Positions 1 through 64,000 are shown, numbered from the stretch's first letter. The stretch: 64,000 nucleotides of DNA from Spirochaetaceae bacterium (GCA_020632655.1 JACKFD010000004.1:192427-256426); one strand, 5' to 3'. A program made the numbers and translations. The notes: generated from the sequence alone by a model not told the origin.

Positions 1-1
1 C

Positions 2-733
2 GGCGCCTTCGCCGGCATCCGTGCGCTCTTCGCGGGCCTGCCCGAGTCGCGGGTGCGCGGCTGGGACGGCGGACGCTTCTCGTTCAACGTGAAGGGCGGA
101 CGCTGCGAGACCTGCGAGGGCGACGGCTCGATCCGGGTCGAGATGCAGTTCCTGCCCGACGTCTTCGTGACCTGCGAGGTCTGCTCCGGCCGGCGCTACG
201 ACCGCGACACCCTGCGCGTGCGCTACCGCGGCCAGAGCATCGCGGACGTGCTCGAGATGACCGTCGAGGACGCGCTCGCGCTCTTCGAGAGCGTGCCGGC
301 CGTCGCGCGGCCGCTGCAGTCGCTGGTCGACGTGGGGCTCGGCTACGTGCACCTCGGTCAGTCGGCGACGACGCTCTCCGGCGGTGAGGCCCAGAGGATG
401 AAGCTCGCCCGGGAGCTCGCGCGGCGTGCCACGGGCCAGACGCTCTACCTGCTCGACGAGCCGACGACGGGGCTGCACTTCGTCGACGTCGAGCGGCTGC
501 TCGAGCTGCTCGATCGGCTCGTCGCCCTCGGCAACACGGTCGTCGTGATCGAGCATCATCTCGACGTGATCCGCTACGCAGACCACGTCGTCGACCTCGG
601 GCCGGAAGGCGGTGCCGCGGGCGGTGAGATCGTCGCCACTGGGCCGCCCGAGGCGATCGCCGCCGTCGCGCGCTCGCATACCGGCCGCGCCCTCGCCGAG
701 GCCTTCGCGGCGGAAGGGAGGGCCTTCACATGA
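2..733 (+). CDS. uvrA: Excinuclease ABC subunit A (UvrA), C-terminal part; 5' end lies outside the window
   Basis: Frame is open from the window edge. The translation contains [43 protein letters not shown] (C-terminal zinc finger). It also contains [15 protein letters not shown] and [12 protein letters not shown] (ABC signature and Walker B). Confidence 0.95.
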
Positions 734-1947
734 TGCCTCCGCGCTGGAAGCTCCACGGCGCGCGCGACCCGAACGCGGGCCGCCGCCTGCCGGACTATCC
801 CGACCCGCGCAGCGCCTTCCTGCTCACCCTGCTCGCGATCTTCGCCACCCTCTTCACGAGCATCGCCTTCCTCGGCGTCGACCGACTCGTCGCGATGGGC
901 ATCGGCCAGGCGATCGGCATCGGCGCCGTCGCCACCATGGCCGCCAAGCGCGTGCCCGATCCCCAGCCCGAGCGGATCGGCCTGCGCGCCCTCGAGCTCG
1001 ACGCGATCCCGATGATCCTCTGCCTCGCACCGGCGGTGCTGCTGATGAGCGAGCTCGACAACTATGCCGCGGACTGGTCGCGGGGAGCGAGCGGAGCAGC
1101 GGTCGAGACCTCCGCCCTCGCGGTGGACGGACAGGATGGGGATGCCGACGGCCTGGGCTCGAGCCCCCTCGAGCGCGAGGCCGAGGCGTCGCTCGAGAAG
1201 CCGGACGATGTCTTCGACGATGCGTCGACGCCGGTCGACGAGCAGGTCTGGGTCGAGGGTCGGGGCTTCGTGCACGAGTCGGCGCTCGGAGAGGATGCGG
1301 GGCGCGGGCGTGCGAGGGGTGCGACGACTCCGGGATCGACCGGCTCCGATGCATCGGCCGTCGACGGGGATGCGGACGCGAACGGCGGCGAGGCGGCCGC
1401 GGGGACCCGCCTCTTCGACCCCGACGACCCGTGGAGCCTGCTGCAGCTGTTGATCGTGATGGTCGGCATCGCGCCGATCGTCGAGGAGTTCTTCTTCCGC
1501 GGCGTGATCCAGCAGGGTCTCATCGCGGTCTCGGGTCTGCATCGCGGGCTGCTGCTGACGGCGCTCCTCTCGACGCTCGCGCGACCGGTCTTCGTCTCGG
1601 ACCTCGCGCGCTTCCTCGTCGCCGTCGTCGGCTTCTTCGCCCTCGCCTGGCTGCTCGGCATCGTCCGCCTCGCCACGCGCTCCGTGCTCGGACCCATGCT
1701 GCTCGCGAGCAGCTGGGCGGCGATCGGACTCGCATCGCTCGCGCTCGAGGGCCGACTCGACCTGCCGGGCATGAACGTCGACGACTCGCACCTGCCGATC
1801 CTGGTCACGCTCGTGAGCGCTGCGCTCGTCGGCTGGGCGGGGCTCGCGTTCTACCGCGAGGCCCTGCGGCGCTTCGAGGCCGCGCGAGTGGCGCGCAACG
1901 ACGACGACGAGCCGCCTCCGCCGATCCCGCTGCACCCGCAGCGCTAG
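730..1947 (+). CDS. CPBP-family (CAAX-type) intramembrane protease with a long acidic loop
   Basis: Several hydrophobic segments plus the EEFFFRGV motif typical of CPBP/Abi proteases. The ATG overlaps the uvrA stop (ATGA at 730-733). Confidence 0.8.
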
Positions 1948-3089
1948 AAGAGTACCCGCGAAGCGATCTCCGCCCCCTCGACGAGTGCGCGCAGCTTCGC
2001 CCAGGCGACGCTCGGCTCGACCCCTTCGAGCCCGACCATCGTCCCGAAGCCGCAGTCGACCCCCGCAATCACCCGCTCGCGCCCCACGACCTCCGCGTAA
2101 CGAACGATCCGGTCCGCCACGAGCTCCGGGTGCTCGACGAAGTTCGTCGTGGTGTCGAGGCAGCCCGTGACGATCAGCTTGTCTTTCGGCAGCGGGATCT
2201 CTCGCCAGGTCTTCCACTCGTGGCCGTGGCGCGGATTCGAGCCCTCGAGACAGAGCGCCGCCGGCCTTGCCCCGAGAATGATCGGTGCGATCTCGTGGAG
2301 CGGAACGTCGTGGTTGTGCGGCCCTTCGTAGTTGCCCCAGCAGACGTGCATGCGCATGCGCTCGGGATCGATCCGCGCGAGCGCCCCGTTCAGGATCTCG
2401 ACGTGCATCGCCGCCACGCGCTTGAACTCGCCCAGCGAGAGCGCCGAGAACTCCGCGTGCCGCCCCATCGCGAGATCCGGGCAGTCGACCTGCAGCAGGA
2501 AGCCCGCCTCGACGATCGCCTCGTACTCGTCCCGCATCACGTCGGCCATCGCCTGCAGGTAGTCCGCGTCGCTCGCGTAGTGCTCGTTCGGCAGCATGTT
2601 CGCGATCACCCCGGGCGACGCTGCCGTCAGGAAGACCTCCTCGACCTCGCGACTCCGCACGGCCTCGCGCATGCACTCGATCTCGAAGCGCACGGCCTCG
2701 AAGTCCTTCCAGCCGATCGGCCCCGTGCAGGTCGGCACGCGCAGCGCCGCCAGCCCGCGCGGCGCCTTCTGCCGCGCCCAGTCCGGGAAGTCCGCCGAGT
2801 CGAGGCGCGTGGGGTACTTCCGCCGGCGTTCGCCGTCGAAGCCCGAGAGCCGGTCGATCACGTAGGTCGCGTAGGAAGGCTTCGCCTGCTCGCCGTCGTT
2901 CACGACGTCGAGGCCCGTCTCGAGCTGTCGGGCCACACAGTCGGCGACGGCGCGGCGACTCTCCGCCTCGAAGCGCTCGGGCGCGATCGGCTCGCCGCGC
3001 TCGCGGGCCAGCAGCAGCTCGGCGAAGTCCGGCGGCCGCGGGAGGCTGCCGGTATGGGTCGTGAGGATTCGATCCGTGCTGCGCTTCAT
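1944..3089 (-). CDS. Cobalamin-independent methionine synthase (MetE C-terminal domain)-like methyltransferase family protein
   Basis: 381-aa ORF. The N-terminus ILTTHTGSLPRP and its overall length resemble stand-alone MetE-like / Meth_synt_2 domain proteins. Recognised by eye only. Confidence 0.7.
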   Translation of the reverse strand: MKRSTDRILTTHTGSLPRPPDFAELLLARERGEPIAPERFEAESRRAVADCVARQLETGLDVVNDGEQAKPSYATYVIDRLSGFDGERRRKYPTRLDSADFPDWARQKAPRGLAALRVPTCTGPIGWKDFEAVRFEIECMREAVRSREVEEVFLTAASPGVIANMLPNEHYASDADYLQAMADVMRDEYEAIVEAGFLLQVDCPDLAMGRHAEFSALSLGEFKRVAAMHVEILNGALARIDPERMRMHVCWGNYEGPHNHDVPLHEIAPIILGARPAALCLEGSNPRHGHEWKTWREIPLPKDKLIVTGCLDTTTNFVEHPELVADRIVRYAEVVGRERVIAGVDCGFGTMVGLEGVEPSVAWAKLRALVEGAEIASRVLF

Positions 3090-3135
3090 CTCTCGTGGGA
3101 TCTCGCTCGTCGGACCGGCTGCGTGACGGCGCGGC

Positions 3136-4074
3136 TCACGCGTCGGTGAATCCGGGGTAGAACTGCAGGCACCAGCGTCGATAGTCCGCGATCGGCCCGT
3201 CTCCGTCGCATAACACGGGTCGCTTCAGGTAGCGCTTGTGCTCCCAGATCGGGATGTCCTCCCCGACCTGCCTCTCGAGGTCGCGGCAGATGGCGCGGGC
3301 GATGCCCCGGTCCTCCGTACCCGCCGGCTGCAGGAAGACGACGGTCAGGTCGGTCGTCTCGGCGTCGATCGGCAGCATGCAGTTCAGGCTGATCGTCTCG
3401 CAGATGCCCGTGAAGTGCGTGTAGCCGAGGCCGAGGCCGAAGCTGTTCACCTCGATCACGTTCTTCGCGCGGCCCCGGGAGGTGTCGACCTCCGTGTACT
3501 GGATGGCGCGGCGATGGGCGCCGTCGTTCTTCGCCTCGGAGGGGGGGACGGCGGCGGAGCCGTGGACGGCGGGGAAATGTGCGGAGTCGGCGCCGTTCTC
3601 GCCCATCTCCTGGATCTGGCTCCGGATGCGCCAGGTCCGGCGGAAGGTCTCGACCCAGCCCGGCGAGCCGACCTGGGGAATCGTCGGGATGTCGAAGAAG
3701 GGCGCCCGTGCGTCGGGGTCGTACCAGGCCCACACGAAGCCGTTGCGTTCGCAGGTCGGGTAGCTCCGCGCGCGCGCCGCGGGCGGGATCCGCTTCGCGT
3801 AGGGCACCTCGAGGCAGCCGCCGTCAGACCCGAAGCGCCAGCCGTGGAAGGGACATCGCAGCGCCTCGCCCTCGACCTTCCCCCCGACGCCGAGATGCGC
3901 GCCGAGATGCGGACAGTAGGCGTCGAGCACGGCGGCTTCCCCGGACTCCGTCCGGAAGAGCACGAGCTCGCGGTCGAAGGCCTGCAGGCGGCGGGCGGCC
4001 CCGGCGTCGAGGTCGGCTCCTGCGACGACGGGGAACCAGCCGGAGGGGATCGGGTAGGGAAAGTCGATCGACAT
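3136..4074 (-). CDS. Rieske [2Fe-2S] domain oxygenase-type protein
   Basis: Rieske motif CPHLGAHLG...(17 aa)...CPFHGWRF. 312 aa, with a C-terminal catalytic-type domain. Confidence 0.85.
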   Translation of the reverse strand: MSIDFPYPIPSGWFPVVAGADLDAGAARRLQAFDRELVLFRTESGEAAVLDAYCPHLGAHLGVGGKVEGEALRCPFHGWRFGSDGGCLEVPYAKRIPPAARARSYPTCERNGFVWAWYDPDARAPFFDIPTIPQVGSPGWVETFRRTWRIRSQIQEMGENGADSAHFPAVHGSAAVPPSEAKNDGAHRRAIQYTEVDTSRGRAKNVIEVNSFGLGLGYTHFTGICETISLNCMLPIDAETTDLTVVFLQPAGTEDRGIARAICRDLERQVGEDIPIWEHKRYLKRPVLCDGDGPIADYRRWCLQFYPGFTDA

Positions 4075-4259
4075 GGCGGCTCCTCGCGCGGCCGGCCCGG
4101 GTGGGGCGGCAGGAGGCTTGGGCCACAGAATAGACGGATGTTCGATGAGTGAGCGAAGCCGATTTCAGCGACCCGTGCGTCGCGAGGGAAGTTGCCGCCT
4201 GCTCCTGGGCCGCGAAGCAGCTCGGCCCGGGCTACCGGTGCTGGCACGATCGACGAGTC

Positions 4260-4517
4260 TCAGCCCCTGCCCGGAACCCGGCGGGCGATCTCCTCGTCCT
4301 CGAGTCTGGCATCCGCGGCATTCGCGCAGCTCACGTCGAAGGACGGCAGCCCGAGCGCGACCGTCTTCTGGCGGAAGCGGCGGTGCGACTTGTCCGGACT
4401 CGCGAGGCTTTGTCGCAGTGCCAGATCGACGAGCTCGGAAAAGGTCAGCCCCTCGCGTTCCGCCCACCGCTGGAGGTCTACGAAGAGATCGTCGTCGAGT
4501 TGGAGGGTGATGCGCAT
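4260..4517 (-). CDS. VapB/ribbon-helix-helix-type antitoxin-like protein with no cognate toxin gene nearby
   Basis: Internal ATG at 4517 gives MRITLQLDDDLFVDLQRWAEREGLTFSELVDLALRQSL...LPSFD, the usual pattern of type II antitoxins of the VapB family. It starts 7 nt after the tmk stop. Confidence 0.6.
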   Translation of the reverse strand: MRITLQLDDDLFVDLQRWAEREGLTFSELVDLALRQSLASPDKSHRRFRQKTVALGLPSFDVSCANAADARLEDEEIARRVPGRG

Positions 4518-4524
4518 CCCGGCA

Positions 4525-5145
4525 TCATGGCATCGCCTCGTGAAGGCCGTCGAGCTGCCCCAGCACGACCGCCAGCACCTCCGCCGCGATCGCATCCTCG
4601 CTCCGCCGCCCGTCGATCCGCACGAGCCCCGGCAGATCGAGCCCCTCGAAGATCGCCTCGACCCGCTCGAGGAACTCGAGGTTCTCGAAGACCGGCTCGG
4701 CCACGCCCCCCCGCGCCGCCACCCGCGCGAGCCCCTCGCGCGCCGGGATCACGAAGAGCAGCACGCAGTCGGGCCTCTCGAATTCCGCCTCGCTGTCCGC
4801 CAGGATCTTCGCCGCGTCGAGACCGCGCGCGCCTTGATAGGCGACGGTCGAGAGGTAGGAGCGATCCGAGAGCACGAGCCGCCCCGCCTCGAGGGCCGGC
4901 CGCACGACGTCGCGCATGTGCTCGCGCCGATCCTCGAAGAACCACGCGAGCTCGGTCTCCGGCGCGACCGCCCGGCCGCTCTGCGCCATCTCCCGGATGC
5001 GCCGCCCCCACGCCCCGTCCGTCGGCTCCCGCGTCACGACCGGATCGAGTCCGCGCTCGCGCAGCGCCTCCGCCACGCGCCGCAGCTGCGTCGACTTCCC
5101 GCAGCCGTCGAGCCCCTCGAATACGATCAGTCGCCCGCGCTTCAC
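4525..5145 (-). CDS. tmk: Thymidylate kinase
   Basis: LIVFEGLDGCGKSTQ P-loop plus REPTDG. A GTG at 5145 gives a canonical N-terminus. The track ORF extends to 5211. Confidence 0.9.
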   Translation of the reverse strand: MKRGRLIVFEGLDGCGKSTQLRRVAEALRERGLDPVVTREPTDGAWGRRIREMAQSGRAVAPETELAWFFEDRREHMRDVVRPALEAGRLVLSDRSYLSTVAYQGARGLDAAKILADSEAEFERPDCVLLFVIPAREGLARVAARGGVAEPVFENLEFLERVEAIFEGLDLPGLVRIDGRRSEDAIAAEVLAVVLGQLDGLHEAMP

Positions 5146-5354
5146 ATGGCCCCCGAGCCCGCGCGTCCACACCCACGCGCCGCACGCGCGCACGGTACCG
5201 CTCTCGCACACGTGAGGCCGGTCTCACGCCTTCGCGAACGGCGATCGCACACGCCCTCGTCTTGGTACGAAGCTCGCAATGCCCCCTCGCGTCGCCTTCG
5301 GGCGAGCCGAGGTGCGCTCCTCTAACGGGACCGGGAGCGGGCCGCGGCCGAGAT

Positions 5355-5434
5355 CCGCCGGGCGGGAGCACAGGGTTCGGGTCGGGGCTTTACAAACAAC
5401 GGGGTGATCCCCGCCCCGAGCTCCCGCCCGGCGG
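5355..5434. repeat. Large perfect inverted repeat / compound hairpin in an intergenic region
   Basis: CCGCCGGGCGGGAGC (5355-5369) pairs perfectly with GCTCCCGCCCGGCGG (5420-5434). There is an inner 7-bp stem TCGGGGC/GCCCCGA and a mini-hairpin GGGGTGATCCCC. Confidence 0.8.
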
Positions 5435-5540
5435 ACCTCCACACGAGTCGAACGCGAGCGCACGGAGTAGCCACGTCGTCCCGAAGCCGACTGACCGAGC
5501 AAGCGAGATGAACCGAACCCATCACGTCGAAACGCCAAGC

Positions 5541-5587
5541 CCCAAAAGCAAGGGGAGCGCAGCGAACCCGAGTTCCCCGCACTCCCC
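5541..5587 (-). terminator. Probable intrinsic terminator downstream of atpE
   Basis: On the minus strand: GGGGAGTGCG...CGCTGCGCTCCCC stem followed by TTGCTTTTGGG. Confidence 0.5.
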
Positions 5588-5645
5588 TGACTTTCGAGCA
5601 CAACGCCCTCCCCAAAGCCCCTTCGAGCCTCTGAGGAGTGGATTC

Positions 5646-5718
5646 GGTCCCAGATCAAGGCGCGATTCGTAAGCCGTACTCCTCGTACGGCGTCGAATCG
5701 CAACGCCGAGCTGGGACC
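5646..5718 (-). other. Three-tier stem-loop starting 11 nt after the atpE stop
   Basis: Nested perfect inverted repeats: GGTCCCAG/CTGGGACC, GCGATTCG/CGAATCGC and CCGTAC/GTACGG. No U-tract follows. Confidence 0.7.
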
Positions 5719-5728
5719 GAAGACGCCC

Positions 5729-6040
5729 TCAGATCTTGCCTTGGAGGAGGAAGGCGATGACCAGGCCGTAGATCGCGATCGACTCGATCAGAACCATGCC
5801 GAGGATGAAGTTCGTGAACATGCCGCCCGCAGCGCCCGGGTTGCGCGCGATGCCGGCGGTCGTGTTGCCGGCGGTCAGGCCCTGGCCGATGCCGCAGCCG
5901 AGACCGGCGAGACCGACGGCGAGGCCCGCACCGAGACCGGGGCCGGTTCCGTCGACGGCGCCCGCGCCTTCGGCCATGGCGACGGCCGGGATCGCGAAGA
6001 AGACGACGGCCCAGACGAGGGTGTTCAGGATGCGACGCAT
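5729..6040 (-). CDS. atpE: F0F1 ATP synthase subunit c
   Basis: GLGCGIGQG...ARNPGAAGGMFTNFILGMVLIESIAIYGLVIAFLL is a typical c-ring hairpin protein. Confidence 0.95.
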   Translation of the reverse strand: MRRILNTLVWAVVFFAIPAVAMAEGAGAVDGTGPGLGAGLAVGLAGLGCGIGQGLTAGNTTAGIARNPGAAGGMFTNFILGMVLIESIAIYGLVIAFLLQGKI

Positions 6041-6276
6041 GATGTTCTTCCTTTTTGGTTCCGAGACCCTCGAGCCTGTCGACTCATTCCGTCCCCTCGG
6101 ACGATGCGGGTCGCTTTCGTTCCTGGCCGATGGCTGCCCATCGAGCCCGCGAGCGGGGCCTGTCCCCGTTCGCTCGAGTCATTCCGGATCCGCCGCTCGC
6201 GCTGCGGCCGACGTCGCCGGAAGGATGTCGTGGCGGAGCCTGCACTCCGCCGTTCCGGGGCCCTTGGCCCCGTGGA

Positions 6277-6996
6277 TCAGTGCGGCTCCTCGAGCGCCTG
6301 CCCGATGTAGATCATCGTCAGGAGCGCGAAGACGAAGGCCTGGAGGAAGCTCACGAGCAGCCCCAGACCCATGAAGATGGCCGGCACCGCGAGCGGCACC
6401 ATGCCGAGCCAGACCAGCACGACCGTGTGGTCCGCGAACATGTTGGCGAGCAGACGAATCCCGAGCGTGAGGATTCGCGCGAAGTGGAGCGGGATCTCGA
6501 GCACGAGGAAGACCGGCGCGAGCAGGCGCACGTGGTAGTGCTTGCCGCCGATCTCCATGTTCATGATCGACGGGCCCATGAACTGGTAGATGTACTTCCA
6601 GCCGTGCTGCTTGATGCCGACGTAGTTGTAGACGAGGAAGGAGATGATGGCCCAGGCGAAGGTGACGTTGACGTCGCCCGTCGAGCCGAGGATGCCGGGC
6701 ACGAGGCTCATCACGTTCGAGACCAGCACGAAGAAGAAGATCGAGCCGACGACGGGGAAGTAGGCGCGCCAGTTCTCGCCGATCGTCGTCTCGCCGAGAT
6801 CGCCCAGGGCCTCGATCACGACCTCGAAGACGTTGCGGATCGTGACGCCCTCGTCGGGGACGACGCCGCCGTGCTCGCCGGCGACGGCGCGGCGGACCGA
6901 GAGCCCGGCCACGAAGAGCAGCCCCGCGGCGAAGAGCGCGGAGAGGTAGATCCAGGGGATGTGGACCGCGTGGCCCAGGGTCTCGAAGAGGTTCAT
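6277..6996 (-). CDS. atpB: F0F1 ATP synthase subunit a
   Basis: Polytopic membrane protein with LGIRLLANMFADH (conserved Arg region). The internal ATG at 6996 overlaps the upstream gene stop (ATGA). Confidence 0.92.
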   Translation of the reverse strand: MNLFETLGHAVHIPWIYLSALFAAGLLFVAGLSVRRAVAGEHGGVVPDEGVTIRNVFEVVIEALGDLGETTIGENWRAYFPVVGSIFFFVLVSNVMSLVPGILGSTGDVNVTFAWAIISFLVYNYVGIKQHGWKYIYQFMGPSIMNMEIGGKHYHVRLLAPVFLVLEIPLHFARILTLGIRLLANMFADHTVVLVWLGMVPLAVPAIFMGLGLLVSFLQAFVFALLTMIYIGQALEEPH

Positions 6997-7625
6997 CGTG
7001 CTTCGTCCGATCCGTCTTCCGGCATCTCTTCCGGCAGGTTGGCGCGCGAGTGCCGCGCGTTCGCTTCCGTCCGCGCAGCCTCGAGCCGCGCCCAATGGGC
7101 CTTCTCTTCCGCGGCGACGCGCGTCGCCTCCTCGGCGATCAGGTCGTCACGCTGGGTCGTGAGCAGCCGGCCGGGGCGCCAGACGCTGTAGCTCTCCCAG
7201 TAGGCGGCGTCCTCCTCGGACTCGCCGGCGAGGGGGGCTCCATCCAAGAAGGTCGGCAGCGTCGCGGGGTCCACGACCGGCGGCCGGTTCAGCCAGGCGT
7301 CGATCAGCGTCGCCGGCATCACGATCGATAGCCCGATCAGCAGCGCCGCGGGATTCGCCCCGGCGTGCATGGTCAGGAAGATCGCCGTCGCGAGCACGAG
7401 GAAGCGCAGCGAGAACACGCCGATCCAGCCCCGCGCCCCGGCGATCTCGCCCGAGAAGAAGCGCTTCGCGCCGCGATGGATCGCGCCCAGGTTGATCGCC
7501 TCGAGCAGCGCACCGGCCGCGAGGCTCGTCGCGAAATGCGGCGTCTCGAGAGCGAGCGAAGCGGCCACTGCCCCTGCGGACAGTCCGAGATTCAGCCGTT
7601 CGACCCTGGCGAGCTCGAGCTTCAT
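6993..7625 (-). CDS. atpI: ATP synthase protein I (AtpI)-like membrane protein with a ~90-aa charged C-terminal extension
   Basis: Position immediately upstream of atpB, coupled by ATGA. The N-terminal ~115 aa are hydrophobic, as in AtpI. Confidence 0.6.
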   Translation of the reverse strand: MKLELARVERLNLGLSAGAVAASLALETPHFATSLAAGALLEAINLGAIHRGAKRFFSGEIAGARGWIGVFSLRFLVLATAIFLTMHAGANPAALLIGLSIVMPATLIDAWLNRPPVVDPATLPTFLDGAPLAGESEEDAAYWESYSVWRPGRLLTTQRDDLIAEEATRVAAEEKAHWARLEAARTEANARHSRANLPEEMPEDGSDEAR

Positions 7626-7688
7626 CGACCTCTTCGATCCCTTCCGATCCCTGCGAACCTTGCCGATCCCACGCGCCGCACCCGCGAT

Positions 7689-8132
7689 TCAGTCGCGGAG
7701 CACGTCGCTCAATCCCAACCCGACCCCGGCGCCACCGTCGTCGGCTCCGTCCCCGGAGTCGCTCGCGTGGTCGCCTCGGTCGTCTTTCTCCCGTCCCGAT
7801 CCCGCCGTCTTCGCCCGCGCCCGCTCGACCGCCCCGCCCCGTCGCGCCTCGGCCTCGGCGGCCTTCGCCGCCGCTTCGGCGTCCGCCGCGGCCTGGACCC
7901 GCCGACCGAGCCGCACCAGCCGAAGCACGAAGGCGCCGAATCCGATCGCCGCGCCCACGAGGACGCCCGTCGGAGTCGTGCCGTAATGCTCGTCGAACCA
8001 GTAGCCGAGCAGCGTCGCGATCAGGATCGCGCCGACCGCCTCGAATGCGCCCTCGTAGGCGCCCCCGGCCTGGCTGCGCGTCGCCATGCGCTTCAGGCGT
8101 CGGCTGCCGGGGAGCTCGGGGGGCTGACTCAC
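7689..8132 (-). CDS. atpZ: AtpZ/AtpI-family small membrane protein (F0F1 ATPase-associated)
   Basis: GAILIATLLGYWFDEHYGTTPTGVLVGAAIGFG matches the AtpZ pattern (GxWLDxxxGTxP). It sits at the head of the atpI-atpB-atpE cluster. Confidence 0.6.
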   Translation of the reverse strand: MSQPPELPGSRRLKRMATRSQAGGAYEGAFEAVGAILIATLLGYWFDEHYGTTPTGVLVGAAIGFGAFVLRLVRLGRRVQAAADAEAAAKAAEAEARRGGAVERARAKTAGSGREKDDRGDHASDSGDGADDGGAGVGLGLSDVLRD

Positions 8133-8341
8133 GATGACCCGCTCGCTGGGTGTGCGGCGAACCCGTCGATCCGTCTCTGGTCGCTAGTCGATGTCGGTCG
8201 TCGAAATCCGTCCTGCGTTTCGCGTCGGTCCGCTCCGGAGAGCCGCCGTGAGCGCCTCGACGGAGCGCCCGGAGAGGGGCCGTCGCCCGCCCGTCCGGGG
8301 CCGCAAAACGGCGCGCAACATAGCCTTTCGCCCGGAGCGCC

Positions 8342-9637
8342 TCAACGCATCCGAGCGACGCGGGCGAGCGCCCGGCGGGCCGCTTCGAGGGTCCGGTCGA
8401 TGTCCCGAGGCTTGTGCGCGAGGGACACGAAGCCGGCCTCGTAGGCCGAGGGCGCGAGGTAGACGCCCTCCTCGAGCATGGCGGCGAAGAAGCGGCGGAA
8501 GGCCGCTGCATCACTTTGCTGCGCCTGGGCGAAGTCGTCGACGGGGCCCGGATGGAAGAAGAAGCCGAACATGCCGCCGACGTGGCGCGTCGTGAGCGGG
8601 ACCCCGAGCTCGGCGGCGATCCCGGCGAGGCCCTCGGCGAGCGCCTTCGAGCGCGAAGCCAGGGTCTCGTAGACGCCGGGTGCCTCGAGCAGCTCGAGGG
8701 TCGTGAGGCCGGCGGCGACCGCGAGTGGATTGCCCGAGAGCGTGCCCGCCTGATAGACGTCGCCCTCGGGCGCGATCCGGGCCATGAGATCGCGGCGACC
8801 GCCGTAGGCCGCCGCGGGGAGTCCGCCCCCCACGACCTTGCCGAGGGTCGTGAGATCGGGCTTCACCTTGTACAGCCGCTGCGCCCCGCCATGGGCGACA
8901 CGGAATCCGGTCATGACCTCGTCGAAGACGAGCAGCGCGCCGAACTCGTCGCAGAGCTTGCGCAGGCCGGCGAGGAAGCCCGGGCGCGGGGGCACGCAGC
9001 CCATGTTGCCGGCGACGGGCTCGACGATGATCGCGGCGATGTCCTCGCCCCAGCGCTCGAAGGCGTCGCGGGTCGCGGCGAGGTCGTTGTAGGGGGCGAC
9101 GATCGTGAGGTCGGTCATCGCCTTCGGCACGCCCGGCGAGCCCGGGATGCCGAGGGTCGCGACGCCGCTGCCCGCGCCGACGAGCAGGCCGTCCGAGTGG
9201 CCGTGGTAGCAGCCGTCGAACTTGAGGATGCGCGAGCGCCCGGTCACGCCGCGCGCGAGGCGCAAGGCACTCATCGTCGCCTCGGTCCCCGAGCTCACCA
9301 TCCGCAGCTTCTGCACGGAGGGCAGCGCGCGACGGATCGCCTCCGCGAGATCCGTCTCGCGCACGGTCGGCGCCCCGAAGCTCGTCCCCGACTTCATCGC
9401 CTCGCGAACGGCCCGCAGCACCTTCGGATGCGCGTGCCCGAGGATCATCGGCCCCCAGGACCCGACGTAGTCGAGGTACTCATTGCCGTCGATGTCGCGG
9501 ATGCGCGCGCCCTTCGCGGACTCGATGAAGCGCGGCACGCCGCCGACCGAGCCGTAGGCCCGAACGGGCGAGTTCACGCCGCCCGGAATCGAGCGCCGCG
9601 CACGCGCCAGCTCGCGCTTCGAGCGGGACACGTCCAT
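8342..9637 (-). CDS. hemL: Glutamate-1-semialdehyde 2,1-aminomutase
   Basis: [18 protein letters not shown]...[16 protein letters not shown] is typical of HemL. The ATG at 9637 lies 4 nt after the gyrA stop. Confidence 0.95.
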
Positions 9638-9641
9638 CGTG

Positions 9642-12353
9642 CTAGGCGTCCCCGTCGTCGTCGACCGCGGTCTCGTCGTCGGATTCGGCACCGAAGGCGT
9701 CGTCCTCCTCCGGATCGAGCCCTGCCTCCTCCGCGGCCTGGGCCTCGGCCCGCGCGAGGATCTCGTCGAGGTTGCCGCCGTCGTCGCTCAGGCCGGACGC
9801 ACCCGGCGCAGCCGACGAGCCCGCCGCCGCGAGCGCCGCCGCCTCGTCCGCCTCGCTCACGTCCTCCTCCGCGACGCGCGCGATCGACACGAGCTTCTCG
9901 TCCGCGTCGAGGTTCATGACGCGCACGCCCTGGGTCGCGCGGCCCATCGACGAGATGCCGCTCACGGGGCAGCGCAGGACCTTGCCGCCGTCGGTGATCA
10001 GCATGACGTCGTCCTCGTCGACGACGCGGGCGATGCCGATGACGGAGCCGTTGCGCTCGTTGGCGCGGATGTTGATGATGCCCTGGCCGCCGCGCTTCTG
10101 GACCCGGTACTCGTCGATCGGCGTGCGCTTGCCGTATCCGCGCTCGGTCGCGCTCAGGATCTGGGCCGCGCCGGCGGCGCCTTCTTCCTCGCGCGTCAGG
10201 ATCTCCATGCCGACGACCTGGTCGCCCTGCGCGAGGGCGATGCCGCGCACACCGGTCGCCGTGCGGCCCATGGCGCGGGCGTCCTGCTCGTTGAAGCGGA
10301 TCGACTTGCCGTCCTTCGTCACGAGCAGCACGTCGTCGTGGCCCGAGCTGCGGCGGGCGGCGATCAGCTCGTCGCCCTCGGTCAGGTTGATGGCGATGAT
10401 GCCGGCCTTGCGGGGATTCGAGAAGGCTTCGAGGGACGTCTTCTTGATGACGCCCTGGCGGGTCGAAAGGACGATGTACTCGCCGACGGCGTCCTCGAAG
10501 CTGCGCACCGGCAGCATCGTCTGGACGTTCTCGCCCTCCTGCAGCTGCAGCACGTTCACGATCGCCTTGCCCTTCGCCGCGCGGCCGAGCTGCGGCAGCT
10601 CGTGCACCTTCAGCCAGTGCAGCCGGCCGAAGTTCGTGAAGAAGAGCAGGTAGGCGTGGGTCGAGGCGACGCCGAGATGGCGCACGAAGTCCTCGTCCCG
10701 GGTCGCCATCCCCTTGGCGCCCTTGCCGCCGCGACGTTGGGCGCGGTAGAGCGTGACGGGGTTGCGCTTGATGTAGCCGAGGTGGGACAGGGTCACGACC
10801 ATGTCCTCCTCGACGATCAGGTCCTCGTTCGTGATGCCGTCGATCGCGGGCGCGAGCTCCGTCCGCCGCTCGTCCCCGAACTTCTCCTCGACCTCGCGCA
10901 GCTCCTGGACGACGACCTCGAGGATCCGCTCGTCCGAAGCGAGCAGTGCCTTCAGGTCCGCGATCTTCTCGCGCAGCTCCGCGAGCTCGTCGAGCACCCG
11001 CTGCCGCTCCATGGCGGTCAGCGCGCGCAGGCGCATGTCGAGGATCGCCTGGGCCTGGCGCTCGGAGAGGCCGAAGCGCGTCATGAGCTGATCGCGCGCC
11101 GTGGCCGCGTCGGGCGCGGCGCGGATCAGGGCGATGATCTCGTCGAGGTGGTCGAGGGCGATCTCGAAGCCCTCGAGGATGTGCGCGCGGGCCTCCGCCT
11201 GGGCGAGGTCGTAGATCGCCCGGCGGATCACGACCTCCTTGCGGAACTCGATGAAATGCCGGAGCGCCTCCTTGATCGAGAGCGTCTGCGGGCGACCGCC
11301 GACCAGGGCGAGCAGGTTCACGCCGAAGGTCGTCTGGAGCGGCGTCAGCTTGAAGAGCTGGTTGAGGATCACGTCCTCGGCCGCGTCCTTCTTGAGCTCG
11401 ATCACGATCCGCATGCCTTCGCGGCTCGACTCGTCGCGCAGGTCGGCGATGCCCTGGATGCGGCCCTCGCGCACGAGATCGGCGATCCGCTCGAGCAGCA
11501 TCGACTTGTTGACCTGGTACGGGATCTCGGTCACGACGATGCGGATGCCGCGCTTGTAGGGCTCGAACCCGGCACGCGCGCGCAGCGTGAGATGGCCGCG
11601 GCCGGTCGCGTAGTAGGCGCGGATGCCGTCGGACCCGCAGAGCTGGCCGCCGGTCGGGAAGTCGGGGCCCGGCATCTTCGCGAGCAGGTCGTCGAGACCG
11701 CAATCCGGGTTCTCGGCCTCGAGGATGAGGGCCGCCGTCAGCTCGCGCAGGTTGTGGGGCGGGACGTTCGTCGCCATGCCGACGGCGATGCCCGAGGAGC
11801 CGTTCGCGAGCAGGTTCGGGAAGCGCGTCGGCAGGACGATCGGCTCTTCCATCTGCCCGTCGAAGTTGGGCTGGAAGTCGACCGTCTCGCGGTCGATGTC
11901 GCGCAGCATCTCCTCGGCGAGCCGGGCGAGGCGGGCCTCCGTGTAGCGGTAGGCTGCGGCGGAGTCACCGTCGATCGAGCCGAAGTTGCCCTGGCCGTCG
12001 ACGAGCGGATACCGGAGCGAGAAGTCCTGGGCCATCCGGACCATCGAGTCGTAGACGGCCGAGTCGCCATGCGGGTGGTAGTGCTTGAGCACCTCGCCGA
12101 CGACGCCGGCGGACTTCGAGTAGGGCCGGTTCGGAAGCAGCCCCTCCTGGTTCATCGCGTAGAGGATGCGGCGATGGACGGGCTTCAGACCGTCGCGCAC
12201 GTCGGGCAGCGCGCGGCTGATGATGACCGACATCGAGTAGGCGAGGAACGACGAGCGGACCTCGTCCTCGATGTTGACGGTCGGGAACGAGCCGTCCGGC
12301 GGCGGGGCCGGCGGCGGAGCGTCGTCTGTCGGGTCGCGGGGCTCGTCGGACAC
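9642..12353 (-). CDS. gyrA: DNA gyrase subunit A with an acidic C-terminal tail
   Basis: [28 protein letters not shown] and [17 protein letters not shown] (QRDR region). Confidence 0.97.
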
Positions 12354-12453
12354 GGCTTCCTGTCTACCTGCTCTCTCTCGGCCTCGATCCCGGCGTCAGC
12401 GCGACCTGCGACGCGCGCGGGGGCGACGCCGCCCGCGCGGGTCGGGCGCGGCG

Positions 12454-14997
<2,544 letters not shown>

Positions 14998-15184
14998 TCA
15001 CGGCGCGCGGGTAGACCCCCGTTTTGGAACGCGCATCGACATCGCACCTGTCGCTCCGCCCCGGACGATCGCCGGCCCGCACGCGTCCCGGTCGAGGGCT
15101 GCCTCCGGCTCGGCCGGGAAGCTCGCTGCGGGCGGCACCCGAGGTCCGGAACGACGTCCCCAGACCTGTCTCAGATGCGCTGGG

Positions 15185-15213
15185 AAAGTACCCGAACCCC
15201 GAGGGTCGGGCAA
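15185..15213 (-). promoter_or_regulatory. Candidate sigma70-type promoter in the dnaN-gyrB gap
   Basis: Minus strand reads TTGCCC-N17-TACTTT. It would give a ~265-nt gyrB leader. Judged by eye only. Confidence 0.3.
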
Positions 15214-15397
15214 AGGCAAAAGTCCTCGAATTTCGCGGAGAGCGGGCCTTCTCGGGCCGGAGATGCCGGCTTCTCGAGCGAGTCGCTTTGCCCTTCGGGG
15301 CAGCGCATGGTCGATGGGAGTCGGGTGACGGGCCACGACCGCGAGGCATGCCCTTCCGAGGCCCCGGCCCGCGCAGACGGACCGGCGTCGACGCGCC

Positions 15398-16522
15398 TCA
15401 GATCCGCATCGGCATCACGACGGCCAGCGTCTTCTCGTCTTCAGCCGGGGTGATGCGCGAGGGCGAGAGGCTGTCCTGGAAGGAGAAGCGCACCTCCTTC
15501 TCGCCGATCGCATTGATGGCGTCGAGCAGGTAGCGCGCATTGAATCCGACCGTGAGGTTCTCGCCGGCGTAGTCGACGTCGAGCTCCTCCCGCGCATCGC
15601 CCAGGTCCGGGTTGTTGGACGAGATCACGAGCTGGCCCGGCGTGAGCTCGAGCTTGACCGCGCGATTGCGCTCGGACGAGAGCAGGGCGACGCGGCGCAC
15701 CGCCTGCGTGAGCGTGTCGGTCGGCAGCAGGAGGTGCCGCGAGAGGTCACGCGGTATGACCTGGTTGTAGTTCGGGAACTCGCCTTCGATCAAGCGCATC
15801 ACGAGCGTGACGTCGCCCTTGCGAGCGAGGCCGCTGTTGTTCGCGAAGGCGAGCTCGATCTCCTCGGCGTCGTCCTCGTCGACCAGGCGCTTGAGCTCAC
15901 CGAGGCCCTTGCGCGGCACGATCACGCCGCTCGCGAGCGCGCTCGCATCCGCTTCGATCGCGCGGTCGACGCAGGCGAGTCGATGGCCATCGGTCGCGAC
16001 GAGGCGGATGTCGCCCGTCTCGCCCAGCACCTCGAGGTAGACGCCGTTCAGGTTGTACCGGGTCTCGTCGACGGAGGCCGCGTACATCGTGCGTTCGATC
16101 ATCGCACTCAGGACCGAAGCCGAGACGGGCACGGTTCGCTCGGGATTGAACTCGGGAAGGGTCGGATACTCCTCCGCCGCGGTCCCGGCGAGCGTGAAGC
16201 GACTGCGATTGCAGCGGATCTCGAGGTAGGAGTTGCTCGTCGACTCGAGATCGATCCGCTCGTCGGAGAGCTCCCGCACGATCTCGAAGAGCTTCTTCGC
16301 CGAGACCGTCAGTCCACCCGCCTTCTCGACCTCGGCCGGATGCTGGCTGCGGATGCCGACCTCGAGATCCGTCGCCGCGAGCTGGAGTCTCTCCTCCTTG
16401 CCCTTCTTCGGCGCCTCGATCAGCACGTTCGCGAGGATCGGCATCGAGTTGCGCTTCTCGACGATCGACTGGATGCGACCGAGGCCGCGCAGGAACTCGG
16501 ACTTCGTGATCGAGAGCTTCAT
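15398..16522 (-). CDS. dnaN: DNA polymerase III beta sliding clamp
   Basis: MKLSITKSEFLRGLGRIQSIVEKRNSMPILANVLIEA with a typical length of 374 aa. Confidence 0.96.
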   Translation of the reverse strand: MKLSITKSEFLRGLGRIQSIVEKRNSMPILANVLIEAPKKGKEERLQLAATDLEVGIRSQHPAEVEKAGGLTVSAKKLFEIVRELSDERIDLESTSNSYLEIRCNRSRFTLAGTAAEEYPTLPEFNPERTVPVSASVLSAMIERTMYAASVDETRYNLNGVYLEVLGETGDIRLVATDGHRLACVDRAIEADASALASGVIVPRKGLGELKRLVDEDDAEEIELAFANNSGLARKGDVTLVMRLIEGEFPNYNQVIPRDLSRHLLLPTDTLTQAVRRVALLSSERNRAVKLELTPGQLVISSNNPDLGDAREELDVDYAGENLTVGFNARYLLDAINAIGEKEVRFSFQDSLSPSRITPAEDEKTLAVVMPMRI

Positions 16523-16838
16523 CCGATCTCTCTTCCGTTTCTGGGTGATTCGATTGAATCAGTGGTGGTAGAGACTGACAGAGGGCCCGACAAAAGCGGC
16601 CGAGGTCATCGGGATCGAAGGGCTTTCCACTTTGCCGGCGACGTGTACGAGGGGCGATCGTCGACACGTGACGCGGGGAGGCGAACGTGTTCGCGTAGCT
16701 TCTCGACGGATTCCTGTCGGCGGCTCGCGGCAGGGTAACACGCACGAGCTGGTGGCGTGGCCGCGGGTCGGAAGGCTGCGGCGGGTGGGGCCCGCCGAGC
16801 GGGTCGGGCGCGGGGGGGATCGATCCGTTCGGATCCGA

Positions 16839-16868
16839 TTGACAGAGCGGGAGACGGGCGGGTACTCT
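16839..16868 (+). promoter_or_regulatory. Candidate sigma70-type promoter upstream of rpmH
   Basis: TTGACA (16839-16844), 18-nt spacer, TACTCT (16863-16868). Confidence 0.4.
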
Positions 16869-17115
16869 CGCGCGCCTCCCGGGTGGGCTCGCCCTGGCCG
16901 CGCCATGCTGCGCGCGAGCAATGGGCGGGCGGATGCGGTCGGATCACGCGGTCCGCTGTGCCGGGATCGAAACGTACGCTGGGTGCAGCGACCAGAGTCA
17001 TACGGGTGGGTCACGGGGCGCCGGAGTCGTCGTCGAGCGCAGGAAGCGCGCTCGCTAGCGGGGACGAGTCGGGGCAGCAGGGTGGACCGCCCAGCAAGAG
17101 TGAGGATCCGCAGCG

Positions 17116-17265
17116 ATGAAGCGGACATTTCAGCCGAGCCGAATCAAGCGCCTGCGCAAGCACGGCTTCCGTGAGCGGATGAAGACCAAGGCGGGCCGCG
17201 CGGTGCTCAAGCGGCGCCGGGCGAAGGGCCGCCGGCGACTCGCGGCCCAGATCTCGTCCAAGTAG
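17116..17265 (+). CDS. rpmH: 50S ribosomal protein L34 (absent from the ORF track because it is short)
   Basis: ATG at 17116 translates to [49 protein letters not shown], with TAG at 17263-17265. Confidence 0.93.
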
Positions 17266-17270
17266 CCGGG

Positions 17271-17699
17271 ATGGGCGGCGAGACCGGCCGCTTCCGGCGG
17301 TCGGATCGGCTCCTCGACGGGCGGGACTTTCGTCGGGTGCTCCGTGAAGGGCGCCGCCGCGGGAGTGCGGAGCTCGTGGTGGTCACGGCGAGCTCCCGTC
17401 GAAAGCCTCGGAATTCCGAGGACTTATCGCCGGCCCGGCCGATCGGCGCGGGGAGTCGGCTGGGCATCACGGCGAGCCGCAAGGTCGGTAACGCCGTCGT
17501 GCGCAATCGCTTCAAGCGACGGATCCGTGAATGGTTCCGACAGCACCGCGGGGAGCTGCCCGACGCGCTCGACATGGTCGTGATCGCGCGTCGCTCGGGG
17601 GCCGAACTTTCCTTCGGGGAGCTGGACCAGCGGATGCGGGATCTGCTGCGGCTCAGGCAGGCAGGGGCCGGTGATACGCCTCGAGAGGAGCGCAGATGA
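17271..17699 (+). CDS. rnpA: Ribonuclease P protein component
   Basis: Follows rpm[26 protein letters not shown] is the RnpA signature region. Confidence 0.9.
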
Positions 17700-18034
17700 A
17701 TCTATCGGAAACGATTCATCTGGATCCGGCCGGCCGATCGACCTCGGCGGCTGAGGCTTTTCCGACCCCGGATCGTGAAGGTCGAGCCGCGGGCGGGTCG
17801 ACCACCGGCGTCGTGGGCCGACTCGGATCGGTCCTGCTGTCGACGCTCTTCCTGCTCTACCGGGGCTTGATCCGTCCCTTGATCGGTCCCGGCTGTCGTT
17901 TCGAGCCCTCCTGCTCGCACTTCGCGGAGGAGGCGCTGCGTCGTCACGGTCCGGCTCGGGGGCTGTGGCTCGGGATTCGCCGGGTTCTGCGATGCCATCC
18001 CTTCCATCCCGGTGGCTACGACCCGGTCCCCTGA
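17696..18034 (+). CDS. yidD: Membrane protein insertion efficiency factor YidD
   Basis: [50 protein letters not shown] overlap with rnpA. Confidence 0.9.
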
Positions 18035-18048
18035 GAGGCGAGACGACC

Positions 18049-19797
18049 TTGGATCGAAACACCCTGCTCGCCTTCGCGCTCTCGATGATGGTCTTCGTGG
18101 CCTATCTCGCGTATTCGGGCGAGCAGCGCGCACGGATCGCCCTCGAGGCAGGAACGGAGGGGGCGTCGCGAACGGAGTCGGTCGCGGGGGAAGCGGATTC
18201 GCCTGGAGGCAGAGCACCGTCGGAGACCGCTGCGGAGGGAGCGGCCGCTCCGTCGGGGTCGGGCGGGTCCCCCGCGCGTATCGGTGGGGTCGCGGAGTCG
18301 GCAAGCGGTGAGACGGGCGACGTCGTGCCGGGGTGGCAGGAGCCGGCGCCGCAGACGTCGACGATCCGGAACGCCCGTGTGGTCGCGCGCATCTCGAATG
18401 GTCCGGCGCTGATCGAGGGCTGGTCGCTCGTCGACTACGTCGAGCGAAGGAGCGATGGGTCGGTACCGATCGACCTCGTCGAGGCGGGGTTGCCCGTACT
18501 GCAGACGACGGTCGCCGGGGTCGTCGGGGCGGACTTCCTCGACACGCGCTTCGAGGTCGTGCGGGAGTCGGGTCGCGAGGTCGTGCAGCGCGCGGTGTCG
18601 TCGGCAGGGGTGCTGACGCGAACGATCCGACTCGATCAGGACGGCTACGGGTTCGATCTCGAGCTCGCCTTCGAGAGCCATCGGCGCGATCCGGTCGATG
18701 CGCGGTTCGAGGTGCTGTGGCCGGCGGGCGTCTCGCAGCGGAAGGACTTCAACGAGGTCTCGTTGCTCGCGTACGGGGGCGAGGAAGGCGTCACGCGGGA
18801 GCTGGTCCAGGCCGTCGGTGGGGGCGGCTTCCTCGGCTTCGGAGGGAGCGAGGACGGGAAGCAGCGGGTCGCGGGGCGCTCGCGATGGGCCGGCTTCGAC
18901 ATCCGTTATTTCACGGGGGTCGTGATCGACGCGAGTGGGAGCGCGCGGCTCGACGTCGAGTTCGAGCCGCTCGTGCCGAAGGAGAGCGCGCGGGCGCGGG
19001 CGGCGCTGCCGTCGATGGCGATCGGCGCAGGGGGCGAGCTCGAGGATGCGCTGCGCGGGTACTTCGGCCCGAAGGATCCGTCGCTGCTGGAGGCGACGGG
19101 CTCGGGGCTCGAGCATACGGTCAACCGCGGCTGGAGCTGGCTCGAGCCGCTGACGCGCTTCTTCGAGATCGCGCTCGACTGGCTCTACGCGTTCATCCCG
19201 AACTACGGCATCGCGATCATCGTCCTGACTGTGCTCGTGCGCGTGTTCACGGCGCCGCTCATGGTCAAGCAGATGCGCTCCGCGGAGCGCATGCGCGACG
19301 TGCAGCCGCGCGTGAAGGCGATCCAGGAGCGATACAAGGACGATCGGCAGAAGCAGTCCGAAGAGATGATGAAGCTCTATCGGGACGAGGGGGTGAATCC
19401 GCTCGCGGGCTGTCTGCCGTTGATGCTTCAGTTCCCGGTTCTGATCGGGCTCTTCTACTCGCTACGCAGCTCGATCGGACTTCGTCAGGCGCCGTTCATG
19501 CTCTGGATCGACGATCTGTCGGAGCCGGAGCTGCTCTTCACGATCCCCGGGCTGGACTTCCCGTTCCGGGTGCTGCCTCTGATCATGGCGGCGAGCATGT
19601 ACTTCCAGCAGAAGATGACGCCGAATACGGGCATGGATCCCGTGCAGGCGCGGATGATGCTGGTGATGATGCCCGCGATGATGCTCCTGATCTCCTACAC
19701 ATTTCCCTCCGGACTCGTGCTCTACTGGACCGTGAGCAATCTGCTCGGCATCGCGCACCAGTACTGGATCCGGAGACAACGTCAGCCGGCCGGCTGA
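18049..19797 (+). CDS. yidC: Membrane protein insertase YidC
   Basis: C-terminal NYGIAIIVLTVLVRVFTAPL...QPRVKAIQERYKDD...NPLAGCLPLMLQFPVLIGLF. A TTG at 18049 preceded by GAGAGG gives (M)DRNTLLAF. The track ORF starts earlier, at 17965. Confidence 0.92.
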   Translation: MDRNTLLAFALSMMVFVAYLAYSGEQRARIALEAGTEGASRTESVAGEADSPGGRAPSETAAEGAAAPSGSGGSPARIGGVAESASGETGDVVPGWQEPAPQTSTIRNARVVARISNGPALIEGWSLVDYVERRSDGSVPIDLVEAGLPVLQTTVAGVVGADFLDTRFEVVRESGREVVQRAVSSAGVLTRTIRLDQDGYGFDLELAFESHRRDPVDARFEVLWPAGVSQRKDFNEVSLLAYGGEEGVTRELVQAVGGGGFLGFGGSEDGKQRVAGRSRWAGFDIRYFTGVVIDASGSARLDVEFEPLVPKESARARAALPSMAIGAGGELEDALRGYFGPKDPSLLEATGSGLEHTVNRGWSWLEPLTRFFEIALDWLYAFIPNYGIAIIVLTVLVRVFTAPLMVKQMRSAERMRDVQPRVKAIQERYKDDRQKQSEEMMKLYRDEGVNPLAGCLPLMLQFPVLIGLFYSLRSSIGLRQAPFMLWIDDLSEPELLFTIPGLDFPFRVLPLIMAASMYFQQKMTPNTGMDPVQARMMLVMMPAMMLLISYTFPSGLVLYWTVSNLLGIAHQYWIRRQRQPAG

Positions 19798-19840
19798 GCG
19801 CCCGTTCGCGGCGAGATAGAGAAAGAAAGAGAGACGACGC

Positions 19841-20845
19841 ATGTACGACGCTCGACGAGAGCCCAACGAGTTCGTGGCGGACAGCCTGGACGAGGCGAAG
19901 GCCAAGGCGGCCACGTTCTTCGGGACGGAGGAGTCGGAGCTCAGGATCGTGGTTCCGCCCTCCGGGGAAATCTTCGGGGCGGCGGGCCGCACCGTGATCG
20001 TGGCTGTCCCCAAGGGGGTCAAGCCTGCTTCTGCGCGGCGTGGGGGTGAAGAGCGGGAGTCCCGAGGGGATGATCGCGGCGAAGAGCGAGAGCGGGGCGG
20101 CCGAGGTGGCCGGCGTGGCCGCGGCGAGCGGGCGGAGCGAGGCGATCGGGGTGACCGAGGCGATCGGGACCGCGATCGCGGTGGCGACCGAGGGGATCGG
20201 GATCGCGGTGGTGACCGGGGTGAGCGCAGCGAGGGTCGATCCCGGCGGGGCAGAGGTGATCGAGACGCGGACCGAGGGGAGCGCCCCGCTCCGCGTGAGA
20301 TGGACCGACTGGGCGACGAGACGCCGCGCGCCGTGGCCGACTCGAAGGGTCGCGCCCAGGGCAAGATCGGCCCGATCGGCGAGTTCCTGCTGGGCGCGGT
20401 CGAGCGTATGAAGCTCGGCTCGTTCGAGATCTCGGAGGCGTCCGAGGGCGACTTCCTGATCTATCAGCTTCGAGGTCCCGCCGCGGAGGCTCTCCAGCGT
20501 GGTGATGGCCGCGCGACGGATGCGCTTCAGCTCGTGGCGAACCAGGTCTCGATGCGGCAGAGCGAGGATGCCCCGCGGATCGTGGTCGACGTCGAGGGGG
20601 GTGGAGATGAGCGGGAGCAGACGCTGAGCCGGCTCGCGGAGCGGGCGGTCAAGCGGGCTCGCGAGACGGGGCGGTCGATCGCACTGGATCCGATGAACGG
20701 TCGCGATCGTCGAGCGATCCACATGGCCGTGCGGGAGGCGGATGGGGTCGCGACGATGAGCATCGGCGAAGGTCGATATCGACAGGTACTCGTCGTTCCG
20801 GAGGGTGCGCCGGAGTACGAGGAGGCGCTCGAGCAGTCCTCCTGA
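19841..20845 (+). CDS. jag: Jag/KhpB-type RNA-binding protein (KH + R3H) with a long Arg/Asp/Gly-rich insert
   Basis: Position after yidC. C-terminal R3H region LDPMNGRDRRAIHMAVRE. A central low-complexity region GDRGDRGDRDRDRGGDRGDRDRGGDRGE. Confidence 0.85.
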   Translation: MYDARREPNEFVADSLDEAKAKAATFFGTEESELRIVVPPSGEIFGAAGRTVIVAVPKGVKPASARRGGEERESRGDDRGEERERGGRGGRRGRGERAERGDRGDRGDRDRDRGGDRGDRDRGGDRGERSEGRSRRGRGDRDADRGERPAPREMDRLGDETPRAVADSKGRAQGKIGPIGEFLLGAVERMKLGSFEISEASEGDFLIYQLRGPAAEALQRGDGRATDALQLVANQVSMRQSEDAPRIVVDVEGGGDEREQTLSRLAERAVKRARETGRSIALDPMNGRDRRAIHMAVREADGVATMSIGEGRYRQVLVVPEGAPEYEEALEQSS

Positions 20846-20901
20846 TGCGAGGTGGGTCGCGGGCGGCGAGCGGGTGCATCGTCGTCCGACCCGACTTCGG
20901 G

Positions 20902-20917
20902 TGTTCCACGGGGAACG
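20902..20917. promoter_or_regulatory. parS-like ParB-binding palindrome, copy 1
   Basis: TGTTCCACGGGGAACG matches 14/16 positions of the palindromic parS form TGTTCCACGTGGAACA. Confidence 0.6.
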
Positions 20918-20971
20918 TCCGGGTCCTCCCTGAGCGGACCCCAGTCGACCGAGACCCATCACAGACTGGAA

Positions 20972-20987
20972 CGTTCCACGGGGAACG
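20972..20987. promoter_or_regulatory. parS-like ParB-binding palindrome, copy 2
   Basis: CGTTCCACGGGGAACG matches 13/16 positions of TGTTCCACGTGGAACA. It has the same off-consensus centre as copy 1 and lies 70 bp away. Confidence 0.55.
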
Positions 20988-20996
20988 GAGCCCAAC

Positions 20997-21662
20997 ATGA
21001 AAGACGGCGAATCTCGCGGTGACGACGAGATCGCCGTCTTTCGCGTTCTAGACGACGGACTTCGTCAGCTTCCCGCGGCGACGACGCCCTTGCAGTCCGA
21101 GCAGCTCACCGATCTGGTGATGCTCCTGCATGCCTGGGCGGAGCGGATCAACCTGACCGCCCATCGAACGCCGACACGCATCGCCGAGCGACTCGTCCTC
21201 GACGCCGCTGCCCTCGGCGCCGCCGTCCCAGAGCTCCGAACCGCCGGGACCCTCGTCGACCTGGGCAGCGGAGCCGGGTTCCCCGGCCTGCCGCTGGCCA
21301 TCCTCCATCCCCACCTCGAGGTCCGACTGATCGAGTCGCGACAGAAGCGACACCACTTCCAGCGCGAGGTGCGTCGTCGACTGGCGCTCTCGAACGTCCT
21401 TCCGAACCTCGGGCGATCCGACCGCGTCGAGATCTTCCCATCCGACCTCGTGGTGGCCCAGGCCATGACGCAGCCGGAAGAAGCCCTCCGGCTCATGCTT
21501 CCCTGGACACGCGAAGGCGGCCTCATGATCCTGCCGGCCTCGGAGGGCGCGGAGATCCCCGACTGGCCGGATCACGACCTCCCGATCGAGCCGCGCGAGT
21601 ATCGCGTCCCAGGATCCGGAATCCGCCGGCGCCTCTGGCTCGTCCGTCGCCCCGCCGAGTAG
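20997..21662 (+). CDS. rsmG: 16S rRNA (guanine527-N7)-methyltransferase RsmG (GidB)
   Basis: INLTA...LVDLGSGAGFPGLPLAI SAM-binding motif. Sits immediately upstream of parAB. Confidence 0.9.
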   Translation: MKDGESRGDDEIAVFRVLDDGLRQLPAATTPLQSEQLTDLVMLLHAWAERINLTAHRTPTRIAERLVLDAAALGAAVPELRTAGTLVDLGSGAGFPGLPLAILHPHLEVRLIESRQKRHHFQREVRRRLALSNVLPNLGRSDRVEIFPSDLVVAQAMTQPEEALRLMLPWTREGGLMILPASEGAEIPDWPDHDLPIEPREYRVPGSGIRRRLWLVRRPAE

Positions 21663-21824
21663 GCCCGAAAGCGAGCCCCGGCTTCCTCCCCTGTCGCGGA
21701 GGAACCCAGCTGTGTTAAGAAACGCGTCGGCGCCAGCCCGCTGGCACCGACGAAGCAGCCGCGCTCCAGGGGGGCGACGCGGCCGCCTCCTCCGCCCGTT
21801 GCTCCCCGATCGGGATCGCTGCTC

Positions 21825-22682
21825 ATGGCCTCGACACCCTTCGTGCTGGCCGTCGTCAACCAGAAGGGTGGCGTCGGGAAGACCACGTCGGCCGTGAACC
21901 TCGCGGCCTGCCTGGCCGCCTCCGAGCGACCGACCCTCCTGATCGACATGGACCCCCAGGCCAACGCGAGCAGCGCCTACGGCATCACCCGTGCCGAGCG
22001 CCAGGTATACGACGCGCTGATCGACGAGGTCCCCCTCACGCACTGCGCGTACGAGACGGAGCTCGAGACGCTGCACGTCGTGCCCGCCGGACGAGATCTG
22101 GTCGGCGCCGAGATCGAGCTCGTCACGATCGAGGAGCGCGAGTTCCGACTCGACCGAGCCATTCGCGCGATGGGCGACGCCTACGAGCTGGTGCTGATCG
22201 ACTGTCCGCCGTCCCTCGGCCTGCTCACGCTCAATGCCCTCACCGCCGCGGACGCCGTGCTGATCCCGCTCCAATGCGAGTACTACGCGCTCGAAGGCCT
22301 CGCGAGCCTGGTCGAGACCGTCGACCTCGTACGCTCCCAGCTCAACCCGCGACTCGAGATCCAGGGCATCGTCCTGACCATGGCGGACCAGCGCAACAAC
22401 CTCGCGCGCCAGGTCGAGGCCGAGGTGCGCAGCCATTTCGGCGACAAGGTCTACCGAACCCGGATCCCACGAAACGTCCGGCTCTCCGAGGCGCCCAGCC
22501 ATGGCCAGCCGATCCTGCTCTACGACATCCACTCGAAGGGTGCAGTCGCCTACGTGAAGCTGGCCGACGAGCTCCTCGCACAGCTCGCCCTGACCGCGCC
22601 GCCACGCAAGCCGCCCGTGCTGCCGGTCGGCCAGCCGAGTCCGCAACCCTCGACCGGAGGAGTTCATGAGTCAACGACGTAG
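21825..22682 (+). CDS. parA: Chromosome partitioning ATPase ParA/Soj
   Basis: VVNQKGGVGKTTSAVNLAA deviant Walker A, then LIDMDPQANAS. Confidence 0.95.
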   Translation: MASTPFVLAVVNQKGGVGKTTSAVNLAACLAASERPTLLIDMDPQANASSAYGITRAERQVYDALIDEVPLTHCAYETELETLHVVPAGRDLVGAEIELVTIEEREFRLDRAIRAMGDAYELVLIDCPPSLGLLTLNALTAADAVLIPLQCEYYALEGLASLVETVDLVRSQLNPRLEIQGIVLTMADQRNNLARQVEAEVRSHFGDKVYRTRIPRNVRLSEAPSHGQPILLYDIHSKGAVAYVKLADELLAQLALTAPPRKPPVLPVGQPSPQPSTGGVHESTT

Positions 22683-23649
22683 TGCGCTCGGCCGCGGCCT
22701 TGGCGCCCTGATCTCGACCCCGACCCAACGAGCCGAACGTCGTCCCGCGGATGCCGCGAACGACCCGGGCCCGCCGACCCATCCGACCGACGGTCCGACA
22801 CAATCGAGTGTCACTCCCACGGCGAGTCCGGCGCCGCGGGGCCCGCAGCAGCTCGAGATCGCGCGGATCGATCCGAATCCGGATCAGCCCCGCCGCGAGT
22901 TCGATCCCCAGGCCCTCGACCAGCTCGCGCGGTCGATCGCACAGCACGGCGTGCTCCAGCCCGTCGTCGTGCGGCAGGCCGGCACCCGCTACGAGCTCGT
23001 CATGGGCGAGCGCCGCTACCGCGCGAGCCAGCTCGCCGGTCGCGCCACGATCCCCGCGGTCGTGCTCGACGTCGATCCCGCCGACCGCCTCGAGCTCGCG
23101 ATCGTCGAGAACGTCCAACGCCAGGACCTGAATCCGATCGAGCTGGCCCACGCCTACCAGGCGCTCGCCGATGCGGGGCATACCCAGGAGGAGATCGGGC
23201 GGAAGGTCGCGATGGACCGGTCGTCCATCGCCAACCACATCCGTCTCCTCGACCTCGGACGGAGCATCCAGGCCGACGTCGAGGCAGGGCGCATCAGCAT
23301 GGGCCACGCGAAGGCCCTGCTGCAGCTCGATGAGCCGGCGGCCCGCGAGGCGCTCCGGGATCGCATCCTCAAGGAAGGCCTCTCCGTGCGCGCCACGGAG
23401 AAGGCGGCGCGCGAGCAGGCCGGGGGCGGCAAGGGCCGGGCGTCCAGCGCGGGCGATGGCCGCGCCGCCGCGCCGGCCCTCGACCCGGATACCCGGGCCT
23501 TCCTCGAGCGCATCGAGCGCCATCTGCAGACGCGGGTGAAGCTGCATCCCGGATCGGGCGGCGCCGGCCGCCTCGAGATCAGCTACTTCAACCTCGAGGA
23601 CCTGGAACGCCTCGGGGACCTGCTGATGGGAGGCGACACCCTGCCGTGA
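22666..23649 (+). CDS. parB: Chromosome partitioning protein ParB/Spo0J
   Basis: PNPDQPRREFD, GVLQPVVVR and ELVMGERRYRAS (GERRxRA box), plus an HTH region. Confidence 0.95.
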   Translation: MSQRRSALGRGLGALISTPTQRAERRPADAANDPGPPTHPTDGPTQSSVTPTASPAPRGPQQLEIARIDPNPDQPRREFDPQALDQLARSIAQHGVLQPVVVRQAGTRYELVMGERRYRASQLAGRATIPAVVLDVDPADRLELAIVENVQRQDLNPIELAHAYQALADAGHTQEEIGRKVAMDRSSIANHIRLLDLGRSIQADVEAGRISMGHAKALLQLDEPAAREALRDRILKEGLSVRATEKAAREQAGGGKGRASSAGDGRAAAPALDPDTRAFLERIERHLQTRVKLHPGSGGAGRLEISYFNLEDLERLGDLLMGGDTLP

Positions 23650-24095
23650 CGCTCCACGATCCCTTCTACGACGACGCCCACGCGCATCCGGACGAGAACG
23701 CCGCAGGTGGAGGCGGCTCGGCGCCCGAGCAGGAGTTCGGTGCGGCGATCGTCCGGCCCGCCACGGGCGGGTCCGACGCCCTCGTGCCGGCCGGTGGGGT
23801 CTTCGAGGGTCAGGTCGCGGTCGTTGCGGAGACCCGCGTCGAGGGCGTGGTGCGCGGCAGCCTGCGCGGGCCGGGCTCGCTGATCCTGGGAGAGGATGCC
23901 CACGTCGAGGGTCTGATCGACTGCGAGGGGCTCGCGAGTCGCGGACGCATCATGGGCCCCGTCAGCGTCCGTCGCCGCGTCCATCTCGCCGGCACCGCCC
24001 GCCTCGAGGGCGACGTCGAAGCGCCGGCCGTACGCATCGAAGACGAGGCGGTCTGGATCGGTCGAGCACGGATCGGCCGACCCCCGAAGCCCTAG
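23646..24095 (+). CDS. Bactofilin-like polymer-forming cytoskeletal protein
   Basis: Repetitive beta-helix-type pattern GVFEGQVAVVAETRVEGVVRGSLRGPGSLILGEDAHVEGLIDCEGLASRGRIMGPVSVRRRVHLAGTARLEGDVEAPAVRIED. The GTG start overlaps the parB stop (GTGA). Confidence 0.75.
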   Translation: MTLHDPFYDDAHAHPDENAAGGGGSAPEQEFGAAIVRPATGGSDALVPAGGVFEGQVAVVAETRVEGVVRGSLRGPGSLILGEDAHVEGLIDCEGLASRGRIMGPVSVRRRVHLAGTARLEGDVEAPAVRIEDEAVWIGRARIGRPPKP

Positions 24096-24691
24096 CCGGA
24101 ATCCGCCCGCTCGCGTCCCGCGCCGTCCCGCCGGCCAGGTGTCGGCCGATCGACCGCCCCGACGCGCTCAGCCTCGATCGATTCCACCGACTCGCGTACG
24201 AGCCGCCACGCAGCGGTTGAATCGCGCCGCGCCGGATGCAAGACTTGGCGCCGCTCGAGCCCACCCCATCCCTCCGCCTCGGAGCGCGGGGCGCGGCCCG
24301 GGCCCGTGCCGTCCAGTCAACAAATCGTTGCGTCCCGCTCCGAGACCGGGTCTTTCGTGCTACCCGATCCGGGTCGAAGCAGGCGCTCGACCGGTCCGGT
24401 CACGCGCCGTGTCCTCCCGAAGAGATCCCTCGATCCGAACGCGGGCATCCGATGCGATCCCGCCCGGCAGCTGAGCGGACGGGTCACGACGCGCGAGCGC
24501 GACGTGGGGTCGTGACGGGTCGATTGCGATCGACCCGATGCGATGGGCGGCGCGCAACGACCGGGCGAACGCCGAGCCGGATCGACCGACGACGTCAGGC
24601 GGGAATCGAAACGGGGCAGGTTCGGCGCGGACCCGCCTGGAGCAAGGACCTCGTGCGAGAGAGAAACCAATCCGGCCTCGCGGCCACGACG

Positions 24692-25240
24692 ATGCGATCG
24701 CGAAGCCTGGCGGCCGCCTCGCTGATCGCCGCCGCTGCGCTCGTCGCGCAGCCGACGCAAGCCTCCGAGAACCTCGTCCTCATCCCCGATGCGAATCTCT
24801 TCGGCCTCTTCGGTCTCGGTGAGGGTCTCGGCGCCCTTTGGATCATGCTGATCGGCTTCGTCGTGCTGATCTTCCCGCTCAACCAGCTCATCTTCAAACC
24901 GATCTTCGCTGCCCTCGACGCGCGCGCGGCGCGTATCCAGGGCGCCCGCGAACGATCCGCGCAGCTCGAGCGCGACGCCGACGCCGTACTCGATCGCTAC
25001 GAGACGGCGATCCGCGAGGCCCGCTCCGAGAGCGAGGCGGCGAGGCAGCATCAGCTCGGTCGCGCGCGCGAAGAGCAGATCGCGCTGACGACGCAGGCAC
25101 GCAGCGAGGCGGAACGCGAGATCGAGCGCGCGCGCAACGATCTCGGCCGATCCCTCGAAGACGCCCGCGCGACGCTGCGCGCGAGCGCAGAAGACCTCGC
25201 GCGTGCGGCGGCGGAGCGGGTGCTCGGGAGGGCGCTGTGA
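24692..25240 (+). CDS. F0F1 ATP synthase subunit b'
   Basis: One N-terminal TM segment (LWIMLIGFVVLIFPLNQLIFKPI) followed by a long charged coiled coil. First of two b-type genes before atpH. The ATG at 24692 lies inside a longer track ORF. Confidence 0.8.
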   Translation: MRSRSLAAASLIAAAALVAQPTQASENLVLIPDANLFGLFGLGEGLGALWIMLIGFVVLIFPLNQLIFKPIFAALDARAARIQGARERSAQLERDADAVLDRYETAIREARSESEAARQHQLGRAREEQIALTTQARSEAEREIERARNDLGRSLEDARATLRASAEDLARAAAERVLGRAL

Positions 25241-25878
25241 ACTCTTCCCCTCGACGGATCCCCGACCGCGCTCGCCTCGTCGTGCGATCGACGTACGTGC
25301 TGCTCGTCCAGCCGCTCCTCGCGCTGGTCGCGACGACGGCCTTCGCGGCCGGCGGCGGTGAAGGACACGACGCGACGATGGAGACGATCTGGCAGGCCGT
25401 GAACCTCGCGCTCGTGCTAGGCGTGATCGTCTACTTCGGGCGCAAGCCGATCGCGGACTTCTTCGCCACGCGCCGCACTGCGATCCAGACCGACCTCGGT
25501 CAGGCGGCCGAGCTCCTCGCCAAGGCCGAGCAGCGGAACGCCGAGCTCCAGCGCCGCCTCGTCGACCTCTCCTCCGAGGTCGAGGACATCCGCGAGGCCG
25601 CCACCCGCCGTGCGGAGCAGGAGGCCGAGCGCATCCTCTCCGACGCCCGTGCGGCGGCCGAGCGCATCCGCCGCGATGCCCAGGCCGCGGTCGACCAGGA
25701 GCTGCGACGCGCGCAGAAGAAGCTGCGCGAGGAGGCGGCGGATCTGGCGGTCGAGCTCGCGGCCAGCAAGCTGCGCGAGCAGGTCGGCTCGAGCGATCGC
25801 GAGCGACTGATCGACGAGTTCATCACCCACGTCGAGCCGTCCGCGGGCGGCCCCGTCGCCGGAGGTGCGAACCGATGA
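25237..25878 (+). CDS. atpF: F0F1 ATP synthase subunit b
   Basis: TM segment (WQAVNLALVLGVIVYFGRKPIADFF) plus coiled coil. The GTG at 25237 overlaps the b' stop. A later ATG (METIW) is an alternative start. Confidence 0.82.
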   Translation: MNSSPRRIPDRARLVVRSTYVLLVQPLLALVATTAFAAGGGEGHDATMETIWQAVNLALVLGVIVYFGRKPIADFFATRRTAIQTDLGQAAELLAKAEQRNAELQRRLVDLSSEVEDIREAATRRAEQEAERILSDARAAAERIRRDAQAAVDQELRRAQKKLREEAADLAVELAASKLREQVGSSDRERLIDEFITHVEPSAGGPVAGGANR

Positions 25879-26417
25879 GGGGTGGAACGGCAGCCCATCG
25901 TTATGCGAAGGCCCTCTTCGGCCTCGCCCAGGACGACCGCCGGCATCGCGAGGTCCGCACGGAGCTCGAAGGCCTGCACTCGCTCTTCACGGAGAGCCGC
26001 GAGCTGCGGGACGCGCTGCTCACGCCGCTGCATCCGGCGAGCGAGCGCAAGGCGGCACTGCGCGAGATCGCGACCCGCGCCGGCGTCAGCCCGCTGGTCC
26101 GCAACTTCGTCTCCTACCTGATCGACCAGCGACGCCTCATCGACTTCAGCGCGATCGTCGAGGCCTACCGCGAGCTGGCGGATGACGCCGAGGGCCTCGT
26201 GACGGCGCGCGTCGTGACGGCGAGCCCGCTCGACGAGCGCCGCCAGGACCGGCTGCGCCGGGCGCTCAGCGCGCGCACGGGGCAGGAGGTCCGGCTCCAG
26301 ATCGAGATCGACGAGAGCCTGATCGGCGGGGCGATCGCACAGATCGGCGATCTCGTCTTCGACGGCAGCCTGCGCACGCAGCTCGGGCAGCTGCGGTCGA
26401 CGCTGACGCGCGACTGA
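25875..26417 (+). CDS. atpH: F0F1 ATP synthase subunit delta (OSCP)
   Basis: AHRYAKALFGLA N-terminus and IGGAIAQIGDLVFDGSLRTQL C-terminus. ATGA overlap with atpF. Confidence 0.9.
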   Translation: MRGGTAAHRYAKALFGLAQDDRRHREVRTELEGLHSLFTESRELRDALLTPLHPASERKAALREIATRAGVSPLVRNFVSYLIDQRRLIDFSAIVEAYRELADDAEGLVTARVVTASPLDERRQDRLRRALSARTGQEVRLQIEIDESLIGGAIAQIGDLVFDGSLRTQLGQLRSTLTRD

Positions 26418-26599
26418 GCCCGGGCGCGAGCCCGCGAGCGGCGGTCCGGAAGGGGCGCACGGCTCGCCGGGGCGGGATCGAAGCGGTCGGGCGCGAGGGC
26501 GACCCGGCGATGGAACGAAGCGAACGAGACCGCGGCTCTGGACCGCGGACGAACACGACGAACGAATCCGCGAAGAGCGCGACGAAGGGATCCTGAGCG

Positions 26600-28150
<1,551 letters not shown>

Positions 28151-28153
28151 CCC

Positions 28154-29030
28154 GTGGCGAATCTGCGAGACATCAAGCGACGCATCGGCAGCGTCCAGTC
28201 GACCCAGAAGATCACCTCCGCCATGAAGATGGTGGCGGCGGCGAAGCTGCGGCGTGCCCAGGAGGCGATCGAGGATGCGCGGCCCTACGCCGTGCGCATG
28301 CGATCGACCCTCGAGCAGGTCTCCCAGGGCGTGCTCGAGGAGACCCATCCGCTGCTGGAGGTCCACGAGGATCGCCGCAGCCTCGAGGTCGTGGTCATCA
28401 CCTCGGATCGCGGTCTGGCCGCGGCCTTCAATGCGAATGCGATCAAGGCGGCGGAGCGCATCCTCGCCAAGCGTGGCGCGGAGTTCGTCGAGGTCGGGCT
28501 GACGCTGCTGGGCAAGAAGGCGGTCGACCACTTCAAGCGTCACCGCGCGAAGCAGATCACATACGCCTCGCCGATCGGCGGCGACGTGACGTACCAGAAG
28601 GCCGCCGACGTCGCCCGGGAGCTTGCGCGACGGTACGAGGCCGGTGACGTCGACGAGGTCGTGCTCGTGTTCAACGAGTTCGTCTCGACGATGACCCAGA
28701 CGCCCCGCGTCTCGCAGCTACTGCCCTTCGAGCCGCCCAAGGCCGACGGGGCGGAGGCGGTCGCCGAGGAGGCCTCGGCCTACGAGATCGAGCCCGATCC
28801 CGAGGCGCTGCTCGCGGCGTTGGTGCCGAAGGCGGTCGAGGTCGAGGTCTTCCGTGCGCTGCTCGAGAACCAGGCGGGCGAGCACGCGGCCCGCATGACG
28901 GCGATGGAGTCGGCGACCAAGAACACGGAGGAGCTGATCGAGAAGCTCACCCTCCAGTACAACCGCGCACGACAGGCCGCGATCACGGGCGAGCTGGTGG
29001 AAATCGTCACGGGGGCGCAGGCGTTGGACT

Positions 29031-29032
<2 letters not shown>
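28154..29032 (+). CDS. atpG: F0F1 ATP synthase subunit gamma
   Basis: MANLRDIKRRIGSVQSTQKITSAMKMVAAAKLRRAQ and C-terminal RQAAITGELVEIVTGAQAL. Confidence 0.96.
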
Positions 29033-30641
<1,609 letters not shown>

Positions 30642-30665
30642 GCGCGGGCCGGGGAGACGCGAATC

Positions 30666-31076
30666 ATGGCACTCGAGCTGGTGGTCGTGACGCCCGAGGG
30701 CGAGGCGCTCTCGGAGACGGTCGAGCAGGTCGTGCTGCCCGGTGAGGCCGGGGAGTTCGGTGTGCTCGAGAGCCACGAGCGCTTCCTGACGCCGCTCTCG
30801 CCGGGGCCGATGCAGATCGTGCGCGGCGGTGCGAATCGCGAGTGGGCGGCGATCTCGAGCGGCTTCGCCGAGGTCGACGGGGCGCACGTGGTCGTGCTCG
30901 TGGACCGCTGTCGGCGGGCCTCGGAGATCGATCACGCCGAGACCGAGGCGCGGCGGGTCGAGGCGGCGGACGCACTCGCGGCGCTGCCCGAGGACGAGGA
31001 GCACGCGGGAGAGCGACTGCGCCTTGCGGGCGTGGTCGCGACGGCGGAGCTCGAGCTGGACGTCGTCGGGCGCTAG
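30666..31076 (+). CDS. atpC: F0F1 ATP synthase subunit epsilon
   Basis: LELVVVTPEG...VVLPGEAGEFGVLESHERFLTPL. Confidence 0.93.
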   Translation: MALELVVVTPEGEALSETVEQVVLPGEAGEFGVLESHERFLTPLSPGPMQIVRGGANREWAAISSGFAEVDGAHVVVLVDRCRRASEIDHAETEARRVEAADALAALPEDEEHAGERLRLAGVVATAELELDVVGR

Positions 31077-31190
31077 TCGGGCGGCGGTCGGGCGCAGGCC
31101 CGGCCGGATGTCGATCGGGTCACGACGCGACGCACGGCGCACGGGGGCGTCTTCGGCGGGCGCGGCGCTCGGACGCGGAGGAGGGCGGAG

Positions 31191-31997
31191 ATGCGGCTGC
31201 ATCGGGACCGCTTTCCGGGCGATCCCCGACTCGATACGGCCGTCTCCCACGCGATGCTGCGCCGGGTCGCGGCGGGGCGTGCCGAGGAGAGCCTGCGGCT
31301 CTATCGGCCGGATGACGCGATGCTCTTCTCGAGTCTCGACGCGCGTCGACCGGGCTATGCGCGGGCCGTCGGGATCGCGCGCGAGCTCGGCTTCGAGCCC
31401 GTGACGCGGCTCGCCGGGGGGCATGCGGCGGCCTTCCTCGACGCGTCGATGGCCTTCGCCTGGGCAACGCCCGATGCGGACGCGCGCCAGGGCATCCGCG
31501 CGCGCTTCGAGCGGCTTTCGGGCTGGATCGCCGAGGCGCTCCGACGGCTGGGACTCGACGCGCGCGTCGGTGCCGTGCCCGGCGAGTACTGTCCGGGCGA
31601 ATTCAGCGTCAATCTCGAAGGCCGCGTCAAGGTCATGGGCGTCGGCCAGCGCGTCATCCGCGGCGGCGCGCACGTGGGCGGTGTGCTGACGGTCGGACGG
31701 ACCGACGCGCTGCGTGCTGCGCTCGTTCCCGTCTACGACGCACTCGAGATCGAGTTCCGACCCGAGACCGCGGGCGGCGTCGCGGACTTCGCGCCCGGGC
31801 TCGAGCCGGAGGACGTGATCGGGGCGCTGGTCGGCGTGCTTCGCAGCGAGGGGCTCGCGGTCGAGCCGGCCGCCTTCGATGACGCGATCACGGCCGAGGC
31901 CGAGTCGTTGCTCGCCCACCACGCGCCGATCACATCGCGCGTCGGACCGACCGCGCTGGCCGGTGGGAAGGCCCTGCTGCTCCACGACGATTCGTGA
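31191..31997 (+). CDS. Lipoate-protein ligase (LplA/LipB, biotin/lipoate A/B ligase) family protein
   Basis: LRLYRP...RLAGGHAAAF...PGEYCPGEFSVNLEGRVKVMGVGQR resembles the LplA-type catalytic domain. Recognised by eye. Confidence 0.65.
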   Translation: MRLHRDRFPGDPRLDTAVSHAMLRRVAAGRAEESLRLYRPDDAMLFSSLDARRPGYARAVGIARELGFEPVTRLAGGHAAAFLDASMAFAWATPDADARQGIRARFERLSGWIAEALRRLGLDARVGAVPGEYCPGEFSVNLEGRVKVMGVGQRVIRGGAHVGGVLTVGRTDALRAALVPVYDALEIEFRPETAGGVADFAPGLEPEDVIGALVGVLRSEGLAVEPAAFDDAITAEAESLLAHHAPITSRVGPTALAGGKALLLHDDS

Positions 31998-32070
31998 TCA
32001 CGAACGGCTGCTGTGGCATCGCGCCGCTGCGACTGCTTCCATTCGCCGATCCCCCGAAGAGGAGAAGCGC

Positions 32071-32604
32071 ATGACCCGACCGTCCGACCGATCCGTCCTC
32101 CGCCGCCCGATCCGGCGCGCCCTGCCCCTCGCGCTGGCCATCGCAATGGGCCTCGCGGGCGCCGCCGCCGTCCAGGCCGACCACCACGAGGGCGCTGTGG
32201 CGCTCAAGGCCGCGGAGCAGATCGCCTACCGCCAGTCGGTCATGTCGATCATCGGCACGCATATGGGCGCGATCGGCGACCTGATGAAGCACGGGCTCGC
32301 CGTGCCCGGCGCGATCGAGACCCACGCGAAGCTGATGGCGGAGAGCGCAGCACTCATCGCACCCGCCTTCCGCGCGAGGGTCACCGAGGGCGCGACCGAC
32401 GCGAAGCCCGAGATCTGGACCGACTGGACGAAGTTCCAGACCGAGATCGCCGAATACGAGGAGGCTGCGAACGCCCTCGCGAGCGCGGCGGCGAGCGGGG
32501 ACCCGGCGAAGATCGGACCCGCCATGAAGGCGCTCGGCGGCAGCTGCGGCGGCTGCCACAAGCCCTTCCGCAAGCCCAAGGAAGAGTCGTACAAGAACAA
32601 GTGA
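32071..32604 (+). CDS. Cytochrome c' / class II c-type cytochrome (four-helix bundle type)
   Basis: Signal peptide plus a single C-terminal haem motif CGGCHKPFRK. ~177 aa. ATG at 32071 preceded by GAGGAGAA. Confidence 0.8.
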   Translation: MTRPSDRSVLRRPIRRALPLALAIAMGLAGAAAVQADHHEGAVALKAAEQIAYRQSVMSIIGTHMGAIGDLMKHGLAVPGAIETHAKLMAESAALIAPAFRARVTEGATDAKPEIWTDWTKFQTEIAEYEEAANALASAAASGDPAKIGPAMKALGGSCGGCHKPFRKPKEESYKNK

Positions 32605-33578
32605 GCGTCGGGCATCACGTGCGCGTCGATCGGCGCTCGGGGAGCCATCGCGCGGCCATTCTGGCGTTGGCGCTCGCGTTCGGGCTCGTGCTCGCCTCAG
32701 GGCTCGCGCTGCACGCGTCGTCCGCTCGTGCCCAGGCACCCGGGTCGGCACCCGACGCGCAGGCCATCGAACGCGGTCGGCAGGTGCTCTACGCGACCGG
32801 CGGCTGCACCTGCCACACGAACTACCCCGGCGAGGGCGAGGCCGCGCCCGCGCTCGCCGGGGGACGCGGTCTCGAGACGCCCTTCGGCGTCTTCTACAGC
32901 ACGAATCTCACGCCCGATCGCGAGACCGGGCTCGGCGGCTGGAGCCAGGCGGACTTCGTGCGCGCGATGCGCGAGGGGCTCTCGCCCGACGGTCAGCACT
33001 ACTTCCCCGTCTTTCCGTACACGGCGTTCTCGGGCCTCGAGGACGGGGACCTGCGCGATCTCTGGGCGTATCTGCGATCCCTGCCCGCCGTGAAGCGGGA
33101 GAACCGCCCGCCGGACGCGCCCTTTCCATTCTCCTGGCGCGCGACGCTCGCGGGCTGGAAGTGGCTGAACTTCACGCCGCTCGTCTTCGAGCCGGCGCCC
33201 GATCGGAGCGAGGCCTGGCTTCGCGGCCGCTACCTCGTGAACGCGGCGGCGCATTGCGGCGAGTGCCATACGCCGCGCACGCTGACCGGCGGACTCGACC
33301 GATCGCGCTGGCTCGCGGGCTCGCGCGACGGACCCGAGGGCGAGCTCGCGCCCAACATCACGCCCGATGCGGCGACGGGGATCGGCGAGTGGGATGCGGC
33401 CGACCTCGTCTGGTATCTCGAGATGGGTCTCAAGCCCGACGGCGACGATACGCAGGGCCTGATGAGCGAGGTGATCGAGCACGGCTACGCGAACCTGCCG
33501 CGCGCGGACCTCGAGGCGATCGCGGAGTACCTCGCGACGGTGCCGGCGATCGGGAATCGGGTACGCGCGGCAGACTGA
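32601..33578 (+). CDS. Dihaem c-type cytochrome
   Basis: Two CxxCH motifs (GGCTCHTN and AHCGECHTP) and an N-terminal TM/signal segment. The GTG at 32601 overlaps the upstream stop. Confidence 0.8.
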   Translation: MSVGHHVRVDRRSGSHRAAILALALAFGLVLASGLALHASSARAQAPGSAPDAQAIERGRQVLYATGGCTCHTNYPGEGEAAPALAGGRGLETPFGVFYSTNLTPDRETGLGGWSQADFVRAMREGLSPDGQHYFPVFPYTAFSGLEDGDLRDLWAYLRSLPAVKRENRPPDAPFPFSWRATLAGWKWLNFTPLVFEPAPDRSEAWLRGRYLVNAAAHCGECHTPRTLTGGLDRSRWLAGSRDGPEGELAPNITPDAATGIGEWDAADLVWYLEMGLKPDGDDTQGLMSEVIEHGYANLPRADLEAIAEYLATVPAIGNRVRAAD

Positions 33579-33632
33579 CGCCAGAACTCGGCGCTCGCGC
33601 GGATGGCGGCCTCGTCGAAGGACCCGCTCCCG

Positions 33633-36017
33633 TCAGAGATTCTTGTACCGCCCCAGGTCGTAGATCGCCCCCTCCGTCGGCATCCGCTGTCTCACGTCCG
33701 CGTGGATCCAGTCGAGCAGCGGCCAGAAGCGTGGATCCGTCCGCCGAATGCCGAAGCGCGCGACGAGTGCGCGCATCGCCGCCGCGTCATGCACGCCGAG
33801 GAGCTGCTCCCGGAACGCGCCGAGCTCCTCCGCCGCGACGTCGAAGAAGAAGTTCGGATAGCTGCCGAGGGTGCCGGCGAAGAGGGTGACCTCGTCGAGC
33901 TCGGGCTGCAGTCGATCCTTTTCGCCGAACATCGACGCGACGTTCGTATGCGCGACGTCATGGGTCAGCGTGTAGACGTGACCGCGCTCGGGATCGTCGT
34001 CCGCGTGCACGCGCAGCCAGCTCACCTCGGGCAGATGCCGCACCCAGTCCCCCCGCCGTCCCGCGAGCGGCCGCAGGCCCGCATCCGCCTGCTCGGCGAG
34101 CGCGTCCGTCCCGGGCCGCAGGCAGTCCGATCCGTCGCAGCGATTGAGCAGGTCGTCGGGACCGGCGGCCTCCGGACTCCGTGCGCGCACCTGCGCGAAG
34201 AGCTCCTCGACGTAACGATCGGTCTCGAAGCGCACGCGCGTCCCGTGGCCCTCGCTGATCGGCCGGTTCACGAAGTGGTGGATCTCGTCCGTCGCGCCCT
34301 CGTACCAGGCGTCGCGCAGGGGCTGGCGCGCGGACTCGGGCAGGAACGCGAGCAGGACGTTCTCGCTCTGCATGCGCAGGTGGTCCATGTAGAGGCGGGT
34401 CGCGACCTGATGACCGAGGTTGCCGAAGACGTCGAAGCCGGCGACGAGGTCGTAGTAGATGCGCTCGAAGATCGGGTAGTCCATCACCCAGGCGGTCTCG
34501 GGCGGCGTGCCGATCAGACCGCGCTCGACGCTCGCGTTGTCGAAGTGCCGCCAGACGGTGAGCAGCGCATCGCGATCGTGCCCGTCGCCGTCCCAGATCG
34601 CCTCGAGCGGCGGACCCCGGCGCCTCGCGTCGAACGCCTCGTAGAGCTCCTCGCGTACGTCGAGATAGCGCCGCTGGTTCGCGGTGTGCTTGGCCCAGAG
34701 GCCTTCACCCGGGATCGCGAGGCTGCCGTCCTCCGCCGGGAGATCGAGCAGGGCCTTCGTGCGTTCGAGGTAGCGCGGGTCGTTGACGGAGAGGTCCCAG
34801 TCGGGGTCGAGGAAGGCGACCCAGAAGCGATCCTCGATCACGTCGACGGCGACCTGGCCGTGGCAGACGGGGCCGCGGATGAAGGTCGCGACGAAGTGGC
34901 GCGCGTCGTCGAGCAGGAACTGGTAGCGGGAGCGCGCGGGGATCGCGTCGAAGGTCTCGAAGGGGTTCGAGGCCTTCGCATGTCCGTAGGGCGGAAAGAC
35001 CTTGGCACTCCACTCGGGCTCGAGGAAGAGCGCACGCAGGCGCTCGAGCCGCTCGGGGCCGATCGGGTAGACGATATGCGTCTTGTGCACGAGGGTGTCG
35101 TCGATGCGCACGAGCCGGTACCAGAAGCGCGCTTCGCCCGGGTCGTCGTAGGGGCGGCGGGTGGCGATCTCGCGGGTCGGCTGGCCGGGCGGGGTCGACG
35201 AGCGGACGAGGCGGAAGAAGGGGCCGCTCGCGTGGGCCTCGAAGTAGAGGTGCGTGACGAACCAATGCTCGTAGAGGTAGCGGGCCGTGATGCGCTCGCG
35301 GAGCGAGTCGCCGTTCAGGAAGCGCTCCCAGCTCTCGACCTCGCGCGCGACGGCGGGATCGAGCGGGGCGCGCGGCGCGACGGAGGGTGCGCCCTCGCCG
35401 AGCCATGCGACGAGATCCGCGTACTCACCCTCGGCGAGCGGCGTCAGGCCGTAGGGCATGCCGCCGAGCGGATGCTCGTCGACGTAGGCCTCGAAGCGAT
35501 CGGCGACGGGGCAGGCGAGCTTGCGGTCGAGCGCGAGCGGGAAGTCTTCGGGCAGGCGTTCGCCGGGTGCGAGATGCGCGCTGCGACCGAGCGCAAGCAT
35601 GCGACCCATCACGCCGTCCGCGGTGCCCGCCGGTCCGTGCACCACGTCGTGGAAGCCGAGCGCCCGCCAGCCCGGCTCGTCGTGGGCGTCGACGTGGAGC
35701 CGGGTCGTGCGCTGCGGCGTCAGGCGCTTCGCGTCGTAGACCGCGTCGGGGCTCGCGCCACGGTTCACGCCTTCGGCGGAGCCGAGCTGCAGCTGGCAGG
35801 GCGCGTCGTAGCACGCGTGACACACGACGCAGCGATGGTCGAGGACCCAGCGCGCGTCGTGCTCCTCGGCGACGACCGTCCGGGCGACGACGGCCTCCGC
35901 GGCGTCCTCGGGCGAAGATGCGTCGTCGCGTCGACAGGCGATCAGGAAGAGGGACGCGGCGGAGAGCATGGCGACCGCGACGAGCGTCGCGCGGTCGAGC
36001 CGGAACGGAATGGACAT
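33633..36017 (-). CDS. cti: Fatty acid cis/trans isomerase (Cti family), periplasmic haem protein
   Basis: 794 aa with a signal peptide and the N-terminal haem site HRCVVCHACYDAPCQLQL. Overall resemblance to Pseudomonas/Vibrio Cti. Confidence 0.8.
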   Translation of the reverse strand: MSIPFRLDRATLVAVAMLSAASLFLIACRRDDASSPEDAAEAVVARTVVAEEHDARWVLDHRCVVCHACYDAPCQLQLGSAEGVNRGASPDAVYDAKRLTPQRTTRLHVDAHDEPGWRALGFHDVVHGPAGTADGVMGRMLALGRSAHLAPGERLPEDFPLALDRKLACPVADRFEAYVDEHPLGGMPYGLTPLAEGEYADLVAWLGEGAPSVAPRAPLDPAVAREVESWERFLNGDSLRERITARYLYEHWFVTHLYFEAHASGPFFRLVRSSTPPGQPTREIATRRPYDDPGEARFWYRLVRIDDTLVHKTHIVYPIGPERLERLRALFLEPEWSAKVFPPYGHAKASNPFETFDAIPARSRYQFLLDDARHFVATFIRGPVCHGQVAVDVIEDRFWVAFLDPDWDLSVNDPRYLERTKALLDLPAEDGSLAIPGEGLWAKHTANQRRYLDVREELYEAFDARRRGPPLEAIWDGDGHDRDALLTVWRHFDNASVERGLIGTPPETAWVMDYPIFERIYYDLVAGFDVFGNLGHQVATRLYMDHLRMQSENVLLAFLPESARQPLRDAWYEGATDEIHHFVNRPISEGHGTRVRFETDRYVEELFAQVRARSPEAAGPDDLLNRCDGSDCLRPGTDALAEQADAGLRPLAGRRGDWVRHLPEVSWLRVHADDDPERGHVYTLTHDVAHTNVASMFGEKDRLQPELDEVTLFAGTLGSYPNFFFDVAAEELGAFREQLLGVHDAAAMRALVARFGIRRTDPRFWPLLDWIHADVRQRMPTEGAIYDLGRYKNL

Positions 36018-36100
36018 GGACCTCCCGCGACGGATGGGCCCGCCGTCGGTCGGATCCTAGCCACCTGCCCCATGCGCGTCTTCGCGCGCAGGCTGTGCGC

Positions 36101-36679
36101 TCAGCCCGCCGCCGCCTTCAGCTTCACCTTGCCGTTCTGCACGACGACCTTGAAGTCGACCCGGTCGCAGCCGAGCTTCTTCTTGATCTCGGCCTCCTGC
36201 TTGCGGATCGCGGCCTGGAGCTTGGCGGGGGTGAGGCCGCTCGTGTCCTGACCCGTCGCCATCATGGCGTCGCGATAGGTCTCGAAGAGCTCGCTCGAGC
36301 CACCACCCGCCGCCGCGGCGCGCGCACCCGCGCCCGCTGCGCCGCCCACGCCCCGCTCGCGCTCGTGCAGCTGGGCCTTGAAGACGTGGCGCTTGTAGGT
36401 GCCGGCCTCGATCTGGCGCAGGACGTCGTCCCACTTGCGCTTGAAGGCCTGGTAGCGCCCGTTCAGGCTGTTGAACTTGAAGCGGAGCGCGGTGTTCGTG
36501 ATCCGCGTGTTGCTCCACTTCACGATCGCCTTCTGGACCTCGGCGCGCTGCATGGCGGGCTCGGTCGGCCGGGTGCCCAGGAAGTACTTCTCGTAGTCCA
36601 GCTTGAGCTGGGTGATCTTGATCTCGAGGAGCTTCATCTCCTCGTCGGGCGTGGCGGCGTCCAGCTTCATCGGCGGCAC
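36101..36679 (-). CDS. Conserved hypothetical protein (N-terminal coiled coil, Gly/Ala linker, basic C-terminus)
   Basis: Clean 192-aa ORF with non-artefactual composition (LLEIKITQLKLDYEKYFLG...KFNSLNGRYQAFKRKWDDVLRQIEAGTYK). I cannot assign a family with confidence. Confidence 0.6.
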   Translation of the reverse strand: MPPMKLDAATPDEEMKLLEIKITQLKLDYEKYFLGTRPTEPAMQRAEVQKAIVKWSNTRITNTALRFKFNSLNGRYQAFKRKWDDVLRQIEAGTYKRHVFKAQLHERERGVGGAAGAGARAAAAGGGSSELFETYRDAMMATGQDTSGLTPAKLQAAIRKQEAEIKKKLGCDRVDFKVVVQNGKVKLKAAAG

Positions 36680-36826
36680 GAATCGGCGGTCGCACCGAGG
36701 GGCTTGAAGGGTTTTACCCTCGGAATTCGGACTGCTGTCGTCCTGCGTATGACCTGCGTGACGGCCATCGCCGCAAGCGGTCTGCCCGCGGATCCGCCCG
36801 ACCCGCGGGCCCGACCCGGGCGGGAC

Positions 36827-37741
36827 TCAGTCCCGCCGCCGCAGCGGCTCCGAGTGCGCCCAGTCCGAGAGCAGGGTGTTGATCGCCGTGATCAGCAGCA
36901 GCGGCTGGTCGAGCATGAGGTGATGCCCGGCGAGCGGGATCTCGATCACGGGGTTCACCCGGCCCATCTGCTCGTACATGTACTGGCCGATGTCCTCGGT
37001 CACGAGGCCGCACTCCGAGCGCAGGAGCGCGAGCCGGCAGCGCACGTCGGGCAGGTAGGCCCGGGCGGCGGCGCGCGGATTCTCCTCGAAGGCGTTGAAC
37101 GCGTTGTGGTCGAATTTCCATCGCCAGCCGCCCTCGGACGGCGTGAGCGAGTGGGGTCCCACGTCGGCCATCACGTAGTCGAGGTAGTGCGCCTGGGGCG
37201 GGACCGTGCGGAAGCGCTCGAGGGCCTCGCGGCGGGAGGCGTAGATGCGGGGCTTGCCGAAGGCGGCACCCATGCGATGGGCGTCGATCTCGGGGTCGGG
37301 GGCGGAGATCGGGGAGTCGCAGACGATCACGCCGGAGAGCGCGTCGGGCTCGAGGGCCGCGGTCGCGATCGTGACGAAGCCGCCCATGCTGTGGCCGACG
37401 AGGACGGGCGGGCCGTCGATCCCGGCGTGTCGGGCGACGGCCATCACCTCGCGGGTCCAGCCCTCGAGGCTGTAGCGCTCGCGATGGCCCGAGTCGCCGT
37501 GGCCGGAGAGGTCGAGGGCGGCGACGCGGTAGCGGCTCGCATAACGCGCGGCGACGTGGGTCCACCAATGGGCGTGGGCGCCGCCGCCGTGCACGAAGAC
37601 GAGGCCGCGGCGACCGCGCTCGCCCCAGGCGAGGTAGTGGATCGGGCAGCCCTCGACCTCGACCGTCACGTCGCTGCGGGGCGTCGCGAGGGCCTTGCGG
37701 TACCAGTCGGGGGCAGTGGTCGGACGGCCGGGTGCGGACAT
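36827..37741 (-). CDS. Alpha/beta-fold hydrolase
   Basis: LVFVHGGGAHAHWW (oxyanion region) and the VLVGHSMGG nucleophile elbow. Confidence 0.85.
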   Translation of the reverse strand: MSAPGRPTTAPDWYRKALATPRSDVTVEVEGCPIHYLAWGERGRRGLVFVHGGGAHAHWWTHVAARYASRYRVAALDLSGHGDSGHRERYSLEGWTREVMAVARHAGIDGPPVLVGHSMGGFVTIATAALEPDALSGVIVCDSPISAPDPEIDAHRMGAAFGKPRIYASRREALERFRTVPPQAHYLDYVMADVGPHSLTPSEGGWRWKFDHNAFNAFEENPRAAARAYLPDVRCRLALLRSECGLVTEDIGQYMYEQMGRVNPVIEIPLAGHHLMLDQPLLLITAINTLLSDWAHSEPLRRRD

Positions 37742-37813
37742 GGCCGGCGAGTATAGGAGGGCGCGTCCTCGACGGCCGCGTGGCGGTCCGATCGATCGCG
37801 TCGCGCCCGTTCT

Positions 37814-38506
37814 TCAGGCAGAGCGTCGACGGGTCGCGAGTGCGAGCAGTCCGAGGCCCATCAGCAGAGCGGTCGTCGGCTCGGGGACCGCGGCGACGTC
37901 GACGCGCAGGCCGTTCAGGAAGGGCGAGGCGATCGTGGGGCCGTTGGCCGAACGACCCTGCACGAGCGCCGTTCCGGTCGCGTCCGCCACGACCCGGATC
38001 GTGAGCGTGTACTCGTCGAGGCTCTCGGGGGCCGTATTCGACGTGCTGCCGAAGTTGAGGATCTCACCGTTCCAGTCGCCGTTCCGCGGCGGCCCGAAGA
38101 CGCCCGCGTTCACGCTCGGGTAGTCGAAGGCCCAGAGCGTCACGTCGTAGGTCGCGTCGGCGACGAGACCGGAGAGCGTGATGTCGAAGCCCCGGTCGGC
38201 GGGTGGGATGCTCTCGTCCTCCGTGCCGATGAAGAAGAAGTCCCGCCACATGTCGTTCTCGTCGCCGCCACCGTTCTGGGCGCCGCGATCGCGCGCGCCG
38301 AGCGGATTGCCGAGGGGCAGGATCGAGAGCTGGATGCCCTCGCTCGTCGCCGCGAGGCCAGTCGTCGTGACGCCGACCCAGCCGGTCTGGACGGGGCCGT
38401 CGCCGAAGTCGAAGAGGGCCGGCAGGGCGCTCGCCTGGGAGGCCGGCAGGACGAGGAGTGCGGCGAGGATCGGGAGCAGCAGGAACGGACGGGAGAACGA
38501 CGGCAT
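37814..38506 (-). CDS. Secreted PEP-CTERM sorting-domain protein
   Basis: N-terminal signal peptide. The C-terminus VPEPTTALLMGLGLLALATRRRSA shows the PEP motif, a TM helix and a basic tail. Confidence 0.8.
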   Translation of the reverse strand: MPSFSRPFLLLPILAALLVLPASQASALPALFDFGDGPVQTGWVGVTTTGLAATSEGIQLSILPLGNPLGARDRGAQNGGGDENDMWRDFFFIGTEDESIPPADRGFDITLSGLVADATYDVTLWAFDYPSVNAGVFGPPRNGDWNGEILNFGSTSNTAPESLDEYTLTIRVVADATGTALVQGRSANGPTIASPFLNGLRVDVAAVPEPTTALLMGLGLLALATRRRSA

Positions 38507-38638
38507 CGAGTGACCTCGTGTCGCTTCCCAGGAAACCGGAGCCTAGGTCCTCGCGGCGCCGGTGCTCAATGGCGTCTTCCCGCCGAAGGCCTTCGGGTTC
38601 CGGCAGGTAGAAATCGGTCATCGCGAGCGATGCCGCTC

Positions 38639-38693
38639 GGATCTCGCCGAGTGCGTGCTCTGCGTTCGGAGAGATTCGAGGTGGCGGGCTCAG
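38639..38693 (-). pseudogene. Remnant copy of the 3' end of the VUT/YhhQ-like transporter gene
   Basis: About 48 of 56 hand-aligned positions are identical to 40183-40237. It would encode ISPNAEHALGEI versus the genuine C-terminus IDPNAEHALGEI. The stop TGA is replaced by CGA. Confidence 0.55.
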
Positions 38694-39005
38694 ACAGCAG
38701 GCGGCGAGCGAGCGGCGCCGGGAGTCCCGGGCTGCGGAAAACCGAAGCCAACCGGCAGGAATCCGCCATGGAGCCCGCGGTGTACCAGCCGCTACTCGTG
38801 AACGGCTTGCCGCCCTGTCGCTCCTCCCTCTCCGAAGGCGCCCGACCTTCGATATCGCTCGAGCCTGTTGACGATTCGCAGGACGCCGCCGGGCGTCGAG
38901 GACGAAGGAGTGAGCGACGGGGCGGCGGCCCTGGATCGCCTCGAATCCGCTCGCCGTTCGGAGCTCGGGGTTGGCACACGCAAAGCGAGCGACGCGCCAG
39001 AGGGG

Positions 39006-40085
39006 CTAGAGGAAGACGAGCGCGTTGAGCGCCATCGCCTTGGCGACCGCCTCCGCCGTGGTGTCCGCGCCGAGCTTCCGTCTAGCGCTCTGGAGCAGCT
39101 GGCCCAGCGCACGCTCCGTCGTTCCCGCGGCCTCGGCCGCGGAGCGCGTCCCATGCCCCGCCGCGATCAGCGCGAGCGCGTCGCGTTCACGCAGCGAGAG
39201 TCCCGCACTCCGCGCGAGCGCTCCCAGCGAGTAGGCCACGTTCTGCATCAGCAGGAGCCGGTCGCGAAGCCGGCGCTCGCGATCCGACTGCGCCGCAGCC
39301 AGGTCCTCCGTCGCCTCGGGCTCGGTCCGGTAGAAGGCCGAGAGCACGACGTAGCCGGCTCCGAACGGCGAGCCGAGGGTGATTCCCACGCCGACGGACG
39401 CCCTCCGGCAGGCCGCCGCGACGAGGGAGGAGACCGCGTCGTCGTCGCGATCGAGTCGCACCACGACCGGGCGATCCGGCTCGGCGAAGAGCCGCGCAGC
39501 GGTCCGTGCCTGGGTGGCCCCACTGTCCGCCTGCAGGGCGTCGATCAGGGAAGCCGGCGCGCTGTGTCTCTGCAGCACGTCTCCCTTGCGAAAGCTGGCT
39601 GCGGAGAGCGGCAGGAAGTACCAGAAGAGCGCCACGACACCGTCGTCCTCGAGATCGGCCCTCACGAGCTCGAGCATCTCGTCGAGCGTCGCCGCCGTAC
39701 GGAGCCGCGCAACGAGGTCCGTCGACGAGGAGTCGATCGCTGTGTCGCTGGCTGCTTTGTCGGAAGAGGAGACCGGGAGGACGACACCGAAGGCATCGGG
39801 AATCCGCGCCGTCGACTCGCTCTCCTCGCCGAGCAGCGCGACAGCGGCCTCGAGTGTCGACGACACGCCGAGCTTGCGACGCAAGGCGACGAGGTGCTTC
39901 TCCGCCGTGGAAGGCGAGATCTCGAGCCGATCGGCGATCTCATGCGCCGAGCAGCCGCGCTTGACGAGCGCCGCACACGCGGACTCCCGCTCACTCAGCC
40001 CGTAGCGCTCGGCCAGACTCGCATCCACCGCGAGCTGTCCGTCCCGCGTGCCGTGCAACGTCTCCCGTAGTCCGATCCGTCGCAT
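39006..40085 (-). CDS. LuxR-family regulator with two LuxR-type HTH domains flanking an autoinducer-binding-like domain
   Basis: N-terminal LSERESACAALVKRGCSAHEIADRLEISPSTAEKHLVALRRKLGV and C-terminal LSLRERDALALIAAGHGTRSAAEAAGTTERALGQLLQSARRKLGA. ATG at 40085; the 710-aa track ORF is an artefactual extension. Confidence 0.8.
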   Translation of the reverse strand: MRRIGLRETLHGTRDGQLAVDASLAERYGLSERESACAALVKRGCSAHEIADRLEISPSTAEKHLVALRRKLGVSSTLEAAVALLGEESESTARIPDAFGVVLPVSSSDKAASDTAIDSSSTDLVARLRTAATLDEMLELVRADLEDDGVVALFWYFLPLSAASFRKGDVLQRHSAPASLIDALQADSGATQARTAARLFAEPDRPVVVRLDRDDDAVSSLVAAACRRASVGVGITLGSPFGAGYVVLSAFYRTEPEATEDLAAAQSDRERRLRDRLLLMQNVAYSLGALARSAGLSLRERDALALIAAGHGTRSAAEAAGTTERALGQLLQSARRKLGADTTAEAVAKAMALNALVFL

Positions 40086-40180
40086 CGCCCTCCCCGCCCG
40101 CAGATCCCTTCCCGAGCCGTCAAGGCTAGTCGATCGAGTCGAGCGGTCGCATGCGTCTTCGCGGGGGGCGCAGCGGCGGG

Positions 40181-41658
<1,478 letters not shown>

Positions 41659-42978
41659 TCAGTCGCCGGACGGCGCCGGATCGCCGACGAGCCCGACCAG
41701 CGCGTCGGCGAGTGCATCGATCTCGTGCGGCTCGTGCGTCGCCATCGGCGTGATGCGCAGCCGCGCCGTGCCCTGCGGCACGGACGGATGCCGGATGCCC
41801 TGTGCGTAGAAGCCGCGCTCGAGCAGCGCCTCGCAGACCGCCATCGTGCGCGCGTTGTCGCCGAGCACGAGCGGCAGGATGTGCGTCGTGCTCGGCGCGG
41901 TCGACAGGCCCGCGTCGGCGAGCCGCGCGCGCAGGCGATCGCAGTTCGCCGCGAGCCGCGCGCGTCGCCAGGGCTCCGCGTCGACGAGCCGCAGCGCCGC
42001 CCGCGCCGCCTCGACCTGCGCGGGGGCGAGGGCGCAGGAGAAGATGAAGCTGCGCGCCGTGTTCACGAGCAGCTCGCGCAGCCGCGAGGAGCCCACGACG
42101 AAGGCGCCGAAGGAGCCGAGCGACTTCCCGAGCGTACCCATCAGCACGTCGACCTCGCCCAGCACGCCGGCCTGCTCCGCCGTCCCGCGTCCGCGCGCGC
42201 CGAGGCAGCCCGTCCCGTGCGCATCGTCGAGCAGCACGATGGCGTCGACCTCGCGCGCGCGCCGCACGATCTCCGCGACGGGCGCCACGTCGCCGTCCAT
42301 GCTGTACACGCCGTCTACGGCGACGAGCACGCGCCGCGCCCGGGCACGCGCGGCGGCGAGCGTCTGCCCGAAGGCGTCGACGTCGCCATGTGCGAAGACC
42401 TCGACGTCGCAGCGGGCCAGGCGCGCGCCGTCGATGATCGAGGCGTGGTTGAGGGCGTCGGAGACGAGCACGTCGCCGGGACCGACGAGCGCCGGGATCA
42501 CCCCGACGTTCGCCATGTAGCCCGTGTTGAAGGCGAGCGCGGCCTCGCGCCCGAAGAAGGCGGCGAGCTCGGCCTCGAGCGCCTCGTGGCAGGCGAGGTT
42601 GCCCGTGATGAGGCGCGAGCCACCGGCTGCGCATCCCCACTGGCGCGTGCCGCGCTCGGCCGCGGCGACGACCTCCGGATGGCGCGCGAGGTCGAGGTAG
42701 TTGCTGCCGGCGAAGAGCAGCACGTCGCGGCCGTCGACCGTCATGCGCGGCGCCTGCACGCCTTCGAGGACGCGCATGCGTCGGTAGGTCCCGCGCTCGC
42801 GGATGCCGCCGAGCACCTCGTCGGCGAGCCGGTCGAGCGCGCCGCCGTCCGATGGCCCCGTCGCGGGGACGGGCGTCGCGTCGTTCCCGTAGCGCGGCTC
42901 CGCACCGGCGATCACGCCGCTCCCGGCGCCCACGGCGCGTGCGGCGGACCCGCCCAGCCGCTGCGCGGCGCGGCTCAT
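41659..42978 (-). CDS. bioF: 8-amino-7-oxononanoate synthase
   Basis: LLFAGSNYLDLARHPEV, DALNHASIIDGARL and VDGVYSMDGDVAP (PLP lysine region). The ATG at 42978 overlaps the bioB stop. Confidence 0.92.
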   Translation of the reverse strand: MSRAAQRLGGSAARAVGAGSGVIAGAEPRYGNDATPVPATGPSDGGALDRLADEVLGGIRERGTYRRMRVLEGVQAPRMTVDGRDVLLFAGSNYLDLARHPEVVAAAERGTRQWGCAAGGSRLITGNLACHEALEAELAAFFGREAALAFNTGYMANVGVIPALVGPGDVLVSDALNHASIIDGARLARCDVEVFAHGDVDAFGQTLAAARARARRVLVAVDGVYSMDGDVAPVAEIVRRAREVDAIVLLDDAHGTGCLGARGRGTAEQAGVLGEVDVLMGTLGKSLGSFGAFVVGSSRLRELLVNTARSFIFSCALAPAQVEAARAALRLVDAEPWRRARLAANCDRLRARLADAGLSTAPSTTHILPLVLGDNARTMAVCEALLERGFYAQGIRHPSVPQGTARLRITPMATHEPHEIDALADALVGLVGDPAPSGD

Positions 42979-44126
42979 GCGCGGGCGATCTCGGGCTTGA
43001 GGAGCTGGTCGCTGCCGTCGGGGATGCGGAACTGAGAACGACCGGCGCCTGCGGCGTCGCCTTCGCGCTCCGCACCCGGCAGCCAGCAGTCGTTGCCCTC
43101 GATCTCGAAGCCCGCGTCGCGGATCATCGCGTAGGTGTCCTCGACCGGATCGCCCTTCGTCGTGAGGTAGCCCTCGACGAAGAGCGAGTTCGCCGGATAG
43201 AGCGCGAAGGGCTGCATCGAGCGGAGATGGCCCTCGCGCCCGCCGGCCACGCGGAGCTCCGCCGTCGGGTTCACGAAGCGCATCAGGCACAGCACGCGCA
43301 GACAGCGCTCGGGCGTGAGCGAGCCGTCCTCCTGCACGCGGTTGCCCGCGATCGGGATCAGGAAGTTCACGGGGATCGACGGCACCTCGAGCTCGCGCAG
43401 CTTGAAGGCCACCTCGAGGATGTCGCGCGAGCCCTCGCCCATGCCGACGATCATGCCCGAGCACGACTCGATCCCGGCGCGCTTGGCCGCCTCGAGGGTC
43501 GCGACGCGGTCGGCCCAGGTATGGGTCGAGGTGATCGCGTCGTAGCGCGACTCGCTCGTGTTCAGGTTGTGGTTCATGCGATCGAGGCCGGCCTCCTTGA
43601 GGATCGCGGCGTGCTCGTCGCCCATCAGGCCGGCCGAGAGGCAGACCTCGATCGGCCAGCGCGACTTGATCTCGCGGATCAGCCCGGCGATGCGCTGGGT
43701 GCGGCCGACCGTCGGGCCACGTCCCGAGAGCACCATGCAATAACGCGACGCCCCGGCCTTCGCGGCGGCCTCGGCCTCGGCGAGGATCGCCTCGTCGCTC
43801 TTCATGGCGTATTTCCGGATCGCCGCCTCGGAGTCCTTGTTCTGCGAGCAATAGCCGCAGTCCTCGGGACAGAGCCCGTTCTGCACGTTGTTCAGCACGT
43901 GCACCATCACCTTGCGCCCGAAGGCCCGCCGCCGCGGCTCGTAGGCCGCCTGCAGGAGCGGCAGCAGCTCGACGTCCTCGCCTTCGAGGATCCAGAGACA
44001 CTCGGCCTCGCTCGGCGCGATGCCGGCGAGGGCATTGCGTGCGAGCGCCGCATAACGGTCTTCGCCTCGGCCCGGCTGGGCCTGGGCGTCGGGACGGGTC
44101 GTCGAGGAGGTCGGGGCAGCGGACAA
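42975..44126 (-). CDS. bioB: Biotin synthase (radical SAM)
   Basis: NGLCPEDCGYCSQN radical-SAM cluster motif. I prefer the TTG at 44126, which is preceded by AGGAGAG. The track start at 44186 falls inside the predicted -10 box. Confidence 0.92.
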   Translation of the reverse strand: MSAAPTSSTTRPDAQAQPGRGEDRYAALARNALAGIAPSEAECLWILEGEDVELLPLLQAAYEPRRRAFGRKVMVHVLNNVQNGLCPEDCGYCSQNKDSEAAIRKYAMKSDEAILAEAEAAAKAGASRYCMVLSGRGPTVGRTQRIAGLIREIKSRWPIEVCLSAGLMGDEHAAILKEAGLDRMNHNLNTSESRYDAITSTHTWADRVATLEAAKRAGIESCSGMIVGMGEGSRDILEVAFKLRELEVPSIPVNFLIPIAGNRVQEDGSLTPERCLRVLCLMRFVNPTAELRVAGGREGHLRSMQPFALYPANSLFVEGYLTTKGDPVEDTYAMIRDAGFEIEGNDCWLPGAEREGDAAGAGRSQFRIPDGSDQLLKPEIARA

Positions 44127-44184
44127 GGGCGGCTCTCCTGGCGCGGACGGCCCCGGTCGCCGGGGCCCATCGGGCGGGCGCCGC

Positions 44185-44239
44185 AAGCTACCGGGGCGCT
44201 CGCGACGCTGTCAACCGGAGTCCGCAGGCCGGTTGACAG
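44185..44239 (-). promoter_or_regulatory. bioB promoter overlapped by a BirA-type operator palindrome
   Basis: Perfect inverted repeat CTGTCAACCGG-N10-CCGGTTGACAG (44208-44239), i.e. TGTCAACC-N14-GGTTGACA. The minus strand reads TTGACA-N18-TAGCTT. Confidence 0.55.
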
Positions 44240-44387
44240 CCATCCACCCCTCCCGAGGCGCCCTCGATCTGCCTACATTCACCGCGTTTTCGTGTGCGCG
44301 CTCGGCGCTCGGCGCTCGCCGCGATCGCGGCACGGCCCGCGGCCCGAGCGGGAGCCCGGCCGGCATGCGGAAGGGAGGAGACTCGAC

Positions 44388-45842
44388 GTGGCCCGAAGAA
44401 GGACCGTGCACTGCTGCCAGGCCTGCGGCGCGCAGCATCCGCGCTGGCACGGCCGCTGTCCGGATTGCGGGGAGTGGGAGAGCCTGGTCGAGGAGACCTT
44501 CGCGCCGCCGGTCGCGCCGGCAGCGACGGCACCCGGGTCGCGTGCGCCGGGCGGTGGATTGGCGGGACTCGTCACTCCGGTCGGGGAGGAGAAGCCGCGA
44601 CGGCTGGCGGAGATCGACGCGGACGCGAGCCCGCGGATCCGCTCCGGTGAGGGCGAGCTGGATCGGGTGCTCGGCGGGGGCTTCGTGCCGGGGTCGGTGA
44701 TCCTGCTGGGCGGCGATCCCGGGATCGGGAAGTCGACCCTCGCGCTGCAGGTGGCGGGCGGACTCGCCGCCGCAGGGCGCTCGGTCCTCTACGTGAGCGG
44801 CGAGGAGAGCGCCGAGCAGATCCGGCTGCGGGCCTCGCGGTTGCCGGGCGTCGGCGGCGGGCTGCAGGTGCTGACCTCGACGCGGGTCGAGGCGCTCGCG
44901 GGACCGCTTCGCGAGCTCGCCCCGAGTGTCGTCGTGATCGACTCGATCCAGACGATCCAGACCGACGCGATCGAGTCCGCCGCCGGATCGGTCGCGCAGG
45001 TACGCGAGTCGGCGGCTCAGCTCGCGGCGACGGCGAAGCGGTCGAATGCGGTGTTGCTGCTGATCGGACACGTCACGAAGGATGGACAGCTCGCGGGGCC
45101 GCGGGTGCTCGAGCATCTGGTCGACGTCGTGCTGACCTTCGAGGGCGATCGGCACCACGCGTTCCGGCTGCTGCGTACGGTCAAGAACCGCTTCGGATCG
45201 ACGCAGGAGGTGGGCGTCTTCTCGATGGCCGGGCACGGCCTCGAGGCGGTCGGGAATCCGAGCGAGCTCTTCCTCGAGGAGCGCAGCACCCGGGCGCCGG
45301 GCAGCTGCGTCGTGCCGCTGCTCGAGGGCTCGCGGCCGATGCTGGTGGAGCTGCAGGCGCTGGTCGCGCCGGCGCCCTACGGCACGCCGCGGCGCACGAC
45401 CCTCGGGCTCGAAGACGCACGGGTGGCGTTGCTGCTCGCGGTGCTCGATCGGCGCAGTCGGGTCGATCTGCTCTCCCAGGATGTCTATGCGAAGGCGGCG
45501 GGTGGCGTGCGGGTCGCGGAGCCGGCGGCGGACCTGGCGATCGCGCTCGCGATCGCGTCGAGCCGGCTCGATCGGGCGGTGCCGCCGGATACCGCGGCGG
45601 TCGGCGAGATCGGGCTGGGCGGGGAGGTGCGGCGGGTGGCGCGGCTCGATGCGCGGGCGGCCGAGGCGGCGCGGCTGGGCTTCCGGCGGCTGCTGGTGCC
45701 CGAGGCCTGCCATCGCGAGCAGGTCGCGCGGACGAAGGGACGCGGATCGGGGGCGGATCCGGATTGCGAACTCGTTCCCATTCGCGAGGTGGCCGAGGCG
45801 GTCGACTGGCTCGAGCGGTACGGCGGATCGGAGCCGGGTTGA
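44388..45842 (+). CDS. radA: DNA repair protein RadA/Sms
   Basis: CQACGAQHPRWHGRCPDCGEWES zinc finger, GGDPGIGKSTL Walker A and the KNRFG motif. GTG at 44388 preceded by AAGGGAGGAG. Confidence 0.95.
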   Translation: MARRRTVHCCQACGAQHPRWHGRCPDCGEWESLVEETFAPPVAPAATAPGSRAPGGGLAGLVTPVGEEKPRRLAEIDADASPRIRSGEGELDRVLGGGFVPGSVILLGGDPGIGKSTLALQVAGGLAAAGRSVLYVSGEESAEQIRLRASRLPGVGGGLQVLTSTRVEALAGPLRELAPSVVVIDSIQTIQTDAIESAAGSVAQVRESAAQLAATAKRSNAVLLLIGHVTKDGQLAGPRVLEHLVDVVLTFEGDRHHAFRLLRTVKNRFGSTQEVGVFSMAGHGLEAVGNPSELFLEERSTRAPGSCVVPLLEGSRPMLVELQALVAPAPYGTPRRTTLGLEDARVALLLAVLDRRSRVDLLSQDVYAKAAGGVRVAEPAADLAIALAIASSRLDRAVPPDTAAVGEIGLGGEVRRVARLDARAAEAARLGFRRLLVPEACHREQVARTKGRGSGADPDCELVPIREVAEAVDWLERYGGSEPG

Positions 45843-45968
45843 AGCGCGGCCGCTCCGTCGCGCACGGGTCGGGACGAGGAACCGTGGTCGCCGCGACGAG
45901 GCTCGCCCGCCGCTTGCGTGAACTGCGGTAAACACCCGTTTTTGAAGTGTTTTTGGAGATGTTTTCCT

Positions 45969-45997
45969 TTGACACGGGAAATTCGCGCGGCTAAGGT
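45969..45997 (+). promoter_or_regulatory. Candidate sigma70-type promoter placing the transcription start at or near the ATG of the next gene
   Basis: TTGACA (45969-45974), N17, TAAGGT (45992-45997). The ATG at 46004 lies 7 nt after the -10. Phased T-tracts lie upstream, in an AT-rich island unusual for this window. Confidence 0.45.
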
Positions 45998-46003
45998 GCG
46001 CGC

Positions 46004-47182
46004 ATGGCAGGCCCCCCGCCCCCCGACGACGAGGTCGGCGCGCGCTCCGCGCGCCGCGACGATCGAGCGCAGAGCGACGTGACGCGGCGCGAGGCGTCGA
46101 CGGGCGGCCCGATGGACGCGGGCAGACCGGGTCCGGTCGGGGTCGACGCGCTGCCCGAAGGCGTACCGGTCGGAATCGCCGAGGCCTTTGCGCGGATCGC
46201 CCCCGACATGGAGCTCGTCGAGGCGGCGCTGCGTGACACGCTCGAGTCGAAGACCAAGCTCGTCGGCACGCTCGGCGCGCACCTGCTCTCGTCGGGTGGC
46301 AAGCGACTGCGACCGGCGCTCGTCCTGCTCGCCGCGGAGCTCTGCGGGTACCAGGGGCCGCGGCGGATCGCGCTGGCCGCCGCCCTCGAGCTGCTCCACT
46401 CCGCGACGCTCATGCACGACGACATCGTCGACCTCGCCGAGCTGCGCCGCGGTCGCCCCTCCGCGAACGCGATCTGGGGCAATCGCCGCGCCGTGCTCGC
46501 CGGCGACTTCTTCTACGCCCGCGCCTCGTCGATCATCGTCGAGGACGGCAACCTGGAGATCGTCGAGAGCTACGCGCGCACGATCCGGCTGATGGCCGAG
46601 GGCGAGCTGCTCCAGCTCGAGCGCAGCTTCGACGTCGACGTGACCGAGGCGCACTACTACGACGTGATCGAGCGCAAGAGCGCGACGCTCCTCTCCAACT
46701 GCTGCGAGGTCGGCGCGCTGCTCGGCGGCGTGACCCGTGGCGAGCGCAATCGCATCTGCGAGTACGGCCGGCAGCTCGGCCTCGCGTTCCAGCTGCGCGA
46801 CGACTGCCTCGACTACGAGGCGGATGTCGCGGACCTCGGCAAGCAGCCCTACGCGGACCTGCGCGAGGGCAAGCTGACGCTGCCCCTGATCCTGACCTTG
46901 AAGCGTTGCCGGGTCGGCGAGCGCGAGCAGGTGGCGAGCGTCTTGAAGAGCGCGGCGCGACTCGCGGAGGCGCACGGGGGCACGGCGCCGCTCGAGGCGC
47001 CGGAGCTCGAGCTCGGACCGGTCGCGGAGCTGGTCGCGCGCTACCGCGGGCTCGACGACACGCTCCGTCGCGCGCAGGAGCACGTCGCCCGGGCCCTCGA
47101 GGCGATCGCGCCCTTCCCCGACGGCTCGGCCAAGCGAGCGCTCCGCGCGGCGGCCGAGTTCTCGGTGGCCCGAGACCGCTAG
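46004..47182 (+). CDS. Polyprenyl diphosphate synthase (IspB-like, chain length unknown)
   Basis: LLHSATLMHDDIVD (first DDxxD) and FQLRDDCLD (second Asp-rich motif). Confidence 0.9.
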   Translation: MAGPPPPDDEVGARSARRDDRAQSDVTRREASTGGPMDAGRPGPVGVDALPEGVPVGIAEAFARIAPDMELVEAALRDTLESKTKLVGTLGAHLLSSGGKRLRPALVLLAAELCGYQGPRRIALAAALELLHSATLMHDDIVDLAELRRGRPSANAIWGNRRAVLAGDFFYARASSIIVEDGNLEIVESYARTIRLMAEGELLQLERSFDVDVTEAHYYDVIERKSATLLSNCCEVGALLGGVTRGERNRICEYGRQLGLAFQLRDDCLDYEADVADLGKQPYADLREGKLTLPLILTLKRCRVGEREQVASVLKSAARLAEAHGGTAPLEAPELELGPVAELVARYRGLDDTLRRAQEHVARALEAIAPFPDGSAKRALRAAAEFSVARDR

Positions 47183-47241
47183 GCCAGGCGCGGACCCCGC
47201 CGCGACCGATCGATTCGCCCCAGGTCCCGGGGAGTCTCAGC

Positions 47242-47646
47242 ATGTCCAGTCTCGATTTCGCCGATCCGGGTTCGGATCGGCCTCTTCCGGCCTTCTTCGC
47301 GGGTCGGCGGCGATTCCGGAACGCATTCGCGTTCCTCGTCCTCGGTCTGTCGCTGCTCGGGGGCACGGCCGCGACGGCGGCGGGCGGGGCTCAGGCCGCG
47401 CCTCTCGATCTCAACCGTGCGAGCGCGGAGGAGCTCGAGGCGCTGCCCGGGATCGGGCCCGTGAAGGCGGCGGCGATCCTCGCCGTGCGCGATGCCCAGG
47501 GCGGCTTCGCGTCGTTCGACGAGCTCGAGGAGGTGCGCGGCGTCGGGCCGGCGCTCGTGGAGAAGCTGCGGCCGCTCGTCGTGCTCGGCGATCGCAAGCC
47601 GGCTTCGCGTCCGAAGCCTGCGAGCAAGCCGGCGACCCCGCGCTAG
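47242..47646 (+). CDS. comEA: ComEA-family helix-hairpin-helix DNA-binding protein
   Basis: TM/signal segment followed by LDLNRASAEELEALPGIGPVKAAAILAVRDAQGGFASFDELEEVRGVGP. Confidence 0.85.
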   Translation: MSSLDFADPGSDRPLPAFFAGRRRFRNAFAFLVLGLSLLGGTAATAAGGAQAAPLDLNRASAEELEALPGIGPVKAAAILAVRDAQGGFASFDELEEVRGVGPALVEKLRPLVVLGDRKPASRPKPASKPATPR

Positions 47647-47741
47647 CCGTCCTTGCGGAGCGGGCGCATCGTCGTGCCCTTGAGGCGTCGCTGTGCCCGC
47701 TCCCACTCTCGGCGCGTCCGCGGGCCGCCGACGGCACGAGT

Positions 47742-48923
47742 ATGCTTGCGGGCATGTCGCCCCGACCGCAGGAGCCCCGCCCGTCCGCCCGTTCGCCGCG
47801 CGCGCCGTCTTCGTCGCGCACGCGCGGTGCATTCCGGGGCACGGCGACGCGTGGGCTGCTCCTGCTGCTGGTGCTCGCCGGCCTGCTCCCCGCCGCTCGG
47901 GTCGCGGGTGCGTTCGAACGGGGCGGGTCCGCGCCGATCGCTCCATCCGCTGCGGGCTGGCCGCGGCTGATCTCGCTCAACCCGTCGCTCTCCGCGATCG
48001 TGCTGCGACTCGGCGGCGGCGAGGCGCTGGTCGGTGTCGACGACTACACCGCGCGACTGCTGCCCGAGCTGGCGGATCGGCCGCGCGTCGGCGGGCTCTT
48101 CGATCCGAGCCTCGAGTGGGTCGTGGCGCTGCGGCCCGATCGCGTGCTGCTGGTCGCGGGTGTCGATCAACAGCGATACGGCGAGCAGCTCGCCGCGCTC
48201 GGCCTCGAGGTCGAGGTCTACCGCAACGAGCGCCTCGACGAGGTGCTCGAGAACGTGGCGCGCCTCGGACGGTTGCTCGGTCGGGAGCAGGCGGCGGCGG
48301 GCTGCATCGACTCGATCCTCGCGATGCGTGCGGCGGTCGCGGAGGCGACGGCCGAGCGGCCGCGGCCGGCGACCGTCGCGGTGCTCGACCGATCGCCGCT
48401 CTTCGTGGTCGGCGGCGAGACCTTCCTCGACGAGATGCTCGCGTCCGTCGGCGCCCGGAACCTCGGGCGCGCACTCGGGACCGGCTATCCGCGTGCATCG
48501 ACCGAGTGGCTGATCGCGGCGCGGCCCGAGCTGCTGCTCGACCTGACGCCGGGTGCGGAGCCGGACGCGGCGGACTACTGGACGCGCTGGCCGAGCCTGC
48601 CGGCGGTGGCGGAGGGGCGCGTGTTGAGGCTCGAGGCCAGCCGCATCAGCCTGCCGGGGCCGGATCTCGATCGCGCGCTGCGCGACCTGGCGGTCGCAGT
48701 GCATGGGTCGTCGATCGAGGCCGCGATCGACGCGGCGCTCGCGCAGGTGGCGCGCGACGCGGAGCGCGACGGGGCGGCCTCACGCGGGGTACGCGACGCG
48801 GAGCGCGACGGGGCGGCCTCACGCGGGGTACGCGACGCGGAGCGCGACGGGGCGGCCTCACGCGGGGTGCGTGCCACGGAGCGCGAAGGAGCGTTCGGGG
48901 GCGGGGAGCGGGTGGCGCGATGA
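47742..48923 (+). CDS. Class III (BtuF/FhuD-like) ABC substrate-binding protein with a repeat-containing C-terminal extension
   Basis: RLISLNPSLSAIVLRLGG...LVGVDDYT...LRPDRVLL is typical of cobalamin/siderophore/haem binding proteins. Followed by FecCD permease and ATPase genes. Confidence 0.85.
   Translation: MLAGMSPRPQEPRPSARSPRAPSSSRTRGAFRGTATRGLLLLLVLAGLLPAARVAGAFERGGSAPIAPSAAGWPRLISLNPSLSAIVLRLGGGEALVGVDDYTARLLPELADRPRVGGLFDPSLEWVVALRPDRVLLVAGVDQQRYGEQLAALGLEVEVYRNERLDEVLENVARLGRLLGREQAAAGCIDSILAMRAAVAEATAERPRPATVAVLDRSPLFVVGGETFLDEMLASVGARNLGRALGTGYPRASTEWLIAARPELLLDLTPGAEPDAADYWTRWPSLPAVAEGRVLRLEASRISLPGPDLDRALRDLAVAVHGSSIEAAIDAALAQVARDAERDGAASRGVRDAERDGAASRGVRDAERDGAASRGVRATEREGAFGGGERVAR
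48753..48869 (+). repeat. 39-bp in-frame tandem repeat, three copies plus a degenerate fourth
   Basis: CGCGACGCGGAGCGCGACGGGGCGGCCTCACGCGGGGTA at 48753-48791 and 48792-48830 is identical. The third copy (48831-48869) differs at its last base. Encodes (RDAERDGAASRGV)x3. Confidence 0.95.
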
Positions 48924-49942
48924 TCCGCCTCTCGGGGCTGCGGCTGGTCGGCGTGCTGGGTGCGCTCGTAGCGGTGCTCGTGATCGTGGCGCTCGTCGCG
49001 CTCGCGACGGGGCCCTCGGGCGTCGGGGTCGGCGACGTGATGGCGCTGCTGCGCGGCGAGTCGATCGACCCGGCTGCGCGGGACATCCTGCTCGCCGTGC
49101 GTCTGCCGCGACTCGTGCTCGGGCTGCTGGTCGGGGCGGCGCTGGCGACGGCGGGGGCCGTCTTCCAGGCCTTGCTGCGCAATCCGCTCGCCGACCCCTT
49201 CGTGCTCGGCATCTCGGGCGGCGCGGCGCTCGCGGGGATCGGCGTGCTCGCGCTCGGTGGCGTCGTCGCGATCTCGCCGCGGGTCGTCCCGATCGCGGCC
49301 TTCGGCGGCGGGCTCGTCGCGACCGCCCTCCTCTACTGGATCGCCGGCGGTCGCGGACGCAGCTCGCCGACGGGCCTGCTGCTGACGGGGGTCGTCTTCA
49401 ACGCCTTCGCCTCCGCGGGCATCGTCTTCCTCGCCTCGGTCGCCGGCTTCTTCGAGGGCTCGCGCATCTTCCTCTGGCTGATCGGCCATCTCTCGGCGGT
49501 CGACGTCGACGCGGCGGGACTCGTCGCCGCGAGCGTCGTGCTCGGTCTCGGCGTCGCCTGCCTGCTCGCGCGCAGCCTGAACCTGCTCGCCCTCGGTGAC
49601 GAGACCGCCGCGCATCTCGGCGTGCCGGTCGAGGCCCATCGCCGTTGGCTGCTGCTCGCGACGTCGCTCATGGTCGGCGCCGCCGTCGCCGTCTCGGGCC
49701 TGATCGGCTTCGTCGGGCTGATCGTGCCGCACGCGCTGCGCCTCGTGATCGGCTCGGACCATCGCCTGCTCGTCCCCGCCACCGCCCTCGCGGGCGCCTC
49801 CTTCCTCGTGCTCTCCGACACCGTTGCGCGTACGCTGCTCGACGGGCGGGAGCTGCCGGTGGGCGCAGTGACGGCGCTGGTCGGCGGGCCGCTCTTCATC
49901 TTCCTGCTGCGGCGCGCGCAGGCGCGGGGGCCGCTGGCATGA
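48920..49942 (+). CDS. FecCD/BtuC-family ABC permease
   Basis: LRLPRLVLGLLVGAALATAGAVFQALLRNPLADPFVLGISGGAAL. The ATG overlaps the binding-protein stop. Confidence 0.92.
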   Translation: MIRLSGLRLVGVLGALVAVLVIVALVALATGPSGVGVGDVMALLRGESIDPAARDILLAVRLPRLVLGLLVGAALATAGAVFQALLRNPLADPFVLGISGGAALAGIGVLALGGVVAISPRVVPIAAFGGGLVATALLYWIAGGRGRSSPTGLLLTGVVFNAFASAGIVFLASVAGFFEGSRIFLWLIGHLSAVDVDAAGLVAASVVLGLGVACLLARSLNLLALGDETAAHLGVPVEAHRRWLLLATSLMVGAAVAVSGLIGFVGLIVPHALRLVIGSDHRLLVPATALAGASFLVLSDTVARTLLDGRELPVGAVTALVGGPLFIFLLRRAQARGPLA

Positions 49943-50799
49943 GTGCGGCGAGTCGGGGCGGGAAAGGCCGCGCGCACGCGACGTCGCCGCGCGATGCGGG
50001 TGCGGCGAGGGTGGCCGGCGAGCGGCTGGGCTTCGCGGGGGTCGCGGTGCAGATCGGCGAGCGGACGTTGCTCGAGGGCGTCGACTTCACCGTCGCGCCG
50101 GGCGAGGTCGTCGCGCTCGCCGGCCGCAACGGCGCGGGCAAGACGACGCTCTTGCGGATCGCATCGGGGGAGCGCGCCGCGGACGCGGGCCGGGTCCGGC
50201 TCGGCGACGACGACGTCGCCCGACTCTCGCGCCGCGCCCTCGCGCGACGGGTGGCGCTCGTGCCCCAGGACCTGCACGTACCCTTCCCCTTCCGCGTCGG
50301 CGAGCTCGTGCTGATGGGCCGCGCCCCCCACCAGCCGCTGATCGGTCTCGAGAGCGAGCGGGACGTCGAGCTCGCGCGGGCGGCCCTCGAGCGCCTCGGC
50401 ATCGCGGACCTCGCGGACCGCCCCGTCACGACCCTATCCGGCGGCGAGCGGCAGCTCGTGCTGGTCGCGCGGGCGCTCGTGCAGGAGCCGGGCCTGCTGC
50501 TGCTCGACGAGCCCACGGCCTTCCTCGACCTGCGCCATCGCGTCGAGGTGCTGCGCGAGGTGCGCGCCTTCGCCCGGGCGGGCGGCTCGGCCCTGGTCGT
50601 CTCCCACGACCTCTCGCTCGCGGCCCGGACCTGCGACCGGATCGTCCTGCTGGGCGGGGGGGGCATCGTCGGCCAGGGTCCCCCCGACCACGTCCTCCGG
50701 CCCGAGACGCTGCGCGCGGCCTTCGGCATCGACGTGCGGACCTTCGCGGGGCCGGACGGGGCGATGGTCGTGGTGCCGGATCTCGGGGCCGGGGGCTGA
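49939..50799 (+). CDS. ABC transporter ATP-binding protein (BtuD/FecE-like)
   Basis: GRNGAGKTTLL Walker A, LSGGERQLVLVARAL signature and LLLLDEPTAFLD Walker B. ATGA overlap with the permease. Confidence 0.93.
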   Translation: MSAASRGGKGRAHATSPRDAGAARVAGERLGFAGVAVQIGERTLLEGVDFTVAPGEVVALAGRNGAGKTTLLRIASGERAADAGRVRLGDDDVARLSRRALARRVALVPQDLHVPFPFRVGELVLMGRAPHQPLIGLESERDVELARAALERLGIADLADRPVTTLSGGERQLVLVARALVQEPGLLLLDEPTAFLDLRHRVEVLREVRAFARAGGSALVVSHDLSLAARTCDRIVLLGGGGIVGQGPPDHVLRPETLRAAFGIDVRTFAGPDGAMVVVPDLGAGG

Positions 50800-50892
50800 G
50801 GCCGCCGCCGGCGTGCCGCGCGTCCTTGCCGGGCGGCGGCGAAGCGCCCTGCGGATGCCCTCCGCGGACCGACCGCGGGGGTCGCCTGCTAA

Positions 50893-53291
<2,399 letters not shown>

Positions 53292-53551
53292 GGCCGCATC
53301 CGGGCCGGGGCCTTCCCCCGAGCCCGGCCGGGTCTTCGACCCAGCCCGTCCCGGCCTTCGGCCCGGGCCCGCCTCGGCGGAATTCCTGCAAGTTTCCAAT
53401 AAACCACTAATGGCCCTCGGCTGAATCACCGATGGGACACGCAAGTCGTGTGCAGGAAACGCGTAGGCACAGCCCGCGGATCCTGCCCGGCCGGATCGCG
53501 CGCCCTTCCGGGTGGGGCGGGTGCGCGCGACCGGACCGAGCCGAAGCGGGA

Positions 53552-54166
53552 ATGCAGGACGGGATGGGGAACCAGCAAAGACTGAACGTGCTCGTGGTGG
53601 ATCGGGACGAGGACACCCTCCTCCAGCTGAAGGAGCTGCTCACTCGACAGGGCTACAGCGTGACCTGCCTCGGCGAGCCCCTGCGCGCGCCGGAGGAGGT
53701 CCGCCAGAACCGCTTCCAGCTCGTCGTGCTCGACGTGTCCCCCGGCAGCGGCGGCGGCGAGGCCCTGGCGGCGATCCGCGGCTTCGACAAGGACGTCTGC
53801 GTGATCGCCACGACGGGCATCGCGTCGGTCGAGATGGCGGTCGAGACGATGAAGCACTCGGCCTTCCACTACCTGCAGAAGCCGCTCGACGACGACGAGG
53901 TGCTCGCGGTCGTGCGCGAGGCGATCCGCGACCGCGGTCTGCTCGTCGACCTCGAGACCCATCTCAACACGGAGATCGGCCGCCGCATCCGGACCCAGCG
54001 CCACGCGGCCGAGCTGACCCTCAAGCAGCTCGCCAACCGCACGGGCCTCTCGGTCAGCCTGATCTCGCAGATCGAGCTCGGCAAGAGCGCCGCGTCGATG
54101 TCGACGATGCACAAGCTCGGCGCCGCGCTCGGTGTCAGGATGACCTACTTCTTCGAGACGCTCTGA
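53552..54166 (+). CDS. Response regulator: receiver domain fused to an XRE (Cro/C1)-type HTH
   Basis: REC features: LVVDRDED, phospho-acceptor context LVVLDV, IATTG and LQKP. C-terminal HTH LTLKQLANRTGLSVSLISQIELGKSAASMSTMHKLGAALGV. Confidence 0.8.
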   Translation: MQDGMGNQQRLNVLVVDRDEDTLLQLKELLTRQGYSVTCLGEPLRAPEEVRQNRFQLVVLDVSPGSGGGEALAAIRGFDKDVCVIATTGIASVEMAVETMKHSAFHYLQKPLDDDEVLAVVREAIRDRGLLVDLETHLNTEIGRRIRTQRHAAELTLKQLANRTGLSVSLISQIELGKSAASMSTMHKLGAALGVRMTYFFETL

Positions 54167-54233
54167 TCGTCTTCGAGCGGGTCGGACGCCCAGGCGCCCG
54201 GCCCGCTATGCTCCCGCCCCGCGCCCCGCGCGC

Positions 54234-55349
54234 GTGGAGGGAGCCGCCATTCGCAGCGTCGAAGAGTCCAGACCGCGGCCGGGGCTGTCCGTTCCGGTGC
54301 TGACGATCCTCGACGAGGAGGGCGGCCTCCTCGAGGAGGACCAGCGCGCCCTCGTCCGCCACGTCGTCCAGGACGGCCAGGGCGCCGACATCCTCTTCTC
54401 CGCCGGCACGACCGGCGAGTGGGACAAGGTCGACAACGCGACCCGCCAGGCCGTGATCCGGGTCTGCGCCGAGGAGGTCGCGAAGCTGAACGTCGCGCTG
54501 CGCGCCGCCGACGGACGCGGCGTGGAGAGCTGGGCCGGCGTGACCGCGCCGACCGCCGAGGACACCCTCGCCAACCTCGAGTTCGCGATCGACTGCGGCG
54601 TCGACGCGGCCGTGCTCGCGCCACTCTCGATCCGCGGCGTCGAGGATCCGGTCCGATTCGTGCTGCGCGACGTCGCCGACCTGCTCGACGCCCGCTCGCG
54701 CCGCATCCCCGTCTTCCTCTACGACAACGCCGACATCGCCATCGACCCCCGCGTACCCCACATCCGCACGAAGCAGGTCAAGGCCATGAGCCGCCTCGAC
54801 TTCGTGCGCGGGATCAAGGTCTCCGCCTCGAACAAGGTGCTCGGCAACTACACCCGCGCCGCCAAGAGCTTCAAGGATCGCGGCGAGTTCGCGATCTACG
54901 TCGGCAACGCGATGCTGATCTTCGACATCTACCGGCCCTACCGCGGCTTCCTCGGCGTGCTGCAGGAACATTGGGATCGCTGGCGGCGCGCGGGCGGGAT
55001 GCCCGTCGGCGTCGTGTCGGGACCGGCGAACGCGCTGCCGCGGGAGTGGGCCTGGGCCTGGCAGGTCTGTCGCGCGGGCGACGAGGAGCGCATGGACCAG
55101 GCGCGCCGCGTCGTCGAGGGCTTCCGCGAGCGGACGGTCGCGGCGAGCGGCAAGCGGACGCTGGCCTGTCTCAAGCGGGCGCTCTGGCTCGAGGGCGTGA
55201 TCTCGAGCGCCGCCGTCGCGGCCGGCACGCCGGCACTCACGAACGTCGACGCGGAGCGCTTCGATCGTGCCTGGGACGAGGTGAAGGCGCTGGCCGCGCG
55301 GGAGATCCGCGCGCCCTGGCTCACGCGCTTCGAGCAGCGCTCGGCATGA
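54234..55349 (+). CDS. DHDPS/N-acetylneuraminate-lyase superfamily (class I, pyruvate-dependent) aldolase-like protein
   Basis: FSAGTTGEW (GTTGE motif), FLYDN and RGIKVSAS (Schiff-base lysine context). 371 aa, longer than DapA. Exact start uncertain. Confidence 0.75.
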   Translation: MEGAAIRSVEESRPRPGLSVPVLTILDEEGGLLEEDQRALVRHVVQDGQGADILFSAGTTGEWDKVDNATRQAVIRVCAEEVAKLNVALRAADGRGVESWAGVTAPTAEDTLANLEFAIDCGVDAAVLAPLSIRGVEDPVRFVLRDVADLLDARSRRIPVFLYDNADIAIDPRVPHIRTKQVKAMSRLDFVRGIKVSASNKVLGNYTRAAKSFKDRGEFAIYVGNAMLIFDIYRPYRGFLGVLQEHWDRWRRAGGMPVGVVSGPANALPREWAWAWQVCRAGDEERMDQARRVVEGFRERTVAASGKRTLACLKRALWLEGVISSAAVAAGTPALTNVDAERFDRAWDEVKALAAREIRAPWLTRFEQRSA

Positions 55350-57085
55350 GCGCACGCAAGACCTCGAAGCGCAGCGCTGCCCCGCGTTCGGCGGCGGGCG
55401 CGCCCTCGGCGACGGCACGCCCCGTGGACGCGGCGCAGGACGGATCGCGCGACCTCGAGCTGGTCGGCTTCGGCAGCATGGTCCTCGATCGCATCCATCG
55501 CACGCGCCGCGTGATCGGCGCGAACGAGAAGGCACTGCTCGACGCGGTCGACGCGCAGACGGGTCCGGTCCGCACGTGCGTCGGCGGGCTGATGCTGAAC
55601 CAGCTCGGCTGGGCGGCGCTCTTCGGGCTGCGCGTCGGGATCTTCGGCCGGCAGGCGGAGGACGAGGCGGGGCGCGTGCTGCGCGCGGCGATGGCCCGAC
55701 ACGGGATCGAGACGCATCTCGACCGGACGGCGAGCGGCAGCTCGATCGCCGAGATCTTCGTCGACGCCGCGGGCGAGCGGGCGATCTACATGGCCGCGGC
55801 GGGCACGGCGGAGACGCGGCCGCGGCACGTGCACGAGGATCACTCGGGCTTCGTCGCGCGGGCGGCGCGGCTCACGACCGAGATCTCGCAGCTGCCCCTC
55901 GACACGGCGCTCGCGGCGCTCGAGCTGGCGCGGGCGATGGGGATCGGGACCGTCGTCGATCTCGACGTGCGGCCGAGCGACGCGGTCGGGGTGCTGGGCG
56001 ATCGCGAGACCTTCGACCGCGTGCTGCGCGCGGCGGATCTGCTCAAGCCGACGGAGATCGCGGCGCGGGAGCTCTTTCCCGAGCTGGACTCGCTCGAGGC
56101 GCTCGCGCGGCGGATCCGCGAGGCGTACGGCGTGCCGCGTGTCGTGATGACGCTCGGCGAGGCCGGGGCGCTGCTCTCGGATGCCGAGGGCGAGCGGCTC
56201 GTCCCCGCGTATGGCGCGCGGGCGGTCGTGGACTCGACCGGGGCGGGGGACGCGTTCCTCGGTGGCTACCTCGCGGGCGAGACCCTCGGGCTCGCGCCGA
56301 TCGACGCCGTGCGGCTCGGCAACGCCTGTGGTGCGGCGTGTGTCGAGCGGGTCGGTGCCTTCCCGGACGAGCCGGAGGTGCTTCGTGCGCGGGTGCTCGA
56401 GCTCTACGCCGGGCCGGAGCCTGCGGACGCGCGCTGGGGCGAGGCGGTCGCGGCGAAGACGCAGGGTGCTTCGAGCGGGCGCGGGCCGGCGCAGGCGGGA
56501 CTTCGTGTGCTCGAGGTCGCCGCGCGGGAGATCGCGGCGCTGGCGGGGCGACACGATGGTGCGTCGATCCTGGCGGCGGCGGAGCTGATCGAGCGGGCCG
56601 AGGCGGGCGGGGGTCGCGTGCACGTGACCGGCGTCGGCAAGCCCGAGCACGTGGCGCACTACGCTGCGAGCCTGCTCGCGTCGACGGGCACGCCGGCAAC
56701 CTTCCTGCACGCGACCGAGTCGCTCCACGGCAGTCTCGGGCAGATCGTGCCCGGCGACGTCGTGATCGCGATCAGCAACAGCGGCACGACCGGAGAGTGT
56801 CTGCTCGCGGCGCGGGCCGTGCGCGACTACGGCGGACGGCTGATCGCCGTGACGGGCGGGCTGGGCTCGGCGCTGGCGGAGCTGGCGGACGTGACCCTCG
56901 ACGCGGGGGTGTCCGAGGAGGGCGGGCCGTTGGGTCTTGCCCCGCGGGCGAGCGTCGCGGCGGAGATCCTGGTGCTGGCGGCCCTGGGGGCGGTCCTGCA
57001 GGAGCGCCGGGGCCTCGACCGGAAGGCGTATGCGTCGCGGCATCCGGCGGGCGCACTCGGCAAGCAGGCGCGGGGCGAGTCCTGA
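55346..57085 (+). CDS. Fusion protein: PfkB-family carbohydrate kinase (N) + KpsF/GutQ-type SIS sugar-phosphate isomerase domain (C), no CBS pair
   Basis: PfkB signature VVDSTGAGDAFLGGYLAG. SIS core VTGVGKPEHVAHYAASLLASTGTPATFLHATESLHGSLGQI...VIAISNSGTTGE...LGLAPRASVAAEILVLAALG...SRHPAGALGK. ATGA overlap with the aldolase gene. Confidence 0.82.
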   Translation: MSARKTSKRSAAPRSAAGAPSATARPVDAAQDGSRDLELVGFGSMVLDRIHRTRRVIGANEKALLDAVDAQTGPVRTCVGGLMLNQLGWAALFGLRVGIFGRQAEDEAGRVLRAAMARHGIETHLDRTASGSSIAEIFVDAAGERAIYMAAAGTAETRPRHVHEDHSGFVARAARLTTEISQLPLDTALAALELARAMGIGTVVDLDVRPSDAVGVLGDRETFDRVLRAADLLKPTEIAARELFPELDSLEALARRIREAYGVPRVVMTLGEAGALLSDAEGERLVPAYGARAVVDSTGAGDAFLGGYLAGETLGLAPIDAVRLGNACGAACVERVGAFPDEPEVLRARVLELYAGPEPADARWGEAVAAKTQGASSGRGPAQAGLRVLEVAAREIAALAGRHDGASILAAAELIERAEAGGGRVHVTGVGKPEHVAHYAASLLASTGTPATFLHATESLHGSLGQIVPGDVVIAISNSGTTGECLLAARAVRDYGGRLIAVTGGLGSALAELADVTLDAGVSEEGGPLGLAPRASVAAEILVLAALGAVLQERRGLDRKAYASRHPAGALGKQARGES

Positions 57086-57142
57086 GCGCGACGGGCCTTC
57101 TGATCCCGGCCTGAAGCCGGGTCGAATCTCACTCAGGCCGGC

Positions 57143-58324
57143 GTGGCGGAGACCGATACCGGCTCCAGTCGATGTGGATCGCCCACGGACGAGCAGGAGC
57201 GGCCTGCCGGTGTGTCGTGGGACGGCCGATCGGCCCGGAGCCCGCAGCCGATGGTCCAGTCCCGCCCCGCCTCCTCCTCTCCTCCCGCGGCGCACCACCC
57301 CGGGTCGCCGCTCCCCGCCGACGACAGCTACGCGCGGGTCGCCGACGCCGAGCTCGAACGGGTCCTCACCTCCTTCGATACCTGTTATGTCTGGCGCTAT
57401 GGCAGCGTGCAGGAGGGTCTGCGCGACCTCTACGCCAAGGCCAAGCGCGACCAATGGGACGCGGCGCTCGCCCTCGACTGGTCGATCGAAGTCGATCCCG
57501 AGGAGCCGATCCTGCCCGAGGCGATCAATCCGCTGCTCGGCTTCGCGCCCTACGAGCGGATGGACGAGCGCGAGCAGAAACGAGTGCGGCATTGCCAGAT
57601 CGCGTGGCAGCTCTCGCAGTTCATGCACGGCGAGCAGGGCGCGATGATCGTGGCGTCGCAGCTCGTGGGCGCGGTGCCGTGGATGGACGCGAAGCTCTAC
57701 GCGTCGAGCCAGACGATGGACGAGGCGCGCCACGTGGAGGTCTTCTCGCGCTACCTGCGGACGAAGCTCGAGTGGGAGTGGCCGGTCAACCCGAACCTCA
57801 AGCGGCTGCTCGACACGATCATCGGCGACGTGCGCTGGGACTTCAAATACCTCGGCATGCAGATCCTCGTCGAAGGGCTCGCGATGGCGGCCTTCGCGAA
57901 CCTGCATCAATTGACGAACGAGAAGCTGCTCAAGGACCTGATCCACCTCGTGATGCGCGACGAGTCGCGGCACGTGGCCTTCGGTGTGCTCTCGCTCCAG
58001 GACTTCTACGCGGACATGAGCGGGTCGGAACGGCGGGATCGCGAGGACTTCGTGATCGAGGCCTGCGAGCTGATGCGCGATCGGCTGGTCGGGGAGGAGA
58101 CGGCGGACGCCTTCGGCTTCGACCGCGAGCCCTACCGCCAGGCGATGGTCGAGTCACCGATCCTGCAGCTCTTCCGACAGCAGCTCTTCTCGCGCGTCGT
58201 GCCGAACCTGCGTCGGCTCGGGCTGCTCTCGCCGCGGGTCCGCACGGCCTTCGACCGGCTCGGCATCCTGCAATTCGAGGACGCGGATCCGGCGGCGCAG
58301 GACGCGGCGCTCGGGCTCGTCTGA
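57143..58324 (+). CDS. Ferritin-like di-iron carboxylate protein (AurF / R2-like oxidase type)
   Basis: Four-helix ligand pattern: FMHGEQGA, MDEARHVEVF, LVEGLAMAAF and MRDESRHVAF (E...ExxH twice). The N-terminal ~60 aa are low complexity, so the true start may be the ATG at 57251. Confidence 0.7.
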   Translation: MAETDTGSSRCGSPTDEQERPAGVSWDGRSARSPQPMVQSRPASSSPPAAHHPGSPLPADDSYARVADAELERVLTSFDTCYVWRYGSVQEGLRDLYAKAKRDQWDAALALDWSIEVDPEEPILPEAINPLLGFAPYERMDEREQKRVRHCQIAWQLSQFMHGEQGAMIVASQLVGAVPWMDAKLYASSQTMDEARHVEVFSRYLRTKLEWEWPVNPNLKRLLDTIIGDVRWDFKYLGMQILVEGLAMAAFANLHQLTNEKLLKDLIHLVMRDESRHVAFGVLSLQDFYADMSGSERRDREDFVIEACELMRDRLVGEETADAFGFDREPYRQAMVESPILQLFRQQLFSRVVPNLRRLGLLSPRVRTAFDRLGILQFEDADPAAQDAALGLV

Positions 58325-58405
58325 GCGCCTGTCGACGTCGACTCCCGCCCGCGATCCCGGGGGGCCACGAAGCGAGGAGGCCGAGGGGCTCCGACCGCTC
58401 CGCCA

Positions 58406-58434
58406 TTGACGCTCGAGGACGCCAAGTCTAAGGT
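58406..58434 (+). promoter_or_regulatory. Candidate sigma70-type promoter for tRNA-Ala
   Basis: TTGACG-N17-TAAGGT, about 90 nt upstream of the tRNA. Confidence 0.4.
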
Positions 58435-58522
58435 CCGCCGGTCGAAAACCCGCTCGACGAGGCGATCGGCGCCGGACCCCAGGCCGGAGCGCCCCTCGAC
58501 CGAGCGATGATCCCGATTCCAT

Positions 58523-58598
58523 GGGGCCGTAGCTCAGCTGGGAGAGCGTCGCGTTCGCAACGCGAAGGTCGGCGGTTCGATCCCGCTCGGCTCCACCA
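58523..58598 (+). tRNA. tRNA-Ala (anticodon CGC), CCA encoded
   Basis: Hand-folded cloverleaf: acceptor GGGGCCG/CGGCTCC with the G3:U70 Ala identity pair, D arm GCTC-AGCTGGGA-GAGC, anticodon arm TCGCG-TTCGCAA-CGCGA, T arm GGCGG-TTCGATC-CCGCT, then ACCA. Confidence 0.93.
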
Positions 58599-58605
58599 CC
58601 TTGTC

Positions 58606-58644
58606 GAGACGGCGCGCACGCCCTGCGCGCCGTCTCGCGTTTCG
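58606..58644 (+). terminator. Stem-loop terminator after tRNA-Ala
   Basis: Perfect 13-bp stem GAGACGGCGCGCA / TGCGCGCCGTCTC with loop CGCCC, followed by GCGTTTCG. Confidence 0.7.
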
Positions 58645-58651
58645 GGACCCG

Positions 58652-59524
58652 CTAGACGAGGCCGAGCTGCAGCCAGCTCGCGACGGCGCCGACGAAGAGC
58701 GCCCCGTCGACCGCGACGTGCCCGTAGCGCTCCTCCGCCCGGAATCCCACGAGCGCGCCGAGCTGGGCGACCGGGATCCAGGCGAGGGCCGGCACGGGCG
58801 AGGGCCCGAAGAGTGCTGCGGCGACGCCGAGGCCGGCCGCACCCCGCGCGAGATCGAGCACCCGGCCCGGATGCGCGCGCAGCAGCTGCGCCTCGCCATC
58901 CCGCAGATTCGACGCGATCAGGTTCGCGACCAGCGTTGGCAGCAGCACGGCGACGACGGCGCCGCCCCGTGCGCCGACCCCCACCGAGAGCCACGGGATG
59001 CCCACGCACGCCGCCGTCCAGGCCGCCGACACGTAGAGCGTCTTCGCTGCGGGCACGTGCTTCAGCCGGCGATGGAGCAATCCGAGTGCGCCGACGACGG
59101 CGCAGAGTCCGAGGACCCGGCCCGGCGCCTCGACGAGGGCGATCCCGCCGGCGGACGCGGCGAGCGCGAGCCCCACCACGAGGCGTTCGCGATGTCGCGC
59201 GACGAAGGCCGTACGACGTGGCGAGGTCGCGCGATCGCGGGTCACGTCGCGCAGCCGGTCGATCGTGTAGACGCAGAACGCGCCCGCCGCCGTCAGCGTC
59301 GCCCAGCGCACCGGATCCGGCGCCCCGAGCACCCGGCTCGCGACCAGCGAGAGCGCGGCCCCGATCCCGGCCGCGAGCGCGCTCGAGTAGGCGAGGCCGT
59401 CGAGCAGGCGCAGCAGGCCGTCCGCGACGCCCTGCACGGCGGTGCGCGGCGACGGGGCGTCGGTCGTCGGGGCGGCCGGGGCGGCCGGGGCGGCCGGGGC
59501 GATGGCGACGGGCGTTCGGGACAT
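58652..59524 (-). CDS. Polytopic membrane protein, UbiA-prenyltransferase-like (tentative)
   Basis: Multiple TM segments. IDRLRDVTRD resembles the first Asp-rich motif of the UbiA superfamily. The N-terminus has an APAAPAAPAAP repeat encoded by tandem GGGGCGGCC units. Confidence 0.5.
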   Translation of the reverse strand: MSRTPVAIAPAAPAAPAAPTTDAPSPRTAVQGVADGLLRLLDGLAYSSALAAGIGAALSLVASRVLGAPDPVRWATLTAAGAFCVYTIDRLRDVTRDRATSPRRTAFVARHRERLVVGLALAASAGGIALVEAPGRVLGLCAVVGALGLLHRRLKHVPAAKTLYVSAAWTAACVGIPWLSVGVGARGGAVVAVLLPTLVANLIASNLRDGEAQLLRAHPGRVLDLARGAAGLGVAAALFGPSPVPALAWIPVAQLGALVGFRAEERYGHVAVDGALFVGAVASWLQLGLV

Positions 59525-59640
59525 GCGGCGGAGACTCTCGGGGCGGCCGGCAGTATGGCACAGCGATCCGCTCGCTCCGCCGTGCGGGATCGCCCCGTCC
59601 ACCCCGACTTCTGCGACGCCCCCGGGTGCGCGCTAGATTC

Positions 59641-59675
59641 GCCCGATCGCGTCGCGAGGCAGCGCGCGATCGGGC
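59641..59675. promoter_or_regulatory. Perfect 11-bp inverted repeat upstream of the dodecin genes
   Basis: GCCCGATCGCG (59641-59651) and CGCGATCGGGC (59665-59675), immediately after a TAGATT -10-like hexamer (59633-59638). Confidence 0.4.
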
Positions 59676-59734
59676 GGCCCGCGTCGACCGCGTCGAGCCG
59701 GCGCCCCCGAACGAGCCCGGGGAGAGACGCTTCG

Positions 59735-59956
59735 GTGTGGGTCGGCAAGATCAGCGAGATCATCGGGTCGAGCCCCGACGGCTTCGAGGCCGCGGCCCAG
59801 GCGGTGCTCGACCGGGCCAACCGGACGCTGCGCGGCATCACGGGCTTCGACGTCGTCGAGAAGCGGATCCGGGTCGAGGACGGCGCGATCGCCGAGTACC
59901 GCGTGCGCATCCGCCTGCACTTCGACATGGCGCCCAGGACCGAGTCGCATTGGTAG
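59735..59956 (+). CDS. Dodecin-family protein, paralogue 1
   Basis: GTG start after GGGGAGAG. (V)WVGKISEIIGSSPDGFEAAAQAVLDRANRTLRGITGFDVVEKRIRVEDGAIAEYRVRIRLHF aligns with dodecins. Confidence 0.8.
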   Translation: MWVGKISEIIGSSPDGFEAAAQAVLDRANRTLRGITGFDVVEKRIRVEDGAIAEYRVRIRLHFDMAPRTESHW

Positions 59957-60040
59957 CCGTGGCCGGGACCCCGGCCGAGCGGGTCCCGACGCGCGCGACC
60001 GCATGACCCTCGCACAGCGAGTCACGAGGACGACCCCGAC

Positions 60041-60253
60041 ATGGCCATCGCGAGCGTCTCCACGATCACCTCGGCCTCGCCCAATAGCTGGCAGGAGGCC
60101 GCCGAGCTCGGCCTCGCTCGGGCGAACGAGACGCTGCGGGGGATCACGGGCATCAAGCTGGTCGAGGAGAAGGCACGGGTCGAGGACGGCGTGATCGTCG
60201 AGTACCTCGTCACGCTCCAGGTGATCTTCCTGCTCGAAGAAGAAGGGGGCTAG
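60041..60253 (+). CDS. Dodecin-family protein, paralogue 2
   Basis: VSTITSASPNSWQEAAELGLARANETLRGITGIKLVEEKARVEDGVIVEYLVTLQVIFLLEE, 70 aa. Confidence 0.85.
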   Translation: MAIASVSTITSASPNSWQEAAELGLARANETLRGITGIKLVEEKARVEDGVIVEYLVTLQVIFLLEEEGG

Positions 60254-60258
60254 GGGTC

Positions 60259-61308
60259 GTGGGGGTCCCCGCGATCGTGATGGCCGGGGATAGCCGGGCG
60301 GCCAAGGCCGTCTACGGCCAGAGCAAGGTCTATCTCGAGGTCGCGGGACTGCCGCTCGTGGCCCACGTCGTGCGGACGCTGCAGGCCTGCCCCGAGATCG
60401 AGTCGGTCTGGGTCGTGGGCGATCCCGGTCGACTCGAGAAGGCGCTCGCGAACGAGTCGCTCGAGGCGAGTCTCTGCAAGCCGCTCTACGTCGTGCCGCA
60501 GCAGCGCGACCTGATCACGAATGCCTGGGAGACCTATCGGCGCTACCTGGCGGGCGATCCGACGCGTGGTCGTGATCCCGAAGGCGACGACGTCGATCGG
60601 CCGGCGCTCTTCCTGTCGGGCGATCTGCCGCTCGCGATGCCCGAGGAGATCTCGAGCTTCGTGCAGCAGGCCGAGGCGGCGAACGTCGACTACGCCCTCG
60701 GCCTCTGCCCCGCCGAGTCCCTCGACGTGTTCCGGCCGAGCGGCCCCGACGAGGTCGGGATCACGGTCGCCTACTTCAACACGCGCGACGGCCGCTACCG
60801 CCAGAACAACCTGCACTACGCGCGGCCCGCGCGGATCGGCCGCCTCGACCGGATCGAGGAGATGTACGAGCTCCGTCACCAGCGCCGCTTCTGGAACATG
60901 TTCGTGCTGGCCCTGCGGCTGCTCATGGATCGGGTCGGCGGGCTCAAGATCGCCGTGCTCTTCGGCATGATGCACCTCGCCGGGATCGCCGATCGCAACG
61001 GTCATCGCCGACTGGCGCGTCTGCTCGGGCGATTCGTGACGCTCGAGATCAACCGAGCGACGATCGCGAAGATCCTCGACACGCGCTTCGCCCTGATCGT
61101 CGGCGAGAGCGGCGGCTGCGCCCTCGACATCGATACCGAGGAGGAATACGACGCGGTGCGCGCCCGCTACGACGACTGGTGGCCGGCCCATCGCGCGCGC
61201 AGCCGCGCCCTGCACGGGGAGCTCGTCGCGTCGATGATCGTGCCCGGCGGCGCCGCTGCGCCCTCGGAACCGCCTTCCGGCCCGGGCGGCACGGGGAGCC
61301 CGTCATGA
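60259..61308 (+). CDS. MobA-like (GT-A fold) nucleotidyltransferase family protein with an uncharacterised C-terminal half
   Basis: N-terminus PAIVMAGDSRAAKAVYGQSKVYLEVAGLPLVAHVV resembles NTP-transferase domains. GTG start 5 nt after the dodecin-2 stop. Confidence 0.65.
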   Translation: MGVPAIVMAGDSRAAKAVYGQSKVYLEVAGLPLVAHVVRTLQACPEIESVWVVGDPGRLEKALANESLEASLCKPLYVVPQQRDLITNAWETYRRYLAGDPTRGRDPEGDDVDRPALFLSGDLPLAMPEEISSFVQQAEAANVDYALGLCPAESLDVFRPSGPDEVGITVAYFNTRDGRYRQNNLHYARPARIGRLDRIEEMYELRHQRRFWNMFVLALRLLMDRVGGLKIAVLFGMMHLAGIADRNGHRRLARLLGRFVTLEINRATIAKILDTRFALIVGESGGCALDIDTEEEYDAVRARYDDWWPAHRARSRALHGELVASMIVPGGAAAPSEPPSGPGGTGSPS

Positions 61309-62387
61309 CGTGGACGCCCGACGATCGAGAGCAGGTCCTGCGCGCCGCACGCCGCGACGCCGTGCTCTTCGACATGGCCCATCGCGGTCTGCTCGAGGTG
61401 GGCGGCTCGGATCGCACGCGCTGGCTCGACGGGATGATCTCGAACGACGTGCCGGCGCTCGAGCGCAGGTCTTCGGGCGCGGGCTGTGAGGCGCTGCTGC
61501 TGACGAATCGCGGCGCGATCGTTGCGGACCTGCACGTGGGTCGCCTGGACGAGGTCTACCTGCTCGAGGGCGAGCGCGAAGAGCTGCCCCGCATCCACGC
61601 GACGCTCGAGCGGTTCGTGATCGCCGACGACGTGACGATCCGGGATCGGAGTGCCGAGCAGGCCGCCCTCGGCCTCGAGGGCCCGCTCGCCCCCGCCGTG
61701 CTCGAGGGGCTGCTCGCAGGGCGCGCCGCGATCCCGGCCGAGGACGACTGGCTCGCGACGGAGATCGAGGGCGTGCCGCTGCTCGTCGCGGCCTTCGGCT
61801 GGAGCGGCGAGGGGGCGTACCAGCTGCGCGTGCCCGCGGACCGCCGCGCGCAGCTCGAAGGCTGGCTCGACCAGTCCGCACGACGTGTCGTAGGCGGCGG
61901 AGCTCGCCTCCTGCGCGGCGACCTCGCGGCGCTCGAGGTGCTCCGGGTCGAGGTGGGGATCCCGCGACTCGGTGCCGAGCTCGACGAGGACGTGCTGCCG
62001 CCGGAGGCGCGCCTCGATCGCGCGATCGCGACGCGCAAGGGATGTTATGTCGGGCAGGAGATCGTCGCGCGGCTGCGCTCCCGGGGACAGGTGAACCATC
62101 TGCTGGTCGGATTGCGGCTCGAGCCCGGTCCGGGCGCGGCGGCGCCGATCCCGTCGGAAACCCCCGTGTTCGTCGATGGACGTCGTACGGGCGAGCTCAC
62201 GAGCGTCGTCGACTCGCCACGCGCGGGCGCGATCGCGCTCGGGTTCGTGCGTCGCGAGCACGCCGAGCCGGGCACGCGGGTCGAGCTCGAGGGGGGCCTC
62301 GGTGCGGCGATCGTCTCGGCGCTGCCCTTCGTCCCGCCCGCCTCGCCCACGCCCCGGCCCGAGGCTCCGGCGGCGGGTCCCGCGTGA
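61305..62387 (+). CDS. ygfZ: YgfZ/GcvT-family folate-binding protein
   Basis: KGCYVGQEIVARL signature motif and GcvT-like N-terminal region. ATGA overlap with the upstream gene. Confidence 0.85.
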   Translation: MTWTPDDREQVLRAARRDAVLFDMAHRGLLEVGGSDRTRWLDGMISNDVPALERRSSGAGCEALLLTNRGAIVADLHVGRLDEVYLLEGEREELPRIHATLERFVIADDVTIRDRSAEQAALGLEGPLAPAVLEGLLAGRAAIPAEDDWLATEIEGVPLLVAAFGWSGEGAYQLRVPADRRAQLEGWLDQSARRVVGGGARLLRGDLAALEVLRVEVGIPRLGAELDEDVLPPEARLDRAIATRKGCYVGQEIVARLRSRGQVNHLLVGLRLEPGPGAAAPIPSETPVFVDGRRTGELTSVVDSPRAGAIALGFVRREHAEPGTRVELEGGLGAAIVSALPFVPPASPTPRPEAPAAGPA

Positions 62388-63070
62388 GCCGCGGCTGGCT
62401 CGTCGTCTTCGCCAAGGCGCCGCGGCCCGGCCTCGTGAAGACCCGCCTCTCCCCCCCGCTCAGCCTCGACCAGAGCGCCGCCCTCTACGCCGACATGCTC
62501 GCCGACGTGCTCAGCGTGAGCGCAGCCGCCGGACGTGCGCTCGGGCTCGAGCCCGTGCTCGCGCATCACCCGCCCGACGCGGCGGGCGAGCTCGTCGGGT
62601 ACGCGCCGCCGGGCGTGCGATTGCAGGCACAAAGGGGTCGCGATCTCGGCGAGCGGATGGCGAACGCGTTCGCAGAGGGCTTCGCTGCGGGGGCCGGGTG
62701 CATGCTGCTGCGGGGGAGCGACAGTCCCGCGCTCGAGCCGGCCTGTATTCGCGCGGCGCTCGACGGCCTCGAGGCGGGCTTCGATCTCGTGTTGACGCCG
62801 GATCTCGGCGGGGGCTACGCGATGATCGGGTTGCGGCGGCCCCAGCCTTCGCTCTTCGAGGTCGAGATGTCGACGGACTCGATGCGCGCCGAGACGATCG
62901 AGCGGGCCGAGCGCGCCGGCCTGCGGGTGTCGCTCACCGCGCCGACGCTGGATCTGGACACGGCCGCCGACTTTCGCTCGCTGTACGCGTTGCCGCGTGA
63001 TTCGCTGTTGGACCTCTGCCCGCGTACGGTCCGAACGATTTCCGATCCGGCCTTCGGCACTGTGCTATAG
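62384..63070 (+). CDS. DUF2064 / TIGR04282-type GT-A-fold (CofC/MobA-like) protein
   Basis: VVFAKAPRPGLVKTRLSPPLSLDQSAALYADMLADVL is the typical DUF2064 N-terminus. GTGA overlap with ygfZ. Confidence 0.8.
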   Translation: MSRGWLVVFAKAPRPGLVKTRLSPPLSLDQSAALYADMLADVLSVSAAAGRALGLEPVLAHHPPDAAGELVGYAPPGVRLQAQRGRDLGERMANAFAEGFAAGAGCMLLRGSDSPALEPACIRAALDGLEAGFDLVLTPDLGGGYAMIGLRRPQPSLFEVEMSTDSMRAETIERAERAGLRVSLTAPTLDLDTAADFRSLYALPRDSLLDLCPRTVRTISDPAFGTVL

Positions 63071-63598
63071 CTCACTCGCTTCGCAGACCGCGCCCACCCC
63101 CCCGCCGGTCCATCGCCAGACTCGATCCCCCCTGATCCGAATCGGTGACTCCTCCCTGGCTGGCGGCATTGTTGCCTCCCAGGGGCCCATGCGAACGACC
63201 CCCCGTCGGAGCATTGGCCAGCGTGCGAACAGCAGCGCATTCGTCGACGAGCATGTCGCGAACGATGTTAGGCGAGTCGTGGGTCTCGTCCGCGCGTCGC
63301 GGCGTGCGCCCGATCCGGCCCATCGCCCTGCCTGGACTGCGCCGGAAACCGCACGACTGCCGCGAAGGTGTGCAGGACCTGTCCCGTGCGTGTGCACTCG
63401 TCGCGACCCGATCGGGTGAGACGCCGCACAGTCGCTCCCAGCATTCGCCGGATCGGCACGGCCCTTGCTCCTGCAGTCGAGCTGCCGCTGTGAGGGCGAC
63501 GGTCCGTCCCGTCCCTTCTCGAGCCGGCACGGAGTGCGATGCAGTAGCCGCAGACGACGCACGTCCGGGCCGCTTCCGGCGACCGGATCAGACCTCTC

Positions 63599-63653
63599 GG
63601 GGCGCACGCCCCGTTCGATTCCCTCGGCGCGGATCCCGCGCCCGGACGTCCGG
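63599..63653. promoter_or_regulatory. Three abutting palindromes ~55 nt upstream of the last gene
   Basis: GGGGCGCACGCCCC (63599-63612), GCGCGG-ATC-CCGCGC (63627-63641) and the perfect 12-mer CCGGACGTCCGG (63642-63653). Confidence 0.4.
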
Positions 63654-63706
63654 GCACGGGTGAGGTTCGAGTGGAGAGTCCGACAACCCAGTAGGAGAGA
63701 TTCCCG

Positions 63707-64000
63707 ATGCGTTCCAACTTGATCACCGTTGTCACCACCGTCGCGAGCGCGTTGCTCGTGGCGCCGGTGGCCGTCGCCGACGCGGTCCAGGAGCAGCTCA
63801 GGCTCATGGAACAGCGGATGGCGGAGATGGAGGATCGTCTCCAGGCGACCTCCGACGAACTTCGTTCGGCCCGGGCCACCGTCGAGACGCAGCAGGGGCT
63901 GCTGACCGACGCGGGCCTCATCGAGAGCGAGGACAAGGGTCTTCGCTCGAGTGTCGGCAGCTTCTTCGAGATGGTCGACGTCGATGGTGTTGCGGCGGCC
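63707..64000 (+). CDS. Secreted protein with an N-terminal coiled coil (possibly porin-like), 3' end outside the window
   Basis: ATG at 63707 after AGGAGAG. Begins MRSNLITVVTTVASALLVAPVAVADA (signal peptide), then QEQLRLMEQRMAEMEDRLQATSDELRSA. Open to the window end and absent from the track. Confidence 0.6.
   Translation, partial: MRSNLITVVTTVASALLVAPVAVADAVQEQLRLMEQRMAEMEDRLQATSDELRSARATVETQQGLLTDAGLIESEDKGLRSSVGSFFEMVDVDGVAAA

Follow-up and report, generated by a model that had tools for sequence, protein, structure and literature searches.

A candidate arabinose-5-phosphate-centred module of an aldolase and a PfkB kinase-SIS isomerase fusion in uncultured Myxococcota

A gene for a class I aldolase of the DHDPS/NAL superfamily and a gene for a PfkB kinase fused to a KpsF/GutQ-type SIS isomerase were found side by side in the window, a stretch of 64,000 nucleotides deposited under Spirochaetaceae bacterium (GCA_020632655.1, JACKFD010000004.1:192427-256426). 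The fusion protein is 100% identical to P0001, a protein of a Myxococcales MAG. As judged from their sequences, the three predicted activities are encoded together, and sometimes in a single chain, in hundreds of uncultured Myxococcota. They are tentatively read here as a constitutive module centred on arabinose 5-phosphate (A5P) that connects pyruvate with a pentose and a KDO-type ulosonate. A role in KDO salvage, put forward in an earlier note on this DNA, appears a reasonable proposal.

Gene order and genomic setting

The genes for enolase and for a secreted hypothetical protein lie 5' of the module and share its strand (Table 1). As the earlier note described, an AT-richer island precedes three genes on one strand; its GC content of 45% compares with 70.9% for the window and falls in the bottom 0.1% among 40-nt windows. 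The island may represent a promoter region, and a scan for the sigma-70 consensus identified no site. The first gene of the three encodes a response regulator, for which the ATG at 53564 is most likely the start, as its homologues are 200-201 amino acids in length. The regulator was found in 52 of the 80 loci, and no histidine kinase was identified near its gene.

Table 1. Positions of the module and its neighbouring features in the window
Feature	Position	Strand	Basis or remark
Enolase-like ORF	51031..52353	+	Context gene; Pfam Enolase_N and Enolase_C in homologous loci
AT-richer island	53381..53420	.	Intergenic, 5' of the regulator gene; 45% GC
Response regulator, REC + XRE-type HTH, 200 aa	53564..54166	+	PF00072 2.3e-16; PF01381 3.1e-10
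Aldolase, predicted class I (Schiff-base), remote DHDPS/NAL subfamily	54234..55349	+	PF00701 29.1 bits
PfkB kinase::SIS isomerase fusion, 579 aa	55346..57085	+	Translation, Pfam, NCBIfam
PfkB (ribokinase-like) kinase domain, residues 55-339	55508..56362	+	PF00294 119.7 bits
KpsF/GutQ-type SIS domain, residues 423-574, without CBS pair	56612..57067	+	TIGR00393 124 bits
AurF-like di-iron protein	57143..58324	+	PF11583 7.7e-14

A gap of 67 nt had been reported between the regulator and the aldolase, which is correct when counted from the stop at 54166 to the GTG at 54234. However, this GTG overlaps a GGAGG (Shine-Dalgarno) motif at 54236-40, and the conserved start is likely the ATT at 54249-54251, the codon directly before a conserved RSVE, so the gap is probably 82 nt. 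The ATGA shared by the aldolase stop and the fusion start was confirmed at 55346-55349, and a 4-nt overlap of this type is possible in 46 of 71 loci. On the 3' side the neighbour varies, as the AurF-like gene follows the module in only 24 of the 80 loci.

The module sits in core, origin-proximal housekeeping DNA. In a tblastn search, enolase was located 5' of it in 75 of the 80 loci, with an enolase-aldolase gap of 5-168 nt in eight species, and the aldolase and enolase had median identities to the window of 69% and 74%, respectively. The origin-proximal position, the enolase gene on the 5' side, and a conservation close to that of enolase suggest a core function rather than an inducible island. 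The neighbours of the module comprise enolase, the secreted hypothetical protein, the RR-XRE regulator, the AurF-like protein, and a siderophore/B12-type ABC system. Within ~8 kb of the module, no transporter, glycosidase or KDO hydrolase, or repressor of a sugar or sugar-acid type was found.

Domain assignments and catalytic residues

Profile and structure comparisons upheld the assignment of all three domains to a NAL-family aldolase, a PfkB kinase, and a KpsF/GutQ-type SIS domain. The join of kinase and isomerase was recovered as noted earlier, with the PfkB domain at residues 55-339, the Pfam match of SIS at residues 424-547, and the motifs DSTGAGDAFLGGYLAG at 296, GVGKPEH... at 429, LGLAPRASV at 529, and SRHPAGALGK at 564.

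The identification of the SIS domain as an arabinose-5-phosphate isomerase (API) is strongly supported by its profile matches. The TIGR00393 (KpsF/GutQ) model scored 124 bits over its positions 1-152 of 268, followed by KdsD with 116 and GutQ with 115.5 bits, compared to 37 bits for HxlB/PHI, 25-30 for GmhA, 29 for GlmS, 22 for MurQ, and 21 for PGI/PMI. The domain hence falls in the A5P-isomerase clade, as the earlier note had suspected, and its best PDB matches are the APIs 5uqi, 2xhz, and 3etn. In E. coli KdsD numbering, the catalytic residues K59, H88, E111, E152, and H193 occur without exception across two lineages, in all 35 of the SIS domains compared, the window protein among them. To our knowledge, every characterised member of the KpsF/GutQ clade is an A5P isomerase, and KDO metabolism is the sole established metabolic role of A5P.

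The fusion protein contains no CBS pair and, with 124 bits, does not reach the whole-protein TIGR00393 cut-off of 203.7. The pair, already described as missing, appears to be truly absent because the protein stops five residues past the profile match. CBS-less APIs of 198-220 amino acids with solved structures were among the SIS matches, such as the E. coli CFT073 c3406-type API (5uqi) and the Bacteroides fragilis API (3etn). The module SIS shares its profile clade and five catalytic residues with KdsD, GutQ, KpsF, and these CBS-less enzymes; in contrast to known APIs, it forms the C-terminal half of a PfkB fusion and is invariably paired with, and at times fused to, a DHDPS/NAL-type protein. 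No description of such an architecture was found in the literature searched.

By its sequence relationships, the PfkB domain is ribokinase-like. It exceeded the PF00294 gathering score of 25.8 bits by a wide range (119.7 bits), its best profile matches are ribokinases, and its best PDB match is the ribokinase 6znx (7e-19). The GG pair, TG[AC]GDA, and the catalytic Asp of the PfkB family were invariant in 30 sequences. In an alignment to an E. coli RbsK reference sequence, the GG pair and TGAGDA of the kinase are retained, residues equivalent to D16, N46, E143, and D255 appear to be present, and hydrophobic residues occupy the positions of N14 and K43. The NXXE motif of the Mg/phosphate site is absent; the aligned positions read T-E-I-A, and only the preceding Lys is invariant. 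The domain scored 89 bits with the ribokinase equivalog TIGR02152 (cut-off 299.65) and has an incomplete set of ribose ligands, and no equivalog model assigned it to a specific kinase family; KDG-kinase models gave 29-53 bits and rfaE gave 46 bits. KDG kinases (KdgK) carry a GE motif where ribokinase-like kinases have GSxxxD. The N-terminal motif of the module kinase is GSxxxD, which is of the ribokinase type and unlike that of KdgK.

The aldolase is more remote from characterised families. Its PF00701 match covers the N-terminal part only, and the GTTGEW and GIKVSAS motifs reported earlier are located at residues 58 and 193. Its AlphaFold model has a confident DHDPS/NAL fold (pLDDT 90.5), and the best PDB match of the model is the Corynebacterium glutamicum NAL 5c54 (TM 0.71/0.84, 20% identity). 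A total of 590 PDB matches were obtained at E <= 1e-3; all 50 of the 50 matches listed are DHDPS/NAL-family entries, and among the matches listed the identity to solved structures is 15-20%. In an hhalign alignment, GTTGE and Y163 correspond to S47/T48 and Y137 of NanA. The TIM barrel, Lys, Tyr, and GxTGE that define the class I aldolases of the superfamily are all present, and T59, T60, Y163, and the Schiff-base K195 occur without exception in the clade (37 of 37 members). On the basis of the modelled fold and these residues, the aldolase looks catalytically competent. In contrast, the scores against curated cut-offs were 23.4/206 for dapA, 19.1/382 for nanA, 20.2/374 for KdgD, and 21.8/397 for the HpaI type, which places the aldolase in none of these four subfamilies.

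Occurrence of the module in three lineages

In one Myxococcota clade, the aldolase gene precedes the PfkB::SIS gene at every informative species locus (69 of 69). A second lineage encodes the domains as single-chain aldolase::PfkB::SIS and aldolase::SIS proteins, and in a third lineage, within the Acidobacteriota, an aldolase-like gene adjoins a stand-alone API that lacks CBS domains and retains all five KdsD catalytic residues. The consistent pairing, the single-chain fusions, and the adjacency in the Acidobacteriota lineage indicate a functional coupling of the three activities. The co-occurrence anticipated in the earlier note was thereby observed, and none of the bioinformatic outcomes it had named against its proposal was encountered.

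The earlier interpretation is sustained in part. Its strict order of action from aldolase through kinase to isomerase is questionable. Four relatives (P0413, P0415, P0417, and P0419) consist of a predicted active aldolase fused to an API with no kinase, so a kinase placed between aldolase and isomerase is a poor fit. Other relatives have a kinase::API, or an API alone, with a catalytically dead aldolase domain, which shows that the chemistry of the aldolase can be dispensed with. The API was kept in every relative in which the kinase or the catalytic residues of the aldolase have been lost.

Proposed reactions and alternative readings

In the tentative A5P-centred reading, the C-terminal SIS domain would interconvert A5P and ribulose 5-phosphate, the step that is strongly supported by sequence. 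The fused PfkB domain would transfer phosphate to O5 of a free pentose, which is most likely D-arabinose, and so yield the isomerase substrate. The translationally coupled aldolase would reversibly cleave a KDO-type 3-deoxy-2-ulosonic acid to pyruvate and arabinose, with the latter either free or 5-phosphorylated. The net effect would be a connection between a KDO-type sugar acid and D-arabinose on one side and pyruvate and the pentose-phosphate pathway on the other. In the Myxococcota clade, the module may recycle the KDO/A5P pool or keep it in balance as a core-genome function, with the net direction going either way, rather than serve inducible nutrient catabolism. Points that count against this reading are the lack of a transporter, KDO hydrolase, or sugar-acid regulator in the vicinity, the missing N14, K43, and NXXE equivalents of the kinase, the kinase-less aldolase::API relatives, the relatives with a dead aldolase domain, and the biosynthetic type of the neighbours in the second lineage.

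The NanA-NanK-NanE system of sialic-acid catabolism follows the same logic, with a class I aldolase of the NAL superfamily encoded together with a sugar kinase and an isomerase or epimerase of phosphosugars. However, the module kinase is of the PfkB and not the ROK family, a SIS isomerase takes the place of NanE, and neither a transporter nor a NanR-type regulator accompanies the module. The module also lies in the core genome behind enolase, and its aldolase scores 19 bits with the nanA model against a cut-off of 382. GmhA with HldA/HldE in ADP-heptose synthesis is likewise a biosynthetic pairing, in which a PfkB kinase acts on the same phosphosugar as a ketose/aldose isomerase of the SIS type. 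The module differs from it in an API-type SIS domain (124 versus 25-30 bits), a lower score for rfaE than for ribokinase (46 versus 89 bits), and the lack of a linked nucleotidyltransferase.

The same architecture could act on another sugar, with the aldolase directed to KDG/KDPG-type substrates, KDN, DAH, or a pentonate, the kinase to a different sugar, and the API-like domain drifted to another phosphosugar. The low identity of the aldolase to characterised enzymes, its scores far under every equivalog cut-off, and the lack of an equivalog match for the kinase are in line with this. Stand-alone proteins from more distant parts of the aldolase family also occur in non-phosphorylative sugar-acid contexts; for example, P0263 lies beside an FAA hydrolase and a GFO/IDH dehydrogenase. 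In addition, the archaeal semi-phosphorylative Entner-Doudoroff pair is composed of a PfkB KDG kinase and a NAL-family KD(P)G aldolase, the same superfamilies as in the module, and provides a precedent for a NAL-family aldolase that splits a phosphorylated 2-keto-3-deoxy acid. That pair, however, has no isomerase partner, and the N-terminal motif of the module kinase is of the ribokinase and not of the KdgK type. A different sugar appears unlikely overall, given that every API catalytic residue is retained and that cleavage of KDG or KDPG needs no isomerase.

An anabolic direction, in which the API makes A5P from ribulose 5-phosphate and the aldolase condenses it with pyruvate to KDO-8-phosphate or a related ulosonate phosphate, would replace or supplement the PEP-dependent KdsA and leave the kinase to salvage free pentose only. 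The kinase-less aldolase::API fusions would suffice alone for such a route. It would also agree with the universal conservation of the module in the core genome beside, or co-transcribed with, enolase, with the absence of catabolic accessories nearby, and with the biosynthetic type of the second-lineage neighbours (an RmlD-like reductase, a flippase-like protein, and a TMEM260-like GT-C). Linkage of kdsA and eno is common in Proteobacteria, which adds to this side. Nevertheless, the route is improbable: the thermodynamics of aldol additions of pyruvate are unfavourable, enzymes of the NAL family usually work in the catabolic direction, the conserved kinase would have a weak role, and the variants with a dead aldolase would need KdsA regardless. 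A tblastn search for kdsA returned no match in 1.46 Mb of DNA that covers the syntenic region only, and kdsA may lie elsewhere in these genomes.

The isomerase may instead be the essential part, such that the fusion would serve the clade as a housekeeping counterpart of KdsD in the synthesis of KDO for LPS, the PfkB domain and the aldolase-like protein would be mainly structural or regulatory partners that stand in for the CBS pair, and aldolase catalysis would be secondary. Only the API catalytic residues are invariant across every architecture, the PfkB domain is missing from some close relatives, and SIS is more conserved than PfkB within the fusion. Moreover, two lineages still keep full-length aldolase domains that lack the Lys, Tyr, and GTTGE, either beside the API or in one chain with it. 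In contrast, every fusion examined carries intact catalytic motifs in its PfkB domain, and the invariant catalytic residues of the window-clade aldolase (37/37), together with a conservation equal to that of the SIS domain, argue for real catalysis; a mainly isomerase-centred role is given a low probability.

The setting argues against an inducible, nan-like operon for sugar-acid catabolism, since the module has no linked transporter, hydrolase, or repressor, lies in origin-proximal core DNA behind enolase with near-enolase conservation, and is present in 69 of 69 informative loci rather than patchily.

The aldolase reaction of the A5P-centred reading corresponds to that of KDO aldolase (EC 4.1.2.23), which cleaves KDO to D-arabinose and pyruvate and was reportedly described by Ghalambor and Heath in 1966. 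The likeness is one of reaction only, and the module enzyme may use the 8-phosphate instead. The activity continues to be cited with no gene attached to it (PMC12199768), and neither a gene nor a sequence for it was on record in the literature searched. It is conceivable, although rather doubtful, that the aldolase represents the first gene of a KDO-type ulosonate aldolase, either the orphan EC 4.1.2.23 or a class I pyruvate-dependent KDO-8-phosphate aldolase/synthase. With a new D-arabinose 5-kinase::A5P isomerase fusion, it would then constitute an A5P-centred pathway that has not been described before and belongs to the core functions of an entire class-level Myxococcota clade, the aldolase domain having become a non-catalytic partner of the isomerase in some lineages.

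Domain identities of the aldolase, kinase, and isomerase

The assignments proposed in the earlier note for the three domains of the module all held in profile and structure comparisons, and each motif it quoted was found where it had been placed. The isolated SIS domain scored 124, 116, and 115.5 bits against KpsF, KdsD, and GutQ, respectively, while it reached 37 bits for 6-phospho-3-hexuloisomerase (PHI), 25-30 for GmhA, 29 for GlmS, 22 for MurQ, and 21 for PGI/PMI. These scores ruled out PHI, GmhA, AgaS/GlmS, MurQ, and PGI/PMI as identities of the domain. The closest solved structures were D-arabinose-5-phosphate (A5P) isomerases, namely 5uqi (4e-28), the SIS domain of E. coli KdsD (2xhz, 6e-25), and the B. 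fragilis enzyme 3etn. Additionally, residues K59, H88, E111, E152, and H193 of KdsD, which we take to be catalytic and whose numbering was checked on the 2xhz alignment, were invariant in 35 of 35 relatives. The profiles, structures, and residues thus place the domain among the A5P isomerases (APIs) and not in another SIS clade, the outcome that the earlier note had named as fatal to its reading. The match covered positions 1-152 of the 268 in the KpsF/GutQ profile; since the fusion protein terminates at that point, the CBS pair is absent, as had been noticed from the sequence. The chains of 5uqi (198 aa) and 3etn (220 aa) are also too short to include one. Within the KdsD/GutQ/KpsF family, the isomerase of the window would be a CBS-less kind of member.

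The kinase domain was nearest to the ribokinases (TIGR02152, 89 bits against a cut-off of 300; PDB 6znx, 7e-19), and it was classified as a PfkB member with no equivalog match. It retains the ribokinase-type GSxxxD motif, the GG pair, equivalents of N46, E143, and D255, and TGAGDA, while equivalents of N14 and K43 and the NXXE motif are missing. These motifs suggest that the putative substrate is a neutral furanose or a pentose, more than a keto-acid. An identity as KDG kinase or HldA was unsupported by profile scores, structure matches, and motif comparison.

The aldolase was predicted to fold as a DHDPS/NAL barrel (pLDDT 90.5), and its best PDB match was the C. glutamicum sialate lyase 5c54 (TM 0.71/0.84), with an identity of only 20%. 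Its scores fell far under the dapA, nanA, KdgD, and HpaI cut-offs, and assignments to DapA, NanA, KdgD, and HpaI were ruled out by equivalog scores and identities of 15-20%. T59 and T60 of the GTTGE motif, Y163, and the Schiff-base K195 were invariant in the window's clade; hhalign paired the two threonines with S47/T48 of NanA and Y163 with its Y137. Only 249 matches at E <= 1e-3 were found among 1.84 billion representative proteins, and the family is a small, isolated DHDPS/NAL subfamily outside every named one.

Locus layout and translation signals

Features of the module and its surroundings in the window
Feature	Position	Strand	Remarks
Origin-proximal core DNA	1-33000		ATP synthase a, delta, alpha, gamma, beta, epsilon; gyrA, gyrB, dnaN, yidC, parA, parB; thymidylate kinase; Rieske/KshA-like oxygenase
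Fatty-acid cis/trans isomerase gene	33633-36017		PF06934, 827 bits
PEP-CTERM-tailed protein	37814-38506
Peripla_BP_2 binding-protein gene	47742-48923
39-nt repeat in Peripla_BP_2 gene	48753-48893		C-terminus; 3.6 copies, 94% matches; encodes repeats of GASRGVRDAERD
22-nt unit GGCCTTCGACCCGAGCCCGCCCC	53309-53378		intergenic, just 5' of the AT-rich island; about 3 copies, 75% matches
AT-rich island	53381-53420		45% GC
Response regulator, 200 aa	53564-54166	+	REC + XRE-HTH (REC + HTH_3 by Pfam/NCBIfam)
DHDPS/NAL-family aldolase gene	54234-55349	+	PF00701, 29.1 bits, N-terminal portion only
PfkB::SIS fusion, 579 aa	55346-57085	+	PfkB residues 55-339 (119.7 bits), SIS 424-547 (Pfam, NCBIfam)
AurF-like di-iron protein	57143-58324	+	PF11583, 7.7e-14; directly 3' of the fusion; in only 24/80 related loci
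tRNA-Ala (CGC)	58523-58598	+	between the AurF-like gene and the next genes; sole tRNA in the window

The AT-richer island reported ahead of the three genes was borne out, as its GC content compares with a window mean of 70.9% and lies in the lowest 0.1% of 40-nt windows. The overlap of the aldolase stop with the start of the fusion, as ATGA, was likewise seen in the sequence. The regulator probably starts at ATG 53564, which yields a protein of the same length as its homologues. The gap of 67 nt between regulator and aldolase applies if GTG 54234 is counted as the start. However, this GTG overlaps the Shine-Dalgarno sequence GGAGG (54236-40), and the codon preceding the conserved aldolase N-terminus RSVE is ATT (54249-54251); with this ATT start and its upstream GGAGG, the true gap is probably 82 nt.

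Among the window and loci L006-L085, which encode relatives, the codon preceding RSVE was ATT in 24 (the window included), CTG in 21, GTG in 16, ATG in 13, and TTG in six. An SD-like GGAGG was located 8-10 nt 5' of this codon in 58 of the 81, and in 20 of the 46 non-canonical cases, no in-frame canonical start occurred upstream before a stop. Hence, the aldolase appears to initiate at a non-canonical codon across most of the clade, which may reflect tuned or IF3-sensitive translation. A scan of 52300-58700 identified no consensus promoter and no terminator, and a hairpin 3' of the fusion stop folded no better than shuffled sequence (z = -1.5).

Conservation in Myxococcota and relatives in other lineages

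When GTDB species genomes were scanned with an aldolase alignment, 386 loci with a relative were returned. The best 80 of these had identities of 64-85% and were nearly all titled Myxococcota or Deltaproteobacteria. A protein labelled Myxococcales (P0001) was 100% identical to the PfkB::SIS fusion, which assigns the window to a Myxococcota metagenome-assembled genome. Several metagenome-assembled genomes (L006, L007, L009, L026, L029, L045, and others) are titled uncultured Spirochaetaceae or Spirochaetales bacterium, and L080 is titled Chloroflexota. These records carry the Myxococcota-type syntenic locus with aldolase identities of 77-85%, and the titles are probably labelling or binning errors.

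The pairing of aldolase and kinase::SIS, on which the earlier note had staked its reading, was conserved throughout: the fusion lay directly 3' of the aldolase in 69 of the 69 loci with enough downstream DNA, and the 4-nt stop/start overlap was possible in 46 of 71. Enolase was upstream of the aldolase in 75 of the 80 loci. The response regulator (52/80) and a secreted hypothetical protein (67/80) are dispensable. In eight species, enolase ends just 5-168 nt before the aldolase, which makes co-transcription with this glycolytic housekeeping gene likely. Relative to the window proteins, median identity was highest for enolase (74%), followed by the aldolase (69%), the SIS domain (65%), PfkB (56%), and the hypothetical protein (36%). 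The window consists of housekeeping DNA close to the origin, with dnaN, gyrB, gyrA, yidC, parAB, and ATP synthase genes, and neither a sugar transporter nor a glycosidase nor a sugar-type repressor was found within about 8 kb of the module. KdsA, KdsB, and the CBS region of KdsD from E. coli gave no tblastn match in 1.46 Mb of DNA, a search that covered this one syntenic region only.

In a second lineage of 28 protein clusters, the activities are joined in single chains of four architectures. These included aldolase::PfkB::SIS (P0262 group) and, without the kinase, aldolase::SIS (P0413, P0415, P0417, and P0419), both with active-site residues kept, as well as aldolase::PfkB::SIS (P0414, P0302, and P0418) and aldolase::SIS (P0288 and P0287) with a dead aldolase domain. 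In P0414, P0302, and P0418, GTTGE is lost, the Tyr is replaced by Asp or Glu, and the Lys by Leu, Val, or Ile. The API residues are intact across all four architectures. The neighbours encode an M23 peptidase, a small conserved ORF, an RmlD-like reductase, a DUF3800-like protein, a flippase-like protein, and a TMEM260-like GT-C protein with TPR repeats, sometimes with B12-radical-SAM genes; the setting is of a biosynthetic or envelope type, not a catabolic one. In L086-L088, L091, L093, and L094, these occur in the order M23 peptidase, 63-79-aa ORF, aldolase fusion, reductase, DUF3800-like, flippase-like, GT-C, and Peripla_BP_2, with optional HpnJ/BchE-like B12-radical-SAM genes, and the L086 cluster adjoins squalene-hopene cyclase, an HpnH-like gene, and ispH. 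The radical-SAM genes had hinted at 5-deoxyribose salvage or hopanoid synthesis, but this link was dropped, as they are missing in L094 and API chemistry requires a 5-phosphate.

The third lineage belongs to the Acidobacteriota ('Ca. Acidoferrales'). Its aldolase-like gene, in which Leu takes the place of the Lys, is arranged tail-to-tail with the gene of a stand-alone API that lacks the CBS pair and shares 43% identity with the SIS domain of E. coli KdsD; a PfkA-type kinase gene follows. The distant stand-alone active family members P0241 and P0263 had no SIS or PfkB neighbour. Dead aldolase-like domains were kept full-length beside or fused to an intact API in two separate lineages, at L086, L087, and L093 (P0414, P0302, P0418, P0288, and P0287) and at L095-L097 (P0421). 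Aldolase domains lacking the Schiff-base Lys, the Tyr, and GTTGE may serve the isomerase as pseudo-enzyme partners, which would make them a case of an enzyme domain kept as the partner of another enzyme.

Order of the activities and proposed role

Operon structure, translational coupling, and domain fusions jointly show that the aldolase, kinase, and API work together, in agreement with the main prediction of the earlier note. The constant element of the module is the A5P isomerase; aldolase catalysis and the kinase were each lost independently in some relatives. These independent losses, with the API always kept, are modestly best fitted by an aldolase and a kinase that both touch the node of A5P and ribulose-5-phosphate: the aldolase would act on A5P or on a product of A5P, while the kinase would supply the pentose phosphate. 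The strict order of aldolase, kinase, and isomerase that had been proposed fits less well, since active aldolase::API fusions exist without a kinase. A chain from KDO kinase through a KDO-8-P aldolase to the isomerase also fits less well, as it does not accommodate the kinase::API fusions with a dead aldolase. This comparison of orders relies on few metagenomic sequences, in which absent parts could be encoded elsewhere.

The position in the core genome, the linkage to enolase, a conservation close to that of enolase, and the lack of uptake and release genes argue for a constitutive role and against an inducible nutrient island. The module could serve to recycle the KDO/A5P pool or keep it in homeostasis, or it could serve in synthesis. 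Pyruvate class I aldolases usually have a catabolic role; this and the presence of a kinase make salvage slightly more likely as the direction than synthesis by a pyruvate-dependent KDO-8-P synthase. The reading of the earlier note is supported in part, namely in its domains, in the API clade, and in the conserved coupling. The context leans towards housekeeping, with KDO as a candidate substrate only.

The only known fate of A5P is KDO synthesis for the outer membrane, and KDO breakdown has reportedly lacked a gene ever since the activity was described in 1966. KDO aldolase (EC 4.1.2.23) is still cited as a gene-less activity (PMC12199768). The papers searched described no KDO aldolase gene, KDO catabolic gene set, D-arabinose 5-kinase, or module of PfkB, API, and DHDPS. 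The module shares its working logic, though not membership, with NanA-NanK-NanE, and it is reminiscent of the archaeal pair of PfkB and KD(P)G aldolase and of the GmhA and HldA pair without belonging to either.

An API is connected in three independent ways (operon, translational coupling, and domain fusion) to a new aldolase of the NAL family and to a ribokinase-like kinase, which provides a concrete set of proteins, cheap to assay, as candidates for an old orphan activity. A positive result would assign the orphan KDO aldolase and define a route from D-arabinose/KDO into the pentose-phosphate pathway, or alternatively reveal a PEP-independent route to KDO-8-phosphate. Since a large uncultured Myxococcota clade carries the module universally, in an operon-like unit with enolase, it probably matters to the envelope or the central carbon economy of this clade.
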